A DNA stretch of 64,000 bases from Felis catus. Its lineage: Eukaryota. The notes under the pieces are model-generated. The model searched no databases and was not told the DNA's origin. It saw only the letters and a program-made list of their open reading frames with translations. The DNA lies in the NCBI RefSeq assembly GCF_018350175.1, contig NC_058368.1, positions 2,046,001 to 2,110,000 of the forward strand, in the 5' to 3' direction. Below are positions 1-64,000 of this stretch, in pieces. The translations under genes were made by a program, and so were the position numbers. How positions within the stretch are numbered: position 1 is the first letter of the stretch; the number at the start of each line of letters is the position of its first letter.

Positions 1-3000
1 CTTCCGAGTTGCGGCCGCCAACCGGAGTCATCTTTGCTCGGGTCAGCTTCCAAAATGTTTAACGTGCTTCGGTTACCCGTGCACACCATTTATTTACAAT
101 GAACTATAAAACTTCCATTTGGACAGTGGAATACAATACAGGTGTGGAAAATGGAAACGTTTATAACGAATCATCCGTCCCTCCGTTTAAACAGCAGATG
201 TTTTTGAGAGTTTGCAGTCTTAGGTCCAGGAGAATGAAGACCAGAACAAAACCACTGCCTAACGGGGCTTAACTCTGAGGAGACAAATGGATATTACACA
301 ACACACGCAACGAAACACTCAGGAACAAATTGTGAAAAACGCTATGGAGGGAAATTGCTGGAATGACAGAGAATAAAACAGAGGGATCTGGTTTAGACTA
401 GGGGGGTCAGAAATTACTTTTCTGAATCTGTGACAGCAAGACAAGGCTTCAAAAGGAGTAGGCAGTTCTCAGGCCAGACAGGGCCAGTGCTGGGAAGTGG
501 GAGGGAAGGCAGTGAAGCCCCCGGGGCCACAGCACCAACTGCAGGACACGGGGTGTGACCGGAGGCTGTGACATGGGCCCTGCCTGCGGGTCAGGAATTC
601 ATCCCAAGTGCGGTGGAAAGGTTTCGAGAAGGAAATGACAGGATCTTTTCCTTTTCAGAATGACTACGGGGAGGGTTCTGTGCAGGGAACAGATGAGGAG
701 GGGCCGGGAGGTACCGTAGGCAGTACCATGAGGCAAAGGCGAAGGCTTGGCAGGTGGGGGACGGGGCGGGGGAGTGTGAACACGCAGGGCACAGTCTGGC
801 AGGGGACTGACTGGCCGCGACGATGGGTAAGGAGGGTGAGAAGAGACAGATTATACACGTATGCTTTTTGTAAAGGAAGAAGTGGGATCATCCTGCAAAT
901 ACTGTTTTTCCCACCTGGCACGTCCCTCCTTTCCTTAAATTCCTTTAGTCGGAAAAAAACTTGGTCACTTTTATACCAAAATGTTCAGAGTGATCATATC
1001 TGAGCTGTCAGAACTACAAGCAATTTTTCTTTTCTTCTTACACTCTTCTGTATTTTTCAAGCTTCCACAACGAACACATACTACTTTCAAAACTAGGGGG
1101 AGGCCTGTGTGGTGTGTTGGGGGGGGAGGGTATAAAACAAGGGTATGATGTGCTTGCGTCTTGTCAAATGAATTTTAAATAGCCGACTTTAATAAAACAT
1201 ACAGTTTATCTTTCGCAAGGCCACATTTAATTTGAGAGGCAAAGGCAAAAAAAAAAAGAGGGGGAAAGCAAGGAACTGCTACACCCAAAAGCCATTGTAA
1301 TACAATTTCCTGTCACATTACTGGCATTCCTAAACTTAAGTGTTTCTTTTTTCCTTCTCCTCTTATTGACATTTCTGGGCAGTACCGGGTGGGTGTTGGT
1401 AACCCTGAAAAGTGGTTCCCTTCCCAGAGGAAGGGACAAGGAGGAAATGTGCCTGTTATCTAAACTCCTTCTTTTTTCATTAGCAAAACCCCTGCATTAC
1501 AGAGAAATGATCTCGAGGCAGGGCTTGTCACCAGGATAAAGAACAGCACTTCGGGGTTAACACTTCTCTAGGTCGACGTCTGGCGCTTTCCGGAGGACGC
1601 CTCGTCCGAGCGAAACACGCTACGAGGCCGGGTGGTGTTTGTCCTCTTCCAGCCCCGACGAGTCCCGAGTAGGCGAGGCCTCTGTGCGGCCGGCCCAGGG
1701 GGAACCGCCTCGGCAAAGCGGCCCGGCTGCACCCACGGCGCGTGCGCAAACTCGCCCCGCGCACACGGCCCCGGGCACCGGGACGCCCGGCGGACGCGGC
1801 CCCCAGAGGCCAAGTGCAACGACAGCGTGACCACCTGGCCGCACAACGCTAGGCATCGAGCCCCCCGCGTAACTATGGAGGTCCGAGTAGGCCCAGCTGG
1901 AGCCCAGGAGGAAGACTCAAGCCGCTGCAGGAGGGCTCTGAGCTGAACCGTACCGCCAGGTGCCCGGATCCAGGCAGGGGAAGGTGGAAGCCGGTGTCAG
2001 CAGCCAACAGAAAAGCTGGAAAAGCCCCTGGAACGCGCGAAGCAGAAGGTGCGGGCGGCGGCGGCCAGGCCAGGGATCCGGGGCCGGTGCGTACAGTGGG
2101 CGGGGCGTCCCTGGAGAGGATCGGATGGGGCCTGTGGCCTGTGGGCGAGGGGTCCTGGGGACAGGAAGGGCTGAGCAAGTGCCGCCAGCCCCAGAGAACG
2201 AGAGGACACAAGGGAAAGGAAAGGGCCAAGTCACGGAGCAGAAACGCCCACCAGGACCGGGCGCACAGGAGCCAACACAGAAAATGGCCAGCAACACGCA
2301 CACTGCAAGTTAAAGAGCTCTGCATGACCACACTAAGGGAACACTGAAGTCTGTCCTCTCCAGTGTGTGTCATAAGCACGTCTAACAACCCTTACCGAAG
2401 ACACAAGGTCAGTAGGAGCTGGGGGCGGAGGGGAGGGCGGCAAAAGAGAGACCTCCAGTCAGGTACCACAGTTTCCTGGGCAGTACTGGGGTCCACGGGA
2501 ATGCATCTCGAATGTTTGCTGTGTAGTTTCAGCGAGGTTAGCTGTGCAAGTGCTTGGAACAGTACTTGGCCAGCAGGTAGGGGTCCACACCAGTGTCTGC
2601 CTTTTGTCCCTGAGGCCCCCAGGCCCCCCAGGCCTCGCCCCTGTGCAGCGCCACTCTTGTGGCAAAAGGACCAGGGTCCCAGAAGAACGTGTGGAATGGG
2701 TTGAGAAACCGGATTTTTCTACACTTCTTGGCTTGAGAATGCAAAGAAATTCACTCCCCCCCCCCCTTTGCCTATTAACCAGATCACCTCAGATTTATTT
2801 GGTGCTGTGATCATTATTCTCAGGAAACCTGCCTCTGAATATACAGCCTGACCGTGGGCTTTTTTCTTAGGTCACATTTGGTGTAATCAATCAATGTGTT
2901 TGTTTACATTTCTTCGTACCTTCATTCCAATAAAGATTTCAGTCACTTAAACATTCGCAATAAAGTGAGGAAAAACTGGATTAAGTCAGGATTAGGAAAT

Positions 3001-3513
3001 TGATGCTAACACAGAAATTCAGGCCTAGAAGAATATAGCAATAAAAAGCCAGGGCCCTAAAGAGTCTTGGAAGCTGCCAGACTTGGCAACCCTCACAGGG
3101 GACCGACAAGGGAGGTGCTTGAAGGTCAGGATATGGGGCGGTCCCCAGAGAAAGTGCACGTGCTAAATGCTCCAGAGAAGCAGAAAATGTCTCCTGGTAC
3201 TCGCTTCTGAGAGAAAGTTCTCCTCGAAGCCTTCCTCTGGAGGACACAAGGTGATACCATGCTTAGCTGTTCTATGGAGCGCAGGCTACTACTGAACAGG
3301 AACCTCGCCACCGCGAGGCCCCCATGCCATCCGTCCATCTGTGCGCCCCGAGAAGCCTGGAGTGTGGCGAGCCTGCCCCATCAGACGCTTCCACCTGCTA
3401 ACCCGCCGCAATTCAGTAAGAGCACACAAATCACATGCTTCTGAGAAGCAGACGTGTCACGCGTATTCACATCACTGCAACATCAAATTAGTGGTTTTTA
3501 AAAATTTGTCAGG

Positions 3514-3705
3514 AGGGACACCTGGATGGCTCACACAGTTAAGTGTCCGACTCTTGATTTTGGCTCAGGTTGCGATCCCACGGTCATGGGAACAAGCCCG
3601 GTGTCAGCCTCTGTGCTGACAGCACAGAGCCTGCTTGGGACCCTCTCTTTCCCTCTCTCTCGGTCCCTCCCCCCTCTCAAAATAAATAAACATTAAAAAG
3701 TAAAT
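3514..3705 (+). mobile_element. CAN-SINE (older copy)
   Basis: tRNA-like head (GGGACACCTGGATGGCTCA), CT-rich segment and AAATAAATAAA tail. Confidence 0.88.
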
Positions 3706-3765
3706 AATTAATTAAAATCTGTCAGGGAGAGAAAGAGGGAAAAACCTAGTAATATCATCACTTGA

Positions 3766-5048
3766 CAAAAATGAACTACTGGGACCTCATGAAGATAAAA
3801 AGCTTCTGCACCGCAAAGGAAACAATCAACAAAACTAAAAGGCAACCAATGGGATGGGAAAAGATATTTGCAAATGACATATCAGACAAAGGGCTAGTAT
3901 CCAAAATCTATAAAGAGCTCACCGAACTCCACACCCGAAAAACAAATAATCCAGTGAAGAAAGGGGCAGAAAACATGAATAGACACTTCTCTAAAGAAGC
4001 GATCCAGATAGCCAACAGGCACATGAGAAGATGCTCAATGTCGCTCCTCATCAGGGAAATACAAATCAAAACCACACTCAGATACCACCTCACGCCAGTC
4101 AGAGTGGCCAAAATAAACAAATCAGGAGACTATAGATGCTGGAGAGGATGTGGAGAAACGGGAACCCTCTTGCACTGCTGGTGGGAATGCAAACTGGTGC
4201 AGCCACTCTGGAAAACAGTGTGGAGGTTCCTCAAAAAATTAAAAATAGATCTACTCTACAACCCAGCAATAGCACTGCTAGGAATTTACCCAAGGGACAC
4301 AGGAGTGCTGATGCATAGGGGCACCCGTACCCCAATGTTTATAGCAGCACTCTCAACAATAGCCAAATCATGGAAGGAGCCTCAATGTCCATCAACTGAT
4401 GAATGGATAAAGAAATTGTGGTTTAGGGGCGCCTGGGTGGCGCAGTCGGTTAAGCGTCCGACTTCAGCCTGGTCACGATCTCGCGGTCCGTGAGTTCGAG
4501 CCCCGCGTCAGGCTCTGGGCTGATGACTCAGAGCCTGGAGCCTGTTTCCGATTCTGTGTCTCCGTCTCTCTCTGCCCCTCCCCCGTTCATGCTCTGTCTC
4601 TCTCTGTCCCAAAAATAAATAAACGTTGAACAAAAAAATTAAAAAAAAAAAAAAGAAATTGTGGTTTATATACACAATGGAATACTACGCAGCAATGAGA
4701 AAGAATGAAATATGGCCTTTTGTAGCAACGTGGATGGAACTGGAGAGTGTAATGCTAAGTGAAATAACTCATACAGAGAAAGACAGATACCATATGTTTT
4801 CACTCTTATGTGGATCCTGAGAAACTTAACAGAAGACCATGGGGGAGGGGAAGGAGGAAGAAAAAAAGGTTAGAGAGGGAGGGAGCCAAAACATAAGAGA
4901 CTCTTAAAAACTAAGAACTGAGGGTTGATGGGGGGTGGGGGAGAGGGGAAAGTGGGTGACAGGCATTGAGGAGGGCACCTGTTGGGATGAGCACTGGGTG
5001 TTGTATGGAAACCAATTTGACAATAAATTTCATATTAAAAAAATACAT
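3766..5048 (+). mobile_element. 5'-truncated young carnivore/felid L1 (ORF2 C-terminus plus 3'UTR), antisense in LATS2 intron 2
   Basis: ORFs 3762..4493 and 4626..4820 encode the L1 ORF2 C-terminus, including the cysteine-rich [20 protein letters not shown]-rich 3'UTR, AATAAA and A-tail follow. The direct repeat ATCACTTGA flanks it at 3757-3765 and 5049-5057. Confidence 0.95.
4426..4651 (+). mobile_element. Young felid CAN-SINE inserted into the L1
   Basis: Full-length, CpG-rich copy with a perfect 17-bp TSD AAAGAAATTGTGGTTTA (4409-4425, 4652-4668). Confidence 0.96.
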
Positions 5049-5214
5049 ATCACTTGAAACCATTAAGAGTACAAGAAAAACTGAAACTAAATTTTATAAA
5101 ATAAAGTAAATGCTAAATTTAATTACCAATGCCAATATTAAAAGTATCCAATGATACAAAACATGACACTCATAACCAAAAAACTTATCTTTACAATTCC
5201 TTAAATCTAAATTG

Positions 5215-5366
5215 ATTTGTTTCTAGAGAGAGAGAAAGGGCATTTGTGTGCAAGCAGGGGAGGGGCAGAGGGAGAGGGAGAGAGGCTCAGTCCCAAGACC
5301 CTGGGATCATCACCTGAGCTAGAATCAAGAGGCAGACGCTTAACGAACTGAGCCACCCGGCACCCC
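5215..5366 (-). mobile_element. CAN-SINE (diverged)
   Basis: Reverse-complement head ...CTGAGCCACCCGGCACCCC and GA-rich body. Confidence 0.8.
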
Positions 5367-5387
5367 TTAAATCTATAGTTAAAGAAC

Positions 5388-5580
5388 AGGGGCGCCAGGG
5401 TGGCTACGTCAATTGAGCATCCACTCTTCATTTCAGCTCAGGTCATAATCCCAGGGTCCTGAGATCAAGTTCCTCGTCGGATTCTGTGCTGAGCGTGAAG
5501 CCTGCTTGAGATTCTCTCTTGCTCCCCGCTCCCCTGCTCGTGTTCTCTCTCTAAAAAAAAAAAAGAAAAAGAAAAAAAGA
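5388..5580 (+). mobile_element. CAN-SINE, head-to-head with the previous copy
   Basis: GGGGCGCCAGGGTGGCT head, CT tract and A-rich tail. Confidence 0.85.
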
Positions 5581-8234
5581 ACAGCTCCTTGCATAAGGAA
5601 TATTAATCTATTGGCCTTTTTTTGTATAGAAATTTTCATAAGCCTTTAGTCATGTATGTGTGAAATATTTTAGACACTATCATTTGACATATACACTATA
5701 TCATTACACAGAAAATACTTAGTCTTTTTCTAGAAATTTCTATTTAAAGATATTTCAATTAAAAACATACCCAGGAGCGCCTGGCTGGCATGCGACTCTT
5801 GCTCTTGGGATCGTGAGTTTGAGCCCTACATTGGGTGCAGAGATAACTTAAATTAAAAAAATAATTTTTTAAAATGTAGACCCAGTACATGCTAGTTACA
5901 CGGGTGTAATTCACTGGGTGAAATTCACCCAGCTGTACACTTAGGAATCATGTACTTCTCTTATGTAAATTTTGTTTTATTATGAAAAGCCTAAAAGAAA
6001 ACACTCCCTTATAAACATTCGGGCAAATATTTCCAGTTAGTCTCGGGTCAAGTAAAATGGGGAAAAATGTGTGCGCATGCATATACGATGGATAAAACGG
6101 TGCATATAAAAGTGTGTAAGACCTCGGGGAAAACCTGGAGTTTACTGCCATTCTGATTAATATTAGGACTAAAAATGACACTTAAACTCAAAATACAAGA
6201 GAACATAACTGAACCTACATTAAAAGGCAGTATAGTAGGAGACAAAGGAAAAAGGAAAGCTGCAACACTAGAAGTCTCTGTGCCTATTACACTGGATCTG
6301 ATCATCTGAGCTGTGGGAGACCGAACTCTAGAGCTACTGTTGATCCTTTCCACGCATGCTACTTGGGTTCCCGTCAGGACTTTCTGACCGGAATTCTCTA
6401 AAAGCAAAATGCATCCTGTATACAGACCAAAAAACGGTCCAAAGTGGACTGTGAGGGTGAAGGCAGAACTGTTTTACTTTACAAAGTAACACTACACACT
6501 AAAGTGATTGAACTATTTCAGGAGCATTAAATACGGCAAATGGAGTCCTTTCTGCCAGCAATTAACATAAATTAAATGTTGATGGGAACTTCACTGGTGT
6601 CACGATCCTTAATTTTACTGTATTTGTATTTTACTGTCTTGGATACAGCACCGGCTCCATTATTTCTTGCACTGTAATTATCACTAATGGATTCTGCCAT
6701 AATGAGATCCCACCTGTATTTTGGATTATTTGCTTCACTTGTTTCTTTTTACCACAGCTGAAACACAACTGCAAAGAACACCCTGCTCTGATCGCCTCTT
6801 TTGTTTGCAAGCGATTTACAGAAGATTTTAGGCTTTGCTGTTGGGTTTCAGAAGTCTCTGCGATCTTACTGGTATTTCCCCAGGACTGCTCCTTCCTACT
6901 TTCAAAACCATCAAGTTCTGTTTGTCAGGGGATAGCACTTGGCAGCGTGTTTAACTTCATATTTTCACAATGAGAAAGGTCATGCCTCTGCTGTCAGCTT
7001 CCACTGCTAAAACACTCGGCACCACATTATTCATGATCCTGTGCTTTATAAAAGCAACTTTCAACTCAACAATGCTTGCTTTACACAAGTTAATCCCAGT
7101 ATATCCCAAAGTGTCAAGGAAGTGCCCTGCAAAATAGCACGATTAGTTTCACAAACATATCATCTGAAAAATGTAAATTCTCTAGCTCAGTTCTATGGTA
7201 ATCACCTGCAACCAGAAGGCTGAGATTGCTTTTGGAAATAAGAGGGCATTGTTAGCCTTTTCCTGTGACTGTGAGGCCAGGAGTAGGTAATTAGGTTATT
7301 TCTAAGAAACTAAAAGTGCTCAAGCCATCTTGATATGCTTTGAGCATGAAATCTTACTAATTTTCCAAGGCAGCAAAAATGCCTAGCTTATTTCCATTTT
7401 CATGCAACTGTGACTTTTAAGATGACAGATGGTAACAAAGCATTAGCCTTCAGACGTCCCTTTAGAAGGCAATTACATTTTTACCAGTTCCATTTTACTA
7501 AAGACATTTTTACCTGGCCGGACACTAGTTCCATTTCACATGGTCCTGCCCCTCAACCTGGGTTTTACGTAGCTATACCAATCACGACAGGATCATAAAT
7601 GCATAGCTGTCAGTTGTGTGCTTCTATGGTATTCGTACCACCTCCTTCCTTATTAAGGTGTCTCTTATTCTTAAGCAACCGAACAGTCAGACCACACGTG
7701 TTGCCACCAGTCTGATGACCTCTCAAGCCTGCTCACTTCCCTAACATAGCCACATCTCCTCTACCAGTATACACAGCAGGAGAAAACAGAGTCTAAGAAG
7801 AGCCAATTCATGTTAATCAACCTTCCCCTTCACCAAGTAAAAAAATGCACAGACCAAAAACAAGGGAAGCCAGTGTCTTCCCCATGACCGTTCCGAATAA
7901 GCCCAAATAAACCCCAAAGAAAGGGCAAGTGTGAAAGCCCTTCACCCCTTTACACGGACAGAACAGAGAATGCACGTGGTACCACTGCAGTAGAGTTCAC
8001 AAGTGTCTGGATCCTGCGTGAAAAGGAAAAGCAGCCAAGAGACCCTTCTGGAGAGAAGGTGGAAAACAATACAATGGCACACCGCAAGGGCCTCGGATTT
8101 TGACCTGGAAACGCTTTTCTTAGTAGCTAAGTCGGGGCCTTGGAGGGGCAGCCGCAGGACCTTTGGCTGCCTCCACTGTGCTCGGACGGCTGGCTTACTG
8201 TAACTGCCCCCGCGGGAGCCTCGGGTGCACCCAC

Positions 8235-8573
8235 CTGGTCGCATCCCGCGTTCACCAATTCCTGCAGCATCTGCCGGTTTACTTCTGCAGCTGCGGAAGT
8301 GCCCGATTCATTAGCGAAAGGCAACAGGGAGTATCTGATTTCTCTCAGGGCTTTCTGGTAAGGTCCGAACTTCGGGGTGGCTCTCGTCTGCTGCTGCCGG
8401 GCAGCATCCTTGCCCCCCAGGACTTTGGCGGCCAGGGGAGCGTCACTGTTTGGTCCCACCGGCAGGCCCTGAGCGGAAGACTTGGACGGCTGCTTTAAGC
8501 CCTCTCGGATCTCCTGCAGTCGCTGGCGGCTGTTTCCAGAATAAGTCGTGGCAGGAAAAGTCTTTGGCCTCAT
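8235..8573 (-). CDS. LATS2: LATS2 first coding exon, codons 1-113 (conserved N-terminal region and start of the UBA domain); the CDS continues in exons left of the window
   Basis: The translation MRPKTFPATTYSGNSRQRLQEIREGLKQPSKSS...KFGPYQKALREIRYSLLPFANESGTSAAAEVNRQMLQELVNAGCDQ is the recognisable LATS2 N-terminus. The ATG is at 8573-8571 with A at -3. A phase-0 donor CAG|GTGGGT follows 8235, so the last 35 aa of ORF 8127..8573 are intronic read-through. Confidence 0.97.
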
Positions 8574-8784
8574 TGTTAGTCCAGTTTCCTTTTACCATAA
8601 ATACAATCTTCTTAAAGTGTTTTATTATAAAAAAAAAAAAAAGAAAAACTGTCAACAGTATCAGTTAGTTGTAAACATACTTTCAAAACAATTTCCTTTT
8701 GAAAATTTTCTTTCCTTCAATATTTGTAGTTCCTATGGAGAACCTAAAATTTTCCAGAGACTTCATTCCGAAGATCATCACTAT
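8574..8784 (-). other. LATS2: 5'UTR portion of LATS2 exon 2 (whole exon 8235-8784, 550 nt)
   Basis: The minus strand reads CCATTTTCTTTTTCAG|ATAGTG, a polypyrimidine tract plus CAG acceptor 211 nt upstream of the start codon. Confidence 0.85.
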
Positions 8785-9460
8785 CTGAAAAAGAAAATGG
8801 AAAGAACATACTCATTGATGGTCTTCACATACTGTTGACAATACTTTTCAGAAACGGGCAATGATCTTGAAAATATTCCACTTGAAAGGATTAAGAAAGA
8901 ACACATCACCTCTCAGAAATGATAAAAAGTGTTCAGCTCTAGTCGGCGCCCATGACATCTAGGGCTGTCCCAAGATGTTTCCTGTAACATGTAATCTGTA
9001 ATAAAGTAAATCTCCACAAGCTCATATTATTTACAAATATTCACCTCAGAGTAAGAACAGTAAGTAGTATTAACGGATCGTTCACTCGAAATACTTCATT
9101 ATAATATAATTTCACTTTGAAACTTGCAGCTTGAGTGTTTAGGGTTAAACCTTCCACCTGAGGTCTTGGATTTCTGGCTTGTTCCTAATAACCACTCAGT
9201 TCGTAGCACACACCTTCGTCTCTTATCTCTGTGGCTTTACTAACCCTTCCCCCGACCTGCACCTGTGGTCCTTCCATGTCTTTGCAAAGTCTGCCGTCTA
9301 AAGCCCTCCCAGACTTCCTGAAAGACGCCACAAACGTGTCACATTAAAAGCGTCCTATATCGCAAGTGAAAGAAGTTCTAACACAATGTGTTATGAGACT
9401 TTGAAGGTAACAACTCCCTGGGTTTTTTTTATAAAATGGTCACCTTCTTATCAGCATTTT

Positions 9461-9668
9461 TTTTTCAATGTTTATTTATTTTTGGGACAGAGAGAGACAG
9501 AGCATGAACGGGGGAGGGGCAGAGAGAGAGGGAGACACAGAATCAGAAACGGGCTCCAGGCTCTGAGCCATCAGCCCAGAGCCCGACGCGGGGCTCGAAC
9601 TCCCGGACCGCGAGATCGTGACCTGGCTGAAGTCGGACGCCTAACCCACTGCGCCACCCAGGCGCCCC
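9461..9668 (-). mobile_element. Young felid CAN-SINE in intron 1
   Basis: Full-length copy with a perfect 14-bp TSD CTTATCAGCATTTT (9447-9460, 9669-9682). Confidence 0.96.
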
Positions 9669-12368
9669 CTTATCAGCATTTTGACCTAAATACCAAAATA
9701 AAAATATGTTTCTTGGAGACACTGATCCTTACGCGGACGGGGACTGGTAAAATCACGTGGGTGATTCCGTTCTCAGAGCGCACTGCGACCGTACCAACGA
9801 GCGGCTGTACCACTAAAGGCGATCCGTGTGGATCGCCTAGCACACTTGAGCACAGAAACGGCCCCCACGCCCAGAGCCAGAGACCCCAAAGCCATTGCCG
9901 GTAGTGAACGAGACCTACCCCAGGCCTAATTGACTGAATACTCCGTTGTTGTTGCATTCGGAAAACAAGATGCTGCCCTTGGCAGCCAGCTCCCCCGGAA
10001 GCAGGATCTAGCTCAAGCCACTTGCCGGCTGGGTGACCTTGAGCGGGTCCTCTAACTCCCCGTGCGAGGCACCGCACGAAGCCTGGCAAGAGGGCGGTGG
10101 GGGGCGGCGAGAAAGAGCGCGAGAAAGAGCGCGCATGCGTCTGGCTCCGTAGCCCTGGCGGCACAGCCAGTCTTGGGGGAACCGCGCCGTCTGCCACGCG
10201 TGTGAGTGAGTACGGCTTATGTCGTCAGCTCTCGCGACCCGCGCGCGGGTGCCCACGGTGGCAAAAGCCAAGGCCTGCGCGGCCGCTGGGCTCACGCCCC
10301 AAGTTCCGGGGGCCCGCTCCCTTTCCTTCCTGTTTTGCCCTCACTCCTTCCACTCCTTTTGGCCCATAGGACTCGGGGAGCAAACTGTAAAGGATAAGCA
10401 TTTTGCATTTTAATCAGCAAAGAAAACCTGAGCACCCTTTAAAGGGAAAGGAGCAGCGGGATGTGAACTTTTTGTTTCAGCGAGGAATTTTAGAACTGTA
10501 AAATGGAAGTCTGCTTCACAGACACTTCCACGTCGAAGAAAAACTGATGGCCAGTATTTCTCCGGGATCTACTATGTGCTGGGCTCTGAGGGTTCTATGT
10601 GAATTTACTTATGTAGATCTACCTCATAACCACACATGGCCGTAAACCTGAAGAAACGACATCAAAATTACTATTCTTACAGGTGGGAAGGTGGAAGGTC
10701 TGAAAAGTTCTATCACTTCCTCAATGAAACTGAGGGAAGAGTCTATTTACGAAGTAAGAACCAGACTCAACACAGTTTCCAACATGGAATTCTTATTCTG
10801 ACCCACAACGTTTAACACGGCAGTCCCTGACACGACTGTTGTAAGACTCTGCAGACAGTGAACAATCAGATCCAAGAACTGCTGAGATTTCCCCAGGGCC
10901 TGGACCAGAGTGTTGGCAGGGAGCCAGAAACCCAGAGCTCTGCTTAATTGGTGTAAAATGGGGCATACTGTAACCACACTCATTTTCAGTGACTTCGTGG
11001 TCTAAGCATCTGTTTTGAAATACCTAACTTTCTAAAACCAGGGGTTCCCGTTCCAGCAAAAATAGAGAGGTTCTCAGGGAGCTGCCAAGCACGTACGGAG
11101 GGTCCTGAGTGATTCGATATGTCTGAGGACAGGCAGGAGACTTGGCTCTTTTCCTGTGGGAATTTACACAGATCACTTTGTTTCCCATCTCTAGGGTCTT
11201 CTTACCCTTTCTTTGAAAACTAAAATTCAGAAGACGTAAATCATACTATCTTCTCACAACACATAATCAGGGAGGGTTTCTTCACAGTCGAAATGTACTC
11301 GAGCTTCCTCTGCCACCGACTCATCTCTGTGCCATCCGCCCACTCGCCCACCTGGCAAACATTCATCCAAAGCCTACTAACTCTCAGGCACTGCTGGGAC
11401 AAACAAGAACAAAACTCCGCCTCGGCAAGGTGAGGGTGAGGCAGCCAAATAAACAGCTTCAAAGGACAAGAGATGCCCAAAGGAGAAAAAAAAGAAACCA
11501 TCTAAGAAATGGGTGAATGAAGGAGAAAGCCAGAAAAAGCTCTGAAGCAGAGACAACTGGGTCTGAGTGTAGGGAGGAATGGAACTCCAGCCAGAGGGAA
11601 CAGCATTTGCAAAGGAGCAGAGGGACAGGAAGTGTGCAGGCCCCGCCCTCCCATTCACGTCCGGGCGGAGGCTTTTCCTGGAGGGTGATGGAGGCTTGAG
11701 ACCCTGGAGGTGCACAGGGCTCCGTCTGAAGGAGCTGCATGGACACGTTGTCTGCACTCCTTGCAGATGGTGGCAAGCCATTGTCTGTGGTTGAGCTCAG
11801 GAGGGATGTGGCCAGAAGTGCCCTTTTAAAGAACTGAGTCTGGAATCTAACTGGAAGGGACAACCACACACACCAGGTCGACGAAGAAAGCCTGGGTGAG
11901 AGGCAGCAACCCCAGGGAGGGAGGAGAAGAGGGCTCGGAGCTAGCTATACCTTGGCCAGGTGTCAGGGCTTGAAGACATCAACAGAGCCACCAGCAGGTG
12001 GGACATTTCCGTCGCTCGTGGCTGTCCACGAAAGAGAGCAGTTAGGTGAGTGAATGGAGAGCTCGTATCCCTCCCACCCGGCATGTCTTAGGGAGCAGCG
12101 GTCTGTAATAAGCCTCATTTTACCTTCAGGCGCTATTAGCAGAGTGAGGAGAAGGTACAAGGTGTTTTGCACTCAGCCAAGAAGGCCAAGGGCCGCAAGA
12201 GATGGTCCAGACTGAGGAAAGAGGAGCCGTGAGAAAGCCAAACCAAGGCGCCCTCTCTGCCCAGCCACACCGGCAGAGGGAAGGGGAGCCAGACGCAGGT
12301 GAGGGAGGCCCCGGCTGGTCCTGAGGCTTAAGAGCCACCTCTGCAATTTACTTTCAAAATGGGAAGCT

Positions 12369-12547
12369 GGGGCTCCCGGGTGGCTCAGTCAGTGAAGCAT
12401 CCGGCTCTTGGCTTCAGGTCATGACCTCGTGGTTTGTGGGACGGAGCCCCACGTCAGGCTCCGTGCTGATACCGTAGAGCCTGCTTGAGAGGCTCTCTCT
12501 GCCCCTCCCCCACTCTCTCCCAAAATGATAAAACTTAGGAAAAAAGA
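12369..12547 (+). mobile_element. CAN-SINE
   Basis: GGGGCTCCCGGGTGGCTCAGTCAGT head and A-rich tail. Confidence 0.85.
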
Positions 12548-12619
12548 ACGGAAAGCTGCTGAAAGCTGGGGAAGAAGTAAGGCTTGGTTTGGGGCGGGGG
12601 TAAAGTTTGACATCACTTC

Positions 12620-13010
12620 TTAAGCTAAACAACTCGTAAGATCGACGAACGTTCACAGAGAACACACCCTGATGCGTAGCATCCAGATCAAGGAGTGTTG
12701 TCATGACAACTCCAGAAGCCCCCAGCCTCCCACAGACCCATGCTTCAAGGGGAACCTCGGTCACGACTTCCAGCACCAAGGGATCAGCCTGGCCAGTTTT
12801 TGAACTTCATGTCCGTGGCATTCCACGCTCCGTACTCTTTGTCCAGCTTATCTGGGCCAACACCGTTTGGCTATTCACACACCCGGTATGCAGCAAGAGG
12901 GCCCCTTTTTCACTGCCGTGTCGTGTTCCATTGTGTGAGCATCCTGGCCATCCACTCTGCCACCACAGGACACGTGGGTCAGTCCCGGTCTGGAGCTGCG
13001 GCAAACTGTG
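12620..13010 (-). mobile_element. Ancient L1M 3'-end fragment
   Basis: Degenerate L1M 3'UTR motifs (CCAGATCAAG...CCAGAAGCCCCC; TGGCCAGTTTTTGAACTTCAT). Confidence 0.55.
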
Positions 13011-14492
13011 CTGCTGCCTTAAGGCTGCTGAGCCCCCACGGCCCCGGCCCCAGATCTGAGGTGCTGAGTCCGCGGCCCGCTCTACGACACTGCTCCCACC
13101 GCCCTACCAAGTACTTTGCGCAGTTGCGGGCAGAGCCTTGGTGGTTCATGCGGTACCTTTGCGGGGCTATAAAAAGATGCCCCTTCGTCAAGTAAGTTCT
13201 TTGCGACTGTATTGTCGTACAACGCGAGCAACTCCTGCCCTGGGGAGCTTTCCAGAGCTCTGGGGACAGTGGCCTGGCTCGCTCTTAAACATACTGAGGC
13301 CACATGTCACGATCTATCACACACCCCGGGTGAGGGGGGCAGGTAAAGTCTGAACCACAAGGAGGGTGGTTCTTCAAGGCAGGTGACAGAGGAGAGATAT
13401 GATCGTACGTACTGTCCGGAATATGCGCGTATCGTGCGCATCACGTGACTTTATCCCGGCAGGTAACTCCCGCTGCTGCTCAGGTCATCTGCGAGCGGCC
13501 CAGAGTCTGCACACAGGCTGCACACGCCCTCACGGAAGTGAGCACTTACACGACGTGAGGCATGCCCTTTTACGTGCAAGGCCCTTGAACCGTGCACAAC
13601 GTGAACACTCACACAGGCGGTCCTGTTACTAGGTCTTAGGGAAGCAGAAAATAATGGCAAGCCTCTGACTTTAAGGCGCTCAGAGTCTAAGATGGGAGAC
13701 AGAGGGGAGGATTGGTTACTTGCCTAATGTGACAATAAAAGTCTTCCCAAAGAATTATGGGGTCTGAAACGGAATAGCAGCCGGAGAACGGAGAGAAGTG
13801 GGTGGGTTCAACAGCAGCTAAGAACCAGAACCTGTCAGGGTTGGTGACGTTCACCAGAGGACTGCTCTGGAAGAGGCGGCCAGGTTTTTGGTCTGGAAAC
13901 CAGAGCTGATGGCAGTACCGTCCTCTGAGCCACGACAACCGTCGGCACAGGGAGCACCGTCCAGAAAGCAGCCTTGGCGGGGACGGAGGAGGGCAGTTAT
14001 CGGGAAGTGAGGACACGTCTGGGGGAGGCTGATTCAGAAGACTGCCGTTCGGTGCAAAGGAAACAGCAGCTGGAGGTGAGAAGCCGGGCTCCCGCCCCCA
14101 GCTCTGGCACTTGGCTCCGTGAGCTGGGCCAACACTTCCCCTCTCGGAGCTTCGGTTTCCGGCTGGGCAACAAGCCTCCCTCTGTCTCCCTGACAGGGCT
14201 GCTCGGGAGATCACAGGTGAAGCCGCCTGTGACATCACTCTCCTCTGTAACGCACAACACCCTGGCCAATTATTAGAGTTACTAATAAGTTCAGGACTCA
14301 GAATCAGTAAAAACGGCTTTAATCAAGTCAAGAGACCACACCAGGGCAAACTGCAGACGGGCTCAGTGGAAAAGGCACCAAACTGAATGTAGAAACACGG
14401 GTATTTCATGCTCACTCCGTGTGCCTCCTCTTTAAATATTCGATAACCGTGCTTCAAAAGTTAAAGTATCTTCCTTGTTAAAGAAAAAAAAA

Positions 14493-14728
14493 AGGGGGCG
14501 CCTGGGTGGCTCAGTCGGTTGAGCGTCCGACTTCAGCTCAGGTCACGATCTCGCGGTCCGTGAGTTCGAGCCCCGCATCAGGCTCTGGGCTGATGGCTCA
14601 GAGCCTGGAGCCTGCTTCCGATTCTGTGTCTCCCTCTCTCTCTGCCCCTCCCCCGTTCATGCTCTGTCTCTCTCTGTCTCAAAAATAAATAAATGTTAAA
14701 AAAAAATAAAAAAAAAAAGAAAAGAAAA
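14493..14728 (+). mobile_element. Young felid CAN-SINE
   Basis: Near-consensus full-length copy with a long A-rich tail. Confidence 0.95.
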
Positions 14729-15339
14729 GCACAGAGAGAGAAAAACTTAAGTCATTTGACTTCATGTTTAAAACACGTGCCTTCAGCCGGGCCCAGGATG
14801 TTCAGTTCTGAGCAGTACATGAGTTTCGAGAAGCCGACTGCTTCCCGACCAGCCAGAATCCGGTTCAATCTGTAGGACTCTGGGCAACTTAAAAGCAACA
14901 AATTCTTCCTTCCTTCTGGAACCTGGCAAGACCGTTGTCTCTGCTAGGAACAAATACCATTCCCGGCCCGATTCACTTATGCCTCCCAGAATTCTCAGCT
15001 TAAAACTCCCCTCCGCAGAAGGACCTTCCTGCCCACCCAATCTCAGAGACCCTGCTGTCCACTCCCAGCCTTCCCACAGTGCCATCACAGCGTATAGTGT
15101 GGGACTCCTCTGGAGTCACCTCCCCGGGAGGCTCCGGGGGACAGGAGCACCTGCGGTGGGGTACAGGCAGTGCAGGAACACGGCTGGCACAAGGCGGTGC
15201 ACACGGGAGGCCCCCAGGAAACAGCAGAGCTCTGCCCTGGGACTTAAGACGCGGCCCAAACGAAACATCCCCGAGTGAAGCTCACACATAACTATGATCA
15301 AAGTCGCACAACTACAGTCCGTCAGTCAGCCAAGAACAG

Positions 15340-15686
15340 GAACGCAGCTGTGACACAGGCCACTATATGGCTGGACCGTGAGAACATCATGCTAAGTGAA
15401 ATAAGCCAGACACAGGAGGACACACACTGCATCATTCTGCTTACATGAGGCATCTAGAACAGGCAACCTGAGAGAGACAAAGCGGAAATGGAGATGACCA
15501 GGGCCCAGGGCAATGGGGAACTACCGTCTAGTGCAGAGAGTGTTTGTATGGATGATGAAAAAGCCTGGAGGGCAGACGGGGGTGACGATTCCAAGAACAA
15601 CGTGAATGTACCTCATGCGGCTGATTTATACACTCGTGAGTGGCTAAAATGACACGTACTATGTACAATTCACTTTCATAAAAAAT
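15340..15686 (+). mobile_element. Old L1M (L1MB-like) 3' end
   Basis: CATCATGCTAAGTGAAATAAGCCAGACACA...GATGATGAAAAAG...GTGAATGTAC motifs. Confidence 0.75.
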
Positions 15687-15872
15687 GGGGAAAAACCATC
15701 TAACTATTCACGTTTAGCTAACTAGCGTTTGGAGAATGGTTCCCTTTCTAAACACAGCTACACATGCAGAGACTGGACCTCAGGATGGGGCGCTGACAGG
15801 GGGGCAAAGTCCCCTCCCGGAGTGAAGTCTAATCTGCCGATGGCACACACGCCCATGCAAGGGCACCCCCCC

Positions 15873-15986
15873 CACACCCCCACCGCCAGGATGCTGACCG
15901 TCACCCCCACCGTCACCCTCACCGCCAGGATGCTGACCGCCCCCCCCCCGTCACCCCCACTGTCACCCCTGCCACCAGGACGCTGA
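15873..15986. repeat. Short degenerate C-rich minisatellite
   Basis: Core CCGCCAGGATGCTGACCG occurs twice plus a degenerate third copy, interleaved with GTCACCCCCAC units. Confidence 0.7.
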
Positions 15987-18900
15987 AACACATGACAGGG
16001 AACAGCTTCTGCAGAGCCATGCTCCTAAGACACTTGGCAGCTTTAGGCACTCGAGTTTCCCACAAACACCCCAGTTATAAAGCCGACCAGCACAGGTGAG
16101 ACCAGCATTTCTGTGTTGCCGTCTGTATTTATTCCTGAGCCGAAAAATACCAAGTGGATGAACCCTTAAACAGAACCTGATCAGAGGTCTTGGTTTCTTT
16201 TCTTCTTGTTTGCCCCTCAACAGCTTATTATGAAAATTTTCAAACTACAGAGAAGTGGAAAGAATGACTCGGTGACACCCCATAAACCCACCACCCAGGA
16301 GAGCCCCTCCGCGTGGCAGGGAAGGAGGGCAGCACCCACTCTTCTCATGTTCTTTCCATCTTCCACCGTCGACTTACAGCAAGCGCCGGCCCTGCGACCA
16401 CCACAGGCACTGTCCTGTCTCCGTAGGCCAATATGTAAAATAGCTCCTCCGGGTAAACTGTGCTCCTGCCTGAACAATCTGGAAAGCAGGAAACTTTCCT
16501 TCAGTCTCATAAAGAACGAAAGTATTTTCGCAGCCTGAGACCTTGTATTTTAGGTTTTAGATTGAAGACAATCGATTTCATGGCCAAATTATGAACTTAG
16601 GAAAGAATTTTTCGTGGGAATACTCACTAAACTAAGACTGCAGCTGGAAATTAGTTCCTCTGACACGCCGCCATATCATTTTAATAAGTTCTTTCATCAA
16701 GAATTTCCTAAACACGACGACCCTACGGCCTCGTGGACATGGGTTTTAAGAAATGAGGGTACCAGGCAAGGTAGGTCTGGTTTGAGAAATTTGTTTGGTA
16801 TCATCAATCGATTTGAACATGCTTTAAAAGAAACTATAAGACTCCAGAATTTTAAAACCACAGCACAACCCACAAAACAAAAACTCCTCATTTTCAAACC
16901 TGGAGCTGAGACAACTACTTCAGTACAGGTGGCTCATAAAAACTGTTACGAGCGATTATCTGAAGCGTCTATTAATTTGGCGCCATCAACTCCAATCCCG
17001 ATCCTGGAAAGTGCTAAAGGTGTTCACGAACCTTTACTCTGATCTCTCTTAGTGCTTCGTAGACCCACACTGGTTGCTTAACGCCTATCAAGCACCAACC
17101 ACAGGATCCACCAGACCCACGTCTCTCAGGACCCACACTAATGATAAACATTGGCATTTTTTAAAAAATGGTATTTCTTGGGACTAAAATTCCACTTATA
17201 GTTGAAATCATATCCTTCCCATAATGAACTAGCAAAGCTGAAACTACATCAGGCGGCCGGGCCAGGCCTCCGGCCAGATGCTGAACGTCAGAATCACAAA
17301 CCACCACGCTGATGGGCCTCTCCATTGTGTCCAGGCCAGGAAACCACACAACGGGGGCCATACCCCTCATAACGAGGGTCTTGGAGGAAATCAATGATTA
17401 CATTCCTCTGGGGATCCAGGAAAAGTCCCCCCCAAAACAGTGCCATCACAAGGCTGTAGTGGGCTGAGAAGTGCCATAGGTGTGCCAAAAACTGCTGGAT
17501 ATTATGAGGTCTCACCCAGATGGAACAAGGTCTCACCTCTAAATAAGCTTACTATGTAGAAGAAAAACAAACCATCACATTCTCTATAGTTCTGTACCCG
17601 ATATCTGTAGGATACGTATGTATGCATTATGAGCAACGGCATAAAAAAAAATGGAACCACAGAAGTCTGTACTCAAGATTACTCAAGTGACCAGGTTGTA
17701 GATAAATTTATTATCCGTCATTTGCAGCATTCCTAACAGCAAGCAAGCAGCTGTACAGGATGGGTCTCCTTATCTTCAACTCCATACCCGAGCAAGGGTT
17801 TTCAATCTTTGGGAAGGCCCTGCTTCCTCCCCCTCCAAATTTCAGACATACGCCAGCTAGGGAGTCAGGACACCCATCCCATTTGAGAGCCCCTGCTATG
17901 GACAGAGGTAACACTGTGACTGTGCAAAGAATCCGAGTACATGTGCCTGTTTGGGAAAAATCTGTTACAGAAAGGATCATTTCAGCAAAACTGGAAAGGC
18001 TAAAGGGCTATGATTTGATGAAGGAAGTGTGAAGCTATTCTTAGAGCCTGGAACTTCCTGTGAAAAGGCTCAAACATACAAGAGAAAGATGAACAGGCAG
18101 ACAGTGTCGGGGAGGGGGCAGGTACCGTCTGGGTACATTTAATGAAAACACAGGAGTGAGACTCCTGAGGTAGGATGAGGTTAATTAGTAATGGAACCCG
18201 CTGGTCCTTAGCATTCCTCATCAGGAAAACTGCCTGGAGGCAGGGAGGCCAATACTCCAACCAAGGCCCACTCCAGTCAAAAGCCAGCTTACATCCGTAA
18301 GATCTTTGCCATCCTTGCTAACTTAGAGGCTACAGAATCTACACTACGCCAAAATATAACAATAACTAGCTGTCCATAAACTTACACCACTGCTACAAAA
18401 TACGAGATGTTTCACTTGTCCTCCAGAGAAATTCCTCTGAATGTCAAACGTTAGCACACGAGCGAGAAGTATTTAATTAGCTTAAAAAACTGCTTGTCAC
18501 CATTAGGTGGCCATGGTCTAGATGGTAAGCAACATAAGGTTTTGTTTTCATGTGGTGACCGGCCAACATTCAGCAATGTCAAATTTCTGTCCTAATTTTA
18601 GTATCACCAACATTATCTTTATTTCCACTATTAACCCGTTTGAATAATACTTCCAAATGAAACGATAAATCGAGTAACAGTCGCTTAAAAAAAACAATCC
18701 TGAGAGAATAGCTAACACTTAATGAAACGGGTGGTCCGAGCAGGGCTATGGTCAAATACCAGGAACCGTTCAAAGGCGCCGTGTGTAATAATGGCCTGCT
18801 TCCTAGAGCATCATCCACCCGACATCCAATAGGAGCGGTGACCCCTGGACTTGTGCCACAGAGGCCCAGATCTGTCCAGAGGAATTACTGAGCAATAGGC

Positions 18901-21067
18901 CTTTTTAAAAGGGAAGGAGATTCAGAGACTTTTTTCAGCTGGAAGTCAGTCACTTTAGGGATTATCAAGCCCGACCCCTTCATTCTGCAGATCGGGATAC
19001 CTTGCTCCTTCTTAAACAGATTTACAGTCAAGACAAATTAAATGCGCTGCGTTCTCTTCTGTATTTCTTCAAGCCATTTTTTAGAGGTCAGGAAGGAATA
19101 CTGTTGAGAAGTTTTACATCATCACCATGAAATAAAATATAAAAACGGCTTTTCGAAAACTGTGTCGGTCTGGTTTTTCCAATCCAAAGCAGAACGCCCC
19201 CCCTCCCCCAAGCTTTCCAAATCCTACCCAGTGTTTGTGGCGAATTTATCAGCTTCAACACCTTCCCCCCCCCCCCCCCCCCCCACACACACACCAGAAT
19301 AGTGGGATCTAGGAGCCTAGGGCTGGCTATTTACAACACAGCATTTAAAATAACAAGTCAAAGTATTGTAGAAACACTCCCCTCCCACCAAAGGAAAGTC
19401 CCTCCCATCAACCCTGTGATTTGCTACGGAAAGAAACATGTAGAATTCCAATATACACTCAGGTCAAAACCATTTCCAACTAGATGCAGAGGCTAGTAGA
19501 ATCTTTTCCAATTCTAAAATTTCATGATTCTAGTAATTGACCTTAATAATTTTGTGTGATGTCTTCTGCAGATACTATCTTAAACGGCTTGACATTTGGA
19601 GATTTATTAAATGTTCGGCAATTTTAATTTCAAAGGAATGCTGGTGTATTCATGAAACAGTGTTCTATATACCTGGATAATGAGTCCAAATTTTATGAGA
19701 CGCTGAATAACGTAGTGTCTTGTTAATTATAATTTAAAACAGACTTTCTTAAACAGTCTCTGCATTCTTATTTTGTAAGATTGTTGTTACTACCTTACTA
19801 CAACAGCCGCTAAACAAAAAATTAAAAGATACAAAGCCTCTTAGTCTCTTGATTTAGCCCTCAAAATCAGTGGTCCATCGTGGAGGGATTTACCCCGAGA
19901 TTCAACTAAATATATGGACCAAGATGTACTTATACAAATTTCCTAACAATAAGCCATTGTTAAAGGAAGGCCCCTCATCTACTAAACTTTAAGTTTAAAC
20001 CGAACACTTGTACAAAGACAACACACGTTTTGTGACTTTCATGTCAAATTTCAGTATATTTAAGTTTCTTAGTAAAATGTGGGTAAACATTTGCCGAATA
20101 CTTTGGGAAACGCGTTCTTTGGCCCCTGAATTTTTATCTGCAAACTCATAGTCTCTGCTTAACAGCACTATTAAACGATTTTTTTTAAAGTCTAGATTAA
20201 TACTATATTGAGAGCACGCTCACTTATATCCTACACGGTGCGAAAATGTAAAAGTTCTTGTTTAACATTTTGTCATCACAAAGCTACAAATAAAGAGTAC
20301 TTCCACCGTTACGCTTGCAAGAAGAAAAAAAAAAACCTTCTAATTCGAAGGGCTCAGATCAGGTGGCCAGCAGCCCTCCAACACCGGGGCCCCCCGCGCC
20401 GTCAGGTGAGTTTCACCTCCTTTGGGGACCGGCCTTCCCCTCCTCCCCCCGGGGCACTGGGGACCCGGAATCAACAAACTACAGGTTTGCTCCAGGCTGA
20501 CACTCCCGCCCAACCCCGCGCGCCAGACTTCACCCCGAGGGAGATGCTCTTCCAGAAGTTCCGAAGGCAGGCTTGCGCAGAAGCGACTGGCAAAACTCGC
20601 CTTAACTCAGAATCCGCACCTCCGGGGTCCGGCAGGGGAGCCAACTGCACGTGAGGTTGCATCAGAAAAGACGAGCTCCAGAAAGTCGGCTAAACTAGGG
20701 CGCAGGAAAGGCGTGTTATGCAACGGCCGCCGCTCTCGCGGCCGAGAAGGCGCCCCTGAAGCTCGGGCTGCGACCCGCGAGGACCCGGAGGCACACTCGG
20801 AGAGGTCGGGGCGCGCGCCGGCCGGGCGTCGCCGGGGGCCGTGCGGGCGGCGCGGCCCGCTGGGAGGAGGGGGGGGGGGGGGACGGGCGCACGGCCCGCG
20901 AGGCCACGACGCCGAGGCCTGTGCAGGGACGACGGCGCGGCCCCCGTAGACGGCGGCGCGGTGGACGCGGGATCCCGGCGCTGTCGGGCCGCGCGGCCGC
21001 GCCCGGCCCGGCCTGGGGGTAAAAGCCCAGCTCCCCCCCGGGCCGCCCCTGCCCCGCCGGGAGCCCG

Positions 21068-21094
21068 GCCGCCGCCGCCGCCGCCGCCGCCGCC
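21068..21094. repeat. (GCC)9 trinucleotide repeat in the intron 1 part of the CpG island
   Basis: Nine uninterrupted GCC units read directly. Confidence 0.9.
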
Positions 21095-21471
21095 CGGCGC
21101 ACAACAAAGCGGCGCAGCCCCGCCGGCCGGGCGCTCGCTCCCAACTTGCCCGGCCCCGCGGACGCCGGACGGCCCGCGACGACGCGCCGCCAGCGGAGGC
21201 GGCTCCGGGCCCGAGCCGGGCGGGGGCCGTGGCGGGGGAGTGGGGGGGGGGGGCAGGGCTCAGGGCTTCGCTCGGGACAAACTTCCTCGGCCGCCCCGCT
21301 CCCCGCCCCTCGGCCCGGCCGCCCCGCCGAGTCGGGCGCCCCTCCCGGAGCCGCGGCCCGCGGCGGCCCGAGGGCGGGCGCGGGGAGCCCCAGGGCCCCG
21401 CCGGCCCGCGGAAACTTCCAGCCGCCCCGCCGCGGCCCCTGGCCGCACGCCCCCCGCCCCTGCCCCTTCAC

Positions 21472-21706
21472 CTCCTGGGGCGCGGTCTACACCCTCCGGG
21501 GCGTCCTCGCCCGCGGCTCCGGGGCCTCGCGCGCCGGGGGACCGGGCGCCGGTGGCTGGAGCTGCTGTTGGCCCCGCGGGGACGGGGGAGCCCCGGGCGG
21601 CGGCGACGCGGGCGGCGGCTGCTCCATCTTCCCGGGGCGCTCACGCCGAGGTTCCAGCGCGCAGACCCAAGTGGGACATTCGCTACATTGTTGGCATTCC
21701 ACGGGC
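21472..21706 (-). other. LATS2: LATS2 non-coding exon 1 (TSS approximate)
   Basis: Lies in the CpG island and ends in the donor CAGGAG|GTGAAG (GT at 21471-21470), followed by intronic G-runs. The sequence GCCCGTGGAATGCCAACAATGTAGCGAATGTCCCAC... resembles the mammalian LATS2 mRNA leader as I recall it (not aligned). Confidence 0.75.
21695..21700. promoter_or_regulatory. TEAD (MCAT) motif CATTCC
   Basis: GGCATTCCAC at the TSS; LATS2 is an established YAP/TAZ-TEAD feedback target. Confidence 0.55.
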
Positions 21707-21716
21707 GTCACGTGAC
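21707..21716. promoter_or_regulatory. Palindromic extended E-box GTCACGTGAC (CLEAR/USF type)
   Basis: Exact 10-bp palindrome immediately upstream of the inferred TSS. Confidence 0.6.
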
Positions 21717-23029
21717 CCCGCCTCCCGCGTCACTCTCGGCCGCATACCAGCCCGGGCGGGGCGCCTGCGGCCCTGGCTGCTCGGCGGCCGGCCCGCCCCG
21801 CTCCGCCCCGCCGCCGCTTCCTGCCTCCCGGTCGCGGCCGCCCCAGCCCGCCGCCACCTGCCCGCGGCCTCCCCGCCGGCGCTCGCGGACCTTTCTGCCG
21901 CTCTGTCACCCGCCCCCGGCTCCAGTACTGCCCCTTCGACCGCGCTGGTATGAAAGTTGGTAACTCCGTCCTTAAAGCCGCCGTTAGGCATCTCAGACCA
22001 GCCTTGGTGGAGAAAGTAAGTTAACAGGCCTGAAGGAGCCACCGAGTTACCAAACAGACGCCAGCTGCTGAGAGTAAGGGCAGAAGAGGACAGACGGCCG
22101 TTTGTCCGTGGCATCAAGTACTAAAGAAGGACGTCCGGATGTGTATCCAAATGTAATCAGTTTGAGTTCAGTGCAGCCCCACGGCCGTGGCTATTTTGTC
22201 TGCGGGAAGTGTCTCGCGATGCGCGTGTTTCAAGACTATGTGGATGGTCTCGTAGACCAGCAAGTGACTTTTGCAATCCAGCCCCTCGACTGTCTTTCCA
22301 TTTGTGAGCTCTGGATGCGGTACAGGGCATATGCAGGGATTGTGCGGAGACGTGAGCTCGTGCTTCCTGCCACGCACAGACTGCGGCAGGTGATGGTAGG
22401 GACCAGCATCGTTGTAAAAGCAAATCCAGTTTCCTTTTTCATTAACAAACTCTTGTGAAGTTTTTAAATTTTAATTTGAAAAGAAACGGTAACGAAGGTC
22501 GTCGTGTCCGGACGTTTTTCACGACCTTACCAGTCCCCGGTCTGTCCTGCTGTGCTCTCGCCTCTCTCCCTGCCACCTAGGCTTCCAGCCCTGCCTCTGC
22601 CTTAGCTCTTCCAGGGGATCTTCCCACACAGCCCTCCTGTTTTCTGTCCGCTTTGAGCTCTGGTAATGAAACCATTCTTGTGCAACTTAGAATTCAATTT
22701 TATTTTTCAGTCTTATCCCGCACTCTATCCAGGCATCTTGCGCGGTTAAGTCCCCCGCGGATAATCCGTAATTACATCCCTCTTGCCCTCACCTGTGTAC
22801 CTCTTCACTCCCCCAGCGACCTTACTTTTTCCTCCCTGGCCCCCAGCGGGCTGGGCTGGTTGACATTCTTCTTTGCGTGTGTTTTAAGGTCCCGCCCTTG
22901 CTGTCTTCAAAGATGTCAACATAATTTTTAAAAAAATGTTTTTTTGGTCAAAGAAATATTGTAAATAAAAGGAATTTAGTGGGCCTTAAAATTATGTGTA
23001 AAAACCCTTACAAAATTTTGTAATTAGTT

Positions 23030-23430
23030 ACAGCATTGTTTGCAATAGTGAAAAATCCAGAAGAACGTAAAATATCCAGCAATAGGGAATAGTGGGAAAA
23101 TAAAAGGTAGATATTCACATGACAATAGAGCTAAGTGAATGAACTAGCTGTATACTTTTCAAAGGATGAATGAGAGAATTCAATTGGAGAGTGGAAAAAA
23201 GTAAGTTGCAGAACTATATATACACTATGATACCGTATTCATAAATAAATACCACAGAACCTATACTAATCCCGTACTTTTATGAGTATAGACATGGAGA
23301 CTGCAAGAAGATGCACCCAATTCAGGACAGCTGTTGCCTACGTGGAAGGAGGGAAACCAGACTGAGGAGGGAAGAATGAGGACTTGAACTTTACCTCCAG
23401 TGTGTTACTTCTTGTATTTAAAAAAGCAAT
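23030..23430 (+). mobile_element. Ancient L1ME-like 3' fragment
   Basis: CAGCATTGTTTGCAATAGTGAAAA...AATATCCAGCAATAGGGAAT...AAGTAAGTTGCAGAAC. Confidence 0.6.
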
Positions 23431-24107
23431 GCAAAACTGTCAAAACCTTAAAATTTGTTGATTCCGGGCAAGTAGGTTCAATCATGCGTGCTGTGTTATC
23501 CTTTGTGCCTTTCTTTGAAAAAAATCTTTTGAAAATTTTCAAATATATATGGGAAGCAAAGTGGAAACAAGTAAGTTTCTAAATGGAAGCTTGCTTAGGG
23601 AAACTGACACACCTATGCAGGAGGATATTGTGATTAATGGTCATGTTTATTGTTTTTCTGGGTATGTGTTTATTGATGTGGAGTCATTCATTCCTTTGGG
23701 TTTTTTGTTTTTTATTTTTTGAGTACTGCTATGAGTCATGGGCTAAAAGCAGACACTGGGGATACCATGGAGAGCAAAACCACATGATTTATCCCCTGCT
23801 GGAGCTGACAGCCTTGTAGTGACATAATAGAGTACACTATCCAATTTTGTAAAATAATATAAGTGTATATATTTATTTTCAAAAGCTATATACAAAAATA
23901 TCTATTATATAACATGTAACACAAAAAAACTTAAACATACGTACATACATATATTTTTTTCTTTTTAAGTCCAGAAAAATATGCAGCAATGTTAAAAGTT
24001 GTAATTTCTGGATTTAGTGATTCTGGGTGATTTTTGTTTCGTTTATTTTATTATTTTTTATGTACTTGATTTTTCTTTATTCAAAAAAAATTTTTTAATT
24101 AACAAAA

Positions 24108-24322
24108 ATTTTTTTAAGTTTTTATTTTAGAGAGAGAGTGCACGCATGCTCGCGCTTGCTCATGAGTGAAGGAGGGACAGAGAGAGAGGGAGACACAGAA
24201 TCGGAAGCAGGCTCCAGGCTCTGAGCTGTCAGCACAGAGCCCGCCGCGGGGCTCGAACCTGTGAACAATGAGATCATGACCTGAGCTGAAGTTGGACACC
24301 TAACCAACTGAGCCACCCCAGT
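24108..24322 (-). mobile_element. CAN-SINE
   Basis: Reverse-complement consensus body; ORFs 24114 and 24122 are SINE translations. Confidence 0.92.
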
Positions 24323-24344
24323 TCCTCATTTTTAAAAAATTTTT

Positions 24345-24492
24345 TCTAAGTTTTTAAATTCCAGTGTAGTTAACACACAGTGTTACATTAGTTTCAGGTA
24401 TACAATATAGCGTTTCCACAATTCTATATACATCACTCAGTGCTCAACGTGATAAGTGTACTCTTTAATCTCGGTCACCTATTTCACCCTTT
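24345..24492 (-). mobile_element. Carnivore L1 3'-end fragment
   Basis: TTCCAGTGTAGTTAACACACAGTGTTACATTAGTTTCAGGT...CACCTATTTCACCC. Confidence 0.7.
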
Positions 24493-24719
24493 TAGGTGGT
24501 TTCTGTCTGATAGCTCTTAATACTTCTAAACAGAATAGTTAACAAGAATTATGTTTAATTAAATAATCAACTAAGTAAGTACATCCACACAATTCATCGA
24601 CCTGAGAAGAGGAGAACACAAGTCCAGCTGAGCACGAGGCCTACCGCAGTGGCAATGTTTCAATGTGTAAATAATTAACATCCCATGTATATAGATGTAT
24701 GTGTGCGTCCTTACTCTAT

Positions 24720-24883
24720 ACCAGCTGTTGCCCTAAATTTGTGTACTATCTCATTTAATCCTCTAGACAACTGTGTTATGAACCCCATTTTCTGGAAGAG
24801 GATCCTAAAACACAGAGTCCCAGTGACTCGCCCAAGATCTCAGAGCTGGGATTCAAACCTTAGTAGATCTGGCTCCAAAGCTC
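24720..24883 (-). mobile_element. MIR fragment
   Basis: ATCTCATTTAATCCTC...CCCATTTT...GCCCAAGATC...GGGATTCAAACC MIR core motifs. Confidence 0.7.
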
Positions 24884-25430
24884 AAAAACACGGGTCTCAG
24901 GAAGTCTTGATTATAGTGTACTTACAAAGAAGGAAGCTGAAATCAAATAACTCCCTTATGCTTCATCTGAGGGAGGAGGAGCGGGCGTTCTAGAGGGAGG
25001 AACAAGAACTCAAAGGCACGCGTCTCCAGCAGCAGCCACTGCGAGCACAAGGGGCAATCCCCTCCCAGGCAGGGCCCCCGCGGTTGTGAGGCCAGGATGT
25101 TTTAGAGGTTCTCCCTGAGGCACCCGAGGAGGATGCCCCCAGACTACCTACCTGCCCCCCACCCCTTCCTCAGGCTTTGAATGCAAGAAACCTGAATGAT
25201 TATGGCTCAGCCTCTTTATGCCTTAGTGCCTGGAAAGCAGCATCCGGTCCTAAAAGGCCTACAAAACTGGAAGATGAGGCACACTGATTTAATTTGTTTT
25301 ATACCCAGGTATTTTGTTTCCTTGAGTAGTTTATAAATTCCACGGGAACGGGAACCATATTCTTCCCCTGAGACTACATACAAAGAATGTCTTAACAATT
25401 TGAATGTATTCAATGCACTTTACGGAATTA

Positions 25431-25655
25431 TTTTTTTTTTTTAGTTTTTTAATGTTTCTTTTTGAAGGAGAGAGAGAGAGAGAGAGACAGTGTGAGTGGA
25501 GGAGGAGCAGAGAGAGAGGGAGACCCAGAATCCGAAGCAGGCTCCAGGCTCTGAGCTGTCGGCACAGAGCCCGACGCAGGGCTCGAACCCACAAACTGTG
25601 AGATCATGACCTGACCCGAAGTCGGACGCTTAACCGACTGAGCCACCCAGGTGCT
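25431..25655 (-). mobile_element. CAN-SINE
   Basis: Full-length reverse copy; AATGCACTTTA is repeated on both flanks. Confidence 0.93.
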
Positions 25656-26559
25656 CTTGAATGCACTTTAATATCTCAAATACCAAAGTGTAAGTACCAC
25701 CTTTTCCTCCGAACCAAGGACTTTGGGTCAGCCAAGGAGATCTCTGGTTCGTTGTTGGTTGGATTGTTCCATTCTACAAACTTGTAGCAACTTCCAAAGA
25801 AAGGATTAACCATTTCAGCTCTGTTAGTTGGAGACTCTGTTTCAATGATGAACTCTTTTTTTTTTAACCTTTTTTGTAATTATGATAAAATATCCGTAAT
25901 GTAAAAGTCATCATTTTAACCAATTTTAAGTGTATTGTTCAGTGGCGTTATCTCCACGTCGTACAACTATCACCACCACCCATCTCCGGAACGTCATCGT
26001 CCCAAACTGAAGCTCTTACGCATTAAACAAGTCCCATTCCTCCTCTCCTTGTTTGTTTGGGTTGTTTTGAGGGATTTTTTTTTTTTTTTGCAGTTAATTG
26101 TTTCGCTTCTGTTGGGTGAGCAGCTCGTATTTTAACTCTGCTGTTGCGACCCCAGTCTCTAGTAACGTACCATACCTTACTCATTTTTTTGCTTTTAATC
26201 TGCTATTAGGTAAGGAAGATTACTTAGCTTATCAAACCTGTACGTACAGAAACAGCTGATAGAACTTATTCCTAGAAGTCTTCCTCTGCAGGGAGGAACG
26301 AGGGCTTTGTGATGGCTGTTTCAACTGCTAAAAGGCCATTTGCTTCTTCAGTTTCTGGACATTTCCCAAAGGGTTTATATTGTAGAAAGTCAGACTTCGA
26401 TACAAGTAGATTATTACTGTTTTTAAGAGAGTAATAGATTAGTAGGCAGTAGATGAATGACCAGTAATGTTTCATATCTTATCATTTTGTAGAAGCCTTT
26501 AATACAAACCTCCTTATTGGGTTCTACCACCAGGTTTCTTTTAAATTTTATTTTCTTTT

Positions 26560-26615
26560 TAAATTTTTTACTTTTTTTTTAATTAAAAAAGAGAGATAGT
26601 ATGGGGGGAGGGGCA

Positions 26616-26661
<46 letters not shown>

Positions 26662-26785
26662 CTCAAGCAGCCTCCATGCTCAGTGCAGAGCCCGATGTGG
26701 GAGTCAAACCCACGACCCTGGGATCGTGACCTGAGCCGAAATCAACAGTCAGACACACTCAACCAACTGAGCCACCCGAGTGCTC
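26560..26785 (-). mobile_element. CAN-SINE with expanded (GA)n
   Basis: Reverse SINE head and a long GA dinucleotide run. Confidence 0.88.
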
Positions 26786-28774
26786 TGGTTTCTTCCAAAT
26801 TAAAAAAATAATAATAATTTTGGTAAAATACATCTAACTTACCATCTTCACCACTTTTTTAGTGTATAAGCTTTTATGTTTCACAATAATGAAAACAGTT
26901 CTGATACCAGAGGGGGAAATCCCCAGTATTAAGTTTTCATTTTGCATTCTTATGTGTGTTTTCGAATATTAAAACATCTTCTCTGATTTTAGCTTATTTC
27001 TAATTGCTTTCACCATTTTCGAAAACAGGACCTCCTGGAAAACTTGATGAAACTCACTAGGGCATCTTTAGGGGAAGGCCCAGGGTCCCAGCAAGGCTCC
27101 CAGGGTGGCCCCCTGGCCAGTGTCCACAGACCTGCCTTTCCAGCCCTCCAACACCACCGAGCACAGCTTCATTCTCCGCATAGCAGCCGCTCTGCTGCTC
27201 AGATGAGTAATGAAGTATGCGATTGCATAAGTCAGGATTGCTCAAGACTTTAAGAAGATTTGTTCCCAGAAGACCTCAAAGAAACACTGTCAAGATAAAA
27301 ATCACATTCTGCATTTAGAGAATTCTTATGTTGACACTTCACATTATTAAGAGACGAGTTGCTAAAACAAATTTTCTTTTCTTACCACATCCCCCGTTAG
27401 CTTACTTTTCATGCCGAGTGAGCTATGACAGCAACACCAGCTATTTATTATTTCTCATTACGTGTAGAGTTGGCTGCGATTTCTATTTTCTCTGCAGACA
27501 CGAGCAGTACGTTGTTGTGTCTGTAACTGAAATACAAATCCCACTGACAAGGTCTATATGCTCCGATATGTTCTAAAACCTTCCATTCAAATTTTTAATT
27601 TAATCTTTTGCAGTGAACCTTGGCAAAATTTGCTTTAGGAAGAACTAAAAGTGTGAGGCTCAAAACTCTGATCTCCACAAAATCAATTTCCGTAACGAAA
27701 TTAACATTCTCAAAGGGAAACATCTGAGCCAATCTACATTGACAATAACTATTTAATTGGGTAATTGTAAAAGAAACATTTTCATGGTCTATTTTTAACT
27801 TTAAAATTAACTACTAAATGTCATCTTGGTTGTTATTGAACAGTTGCTTTTAAGACCATGCATTTTGTTTCATTAATCAGATCTGAAAAAACAAAACAAA
27901 ACAATTGAGTGTGTTATCTTCAGATGCTTGATAAATGGGTTTTGATAGTAAAAACCACGATGAGATGATGATAGGCAATTTCACATGCAGAAGTGGAAGG
28001 AGGCCAGTGACGGAGAGGCGGCCAAATTTCAAAGAGCAAAGGGAAATCTGTAAAAGTCTGGAAGCACTCGTGCAGATTGTATTCGATAGCTGGTAACCCC
28101 AGGACAAAAAGAGTTTCTTGGCTTGGGGTCGAAACTTGAAAAATGTCCCAGAGCTAATACCCTTCAGGAAGAGGTGAGAGAAAGAATTAAAGTTTGAGGT
28201 AAAGATACTTGGAAGGGGAGAAGGGCGGCAGCAAAGTCATGGGAAAGTCTGGTATTCCAGGCATGCGGAGAATGGATAGAATGAAGAGAGTAGGGAGAAT
28301 GTTAGAGAAATAGGGCCATGAAGTAAACAGAGAAGTGGAGAAGACCAGATGGCATCGCTCTGTCAAATTAATACCTGGGTGGGAGAGACGAGCTGAAAGA
28401 ATATTGGTGTGATATCACGGGAGGTGAGAGAAAGCTAAACTGAGCTCAGGTAGAGGGAGGGGAAGAGAGGATAACGCTCTGGTGGAAATTATCACGGTTC
28501 CCAGGGTTCCCACAATGAAAGAACAGAGCAAGGTTTATGTCTACACCAAAAGGTAACCTTAAAGAAAAGAGGAGATCTTGAGTTTGCCTACCATTTCTCT
28601 CTGGTGTTTTGCCTAAAGAGGAATTTTGGGGGTGTTCATGGGTAACAGAAGTTACAGTTTGCATTTCAAAGTCCCACATACTCGTTTCCACACTTCCAAG
28701 CAATGCTGGACATTTCCACGTATGTGTCTTGACAACCTTTCAAAGTCAAAATGGTCTCAAATGGAACACGTATA

Positions 28775-30060
28775 TTCATTCAAATATTTATTGAGCATTT
28801 ACAACATGCTAGGCTTGTCACCCTCTCCAACAAGTACCTAATTTGTTCAACGTTGGGGTTGGGTTCAACACTGGGTGCCCAGATGTACTAGGCACCTGGG
28901 ACAAAATACTGAAAATGGGCATTATCACGGAGCTTGCAAGTCTAGCCGGAGAGGTAGATAACAATCAGGTCCACGCTATAAACAAATGGAAAGTGTGGAT
29001 TCTGGTTTGTACTATAAAAAGACACAAGTGTCCGTGAGATTTTATAAAAGAGGGGATGTGACCTGGTCTAAGAAATCAAGAAGCACTTTAGCTGAGATGT
29101 AAAAGATGCAAAGAAATTAACAAGATGGAAAGCATTCCAAGAGAGACAACTGCCCATGCAAAGGCCCTGTGGGGGAAAGATCGGCACACACCACTTCGAA
29201 CATTAAAGAGAGGCCATTGTTATCGGAATGCAGGAGTAGGGGGTGGGGGTGAAGACAGAGAGGTGGGCAGAGGTCAGGCTACATCGGGTCTTGCAGGTCG
29301 TTTTAAGGAATTTAGTTTTTATACTCAGAACAATGGGGAGTCATGAAAGGGTCGTAATGACCTGATGGAATGACATGATCTGACGAGTTTCCAAAAGTTC
29401 ATTCTGGCTGCTAAGTGAAAGGATGAGTGGGAGCTGAGAGAAAGGAGGCAAAACTAGTTGAGGTGAGAAGTGATACAGCTTCGTGTAGCAACGGACATGG
29501 AAAAGAGTAGATGAAATGGAGAAAGGTCGACAGGATGAGCCGAGAAGGGAGTGGCTCCGAGGTTTCCAACTTCCAAAACTGGGGGGCCATAGTGTCCATC
29601 CAATGGACTGAGATCAGGGCTTTGGTGTTGGAGCCATCCTTTGAGGTGGAGTGAAGTGAATGGAGGTGTTAGGAAGGCTTTGTAACTCAGGAGAAATCTG
29701 ATCAGGAGGTCCAAACTGGTGAGTTTCTTGCGCGTACTGCGGGTGGCCCCTAAAGCTCAAGGTGTACAAGAATTTGCCCCCGGGGACCGTGTAGAGGGAG
29801 AGGGGAAGGAGACTCGACCGTTGAGGAAATGCAACATTTCACGGTGATGCAGAGCAGGGTCAGCCTGTGCGGGGAAATAGACAAGCTGCCAGAGGGCCGG
29901 AAGTAGACGTGGTTTCACAGAAACAAAGGGAAGGAGGGATCAACAAAGATATAAGCTACTCGGAAGGGAGGTAAAATGAGAAGTGAAAAATGTCCATTGG
30001 CCTTAAAGACCCAGCAGTCATTGGAAGCTTAGCAGAGAGCTCTGCTGGGAGGCTGATAAG
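28775..30060 (-). mobile_element. L2 remnants
   Basis: TTCATTCAAATATTTATTGAGC (reverse L2 3' end) followed by purine-rich L2-like body motifs such as GCAAAGGCCCTGTGG and CAATGGGGAGTCATGAAAGG. Confidence 0.65.
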
Positions 30061-30719
30061 GGAAGATGTTAGATGGGAGGACTTCCCGTCGAGTGAGGCA
30101 GCAAAGACCAAAGCAGATTCTGGGACAGGCAGTTGGAAAGGTGAGGAAGTGAAAGTCGTTGGAGGACAAGGAACGTTGGGGCGGGGGCGGGGCTCGTTTT
30201 CAATGGGCGAAGTCTGCTGCTGTAATAGGTTAGCACACAATTAGTGACTTGAGGAAGCACAGGGTTATTACCTTCCCACCTGGCGGGTCAGAAGAGAAGG
30301 CCCGCAGCACAGGGGCAGGATGGGCTAGGAGACCCCAGCGTGTCCATTCCCTCTCCTTTGTAGGCCAGCACCTGGGCCCACATGGGCCCCCCTACTTTCA
30401 GTTTCTTCTGTCTCCCACCCATTCTTCGCAGCCCGAAGCCACATTAGTTTTCCTAACACACAGCCTACTCAGAAACCTCTAGGGGCTCCCCGCTGCCTAC
30501 CGAACAAGGCCTAGACTCTCTGATAATCGACGCCCTCCGCGATGAAGTGGAAAAAGGTCCTTCCAGGCTTCTCTTGCACTCTTGGACTCTGTGTGTGCAT
30601 GTAGGTGTGCCCTAGACCTCCTGCTTGGAATCTGGCTCCACATCGTGTCTTGCCAAGTCTCGCCAAGCTTGGCTGTCTTCTCCCCAGTTTCTCTCCTGGT
30701 TGAAATCCGACCCCCATAT

Positions 30720-31256
30720 GGGAGGTAGCGGAATGCCCCCCCCCCCAAGATGGCCACACCATAATGCCTGGAGCCCGAGAATGTGTCACCCCACATGGTG
30801 GAAGGGACAGCGCAGATGTGATTAAAGTTACAGATATTGAGATGAGGAGATTATTTTGTATTATTCAGGTGGGGCCCAGGGTAATTAAAAGGGTCCTAAG
30901 AAGTGGAAGAAGGCAGATGGGAAGGATTTGACCTGCAGCTGGCTTTGGAGACAGAGGAAGGGCCACAATCCAAGGAATGCAGTGGCCTCTAGAAGCTTTG
31001 CAAAGCCTCTGATTTACAGCCAGCAAGAAAACAGGAACCTCAGTCCCACAACTGGAAAGAACTGAATTCCACTAACAGCCCAAGTGGATGGGAAACAGAC
31101 TCCCCCACCTAGTCCCCAGGAAAGAACTCAGCCCTGATAATGCCTTGGTGTTTGCCATCGAGATCCGTGCCGGCCTCCAGAACCACACAAGACATTTGTG
31201 TTGCTTTAAGCCACTAAGTTTGTGGAATTCGTGGGCAGCAATAGGAAAGTGCCACA
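30720..31256 (+). mobile_element. MaLR solo LTR (MLT1 family, MLT1E-like)
   Basis: GCAGATGTGATTAAAG...AGGAATGCAGTGGCCTCTAGAAGC...TTTAAGCCACTAAGTTTGTGG...GCAGCAATAGGAAA. Confidence 0.85.
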
Positions 31257-31920
31257 GTCTCCTTCGTGGGGTTTCTCCTTCATTAGACACAGTTTCTGAT
31301 TCAGTGTCTCCGAGAAGCTCTCCTTGACCATTGAAGCAAGAAGTGACCACTTTCCTTTCTTTTCATCTCCCAGCAGCACTGTGTGGGACTTCTCTCTTGG
31401 TGAGAAATGGTCTGGCATCCTGGGTATTTGCAGACGGGTCCTAATTCTCCTGTTAGACTTCTAGCTCCTCGAGGTGAGTGGGTTTAGGTGTGTATAAGGA
31501 GCTGCCACAGTGTGTAGCCACTTGCCCAGTTCATAGGAGCTGCTCAACCATTGCGTTCGCTTTCTTTTGCTTTGTTTTTACGTAATCACTAAACAAATGG
31601 AAACCCTATAAAGGTGGCAGAAGAAAAGTAACCGTAGTAAGTGTACCCTTTCTCTTCTCTTTTCCCTTACGTTAAATATTATTATCCTAACTCGGAAATC
31701 GAAGGCCTTTCCTTTACTATCATCAGTGGCCCCAAAACCATTTGGATATTTAGTTCACAGAAAATATTACTCCCATCACATAATTAATTGCGATTAGTTC
31801 TATTTCATGCCTTTCCTCAGAAGCAGACCTTGGAACTTTAGGGAGTTAATAATAAATAAGAATGGATAAAGAGACATGTTTACCTGTAAATGGTTGCTGA
31901 CAGCCAAAGTATTCTGTTTC

Positions 31921-32042
31921 TTTTTTTTTTTCTTTTCTTTCTTTTTTTTTTTAAGTGGGCTCCACACCCAACTGGGGCTGGAACTCATGACCCTGAGATC
32001 AAGAGTCGCGTGCTCTACTGACTAAGCCAGTCAGGCACCCCC
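31921..32042 (-). mobile_element. Short CAN-SINE
   Basis: Reverse head plus T-tail; near-perfect TSD GTATTCTGTTTCTT / GTATTATGTTTCTT. Confidence 0.85.
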
Positions 32043-33334
32043 CGAGGTATTATGTTTCTTAATATTGCTGATTATAATCAGTTACATTCACACCAAACAG
32101 GATTTGGCTTCCTTATGAAGAACTAAGTCTGCATTTTAATGTTTCTTTTCCAGGGTGGAATTATGAGGGAGGAAACAGTACAATGGTGAATATAAATTAT
32201 ATTTAAACTTAGAAAGAGAAAACTGTGTTAAAAAAAAAAGTTCCCCCAGATCAAGTGACATGTTCATATCCACCTATACTGAACAAATGCCACGATGCAA
32301 CTAGCAAGATGGATAGAACATTTACACACTACTAAAAATCCCAAGATATGAAGCTACAATGTTCAAAGAATCACTGCGAAAGCATAAAGCAAGATTCAGA
32401 TATTAGAGACGATTGCTCCCTTGACAATGGATACATGAATTTCACAGATCCCAGAACTAGAAACCTAAGAAGTCAAGAGGAAAGGCAAATATTATCTGAA
32501 CAGCTGAAACCACTAAAAAATCACAACTCAGAGCTGAACTAACAGATTTTTACACTGAGAGGTCAGAATGATAGATTTTGTTTTTACCAGGCTCTTGCTG
32601 GATTTTAAGCTTCCACGATACCCTCCCAGTATGCCCTTATTTAGCAGATAGTATACTATATATGAGTTGAAGATCTCTCTAGCGAGCGTGCAACTACGCA
32701 AATACTGAACGTAGCTAGCTACAGAAATCTAGAGAAATTGTAGATAAAATCTGGCTGGGAAGGAAAGAAGTGGCAGGAAAACAGAGGGAGAAGCCAGAAG
32801 GCCAACTGGACCAGAAACTCAGAGAAAGAGCCCTCCGAAGGCAGAGCAGGTGGGGAGGAAAGGCTGAGCTCCCAGCAGGAAAATAAAGAGCATTGGTGCT
32901 CCTGCGACAGACAGGGCTATTGGACTATGGGTCCACCCTGTTACTGTAAAATTGTTCTTGATAGATTTCTCAATTTTCTCCTCCAGACTAAGTTTTAATT
33001 ACAAAGTGCAATAGAAATACTATAGGATCACATAGGTGCCCGAGCCCAAGTCCTTTTTTTGAGTGGGACCTAAAAGGAAGTCAAAAGAGGGGAGATCCTT
33101 TGAGGTCCTCATGGAAAGCAACCAACGCTATGTCACCACGTCCCCAGGACAGTGCTTGTCCCAGGTGTGGTCACCTTAGGAAGCCATGTCTGAGCCCCTT
33201 CTCATGCTGCATTTCCTCTGCAACTGATAACCACTGAGTATTTGTCTTTTAAAGGGAACTCAGGGGGTGAAAAGCCTTTAAGATTCAGGGCCGAATCTCT
33301 TCAAGTGGAATCTCAGGGATTAGAAATACTTTGT

Positions 33335-33660
33335 CATTCATTCATTTATCACACATATATTGAATTCCAGGCCCGGCGTTGGGCATGGAGATCATAATGG
33401 TGAACAAACTCAGACAGGACCCCATCATCATAGAAGTTACAGCCGAGGAGGAGGAGGGGGGCATAAATCAATCATCATCAAAACAAATGCATGGTCAAAA
33501 CAGTATTAAGTGTCACATAATCTAATTCCTCTTACCTACTGGGCACGGGTGGCAGTCAGGGCTGCCCTTCCTGAAGGAATGACATCAGAGAGCTAAAGGG
33601 TGAGTGGGAGGTAACCAGGCAGAGGGCAGAGGCAGAGGTAGGGGTTGGGGGGGGGTACTG
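33335..33660 (-). mobile_element. L2 3' fragment
   Basis: CATTCATTCATTTA...GGTGAACAAACTCAGACAGGACCCC. Confidence 0.6.
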
Positions 33661-34317
33661 TGCTAACAAATGCCTTGTGAAGATTGTAGCCAGTCTGCTG
33701 TTGCTGCAAGGACCCTCATTGTTTTCACCAAACCAACCACCTCTTGGTGATGCTGATAGGAGTGATTTTGGGGCCACCCAAGTTTCTTGGAGGGGCTGAA
33801 GGAGATGTGGGTGACCTAAACCCTTCTTCTGTCCCCCTCACCACTAGGCAGAGGGCACTGCCAGGGCAACCTCTTCATCAGGCCCAGAAAAAAGTTTTAA
33901 TTTTAACTTCTTTTAAAATCGGGGAAAAAACGTGAATGTAATAATAGATCTAGCCTAGATTATATTTGCCTTTATACACAGTCATAAATACCCTTTTAAT
34001 TGTTATGGAGGAAGAGGCCACACCACAGCCCTGGGACGGGCCTGTGGCAGGAGTATGAGGGGGAAGTTGAAAGGAGAAGTTTGGAGGGCAGGCAGGGCCA
34101 GACTCCTGGGAAGTGTAAGGATGTGGGACTGTATCTACCCCAAAGCAATGGGCAGTCACTGAGGAGATCTGAGCTGAGGACTGACATGATTGTAAAATGA
34201 TCACTCTGGCCACCGCGTGGCAAGCAGCTGGCGGGGCCCGTCGGGAAGGAGCTTAAGCCATCACCGGGCTCGCAGAGGTGAGAGATGATGGTGCTTCCTC
34301 AGAGCAGGGCTGCAGGG

Positions 34318-35067
34318 CTTTGCTGAGGCTGCCTAACAAAGTACCACCTACCACAAACCGGGCGGCTTAATAAACGGCAAGAATGTATTGTCATGGTTGG
34401 TCAGGAAGGGTAGAAATCTGAGATCGACAGGTCAATGGAGTCGGTTCCTAGTGAGGGCCGTGAGGGGGGATGTGTTCCAGGCCTCTCCAGGAGCTTCTGG
34501 AATCTTCAGGCATTCCTTAGCTTGTCGGTGGTCATTTTCTCCCTGTGTCTTCACACGGTCTTCCTCTGTATGTGACTGTGTTCAAATTCCCCCTTTTTAT
34601 AAGGACATATAATCATACTGGGTTAAGGTCCAACCTGATCACCTCACTTCAAATCGGGTCATGATCTCACAGTCATGGGATTGAGCCCCATGTTGGGCCC
34701 TGCACTGAGTGTGGAGCCTGCTTCGGATTCCCTGTCTCCCTCGCTCTCTGCCCCTCCCCCACTCATTCTCTCTCCCTCTCTCTCTCTCACCCCAAAATAA
34801 ATAAACTTAAAACACAACTGTAGTTTTGATGTCCACGTTTTAATTCCTGATACTGGTAGCTTTGTGTTCTTTCTTTTCTCTTGATCCGTCTGGCAGAGGT
34901 TTATCAATTTTATCGATCTTTTCAAAGAACGAATTAACTTTTCGTTGATTTTCTCTATATCTTAACCACTACAAAGACTCTATCTCTGAATAAGGTCACA
35001 CAGTGGAGGTACTGGGGGTTAGGACTCCAACGTTTGAAATTTGGAGGGACACAACTCAACCCATAAC
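34318..35067 (-). mobile_element. MaLR LTR (MLT1C/D-like) interrupted by a SINE+L1 insert at ~34652-34958
   Basis: AACAAAGTACCAC...GGCTTAA; TTATAAGGACA; AATAAGGTCACA...GGTACTGGGGGTTAGGACT...ACAACTCAACCCATAACA. Confidence 0.8.
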
Positions 35068-35069
35068 AA

Positions 35070-36208
35070 AGCCAGCAAACCGTGGTCCATGGGCCAAATC
35101 TAAGGCACTGCCTGTTTGTTTTGGTTTTTTTTTTATGTGTATAATTTATTGTCTAATTGGCTTCCATACAACCCCAGTGCTCATCCCAACAAGTGCCCTC
35201 CTCAATGCCTATCACCCACTTTCCCCTCTCCCCCACCCCCCATCCACCCTTAGTTTGTTCTCTGTATTTAAGAGTCTCCTGTGGTTTACCTCCCTCCCTC
35301 TCTGTATCTATTTTTTTTCCTCTTCCCTTCCCCCATGGTCTTCTGTTAAGTTTCTCAAGATCCACATATGAATGAAAACATATGATATCTGTCCTCTGAC
35401 TTATTTCACTTTGCATAATACCCTCCAGTTCCATCCACGTTGCTGCAAATGGCCAGGCTTCATTCTTTTTCATTGCCAAGTAGTATTCCATTGTATATGT
35501 AAACCACATCTTCTTTATCCATTCACCAGTTGATGGACATTTAGGCTCTCTCCGTAATTTGGCTATTGTTGAAAGTGCTGCTATAAACATTGGGGAACAA
35601 GTGCCCCTATGCATAGCACTCCTGTATCCCCTGGGTCAATTCCTAGCAGTGCTATTGCTGGGTCATAGGGTAGATCTATTTGTAATTTTTTGAGGAACCT
35701 CCACACTGTTTTCCAGAGCACCTGCACCAGTTCGCATTCCCACCAACAGTGCGAGAGGGTTCCCGTTTCTCCACCTCCTCGCCAGCATCTGTCGTTTCCT
35801 GACTTGTTCATTTTAGCCGCTCTGACCGGTGTGAGGTGCTATCCCAGTGTGGCTTTGATTTGTATTTCCCTGATGAGGAGTGATGGTGAGCATCTTTTCA
35901 CGTGTCTGTTATGCCACTGCCTGTTTTTATGTGGCCCCTGAGCTAAGTGGTGTTTATATTTTTAAATAGGGGGGAGGCCAGAAAAAGAATAATATTTCAT
36001 GATTCATGAATATTTCATGAATCCGTATGTCAGTGTCCACGAATAAAGCTTTATTGGGACGCGACCACACTCATGCAATCATGTGCTGCCACCTGTAGCT
36101 GCTTTTGCCCTATACGAGACTTGAGGAGTTATGGTGGACACCATATGGCTTGTAAAGCCTACATATTTGCTCTCTGGCTTATTTCAGGAAAAGGTTGCCA
36201 ACCCTCAC
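35070..36208. mobile_element. MER58-like hAT-Charlie DNA transposon remnant split by an L1 insertion
   Basis: Left end CAGCAAAC...TGGGCCAAATC...CACTGCCTGTTT; right part AATAAAGCTTTATTGG...AAAGCCTACATATTTGCTCTCTGG...AAAAGGTTGCCAACCC. Confidence 0.75.
35118..35912 (-). mobile_element. 5'-truncated felid L1 3' end
   Basis: ORFs 35581..35811 and 35153..35614 give a frameshifted ORF2 C-terminus; TSD CACTGCCTGTTT at 35106-35117 and 35915-35926. Confidence 0.93.
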
Positions 36209-37424
36209 CCCGGAGCCGCAGCAGTGGGCATGAAAAATTGGTTGGCTGATGGGGCTGCTGAGGAGGCAAGACTGACACAACTTGGCATTGGGTTACACGG
36301 GCGTTGGCAGGGAGGGGGATCAACGACTCCTGCTTTCCTGGTACCTCCCCCAGAGATCGCCACAGAGTCCGGGATACGCAAACGCCTCCGCAAACCAACA
36401 AGGTGAGTAAAATGACCCTGTGCTTGGACCCTCATAAGAAAGAACGAACACCGGGGCCTTATGGGGGGGTGGGGGAGGGTGGCGTGCCTCGCCTAAACGT
36501 ACGCAGTCAATTTTTGTGAAGACGATGCTGGTGAAACAACACACATCTGGAAACCAAATGCAGGCCGATTTACTAGTTCATGGCTCCCACTTACAAGGCT
36601 GATGCGCCGAGTCCAGTGGGGCCCGTGGGGAGAAAGGTGGGGCCTCGCATCCATCAAATCCCACAGCCCCCTGTCCACCTCGGGGTCTAAGCCACACCGC
36701 GTGTGCCCCACCTTTTGTCTCTCCTGCAGGCCCTGGGCACCCAGCCTCGGAGCTCCTTTGTTCCCTCGGCCTCTCCCCCTCCCTCCCCCCTGCACCCTGG
36801 CCCGTGTGGAGCCCTCCTCGCCCGTCAAGAGCTCTCCTCCAGGCTGGTTCTTGCCTGTGTAAGAGGAGCACGGCAGGCAGGTGCAGGTGTGTGAGAAGAC
36901 TGGAGGTGAAGACCGAGGCCACAAGACCAGGATGTGGTTCGGATGGAAGTGGGTTGTTTCCCAACAGCCCCCCCTGCACCTCTGCCGGCCTGTTAGCACG
37001 TCCCCTCCGGCCTGCGATGGGACCCAGGCCGGACCCAGACAGACTCTGGGGAACCGATGCCCGAGCGCAGCTCTGAGATGCTCCACCAGCCAGAACCTGC
37101 CCCCAGACTTCTCTCTGAGTCTTGTCCCCTGGATGTGCTTTTGAGATTCCGGGAAGAGAAAGCTATGAATGAATAGAGGCGGGGAGGAAGGAGAGACCTT
37201 ACCCTGCCACTGTCAACTGAGCCACGACGGGGATTGTGTCAGTCTTCGTTGGTCCTTAGCACCTAGAACACGGCTGGCACAGAAGAGGTGAGGCATGAAT
37301 ATTGTCGAACGATTTCGGGTAATTGTGTCGTGTGTCTATTTTCCAAATGGTTCTGATCCTTAGTGCTTTTCTCTACTCGTTGCTTTGAAAGCTTCCATCA
37401 CCCTGATTTAAAAGAGCTCCCCAT

Positions 37425-37645
37425 GGGGCGCCTGGGTGGCGCAGTCGGTTGGGCGTCCGACTTCAGCCAGGTCACGATCTCGCGGTCCATGAGTTCGAGC
37501 CCCGCGTCAGGCTCTGGGCTGATGGCTCAGAGCCTGGAGCCTGTTTCAGATTCTGTGTCTCCCTCTCTCTCTGCCCTTCCCCCGTTCATGCTCTGTCTCT
37601 CTCTGTCCCAAAAATAAATAAACGTTGAAAAAAAAAAATTAAAAA
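37425..37645 (+). mobile_element. Young felid CAN-SINE
   Basis: Full-length copy; 15-bp TSD AAAAGA(G/C)CTCCCCAT (37410-37424, 37646-37660). Confidence 0.95.
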
Positions 37646-39685
37646 AAAAGACCTCCCCATCCTCCTCCACGGAGTCTTTCCCGAACCTGGATTGCACACA
37701 TATAACCTCTGCTCTAGGAGGCAGTGGGTGTGTTGTCTGTGGAGCCAACATATCTGGTTATTTGTGAGAGCTTGATCAATTTCTTCAAAACTCTTCAGAG
37801 CCTTGGTTTTCTTATTTAGAAAGCAGGGATTCATTTCTGTCTCACGGTATCGGAAGACCAAACGACACAACGTATGCGGAGCCCCCGGCAGATGCAAGGT
37901 GGTTGTCGAAGAAGTAAATTTTCGATTCAAGGAAAGTTTTTGAAGAGCGAGAGCTTACCAAATCTCAAAAGAGTGAAAAGAACATCCTAGAAGGGAGGAT
38001 AAAGTCAATAATCTTTCTGTGAGTCTTCAGCCTAATGAATCAAATTATTAACATCAAATTTAGGGAGGGAAATGCATTTCTACAGAAGGTAATAGCACCA
38101 TATGCTACCAATTATAGCCCATAGCTGTGCTTTCTTAGGAATCGTGAACAGAACATCTAAAAAAGGCATTTATGATTTTTAAGTAAGGCACAGTTGTGAT
38201 CAACATCCTGTAGATACTAAATTGTTTTTTTTTATATAAAACTATTTAGCCATATTAAACTCTACATGCTGTGCATGCTGAAAAAAAAAAACTAAAAGAA
38301 TTTGGGGACTTTGAATGGAATTTCCCTAACCTTAGGAAGGAATGCCACAAGTCGAACATCATAAATGCCAGCTGTGGAATTAACTCTAAGCCATTTTAAG
38401 GCCTGACAAGTATTTTATTTGGCAAGAGTAGAGCAATGTGTTATGGTGGATCTCTGAAACTCAGGGTTCTGATGCGTGGATAACCCTAGTTTTCCTTGAG
38501 TGCTGCTATTCAGAGAGAAGAAGCATGATTTACAGGTTAGACTGGAAACATAAAGAAGATGACTTTAAACTTGTTGATATCCCAAAGTCTTACGTCCCCA
38601 TTTCACCTTTTTTGAAGGTTTGTTTTTACGTTCATCACAAAATTCCCTGAATTGATGAAAATCAACCCCGATCCTTTAATAAGCATGCACACACACACAC
38701 ACACACACACACACAGTGGCCCCCATCTCAGCTGGAAACAAGAGGTCAGACAGGCTGCTCCCCACCGCCTGTTCCGTGAGGCAACACCCTGTTGGGTCAG
38801 TTCACACGCCCAACAGAATGTGTCACTGAAAAACTCTCTGAATGTCAGGAAATTGAGACTATGGGTACAGAGAGATGGTCAAATGATTTCAATTCCTTCC
38901 TTGAGAGAAGCAATTCCTGACACCATGAGGAATGCTCGGAGGAATTTGCTCTCTCACTTGCAGGAAATCGTTCTCCTATCTAGTGGGCATTATCACAAAC
39001 ACCAAATGGGCTGACAGAGGACAAACGTCAGTACACGAGGGGCTCAGCCCTGAAAATTCCCCGGCGGTGCTGGGCGTTAGTTGGTGATGCAGTCATTACA
39101 CGCAAGTTCCACGAAACAAGCACAGCTGGCAAGACTGGGGTTTCATTTGTGCGAAAAGCAAGTACTCGTCTGCTCAGCTGCAAATGAATTTCATAGTTAC
39201 GGCTGCCTTCATTGCTCCGCTGCTGAATGCGAGCCACAAATCAGGGCAGTGAACGTTCCAATATTCTTTCAAATGCCCAGGACACCATAATAGTGTAGTG
39301 CTGAGTTTCTGGAGGTGTGCTACTCAGTAAGGTTAGATAGGACTGGATGTCAGCCAATAGCATCCATTGAGCACTTTTGTGCCAGGAACCGCGAAGAGAA
39401 GGAACAGGAAAGACGGATGGAGGGAGCCCCACAGACAAGAGGAATAATGACTGGCATGTTTTTCATGGAGCAACAGAACAGTAAGAAGTTCAACGTAATA
39501 TACTAACAAAGCAAGGGCTAGAGTGCTCCCAGGGTGTCAAGCCGAAATCCAGGGCTCGGTTGGAATCCAAAGTTCAGACGAGTGCAGCGATGAAAAACAA
39601 CAAATGAAGTAGAGAAGGGACAGCTCTGGGGGCGGGGGGCAAACTGTGTGGTCTAAACACAGGTCTGTGGGCCGGGAAACATAAT

Positions 39686-39887
39686 TATTTTTAAGTTTAT
39701 TTATTTATTTTGAGAGAGAACGAGTGAGGGAAGGGCAGAGAGAAAGAGGGAGAGAGAAAATCTCAAGCAGGCTCCGCACTACCAGCACAGAGCCTGATGT
39801 GGGGCTTGAACTCACGATCTGTGAGATCGTGACTGGAGCCGAAATCAGAGTCAGATGCTTAACCGACTGAGCCACCCCGGCGCCCCC
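39686..39887 (-). mobile_element. CAN-SINE
   Basis: Reverse consensus ending CTGAGCCACCCCGGCGCCCC. Confidence 0.92.
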
Positions 39888-40759
39888 GTTTTTAAACGGT
39901 GCCCAGGAATTAGGCTCAGAGAGCTATCATTTCACCTTCAAAATCTAGAAGGCAGAATTAAATATATTTTCTTATTTTATTTAAAAAATAAGACTATCTA
40001 CTTCTACTGAACTGCTAAATTATTCTCATGTAAAAATTGGCTTGTGTGACTGTACACAGTTAACTGACATTTGGTTTGAAGACCGTTTATTCTTAAACTT
40101 CTGGCACTTGGTAGTGATAAGACGAAAACGTATAAACAAGTGGAATACTAATGTAAAAACTTGGGTTCGATCATGTATGCTTGGCCTCACAGACCTTCTT
40201 TTTGAGGAAGTGGCCTGAGTGGGAAGCAACCAAAATATTCACCAAGTCAACGTATAAACGACCTGCAAAATCACAGGTTTTCGTGAAAGTCAAGGCGCAT
40301 CCTTCATCATAGCTTCTCGAAAACAGACCTGAGTTTGGCAAAGCACCAAGGTGGCGGAAACCCGGAGGGTTTCTGGGGTCAGGTTCATTTGTAATTCACA
40401 GACTGCGCTGGAAACCCTCAACCAATATTGTCTATAGGGATAGCCTGGGGAATTTGTTAAAAAAGTGGACTTCTTACTCGCTTACCCCAGAGATTCTGAG
40501 TCCAAAAGTCAGTCCAAAGTGACAACTCTAGGCATGTTCATTTTGGTTTTTATAACCAAAAATTTTTAAGTATTTACAAAAATAAAGGGATTAGTATAAT
40601 GAGCCCCATGTACCCATCACTCAGCTTCAACACATGGCATATCTTGTTTATCTTCTTGTATCCTCCCCCATATTGTTCTGAAGCAAATCTCAGACATCAT
40701 TTTTTCTGTAAATTTTTCAATATCTTTAAAAGATAAGGACACTTTTTAGAAAAACCGTA

Positions 40760-41872
40760 AAAGGCATCTGAATCAGAAAGGAGAAATAAAATTATCTCCA
40801 TGTACAGGTGACATGATCATGAATAAATATATATATTTATACATATATATATACACCCTAAAAATACATATGAATAAAACTATTAGACCTAATAAATTAG
40901 TTCAGCAAAGTAAAAGGGTACAAGAGAAATATAAAAAAAATCAATTTTATTTCTGTACACTAGCAATGAACAATCTGAGAATGAAATTTAAAAAATCTAT
41001 GATAGAAATCAAAAAGAAAAAAATATTTAGGAATAAATTTAACCAAGAAGCACAAGGCTTTTATACTGAAAACTACAAAATATTGGTGAAAGAAATGAAA
41101 GAAGACCTAAATAAATGGAAATATGTCCGTGTTCATGGATTGGACAATTTCATACTGTTAAAACTGACTACAGATTTAATATAATACTGATCAAAACTCC
41201 AAATGTCTTTTTCACGGATATGGACAAGCTAACCCTAAATTTCAATGGACCAGAATAGATAAAACAATCTCTTGGGGTGCCTGGGTGGCTCAGTTGGTTA
41301 AGTGTCCAACCTCGGTTTAAGTCTTGATCTCAGGGTCATGCATTCAAGCCCTGCATTGGGCTCTGCACTGAGTGTGGGTCCTACCTAAATAAAAAATCTT
41401 GGGGGTGCCCGGATGGCTCAGTCGGGTAAGCATCTGACTCTTGATTTTGGCTCAGGTTATGATCTCCCGGTTCATGGGATCATGCCCTGTGTGGGGTTCT
41501 GTGCCGACAGCATGAAGCCTCCTTGGGATTTTCTCTCTCTCTGCCCCTCTCCTTCTCTCTCTCTCTCTCAAAAATAAACAAACTTTAAAAAAAAATCTTG
41601 AAAAAAAAAAGTTGGAGGACTCAACACTTCCCAATTTCAAAACCTACCACAAAGCTACAGTAATCAAGGAAGTATGATACTGACATAAACATAGCCATGT
41701 GAATCAATAGAACTGATTTAAAATTCCAGAAACAGGTGCACCTGAGTGGCTCAGTTGGTTGAACGTGTGACTTCGGCTCAGGTCATGATTTCGCAGTTTG
41801 TGAGTTTAAAGCCTGCATCGGGCTCTGTGCTGACAGCTTGGAGCTTGGAGCCTGGAACCTGCTTCGAATTCT

Positions 41873-41911
<39 letters not shown>

Positions 41912-43925
41912 TCCCTCCCCCACTCGCACTCCATCTCTCTCTCTCTCTTTCTCAAAAATAAACATTAAAAAATAATAATAATAATAATAAAAATAATTTA
42001 AAAAATCATTACTAGTCCCTTAATAAAATAAAATAAAATAAAATAGGGGCACCTGGGTGGTTAAGCGTCTGACCTCGGCTCAGGTCATGATCTCACAGTT
42101 CGTGAGTTCAAGCCCCACCTCTGGCTCTGTGCTGATGGCTCAGAGCCTGGCCTACTCTGGATTCTGTGTCTCCCTCTCTCTCTGCCCCTCCCCCGCTCAC
42201 ACTCCATGTCTCTCTCTCTCTCTCTCAAAAGCAAACATTAAAAAAATTTAAAAAATCTTACTTCTTCCTTACATAAACTGTAAATAACTAGGATCATTTC
42301 CACAACAGAGAAAGGAAATACACATGAATTATATATCACACACACACACACAAAATAAAATAAAATAAATAAAATAAAATAAAATTCCAGAAACAAACCC
42401 ATACTTTTATGGTCAATTGATTTTTGTTAAGGGAGTTCAGATAATTCAATAGACAAAAATAGTCTTTTCAACTGTGCTGGGACAACTGGATAGCCACAGG
42501 CAAATCCCTACCTCACACATTCACAAAAATTAACTCAAAATGGATCAAAGACCTAAATGTAAAAGTTAAAATGATAAAACTCTGAGAAGAAAACATAGGG
42601 GTAAAGCTTCATCACCTTGGATTTGGTAACCTTTCCTAGATACGACACCAAAAGCACAACCAGCAAAAGGAGAGAATAGATAAATTGGACTTTATCAAAA
42701 TTAAAAGCTTTTGTATATCAAAGAATAGTACCAAGAAAGTGAAAAGACAACTCACAGAATGAAAGAAAATATTCATAAATCATATACCTACTAAAAGGAT
42801 TGGGGCACCTGGGTGGCTCAGTCAGTTGAGCATCCAACTTCAGCTCGAGTCATGATCTCACAGTTCGTGGGTTTGAGCCCCACATTGGGCTCTCTGCTCT
42901 CAGCATGGAACCTTCTTCAGATTCTGTCTCCTTCTCTTTCTGTCCCTCCCCTACTAGTGTGTTGTCTCTCAAAAATAAATAAACATAAAAAAAAGAAGTT
43001 TCTCTTAATAAAAAAATCTACTGAAAGAATTATATATCCAATAATATATCTAGAATATATAAAAAACTCTTATAACTCAACAATAAAGAGACAAATAAAA
43101 CACAAGAAAGGGACCCAAAGAGACATGTCTCCCCAAAATATATACAAATAGCCAGGAAGCGCATGAAAAGATGCTCGACATCCTTAGTCATTAGGGAAAC
43201 GTAAATCAAAATCATAATGAGATATTAATTCCCAGTTACTAGAAGGACCATAATAAGAAAAGACATATAAGCGTTCGTTAGGATATGGAGAAATTGGAGT
43301 CCTCGTCCACTGTTGGTGAAAACGAAGAAGGTACAGTCACTGTGGAAAGCAGTTTGACAGTTCTATGAAGTGTGAAACCTTGAGTCACCATGGCCCAGCA
43401 ACCCCCCCCCCCCCGATATCTACCTAGAGGAGTGGAAGCAATGTTGATACAAAAACTTGTACACAAATGTTCATAGCAGCAGTATTCGTAATAGCCAAAA
43501 AGTGGAAACAAGCCAAATGTCCATCAACTTAGGAATGGATAAACCATATGTGATCATCCAGTCAATGGAATGTTACTTGACCATAAAAAGGAATGAATGA
43601 AGTTGATACATGTTACTATGTAGATAAGCCTCCAAAGCCTACGAGTGGAATAAGCCAGTCTCCAAAGTCTGTATATGTGATTGTATACGTGAACATTATG
43701 AAATGTCCATAAGAGGCAAACCATTTGTCAGGACACAAGAGGAAGAAGGGAAGGGGGAGTGACAGCCTAATGAGTTTGGGTTTCTTTCTGGGTTGACGAA
43801 AGCACTCTGGAATTCGATAGTGGTGATGTTTGCACGACCTTGTGAAATGCTAAGGCCCTGAATTATTATACCCTATAAAATGATGAATTTTGTTATGTGT
43901 GAATTATACCTCAATTAAAAGAAAA
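40760..43925 (+). mobile_element. Old L1 (L1MB-like) ORF2 3' half and 3'UTR, carrying five same-strand SINE insertions (~41273, 41401, 41735, 42046, 42802)
   Basis: Decayed ORF2 peptides (YTENYKILVKEMKEDLNKWK), L1 3' motifs and terminal GAATTATACCTCAATTAAAA. Confidence 0.88.
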
Positions 43926-43964
43926 CACAACCATGATATGATTTTCCCACCTAAGAAGTTAAAA

Positions 43965-44352
43965 CCTCCGATTTTGTTTTTCTTTTTCAAGGTTGCTTTG
44001 CAATCCGGGGTCTTTTGTGGTTCCATACAAATTTTAGTATTATTTGTTCTAGTTCTGTGTGAAATGCTGTTGGTACTTTGACAGAGATTGTGCTAAATCT
44101 ATACATTGCTTTGGGTGGTGTGAACATATACAGACCCATACTTGATCTCCTGATCCGTGAGCATGGGATATCTTTCCATTTGTTCATGTCATCTTGAATT
44201 TCTTTCACCTGCATTTTATAGTTTTGAGAGTACAGGTCTTTCACCTCCTTGGTTAGGTTTATTCTTAGGTACGTTAGTATTTTTGGTGCAGTTGTAAATG
44301 GGATTGTTTTCTTAATTTCTCTTTCTGCTGCTTCATTGCTAGTATATGGAAG
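43965..44352 (-). mobile_element. L1 ORF2 internal fragment
   Basis: ORF 43987..44535 includes [34 protein letters not shown]...[14 protein letters not shown]. Confidence 0.9.
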
Positions 44353-46523
44353 GAGGTCATTGCATTTTAAAACTGAAGTTTCTTGGCTCAAATAGCTCTT
44401 CTGCTGATGGGAAGTGTGGGCAGGTATTTTGAGGCCCAGGAGCCCTGCTTCCATTTCCCGAGCCTGCATTACAAGAAGAGGAGTCAGAGCCTCGGTTTTC
44501 CTGAACGATGACAACTTCCCCCCACGTCGGACCACTCCTGAGCAGAGGTGTCCCTACGGTTCGTAAAGCTCCTTCAGGATCCGTGATCATCGCTGATTTC
44601 TACCTGCCCTATGTAATAAAGTACATTGATTATAAAAAGCATCTTAGCCAATCAATCTTCGCTAAAACAGCTAAACAGCAAAATGATTCAAGTCAACAGT
44701 CCCTTTCACCATGTACGTCCATGGACACTGCACTGATGTTGCTGAATTAAGCTTGCTTCCCACTCAAACGAAATATGAAGGTCAGGAAAGCAAGGTGCAG
44801 TGGGTGAAATCAATGAGGCCGGGAAGAAACCTTCCACCTCTACAAAAATCGTTCCAAGAAATCGTGAACATGGACTAAAAGTTATACAGGACACCCTTTC
44901 CTAAAATCCACTGTAGGCTCAGGACATATGGGCAATGGCAGCCAGCTGGCAGAAAGAGCTCAGACGGCTTAAGGAATCAGGGAGTACAACAGGATTGCTT
45001 TTAAGATGGAAACTGCGATTTCTTCTTTGATCACCTGTGTTTTCTGACTTTTCTCTCGGGAGCAGATGTTGCTTCTGTGATCAGAGAACAACAGCAATAA
45101 ACTCCTGTTTGGAAAAACCGAAAAGGGTGTGCCAAAGGAGCCGAGGGTTCGGGCTGGGCAGGGGGTGGGCGGGCGGGGGCAGCCACGTCCAGGTCCCAGA
45201 GCCTGGCGACCTCTTCATCCTCTGCCCTCTTACTGTGTTCGGGGAGTTGAGGTGGCCGAAGAAGGTTGGGAAGCTGGAAAGCCACTCGAGTGGGACCTTC
45301 CGTGTTCAATGGTCAGCATCATGGCTGTGAGTTTTAGAGACACTGCTGCCGGGCCTTGCCCCCAGGGGCCCTGCTTCAGTGGGTCTGGGGTGTAGCCTGG
45401 ACATTATTTGGAAACTCCTGAGGTGAGCATTATTGTTTCACGGGGGCAGAGTCTCTGTTCGGGCAGGTGAAAAAGTTCCTGCGATGGGCAGTGATTGTGG
45501 TACATTGTCAATGTTCTCAATGCTACTGAACTGCGCCTCTAAAAGTCGTGAGCTGGTAAAGGTTAGGTCATCTGTATTTTACCACAATAGACACCCCTCC
45601 CCCACCTCCCGTGATCACTCCCTGCAGCCGCGTGGGGCCCAGGGTTGAGAATTGGCGCTCACCATGTCGAGCTCCAGGTAAATTCCTCCCGGTACGTTTC
45701 TCGTCGGATCCTCAGAGTAACTCTACTGGCAGCTACTCTGACCAACTCCATTCCGCAGGGAGGAGAAGGAGGCTCGGAGGCTTTAACTGGTCCAAAGTCT
45801 CACAGTAAGTGGCTAAACCGGGTTTCCCATCCATATCTAAATTCATTTTCAGAATTTACTAAGTGGACAATTTCATCGCCATTAACACTAACCAGAGGGT
45901 GTCAATCAGCAGGCACCTTTTATTCCAAGTGACTTTAATGAAGCGAACAGGGACCTTTCTCTCCTCCTCTCCCCCTCCCCCTCCCCCTCCTCCTCTTTTT
46001 TTATTAAAAACACTGTGTTCATCCTGAGCTTGGAACAGCTTCTACTTGAGTTTTACAGCCGGCAGAGCAGAAGCCGTTCATCATAAGTTTCTGTACAGTG
46101 GGCCAAGGTTGAGCTTCACTGAAAACTATGCAATACATTTGCAATAAATCCACTTTTGTTTTGGTGCCACTGAAAATACCGAAGCTCACATCAAAAGCGA
46201 GGAATTCGAAGATTATTATTTTTACTAGCAAAGGCTGTCACCGTAACAACGGATCACTAGCAAATCACCAGGCCCAGATGGGAGGACCATGGAAGGAAGG
46301 AACAGAAAAGAACTGAGGCGGGTGCCTCCTCTGCTGGTCTGGTTTCTTAGGCAAGTGTTGTTTTCCATCAGCCTGCACTTTGCTATCTTCCTCCTTCCAG
46401 CTCCCTGGGATTCTGAGTAATTGTTGAATCTGGCTGGCAGGGCCCGGGGTTGGGGGACGTTCCAATGCTTGCATGTTTCAGAAATAAGTCTCAGTGGAAC
46501 AGCTATCTCTCAGTCTGGCTAAA

Positions 46524-47030
46524 CAGGGTGTTTGAATCTCTCTCTTTTTTGGCGGGGGGGGGGATGAACCTCTTTAACCATCTGGGGAAGCCTGAGGACC
46601 CCTTCTCAGAAATTTTCTAATGTGTGAAATAAACTACACATAATGACAAAGGAAACCAATTTTGTTGAAATACAAGTATCAAATAGTTTAAAAAGTCTGA
46701 TGACTTAGTCATATATGTGTTTCTTCACTCATGCGTTAAGATCAGATCTAACAACTTCCATCGTTCAAAAGTAGTAATGACCATAAGTGGTATTTCAAGA
46801 ATAACTACACTTGCCATGTGATAGGAAGATTCTAGTATTTCTACTGGAGACAAAGTCACAGGTTCTGTTCATACTACTGAGAATGTTGTCTACATTCATA
46901 AAGGAAGGAAATGCTAAATTTCAGTTAGAAGAGAAAATAAAGATGTAATTTGTCCTTATCTGGGTTCACAAACCCCTTAGCTCTATCCACAGACTTTTTG
47001 GGACCTCTGTACCTCAGGTTAAGAACGCTG
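46524..47030. mobile_element. hAT-Charlie MITE (MER119-like)
   Basis: Degenerate terminal inverted repeats CAGGGTGTTTGAATCT ... AGGTTAAGAACGCTG with an AT-rich interior. Confidence 0.6.
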
Positions 47031-48049
47031 GATTAGTCTCGCCTACAGAAAGCATCCCCCATATGAAGCCTTCAAAGGCTTAACACAGCATTCAATGTTA
47101 GCCGTGATCGCAATATGCATCCCAATATACATCACATTTCCTGTTAATGAACCTAACCAGGAACCCTAGAAGGTGTACTTTTCTGCAATGAATACTTAAA
47201 AAGGAAATTTTAAAGTACTGATGGTAAACAGCTAAACCTCAGGTAAGGCGACTACGTGAATGTTCCTGAACCACGTGGATACCAAATAATCTGTCCCCTA
47301 GGTGTTATAACTGACCGGAGTTCATTTGATCCCACGCAACTTCTCGGTTCATTTTCATGGGTGATGATAGCTGACAGAAAGTTTTGAAGTGGTCAGGGTT
47401 AGGTACCCTCCCACATCTCACCATTGGGTTATAATGAAAGCAAATCTCCGACCAAAATCAGATACAAACAGGTATTTATTAGACAGACGTTTATTAGCAA
47501 AGCAAGCACAAGACAGTTCACACAACCGGTTCTGGAAGATCCAAGAAGTTCCAACTCTCGGTCCTTCAGTTGCTCTGCCCAAACCTTCAACATGGCAGAC
47601 GCAGCGTTCCCGAGGTGCAAAAGCTGGACCCCCAACTAAAAGGCCATCAGACCCCAGGCCCGACCTTAAGGGTGCAGGCTGCAGGCCTCCAAATTCTTAT
47701 AACTTGCTCTTACGAGGGTAGAGTCCAAACTGTTTTAACCAACGCCTACTTGATTAGCCTTAAGGTCACCCATGGGAGCCCATTATTGGCATTTATCATT
47801 CTAAAAAACAAGATACTGTCTTACCAATAAAAACCCATTTTTGATAGCCAGTATGCTTCTCAGAAAGGCCTGGGCTGCTGATGGAGACATAGGTGCGGGG
47901 GGACTGGCAGTAGCCGCCTGTGAAAGCCACCCGTGTAATGCTACTGACCACTCCTGGATTTCCATTCCTCTCTCTGTCTCAACCTTCTATTACGAAAGAC
48001 TTTAAACTTACAGAAAAACTGAAGGAATTGTACAGTGATCCCTATCTAT

Positions 48050-48235
48050 GTCAATAATTCTCACATTTGAGCATACAGCAGAATCACCTCGAAGACTTGT
48101 TCAAACACACATGGCTGGGCCTCACTCCCATAGTTTCTGATTCGGTGGGTCTGGCCTAAAAACGTGCACCTTCTAACAAGTTTCTAGGTGATGCTGATAA
48201 TGCCAGTTCCTGCACGTCACTTTGAGAACTACAGA
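48050..48235. mobile_element. MER5A-like DNA transposon remnant
   Basis: CAGAATCACCT...GCTGGGCCTCACTCC...TTCTAACAAGTTTCTAGGTGATGCTGAT...CACTTTGAGAAC. Confidence 0.75.
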
Positions 48236-48429
48236 CCCTGGTGCTACCGTGAACACGCCGAGATATTTGTGGCCACACGTCTATCCACTTACCTGTCTAT
48301 CCATCCATCCAATTTTCTGATCCATTTCCAAGTAAGTTGCAGGCATCAGTACATTATCCCTAAATTCTTGAACATGCACATCAACTACCTCCAGTACTTG
48401 CACATGGAGTTTTTCCAAAGGAATCTCCA

Positions 48430-48631
48430 GGGGCGCCTGGGTGGCTCAGTCGGCTGAGCGGCCGACTTGGGCTCAGGTCATGATCTCGCGGTCCGTGAGT
48501 TCGAGCCCCGCGTCGGGCTCTGTGCTGACAGCTCAGAGCCTGGAGCCTGTTTCAGATTCTGTGTCTCCCTCTCTCTGACCCTCCCCCGTTCATGCTCTGC
48601 GTCCCTCTCTGTCTCAAAAATAAATAAACGT
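48430..48631 (+). mobile_element. Young CAN-SINE nested in an older antisense SINE (~48410-48718)
   Basis: Perfect 14-bp TSD CAAAGGAATCTCCA (48416-48429, 48632-48645); the host SINE head resumes in reverse at 48646-48718. Confidence 0.92.
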
Positions 48632-49242
48632 CAAAGGAATCTCCAATGTGGGGCTTGAACTCACAACCTTGAGATCAAGAGTCGCATGCTCCACCAGGTG
48701 AGGCAGCCGGGCTCCCCGTCATGGATTTCTTTTTTTCAAGTAACATTTACATATGGTGAAATTTGGACCGCGCGGTCTCCTTTTTCCTCAAGTTTATTGA
48801 AATATAATTTACATATGGTAAAATTCATTCTTTATAGTATATAGTTCTATGAGTTTGGCAGATATCTATAGTTAGGCACCACGATCAAGATACAGAACAT
48901 TTTCTCTGATATAAAATGTTTCTTCAAGCTCCTATACAAAATGTTTTCCTGTATAAAACGTTCAAGCCCCTTGTAGGAAACACCTCCAACCCTTGGCCAG
49001 CGCTGATCGGTTTTCTACTCTGATAGTTTCGCCTTTTCCGGAATGTCATGGCAACAGAATCACAAAGCATGAGACCTTTTCTGTCTGGCTTTCACTTAGC
49101 ATACTACATTGGAGATTCAACCACGTTATTAGTAATTCCTTTTATTGCCGAGCAGTGTTTTACTGCTGACAGTAAAGCTGTTGGCCGGACAGTCTTAAAA
49201 TTCAATTGGAGGCTGATCAGCACATATGATTGCACTGAAGTA

Positions 49243-49470
49243 TTTTTTTTTTTATTAAAAAAATTTTTTTTAACGTTAATTTATTTTTGAGACAGAGAGA
49301 GACAGAGCATGAACGGGGGAGGGTCAGAGAGGGAGACACAGGATCTGAAACAGGCTCCAGGCTCTGAGCTGTCAGCACAGAGCCCGACGCGGGGCTTGAA
49401 CTCATGTGCTGTGAGATCATGACCTGAGCCAAAGTCAGACGCTTAACCGACTGAGCCATCCAGATGCCCC
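49243..49470 (-). mobile_element. CAN-SINE
   Basis: Full-length reverse copy. Confidence 0.93.
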
Positions 49471-49669
49471 TATACTAAAATTCTGACTAGCTACATTTTA
49501 AATGTTCAAAAGCCACATGTGGCTAGTGGCTACCATATCAGACATTATAGGTGCAGAAGTAACCAGTAGCCAGGACCCCCGTGGCTAAGAGGAAAAGTTG
49601 AGTTGTGGATAATAATAATAGTAATAATCACAATAATAACATTTTAGAGCAGGTTTTGGTTTGCAGAGG

Positions 49670-49825
49670 CTTCCCAGACATTATCTCATACGGTCCTGGT
49701 AGCAACCCTGTGAGATAATTATTTTCAGCAGCATCATTTTGCAATGAGAAAATTAAGGCTCTGAGAGGCGAAAGTGGCTTGCCCAACAGTGCTCAGTGGG
49801 TAGGTGACACAGCTTGGCTTCTCTC
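49670..49825 (-). mobile_element. MIR fragment
   Basis: CAACCCTGTGAG...GAGAAAATTAAGGCTCTGAGAGG...GTGGCTTGCCCAA. Confidence 0.7.
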
Positions 49826-50030
49826 CCCAAGGCGTCTTATCCTCACACAACCTCCCCTAAGCAGACCCTACAATCTAGGTGTCACTAAAGAACATGAAAG
49901 CAAGTGAAGTTACTTCCCCAATCATTCTAGGGAATGATTCCCCAAGAAGAGATGTTCACCTTAAAATGAGGAAAGGCCAGGAGCTCTCAAAGTTCAATGC
50001 TCATAAGAATTTCCTAGATGAGCTTACTTT

Positions 50031-50245
50031 ATTATTATTATTTTTTAATGTTTAATTATTTTTGAGAGGGACAGAGAGAGAGCAGGGGAGGGACAGAGAG
50101 AGAGGGAGACACAGAATCCAAAGCAGGGTCCGGGCTCTGAGCTGTCAGCACAGAGCCCGACGCGGGGCTCGAACCCACAGACCGCGAGATCATGACCTGA
50201 GCCGAAGTCGGAGGCTTAACCAACTGAGCCACCCAGGTGTCCCAC
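50031..50245 (-). mobile_element. CAN-SINE
   Basis: Perfect 15-bp TSD AGATGAGCTTACTTT (50016-50030, 50246-50260). Confidence 0.95.
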
Positions 50246-50951
50246 AGATGAGCTTACTTTAAGTGAAGATTCCTGGTCCCCAAACGTTGACATTCTTATT
50301 CAGTAAGGCAAGAATCTGCATTTTTATCAATAGCCCCAGGATCCTGATAGAGGTGGTTCATGGCCCACGAGTTTCCATACGTGGCCTGCAAGAATGTGCA
50401 GGACCTTGAAATGAGAGTCCTGCTTAAGGATTGAAATTCGTTTCAGAAAGTTGCTTGACTTCAGGCAACTCAAGAGTCCCAGGACGGGGGGACCACCGGG
50501 GTTCACAAAGTGGAATACTGAGGTTGTGAAGCATGCTCTACAAGATTTAACGACATGTTAAGATATTCGTTATATGTTGTATAAAAAAGGTTACTGGATT
50601 TGTGCACTTTTCTGTAGGATGTTATACATTGATGAAGGTTTTATAAAAAGGAGATTATTAAATAAATGTTACAGTGTCAATGCCTTATCTGCATATAGTT
50701 ATTTCTTTACATTTATACTTATATTTGTATGTGTGTTCACATAAAATGAATGAATAACACCAAAATATTCACACTTATCACTGCCTGACATGTTTATGAA
50801 TAATTCTTAAATTTTCTTCTTTCATCTTGATTTTTTTCCTGAACTGTGTGCAATAAACATGTGCTGTGTTGATAAAAAATAATGAAAAATTTAAGGCAAT
50901 AAATCATAAAAGAGAGGTCTTGAAAGATAAGACCAGTTAGTAGTCACTTTA

Positions 50952-50974
50952 TTCTTTCTTTCTGAATGTTTATT

Positions 50975-51022
<48 letters not shown>

Positions 51023-51184
51023 CCTGCACCAGTGGGGTTGGGGCAGAGAGAGGGGGACATAAGATCCAAAGCGGGCTCCGCACTGACAGCAGAGGGCCCG
51101 ACGCGGGGCTCAAACTCAGGAACCACGAGATCGTGACCTGAGCCAAAGTCGAACGCTCCACCGACCGAGCCACCCAGGCGCCCC
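50952..51184 (-). mobile_element. CAN-SINE with (GA)n expansion
   Basis: Reverse head GAGCCACCCAGGCGCCCC. Confidence 0.92.
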
Positions 51185-51575
51185 AGTAGTTACTTCATTA
51201 TATAAATGAGGTCTTAGGAAAAGATTACATTTGGCAGCTTTTAAAAAATTTCCATGTTTTCTCATTTGGGGTATAAATGGATACCGTTCATGCTCCATAG
51301 ACTTGCATAATCGCCACAAAATTGAAAGCCTTAGCTGTCAGGTCCTTTTCTAGGCTGAGAGCTCCTTAAAGGAGTTGCTGAACATTGTCAGTGACGGGAT
51401 GCACTTTGTTTGCATCTCGAGGCCACTTTACCCGTGATGAAGGCCGTGTATGGCGGGCCACAGGGACCCGAGCAGGGGTGGGGAACCCCTCCGGTTTATC
51501 CGACATCAAAGCCCGGGGGTGCACCGCAGGGCTCCAGGCAGATCTGGCATAAAGAGGTGGTATAAAAGAACGGTT

Positions 51576-51798
51576 GGGGCATCTGGGTGGCTCAGTCGGT
51601 TAAGCAACTGACTTCAGCTCAGGTCATGATCTCACGGTTTGTGGGTTCGAGCCCCGCATGCGGCTCTGTGCTGACAGCTCAGAGCCTGGAGCCTGCTTCA
51701 GATTCTGTGTCTCCCTCTCTCTCTCCCCGTGCCCTGCTCATTCTCTGTCTCTCTCTGTCTCTCAAAAATAAATAAATATTAAAAAAAAATTAAAAAAA
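51576..51798 (+). mobile_element. CAN-SINE
   Basis: Full-length copy; TSD-like AAAA(G/C)AACGGTT on both flanks. Confidence 0.93.
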
Positions 51799-53524
51799 AC
51801 AACGGTTGTTGGTTCAGGATAACATTAACGTGCATGTACTGAGTATGTGTGTGTTACACATTTCTATTTTTATATTTAAAATACGTGTAAGTATATTTTC
51901 TAGAAAGTGAAAGCATCTCTTAAAGACCCCCCAGAAAACTGTTTTAGGGCAGCATGTCTGGCTTCTGGCCGGCCTTCAGGCTAATACAGCCTTCAGGTGG
52001 TGAGGGTCCCCTCCGGCTGCCTCACTGGGTAAGTTCCTGGTACCCCGGGAACACCGCGTGAGGGCTGGATTTGAACCTGGCTTGTGTGGTCTCGGGCCAC
52101 TTTGTGCCCTCTTGAGACCCTCGGTGAAGCGCTCGCTAGTCAAGCTGCGGGGCGATGCTGCCAGGACCCTGACCTCTGTCTGCATCCCTGACACGCCCCG
52201 AGTCTCCCCATCTGAAAAAGAAAAAAAGTGGGAAGAACGGTGATATTCATCTCACAAGGTTTTTGTAAGCCTGACACGAGTTAATTCACGTGAACGGCTG
52301 AACCACCTAACGTGGCTCATGCTGCTGCCGCCGCCAGAAACATCAGTGAATGAATGAATAAAACGGGGGGAACGTCTGCACAAAGGCCTTTGCCAGAAGA
52401 TCCCCCGTGGTTACCTCGCCACTAGCTCCGGGCAGAGTCGGGAGGGGACAGCCTGCGGGCAGCGGGAGCCCACAGCTTCTGGTCTCGGGCCCACGTCTCC
52501 TGCCCGTGGGCTCCCCGCAAACCCGGTGGGCCGATTCTGGAAAGCCTGCCAGACTCCCATTTTCGCTTTTCTCCTCTTTCTATTTTGTGTCACCCCCTGC
52601 CCCCCACCCCCCGGCGGGCCTTGCCTGTGGGCCAGGATCCGAGGCGGTGGGCGAGGGGCTTTGATGTTCAGAGGCCGCGTGGGAAAGTGGGTGGCGTGTG
52701 GATGGCAAGCTCAGCTGGGGAGAAGGGGAGAAGGCACCCCCACTCTTCTCCCACTGCGAGGGGAGTGAGGGGAGCGGGCAAGGCCCCTGTGAGCCTCTCG
52801 GGGCCCCAGAAAACCGAGTACAGGAGTTACTTCAGGACAAAACAAACACGAAGAGAACAGGAGAGAATTGTGTGAAAGTGGCTAAGCTGTGTCAGTCACT
52901 GCGTGTTGGCCAGAAAAATTCTAGGGTTTCTGATTAGAAGAAGAAGAAAAAAAAGTAACCGTTCCTCGCATTCTGCACGGAGGGAGGCTGCGTTTCATTT
53001 ACCAACAGGTTACAAAAATGAACTTTCAGGAAGGAAAAAAGACCCTCCAAAAGCATGAATGAGGTCAAGGCCCACTTCCAAAGGAAGCGCCTCCTCAGGG
53101 CAGTGTGGGGAGACGGTGGCGGCCAAGATGGGTTCCCAGCCTGGGGGACATCTAGACCCCACCGTGGGAGAGGAGGGTCCCTCTGGGAGGCGACTGGCTC
53201 CTCTTGGCTGTCGGAGGCCTTTGCCGCAAGAAGGCAGGGCCAGTCCCTTAATGCGGAAACGTTTCAGTGGTGGAGGATGAAAGCAAATGAAACAGCATCT
53301 TCTAGAAAGACCTGCTCTATTGACATGATCCAGAATACTGCGACTGAAATATTCTTAGGCAGCTTTAGACACACTAATATCTAAAATCATTAACCCGAGA
53401 GAAAACGTATCCAAGAGGTCGTGTTTCCAGGGAAGTATCCTCCCCTCGCACACAGGTTTCCACACATTTCTGACCTTTAAATTTCAGGAACTTGTTTTTT
53501 CTTGTTTTAAGGAAACACTTCTGC

Positions 53525-53680
53525 TGTGCGTCCCTACCCCCCCCAGCCCCAAAAGATATGATGAAACGCTAACCCCCAGCACCTCAGAATGTGACCTTAT
53601 CTGGAACCAGGGCTGCACCGAGGTCATTGGGGAGGGGCTCGTCCCATATGGCCGCTGTTCCCACAAAAAGGAGAGGTGTA
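53525..53680 (+). mobile_element. MLT1 LTR 5' fragment
   Basis: CCCAAAAGATATG...CTAACCCCCAGCACCTCAGAATGTGACCTTATCTGGAA. Confidence 0.7.
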
Positions 53681-54661
53681 CCTTCCTTCCTTCCTTCCTT
53701 CCTCCCTTCTTCTTTCCTTCCTTCCTTCCTTCCTTCCTTCCTTCCTTCCTTCCTTCCTTCCTTTCCTTCCTCCTTCCTTCCTTCCTTCCTTCCTCCCTCC
53801 CTCCCTTCCTTCCTTCCTTCCTTCCTTTCCTTCCTTCCTTCCTTCCTTCCTCCCTCCTTTCCTTCCTCCTTCCTTCCTTCCTTCCTTCCTTCCTTCCTTC
53901 CTTCCTCCCTTCTTCCTTCCTTCCTCCCTTCTTCCTTCCTTCCTCCCTCCTTCCTTCCTCCCTCCTTCCTTCCTCCCTCCTTCCTTCCTTCCTCCCTCCT
54001 TCTTCCTTCCTTCCTTCCTTCCTTCCTTCCTTCCTTCCTTCCTCCCTCCTTCCTCCTTCCTTCCTTCCTTCCTTCCTTCCTCCTTCCTTCCTCCTTCCTT
54101 CCTTCCTTCCTCCCTTCCTTCCTCCCTCCCTCCTTCCTCCTTCCTTCCTTTCCTTCTTTCCTTCCTTCCTTCTTCCTTCCTTCCTCCCTTCTTCCTTCCT
54201 TCCTTCCTTCCTTCCTTCCTTCCTTCCTTCCTTTCCTTGTTCCTTCCTTCCTTCCTCCCTTCTTCCTTCCTTCCTCCCTCCTTCCTTCCTCCTTCCTTCC
54301 TCCCTCCTTCCTTCTTCCCTCCTTCCTTCCTCCTTCCTTCCTTCCTTCCTCCCTCCTTCTTCCTTCCTTCCTTCCTTCCTCCCTCCCTCCTTCCTCCTTC
54401 CTTCCTTTCCTTCTTTCCTTCCTTCCTTCCTTCCTTCCTTCCTTCCTTCCTTCCTTCCTCTTTCCTTCCTCCCTCCTTCCTTCCTCCTTCCTTCCTTCCT
54501 CCTTCCTTCCTTCCTCCTTCCTTCCTTCCTTCCTTCCTCCCTTCTTCCTTCCTTCCTCCCTCCTTCCTTCCTTCCTTCCTTCCTTCCTTCCTTTCCTTCT
54601 TTCCTTCCTTCCTTCTTCTGTCCTTCCTTCCTTCCTTTCCTCCTCCTCCTCCTCCTCCTTT
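53681..54661. repeat. 981-bp degenerate (CCTT)n/(GGAA)n polypyrimidine-polypurine tract
   Basis: The plus strand is all C/T except for two G residues that I could find (54239, 54620). Confidence 0.98.
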
Positions 54662-54664
54662 GAC

Positions 54665-54820
54665 TTTCTCTTGCTTATTAGAGTAAAATGTACACATCCC
54701 GAATCTTGGATGCACAGCTCAATGAAGTTTTACATACGGGTCCACCTGTGTCGTCGCCGCCCAGGCCGAGACACCGAACGCTGCTGGCACCCTAGCAGTT
54801 TCCCCTGAGCCCCTCCTCAG
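54665..54820 (-). mobile_element. Old L1M 3'-terminal fragment
   Basis: AGTAAAATGTACACAT...TGCACAGCTCAATGAAGTTTTACATA motif of reverse L1M 3' ends. Confidence 0.6.
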
Positions 54821-56428
54821 GCTTCATTTGTTTAAATTTAGGAACAGATCACAAATACGTCTCAGGTCGGTCAATACAGACCTACACAATTATTTTCAGT
54901 TTTGGTACAGTATTCCATTTTATTTAACGGGTGTGTCATATTTACTTAACTACTGGTATATTTAGAGTCTTTCCAATTTTTAAGACTTTATAAATCGCCC
55001 TGACAGGCATTCTCACAGACACATCCTACCTCCTTTGTGTAATTATTCCCTCTAGGAGGTAGGGTTGCTGAATCGAAGGAATGCTCACTTTTTTAAAGTG
55101 TGCTGCGTACTGGCTAATGACCTCTCGGAGAAGTCCTACTGCTGGAGCCTCTCAGCAGCATCACACGCCCGTGCCCGCTTCCCCACGCCCTTCCGGGCAC
55201 TGAGGCCCAGAGCCCCCTCCTCGCCAGTCTTGTTTTCCCCGGTACCTTAGAAAGGCGGCTTGAGACCCCTCTCGAGAGAGCATTTCCGAGAGACTGCTAG
55301 ACAATTCAGGGAGACAGTGAACACCTGCACTGGTGCAGCGCATTTTCGGAGGCCAGAGGCTGAAGGAGCGACGGGGACAGCATATTGTTGGCGTGCGGTT
55401 GACAAGGCGGCCTCACACAGATGCTCTGTCGTCTCAGAAACTCGCTGAAGCCGCCACCGTTATCATTCTCAGTACTATTGTGGTTCCTGCTATTATCATC
55501 CTCCTAGGACAGATGAGAAGAAATTAAAAAGAGAATCGGAGAATCAGAGTTCACCGACTGTCTGAAATGAAATACCCAGCTGGCTACAGAGCCGGGACTG
55601 AAACCTAGATATTCTGACTCTCCCCCCTGCCCCCCACCCCAGGACTTCTTCCAGTCAAGCTGAGGGCTTTTGTTCATTTTTTATTTATTCGTTTCCTCCC
55701 ACCTTCCTCGGTCTGTGACACAATCGGATTTAGGGTGAGTGGAATATCTTCCTGTGCCAAGCAGGAAGAATTGACTCGACTTCAAGGGTTCAGTCCAGAA
55801 AACCCGGGATAGCATTGAAAGCTCCCACAGACAAAAAAAAAAAAAAAAAAAAAGGACAGTTTGAGCAACTGTGAGGACTTTTACTGCATTGGATGGAAAC
55901 ACTTTACAAATGTCTACATCTATGAATTCAAAAGGATACTAAAAACGGCAATGGTAACACCTTCATTGGTCACCTTCAGAGAATGCTAGGGACACGCTTA
56001 TTTTCAAGACTCGTAAATAAAAGGAAAGAATTAGGTATTTATTTCTGCCATTCCAGTATGAACTGTAGTACTGACTAATCAGAGAGGGACAAGCGGAGGC
56101 TTCTATTGACAAAGTATTCCAGCTAATAAATGGAGAAGACAAGTCCGAGTGTCACCACTCTGTGACCTTTGCATGGGCTCTAGGCAAGAAGCATCAATGG
56201 CTGATAAACACACAAAAAAAGACAGACAAGCAGACCCTTTGTGTGAAAGGACACACTACCACCTGTGAAGTATTCTTGCCAAAGATTTAAAACTTAAACC
56301 TGATCCCACATCTCAATCTAACTACTGATTTCTGGGAAATAGAGGGGACACGGAAACTTGCTAAGTGACATTACATCGGGCTACAGTGAGAAACGTTTCC
56401 CGCTTTCTTCATCAGAAATTTGCAAAGA

Positions 56429-56628
56429 GGGGCGCCTGGGTGGCTCGGTCAGTTAAGCGTCTGACTTCGGCTCAGGGCATGATCTCATGGTTCATCAGTT
56501 CAAGCCCCGCATCGGGCTCTGTGCTGACAGCTCAGGGCCTGGAGCCTGCCTTTGGATTCTGTGTCTCCCTCTCTCTCTGCCCCTGACCACCCCTTCTTTC
56601 TCAAAAATAAATAAATATTTAAAAAATG
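56429..56628 (+). mobile_element. CAN-SINE
   Basis: Consensus head, body and AAATAAATAAA tail. Confidence 0.92.
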
Positions 56629-56799
56629 TGTTAATGTTTTAAAATATTAGAGAAAACCTAAACGCAGGAAAGTTAATATTTTTGGTGCAACCCTGGGATG
56701 GGATACTATACTTCCGTTACGAATGAAGATGTTCCCAATATGTTGTATATGATAAAAGCAGCTTATAAAGGTAATTTTTATTATGAAAAAAATTTAAAT

Positions 56800-58640
56800 T
56801 ATTTTGTTTTATTTTTTTCATCGTGATAAGTGTACCTTTTAATCCCCAGCACCTATTTCACCCATCCCCCCACCTAGCTCCTTCCTGCCGCAAATCAGTC
56901 TGTTCTCTATAGTTAAGAGTCTCTTGGTTTGTCTCTTTTTCCCTTTGCTCATTTGTTTTTTTTCTTAAGCTCCACATGTGAGTAAAATCATATGGTATTT
57001 GTCTTTCTTTGACTTAGTTTGCTCAGCATTATGCTCTTTAGCTCCATCTATGTCATTGCAAATGGCAAGATTTCATTCTTTTTTATGGCTGAGTAGTATT
57101 CCATTGTATACATGCTACATCTTCTTTATCCATTCATCTATCGATGGACACTTGAGCTGCTTCATAATCTGGCTATTGTAGATAATGCTGCTATAAACAT
57201 CGGGGTGCATGTATCCCTTTGAATTAGCATTTTTGTATTTTTTGAGTAAATCCCCAGGAGTGCACTTCCTGGATCGTAGGGTTGTTCTATTTTTAATTTT
57301 TTGAGGAAGGTCCATACTGTTTCCCATGGTGGCTGCAACAGTCTGCATTCCCACCAATAGTGCATGCATGAGGGTTCCTTTTTCTCCGCATCCTCACCAA
57401 CAATCGTTGTGTCTTGTGTTTTGGATTTTGGCCATTGTTATAGGTGTGAGGTGACATCTCATTGTGGTTTTAATTTATATCTCCCTGACGATGAATGATG
57501 TTGAGAATGTTTTCACGTGTCTGTTGGCCATCTGGATGTCTTCTTTGAAGAAGTGTCTGTTCTTGCCTTCTGCCCATTTTTTAATTGGATTATTTGTTTT
57601 GTTGGATGTTGAGTTGTATCAGGTCTTTTTCTATTTAGGATATTAACCCTTATTAGATATGTCACTTGCAAATACCGTCTCCCATTCCATAGATTACGTT
57701 TTAGTTTTATTGGTTGTTTCTTTTGCTGTGCAGAAACTTTTTATTTTGATGTAGTCCCAAGAGTTTATTTTTGCTTTTTTTTCCCTTGTTCAGGAGACAC
57801 ATCTAGAAAAATGTTGCTACAGCTGATGTCAGAGATTATTTCCTGTGCTCTCTTCTAGGATTTTTATGGTTTCAGGTCTTACACTTAGTCTTTAATCCAT
57901 TCTGAGTTTATTTTTGTGTACAGGGTAAGACAGTGTTCCAGCATCATTCTTTTGCATGTAGTTGTCCACTTTTCCCAATGCCATTTGTTGAAGAGACGGT
58001 CTTGTTCCCATCTTATATTTATTTCTCCTTTGTCAAAGATGAATTGACAATATAAGTGTGAATTTATTTCTGGGTTTTCTGTTCTATTCCCTGATCTATG
58101 TATCTCTTTTTATGCCAGTACCGTATTGTTTTAATTACTATCACTTCATAATGTAACTTGAAATTTGGAATTGCGATGCCTCCAGTTTCATTTTTCTTTC
58201 TCAAGATTGCTTTGGCTATTCGGGGTCTGTGTGTTTGTGGTTCCATACAAATTTTAGGATTGTTTGTTCCAGTTCTGTGAAAAAAAAATGCTGTTGGCAT
58301 TTTGATAGGGGATTCCATTAAATGTGTAGATTGCTTTGAAGAGTATAGACATTTTACCAATATTTGTTCTTCCAATCCATCAGCGTGGAATATCTCCATT
58401 TCTTTGTGTCGTCTTCAATGCCTTTCATCAGTATTTTCTAATTTTCAGAGTACAGGTCTTTCACCTCCTTGGTTAAGTTCAGTCCTAGATATTTTGTTGG
58501 TTTCAGTGCAATGGTAAATGGGATTGTTTTCTTAATTTCTCTTTCTGCTGCTTCATTATTGGTGTACAGGCATGCAACAGATTTCTGTACATTGATTTGT
58601 ATCCTATGACTTTCCTGAGGTTATTTATCAGTGTAAAGGT
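56800..58640 (-). mobile_element. Carnivore L1 3' ~1.8 kb (decayed ORF2 C-terminus plus 3'UTR)
   Basis: ORF2 peptides HYWWECRLLQPPWETVW...[12 protein letters not shown] and RPRIAKAILRKKNETGGIAIPNFKLHY. Confidence 0.93.
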
Positions 58641-59008
58641 AGTTTTTAACTTAATTAAAATATTGTAAAGATATTGAATGCCCATTGTAAAAAGAAACTC
58701 AGATAATGCCAATGGGAGTAAAGTTCCCATCGCCTCCATCTCCACTAATAGCACTCAATTCCTCTTTCTCGTATAGATTTTTTTCAAAGTTACTGATAAT
58801 GTAAATGTATATTTCTAAACTCTAATGGAAGCCTTTTACTTAATAAAAATATTAACTACTAATATAAATTAGTAGTTATTTTTTTTACTCTTTCTACATC
58901 AATTTTACATGGAGAAAGCATTATTTTTTGTTACAAATTTTCTGAAACTCTAAATTTATTGATTCAACAAATGTTTATTGGGTGACCTACATGTCTCAGA
59001 AACTGTGG

Positions 59009-59009
59009 A

Positions 59010-59051
<42 letters not shown>
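59009..59051. repeat. Compound (GT)n(GA)n microsatellite
   Basis: Read directly. Confidence 0.9.
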
Positions 59052-59232
59052 AGCCATAACGAATAAGACAAATATCTTAATCTCGTCCACAAAGCTTAGA
59101 AACTAGTAAAGGAAATACATATGAAACAATAAGTCAATCTAATATGGTAGAAAGAAAGCTTTTTATTAAAGCCAGGAAAGCAGGCAAGGGGGTGTTTCTC
59201 TGGGAGAAACTATGTTTATTTACAAAAATATC

Positions 59233-59445
59233 TTTTTAAAAAATGTTTATTTTTTTATTTATTTTAAAAGAGAGTGAGCAAGCGGGGGATGGACAGAGAG
59301 AGAGAGAGAGAGAGAGAATCCTAGGCAGGCTCCGCACTGTCAGCACCGAGTCGGATACGAGGCTCAGTCCCAGGAACCGTGAGATCATGACTTGAGGCGA
59401 AATGAAGAGTCGGCAGCTCAACCGAATGACCCACCCAGGGCCCCC
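59233..59445 (-). mobile_element. CAN-SINE
   Basis: Reverse consensus with GA tract. Confidence 0.88.
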
Positions 59446-59999
59446 AAAAATCTCTTGATGAACTTTCTTCGTATGAAAAACCACACGCTTAGAGTGCTTT
59501 AATGGACTTATTCAGTGGTTCTCAAACCTGGTTGCATATTAGCATAACCTAGGTCAATGAAAACAAAACGAAACCTGATGCTTGAGCTCCACCACCGGAA
59601 CTTCTGATTTCACTGCTGGAAGGCCCCAAACATAGGATTCTGTGGTGCTTCCTGGGTGTTTCTAATGGCTGAGTCTAAGAGTGTATTTAATTTGCTCTGC
59701 TGCAATGTGAAACCACTCTACCCCCTCCTACCACCACCAGCACGGCTACCAACTTTTTAGGAAAGTTGAAACACATCACCTTGTAGTCCGTTCAGTAAAA
59801 GAACAGGGATCAAGAGCACCTCCAAGTAGCTGTCAAATTGTGTCCACATGTACAGTTAGCAAAACGCAGGTAACTTGCATGCAACTATATAGGGATTTGG
59901 ATACAGAAATGATCAAGAGGAATTTAGGTTCCCTACTCATTCCTGAAATACTTAGAATATTCCAAACTTCCACATGTAGAGTGAAAGTTCAACCCATTT

Positions 60000-60305
60000 G
60001 TATTTATTTATTTATTTGTGTTTTTATTGAAGTATGGTTAACATACAGTATTAGATTAGGTGCAATACAACATATTGATTCCACAATTCTATATATTACT
60101 CAGTGCTCATCAACATGGGTGTGCTGTTTCATTCAGCCCCACTCATCCCCCTCTGGCAACCACCAGTTTGTTCTCCATATTTAGGAGTCTGGTTTTTGGT
60201 TTATCTCTTTTTTTTCCTTGTTTTGTTTCTTAAATTCCACATATGAGTAAAATCAAATGGTATTTGCCTTTCTCTGATTTATTCCACTTAACATAATACC
60301 TTGTA
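60000..60305 (-). mobile_element. Carnivore L1 3'-end fragment
   Basis: TTTATTGAAGTATGGTTAACATACAG...CCCTCTGGCAACCACCAGTTTGTTCTC...ATTCCACATATGAGT. Confidence 0.8.
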
Positions 60306-60375
60306 TATTCTCTTAATAGGCATCTTCTGGTCACATACAAATGTTTAGGCATTACTGCTTGCAAGTTTCTCTTTT

Positions 60376-60402
60376 TTTAAAACTTTTAAACATTTATTTA
60401 TT

Positions 60403-60443
<41 letters not shown>

Positions 60444-60607
60444 ACACTAGCAGGGGAGGAGGAGGAAGAGGGAGGCACACAATCTGAGGCAGGCTCCAGG
60501 CTCTGAGCTGTCAGCCCAGAGCCCGATGCGGGGCTCGAACTCACAAACTGTGAGATTCTGACCTGAACCAAAGTCCGATGTTTAACTGACTGAGCCACCC
60601 AGGCACC
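60376..60607 (-). mobile_element. CAN-SINE
   Basis: 18-bp TSD CTTGCAAGTTTCTCTTTT (60358-60375, 60608-60625). Confidence 0.94.
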
Positions 60608-60929
60608 CTTGCAAGTTTCTCTTTTGACTTAACATATCATGGATGCTTTTCCATGTCAGTTAAAGTTATCTCATTTCTTCAAACAACTGTACAAAATTCC
60701 ATTTTATGTTCCCACGAGGGAACATTTTTTTAACCAGTCCCTATTGATGGACATTTAGTTTATGATTTTCACTATTACTTTAAAAATGCTGTAAAACATC
60801 CTTATCCATTTATTTTTACCTTATTTTGTAAGCATTTTCTGTAGGACAAATTCCTGGAAATGGGAATTCCTGTGCATACAACCCCATGTTATTGTTAAAA
60901 GTGTCTGTATACAGGCAATATTTTTTCAT

Positions 60930-61112
60930 TAAATTTTTAAAATATTTATTTATTTTTGAGGGGGGAGAGGCAGAGAGAGGGGGAGACACAGAATCTGAGC
61001 CAGAATCCCAGCTCTGAACTGTCAGCACAGAGCCTGACGTGGGGCTCAAACCCATGAACCATGAGATTATGACCTGAGCCCAAGTCGGACGCTGAACTGA
61101 GCCACCCAGGTG
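60930..61112 (-). mobile_element. CAN-SINE
   Basis: Reverse consensus body. Confidence 0.88.
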
Positions 61113-61769
61113 GTATTTTAACATATAAACTCATTCTCATTAGTTCCTTTTTATCCCACATTCCCTTCCATCTTTACATCCAGATGATGAGACATGTTTA
61201 CTGCCATTGAGAGGGCCACAACTCAAAGTAATGTGTCATCAAAATAGACTTTTGATGCTCATGACAGAGACAGAAGCTTTGAGAGAGCCTATTTTTTGAG
61301 TTACCAAAAGCCAGTCTGAAGGCCAAACTTGCCAAGTTTATGCCATAAACAACTGATTCAGGAAAATTTTGTGATGATGTAAGAGCAAGTTCTACCTAAG
61401 AGGAGATTAAAGGTCACCGGGGAGAGGATGAACTTCCGAGATGAAGACAAGAGCCATGGAGTCACCCTTTGATGGTGTCTCCAAAAAGCAGTCTGGCTCA
61501 GCCCTGATGAAAGCTGACGGCTGCCTTGGAAAGGACCGAGGGGATCCCACATCTCGGGGAGGCCATAAGGCCCTCTGAGGAGTCCCAGGCCCCTCAAGGC
61601 ACCAGAGCTGTACAGTGGCCTGGCTGGGTGAGGTTCCTGAGCAGATGGCCTAAGGACAGCATCATGCAGTCCTTCCTAGCACAGCATGAAAGGGATGTGG
61701 AGGTGGCTGAGAGAAGGGACAAGGAGGACTCAGAAAACACAGACACTTGACCAAAGACCGCGAGGGACC

Positions 61770-62860
61770 AGGGCCATCCAGCTGAGGGCTAGGAATAGAG
61801 CAGTGAACAAAACTGATGCAGGCCTTCCCTTCACAGAACCTGCAGACTACCCCGGATGACAGCAAACAGTTGGACAATTATCACACGGGAATACGATGTA
61901 ACATATTGGCATATCTAGCTTCCTACAGTAAATGATGTCTACGCTGAGACTTGAAGGGGGAATAGAAATCTGCTCGGTACAGGTACATGGGGATAGTCTT
62001 CGGGCAGAATAAACATAGTACAAAGGCTCAGGGCCAGAAGATGGAATATTTGGGGGCCTGGCTAGAGAGACAAGGTATAGCTAACGACGTAGGCAGGAGC
62101 CAGTTACAGAGAACTTAGAACACTGCATTAATTGATCTGCGTTTTGTCCTGAAGGCACAGGGGAGCCATTGGAAGATGACCTATTTCCATCATCTATTTT
62201 TTTAAGTTCGCTGCTTTATTAATTAACTAAATCTACAGCTAAATTGCCAATGAAAACTCTAAGATATAAAGTAATCACAAAAAGGTCGGGAATTAACATC
62301 ACCAGAGTTATTGTTAAGGCAAGAATGTCACATCATTGAAACTAAAATGTCAAAACCAATCAACCATTTAGGATGTGATGACAATAACATCATTGAGAGT
62401 TTAAGATGACTAAGGGGCACTAAATGATTTGAAGCAGGGAATGCCATGACTAGCTTTATGTATTTAAAAAAACACACACACACACATAAGAGCACTCGGG
62501 CTGTTGTGTGGAGAAAGGAATGGAGGCGGCAAGCCTGGAAACAATGAGACCAGGCAAGAGAGCTGGAGACCCAAACCGGGCTAGAAACTAGGGCAACCCT
62601 ACATCCTATTCCCCAGACCCGGGTTTGCCTAGAACTGACCAAGTTTATGCCTGTTGTCCTCTCTTGCCATCTGTTGGAGCACCTTTCACTCTTCAACACA
62701 TCCCAGTTTGGAAGCTCCAATAGTGGTTGGCAGTTGAGGGGGAGAGAAGCCATTCGAGAGCCCTTTGGGACATGGAACTGACAGGGCTCGGTGATGGGTC
62801 AGATGTGGGGGTGAGGCAGGATGACTCCCAGGGCTGTGGTGTGAGCAGTGGGTGCTGTTC
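61770..62860 (-). mobile_element. L2 remnants (fragmented)
   Basis: GCAGTGAACAAAAC..., GTACAAAGGCTCAG, GAAGGCACAGGGGAGCCATTGGAAG and GATGACTCCCAGG motifs. Confidence 0.55.
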
Positions 62861-64000
62861 AGGATATAGGGAGCACTGGTGTAGTAGGTTTGCTACTTCA
62901 GGGGCCCTCCCACCTGGAGGGATGAGTAGGGCTTGGCTTTGGCAGGGGAGGAGGAGTTTTCCAGCCGGGAGAGCAAGTACAATGGCACAGAAGCAGGAAG
63001 CAAAATGTCACCTTTAGAGACAATTCAAGTATTTTGTTTTACAGGGGAAGCGAGCATCCTGGTGTGAAGGGGGGAGGAAGGAATGGTCAGGGGCCTGGGG
63101 TACGGAGTTTAGCAGGGTCCTGCATGGGCAGCCTGAGACTTGCCGTGGCTCTGTGTTAGGTTCTCACCCTGGGATTCCCACACTTAAAAAACACTGGGTG
63201 AAGCCTTCCTCTATCTCTTTTTTCTGCTTTTCTCTAGCAGGAAAACATCAACAACCAGAACCTTCATCAAACGTGGGATGGCAAACTGTCCCACAAGCCT
63301 AGACTACTATATCTGGACTCTTATATGAAAAAGAAAGGAACATCTGTATCATTTAGGGCTTTGTTTTTTAAATCTTTTTGTTATAGAAATCTAACCTGTG
63401 TACTAAAAAACAGTAGGTGTTAATAAACCTATTTAGACATTTTAAATAGAAGTCCCTGCTATTTACTGACATGCTACCCTTAAATAATTCTAATCTCTTC
63501 AGTTCCCAAAGTCCTGGGCCTTTAGCTGAAAGCCTGGACTTTGGCCAAACAGCGCAGAAGATGAGCTCCTCATTGAGGGCTCGGGGAAACCAGGAAACAG
63601 AAGGGAAGAACGTAATGCTGAGAACTGGCCTTCAGGGCAGAGCCAATCCGATGGGGACCCCAGGGTTGGAATGAGCCAAGTTTCCCTTCTAAGTGTCTGT
63701 GGATGTGCTGAGCCACACTGGGGACCCACAGTGGAAAACTGCTCAAGTTTGGGCCTCTCTGTTAGGCTCAAGAGACAAATCATTAATAAGTAATGAATGA
63801 TGAATGGGCTTCAGGAGGCTCTGGAGAAAAACACAGATGCCCATCTACTTGTAGGACCCACAGGGGAATGTCTCTCCTATGATGAAGTCCTCGGGGGATT
63901 GAGAAGTTTCTTAAGATCTCCAACTATGCACACTCTATGTATTGGGCACTAACTGGGTGCCAGACAAAGGATCAGGTATGAAAAATTAAATGCAGAGTCG

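Follow-up and report, generated by a model that had tools for sequence, protein, structure and literature searches.

Inverted CanSINEs flanking the start-codon exon of LATS2 in the cat and their possible bearing on a circular RNA

LATS2 exon 2 and its introns

The window, 64,000 nt of Felis catus contig NC_058368.1 (forward-strand positions 2,046,001 to 2,110,000), contains on its minus strand the second exon of LATS2, in which the coding sequence begins, together with two upstream ORFs and a CpG island that is probably the promoter of the gene:

8784-8235, minus strand, LATS2 exon 2, 550 nt, comprising 211 nt of the 3' part of the 5'UTR and codons 1-113
8573-8571, minus strand, LATS2 start codon ATG, read from the sequence, with 339 nt (113 codons) to the exon end
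8683-8778, minus strand, uORF1, 31 codons from ATG 8778-8776 to TGA 8685-8683, in the frame that would supply a 33-codon tail after a back-splice
8443-8598, minus strand, uORF2, 51 codons from ATG 8598-8596 to TGA 8445-8443, overlapping the main ATG out of frame
20800-21900, minus strand, CpG island (GC 0.80 in 21001-22000), which we infer to be the probable LATS2 promoter with non-coding exon 1

The exon lies between the acceptor context ...TTTTCAG/ATAGTGATG and the donor context GACCAG/GTGGGT (the slash marks the splice site), and its match in the genome is at C1:2054217-2054573. Sixteen codons counted by eye and 97 given by the translation program add up to 113, so that the exon ends in phase 0 after Gln113, as an earlier note on this DNA had claimed. 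The same note held that splicing to an AG 4 nt downstream would break the frame across a back-splice; instead, a TGA would come directly after Gln113. The encoded protein is LATS2, with 100% identity to the LATS2 of Lynx rufus and Panthera tigris. Intron 2 extends over about 50.8 kb, from the donor at C1:2054234 to exon 3 at C1:2003295-2003462, and intron 1 would measure about 12.7 kb assuming that exon 1 lies inside the CpG island. One candidate donor for exon 1, GAG/GTGAAG at 21472/21471, was seen there.

CanSINEs around the exon

Three young or closely similar CanSINE copies are relevant to the pairing of the two introns:

4426-4651, plus strand, young CanSINE in intron 2, antisense in the pre-mRNA, 3,583 nt downstream of the donor, with an exact 17-nt target-site duplication
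9457-9668, minus strand, young CanSINE in intron 1, sense in the pre-mRNA, 672 nt upstream of the acceptor, with an exact 14-nt target-site duplication
14495-14718, plus strand, third CanSINE, in intron 1, antisense in the pre-mRNA, a same-intron pairing competitor of the 9457 copy

The first two had been described in the earlier note as an inverted pair with about 10 differences in some 200 positions, the intron-1 member starting at 9461 about 680 nt from the acceptor. The opposed orientation stands, and so do the similarity (201 of 212 positions identical in blastn, 11 mismatches, 94.8%) and the measured distance of 672 nt, while blastn moves the start of the intron-1 copy to 9457. With flanks included, a repeat search extends the match to 225 nt at 92%. 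Complementary repeats in opposite orientation are thus present in both introns flanking exon 2, and the duplex between these arms, 4,805 nt apart, has a predicted energy of -440 kcal/mol. The 4426-4651 copy sits within an L1 fragment.

Both copies have the traits of CanSINE subfamily II, with a tRNA-derived head, an A-rich tail visible in the alignment and the target-site duplications of 17 and 14 nt. ARAGORN called the tRNA-like head in two of the three copies (4431-4515 and 14500-14585), leaving the 9457 copy uncalled. The marks of subtype IIB, here the presence of the A-box G (TGGCGCAGT) and the absence of the T, were found in the 4426 and 9457 copies and in another at 37425, an assignment made from the text of PMC4084570 and not from its alignment figure. 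Since these marks belong to the youngest CanSINE subtype, which occurs in felids only, the suggestion that both SINEs look felid-specific agrees with their sequence, and both insertions are probably confined to felids.

According to a review (PMC11263572), inverted repeats in the two introns around an exon favour back-splicing, and base-pairing inside a single intron competes with pairing between the two. The 9457 copy has such a competitor 4,826 nt away in the same intron, at 14495, with 197 of 212 positions identical (92.9%) and a predicted duplex of -431 kcal/mol; the cross-exon pair is slightly better matched (94.8% vs 92.9%). As to the 4426 copy, its nearest sense partners within intron 2 are 77-83% alike at distances of at least 11 kb, and the one at 92.7% is about 18.8 kb away. 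Using the intron-2 SINE as query, blastn found 28 CanSINE-like matches in introns 1 and 2, and seven copies of at least 92.7% identity lie within the 107 kb examined. The distances of the pair to the splice sites add up to 4,255 nt (672 + 3,583), which exceeds the 2,300-nt cutoff of Stagsted 2019.

The layout is not beyond chance, because many CanSINE copies lie nearby, their relative orientation is roughly a coin flip and a 33-codon open frame after the junction has a probability of about 0.05. The arrangement around LATS2 exon 2 also looks ordinary because the human counterpart of this exon is already on record as a circular RNA.

The frame across a back-splice junction

Frame 1, read from the start of exon 2, stays open for 33 codons to the TGA at 8685-8683, and the translation agrees exactly with the tail residues given in the earlier note. 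Across a hypothetical back-splice the ORF would run through 113 + 33 codons and end at this circle-specific stop. The 33 open codons lie in an AT-rich leader, with a chance probability of about 0.05, and fall in the frame of uORF1, which starts with an ATG. With 7 K/R vs 2 D/E the tail is basic, and its RKLF matches the loose pattern [RK]xL[FYLIVMP]; the stricter form of the cyclin-docking motif that has been published needs residues downstream of it. The match to a UBA domain covers residues 99-136 (38 residues, below the Pfam cutoffs) and would be cut at residue 113, only 15 residues in.

A trace of the junction product was sought among short LATS2 N-terminal proteins of a large protein collection, and the 33-codon tail was absent from the 33 inspected of 86. 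After ...CDQ, 30 of these 33 continue with V, that is, by read-through into the intron, one ends at 113 and two have other tails. Neither was the tail present in 14 inspected longer LATS2 proteins, drawn from the best 120 of 236 matches. We take these absences as weak negative evidence. The sole 100%-identical match, a protein of 148 aa (P0122), was considered as a circle product and rejected, being a genomic read-through into intron 2; that its source contig measures 550 nt, the same as exon 2, is a coincidence. LATS2 does not occur in supplements 1-3 of the 5 that accompany a paper on cat circRNAs (PMC10367386), and a literature search on the coordinates of the human circle returned chance number matches only. 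A paper on circLATS2 (PMC9015858) gives, in its available part, neither exon structure nor database identifier.

Start-codon circles and a putative cat circle

A circle of LATS2 containing the start codon is listed from human ENCODE data in Table S2 of Stagsted 2019 (PMC6487579), at hg19 chr13:21619823-21620369 on the minus strand, with 546 nt, 576 junction reads and the label 'AUG circRNA'; a second human isoform has 762 nt and 256 reads. The orthology of the 546-nt circle to a cat circle rests on gene name, strand, label and length (546 vs 550 nt), not on an alignment. The same study describes AUG circRNAs as flanked by introns longer than 6,500 nt, mostly independent of inverted Alus and, as a class, insensitive to inverted repeats and to DHX9. 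Cat exon 2 shows both structural properties, with its start codon inside the exon (ATG at 8573) and introns above this length, that of intron 1 being inferred. The claim of a single-exon circle from exon 2 is plausible in view of the listed human circle. The proposed SINE-driven, lineage-specific route found no support: a start-codon LATS2 circle already exists in human data, so the felid SINEs are unnecessary and a cat circle would not be lineage-specific, and moreover the pair is distal and the upstream arm has a competitor in its own intron.

We lean, with modest confidence, towards an ordinary LATS2 start-codon exon from which an AUG-type circle is probably made independently of the SINEs, these being probably neutral and the circle most likely non-coding. 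Felid exon 2 would then be a usual start-codon exon between two long introns, and by analogy with human the cat circle is probably produced at a low to moderate level with or without the SINEs. The latter would be recent retrotransposon insertions whose pairing at most modulates back-splicing; the 9457 copy may pair equally well with the 14495 copy, which would be transcribed before the 4426 copy, and this same-intron pairing would favour linear splicing. The 33-codon tail would be the frame of a uORF that probably acts in the linear mRNA, where its uAUG would hold back LATS2 translation; in mouse, the uAUGs of the Lats2 5'UTR have such a repressive effect (Fujii 2017, PMC5316868). Several observations temper this preference. 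We count against it that the 33 open codons, with their chance probability of about 0.05, exceed the median of 10 aa reported for tails past the junction in AUG circRNAs, a median that fits chance (PMC6487579), that the tests which found no translation covered human and mouse and other groups report translated circles, and that the better match of the cross-exon pair leaves room for a real contribution to back-splicing.

Such a contribution is the substance of one alternative, that exon 2 is back-spliced materially more often because of the inverted felid pair, which would give more non-coding circLATS2 and more exon-2-skipped mRNA devoid of the AUG than in species without the pair. The length and identity of the 212-nt arms, their predicted duplex, the lack of a good same-intron partner near the 4426 copy and the known effect of cross-intron inverted repeats (PMC11263572) speak for it. 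However, 4,255 nt is beyond the empirical class boundary of 2,300 nt, the 14495 copy is an equal competitor that would be transcribed earlier, and the insensitivity of the AUG class to inverted repeats and DHX9 (PMC6487579) applies here too, and we regard this alternative as unlikely. If the pair did alter the output of circLATS2, the locus would be a clean natural experiment, in which a datable, lineage-specific insertion would act on the already conserved start-codon circle that a tumour suppressor of the Hippo pathway gives, and such a case would bear on the relative weight of repeat pairing and intron length in the formation of AUG circRNAs.

Equally unlikely in our judgement is that the cat makes no appreciable amount of the circle, with neutral SINEs and an exon 2 spliced only linearly. 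Inverted Alu pairs at up to 2,300 nt in total flank 22% of the exons of host genes used as the non-circularizing comparison set, against 45% of circRNAs, only 39% of the top human AUG circRNAs were found again in mouse (PMC6487579), and the absence of the junction ORF among the inspected short LATS2 N-terminal proteins points weakly the same way. Against it stand the 576 junction reads of the human circle, the mention of a circ_Lats2, with its exon structure not given, in mouse cells (PMC13326491) and the long flanking introns that the cat has in common.

A fuller scenario, in which the felid-acquired pair raises back-splicing of the start-codon exon, traps the AUG and lowers LATS2 (Hippo) dosage in a lineage-specific manner, while a fraction of the circles is translated into a kinase-less 146-aa fragment, appears very improbable. 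Least credible of all is the claim of the earlier note that a lineage-specific, SINE-driven circle encodes a 146-aa protein, LATS2(1-113) plus the uORF tail, with KRKLF as cyclin-docking motif, since the open frame, the loose RKLF match and the basic tail that favour it are offset by other points: the tail belongs to a uORF of an AT-rich leader, a motif as short as four residues is expected by chance at the extreme C-terminus, the UBA match is cut at 113, nothing points to a cap-independent initiation element, the circle exists in human, and systematic tests of AUG-circle translation came out negative (PMC6487579). These tests, by Ribo-seq, mass spectrometry and reporters, found no translation in human and mouse, the two species that the source covers. 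A new circle-encoded protein at LATS2 exon 2 is unlikely, and nothing supports the idea of coding; all that the locus adds is an instance, from a felid, of a layout that is common, for a circle already catalogued in human.

Among known systems, the closest is the human exon-2 AUG circRNA (Stagsted 2019), which shares with the cat locus the gene, the strand, the start codon, a near-equal length and the long introns. The cat circle differs in being a candidate, and its locus has in addition a young inverted CanSINE pair that is impossible in humans. The pair itself resembles inverted Alus (IRAlu) in that two oppositely oriented SINEs of high complementarity, one in each flanking intron, can bring the back-splice sites close (PMC11263572), but the elements are CanSINEs, they are distal, and intron 1 itself offers an equal partner to the upstream arm. 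Translated start-codon circles have been reported by other groups (Legnini 2017, Pamudurti 2017 and Yang 2017, cited in Stagsted 2019), and the cat ORF would be like theirs in using the host ATG and ending soon past the junction in the former 5'UTR. It differs from them in being predicted from sequence, and an IRES or initiation driven by m6A, as well as footprints and a peptide, would be hypothetical here. The class itself is disputed. The leader, with two ATG-initiated uORFs of which one overlaps the main ATG, is reminiscent of the mouse Lats2 5'UTR (Fujii 2017), a likeness that rests on the presence of uAUGs and not on matched positions, repression by the cat uORFs being putative. Finally, in tRNA-like head, A-rich tail and target-site duplications the SINEs are like those of felid CanSINE subfamily II, subtype IIB (Walters-Conte 2014, PMC4084570).

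Structure of LATS2 exon 2 and its upstream frames

Exon 2 of LATS2 is delimited by the acceptor TTTTCAG|ATAGTGATG and the donor GACCAG|GTGGGT. Its coding part, from 8573 onwards, has 113 codons (the first 16 read by eye and the next 97 by translation), and the exon is in phase 0 because codon 113 finishes precisely at its end. Over the 97-residue stretch, identity is 100% with the Lynx rufus and Panthera tigris LATS2 proteins and 95-96% with those of dog and bear, which identifies the gene as the LATS2 of a felid. A paralogous kinase locus, presumably LATS1, was seen at G000:C13:134568993-134597889, with 86% identity in the kinase domain and 57% in residues 1-113.

8784-8235, minus strand: LATS2 exon 2 (550 nt)
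8573-8571, minus strand: LATS2 start codon, in exon 2
ATG 8778-8776, minus strand: upstream ORF of 31 codons, coinciding with the 33-codon open frame
8443-8598, minus strand: second upstream ORF of 51 codons (ATG 8598-8596, TGA 8445-8443)
C1:2003295-2003462: LATS2 exon 3
53681-54637: (CCTT)n microsatellite (957 bp, 247 copies, 86% matches)

Frame 1 from the exon start stays open for 33 codons, up to TGA 8685-8683, and an ORF across the back-splice would total 113 + 33 = 146 codons. The exon anatomy described in the earlier note, with phase 0 after Gln113, was confirmed, and the 33-codon tail agrees exactly with the one written there. The AG located 4 nt downstream had been said to break the frame; its use would instead make the exon begin with TGA, giving a stop straight after Gln113 and no scrambled frame.

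The chance probability of 33 open codons in the AT-rich leader is about 0.05, with p(stop) = 0.088 per codon. The second upstream ORF overlaps the start codon of LATS2 in another reading frame, an arrangement that usually represses the main ORF strongly. According to the available part of Fujii et al. 2017 (PMC5316868), translation is repressed by the 5'UTR of mouse Lats2, and the repression is relieved when its uAUGs are mutated. Most simply, the open frame would serve translational control of the linear LATS2 mRNA and not a circle-encoded protein.

The putative 146-aa product would stop 15 residues into a 38-residue UBA match (residues 99-136) that lies under the Pfam cutoffs for both UBA models. 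KRKLF in its tail had been proposed as a cyclin-docking motif; RKLF fits only the loosest docking pattern, and the docking claim is unsupported and mostly disfavoured. Past residue 113, seven short LATS2 N-terminal proteins (P0024, P0025, P0027, P0028, P0051, P0127 and P0130) carry tails that correspond neither to exon 3 nor to read-through into the intron. Two of them are UniRef entries labelled Mus, P0024 with 174 aa (Mus spicilegus) and P0130 with 119 aa (mouse); P0051 is labelled Tupaia. Such odd tails suggest that kinase-less N-terminal fragments may also come from linear alternative transcripts.

In the 2.43 Gb assembly the window corresponds to C1:2046001-2110000, so that the position of exon 3 makes intron 2 about 50.8 kb long, mostly beyond the window. 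Exon 1 probably lies in a CpG island at ~20.8-21.9 kb (GC 0.80), in which case intron 1 would be ~12.7 kb. Further on, one kilobase owes its extreme GC and AT skew to the (CCTT)n microsatellite.

CanSINE copies in introns 1 and 2

The CanSINEs at 4426-4651 (plus strand, intron 2) and 9457-9668 (minus strand, intron 1) are inverted and alike at 201 of 212 positions (94.8%; blastn, alignment), confirming the opposed pair proposed across exon 2; a repeat search including the flanks gave an inverted pair of 225 nt at 92%. Exact target-site duplications flank both copies, of 17 nt at 4426 and 14 nt at 9457, and the intron-2 copy was inserted within an L1 fragment. ARAGORN called tRNA-like heads in both plus-strand copies (the second at 14495-14718, intron 1) and not in the 9457 copy. 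In a five-copy alignment, the copies at 4426, 9457 and 37425 have the A-box TGGCGCAGT and are without a T further on, and those at 14495 and 48430 have TGGCTCAGT and keep this T. By the text of Walters-Conte et al. 2014 (PMC4084570) rather than its figure, subtype IIB is marked by a T>G change in the A box together with a T indel, and the former three appear to fit it. In the part of that paper available, 49/49 IIB loci were restricted to single felid clades or species and dated to no more than about 5 million years ago, and the description of both SINEs as felid-specific is therefore supported indirectly.

A blastn census with the intron-2 SINE as query over introns 1 and 2, including intron 2 beyond the window, retrieved 25 CanSINE-like matches in intron 2 (in pre-mRNA orientation, 16 antisense and 9 sense) and 3 in intron 1; some older copies, noticed by eye between 5240 and 5850, escaped it. 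Two such diverged elements, undetected with the young query, lie head to head in intron 2 at 5240-5560, where the arms 5291-5331 and 5424-5464 are 83% complementary and 92 nt apart (repeat search). Of the copies in the 107 kb examined, seven reach at least 92.7% identity, with a 5:2 split between the orientations, and the inverted layout is statistically not remarkable.

Read on the minus strand, the 4600-4651 part of the intron-2 SINE, antisense in the pre-mRNA, shows a long run of T and then GGGACAG, which resembles a cryptic acceptor context; a similar one is expected from the other antisense copy, 14495-14718.

Pairing across exon 2 and within intron 1

In pre-mRNA orientation the 9457 copy is sense and those at 4426 and 14495 are antisense, and therefore the former has two possible partners.

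9457 with 4426, across exon 2: 94.8% identity, duplex -440 kcal/mol, 4,805 nt apart
9457 with 14495, within intron 1: 92.9% identity, duplex -431 kcal/mol, 4,826 nt apart

The same-intron partner is transcribed before the 4426 copy and, according to the consulted part of a review (PMC11263572), same-intron pairing promotes linear splicing and competes with cross-intron pairing. The cross-exon pair lies 672 + 3,583 = 4,255 nt in total from the splice sites, versus an empirical boundary of 2,300 nt in total for repeat-dependent circles in the accessible part of Stagsted et al. 2019 (PMC6487579), within which fall 45% of circles vs 22% of host exons.

The human LATS2 circle and the AUG circRNA class

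Searches of the literature and of protein collections for the cat exon-2 back-splice junction were empty or uninformative. Table S2 of Stagsted et al., as far as available, lists a human LATS2 circle (hg19 chr13:21619823-21620369, minus strand, row 4,587 of 80,056) with 576 ENCODE junction reads as an 'AUG circRNA', that is, one holding the host start codon. This 546-nt circle almost certainly corresponds by orthology to the 550-nt exon of the cat, on the basis of length and start codon rather than of an alignment. A second isoform with the same donor (21619823-21620585, 256 reads) has its acceptor 216 nt upstream; pyrimidine-rich tracts ending in AG (TTATTACAG, ATGTTACAG) at 8960-9000 on the minus strand, ~200 nt upstream of the cat exon, are a candidate counterpart.

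An exon-2 circle of LATS2 is therefore already on record in a species without felid SINEs, which disfavours a lineage-specific circle and, together with the 4,255 nt and the same-intron competitor, leaves a SINE-driven one unsupported and mostly disfavoured.

In the portion of PMC6487579 consulted, AUG circles have post-junction tails with a median of 10 aa, consistent with chance, and stop codons and wobble positions without conservation, and no sign of their translation was found in Ribo-seq, 35 million mass spectra or GFP-tagged minigenes. The frame being a uORF as well, translation of the cat circle is unsupported and mostly disfavoured. The earlier interpretation is partly supported, in that a circle is plausible and the SINEs are young and felid. 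As a class, AUG circles are described there as abundant, conserved, flanked on both sides by long introns (>6,500 nt) and mostly not dependent on inverted Alus or DHX9, and a LATS2 exon-2 circle in cat is plausible by analogy with the human precedent.
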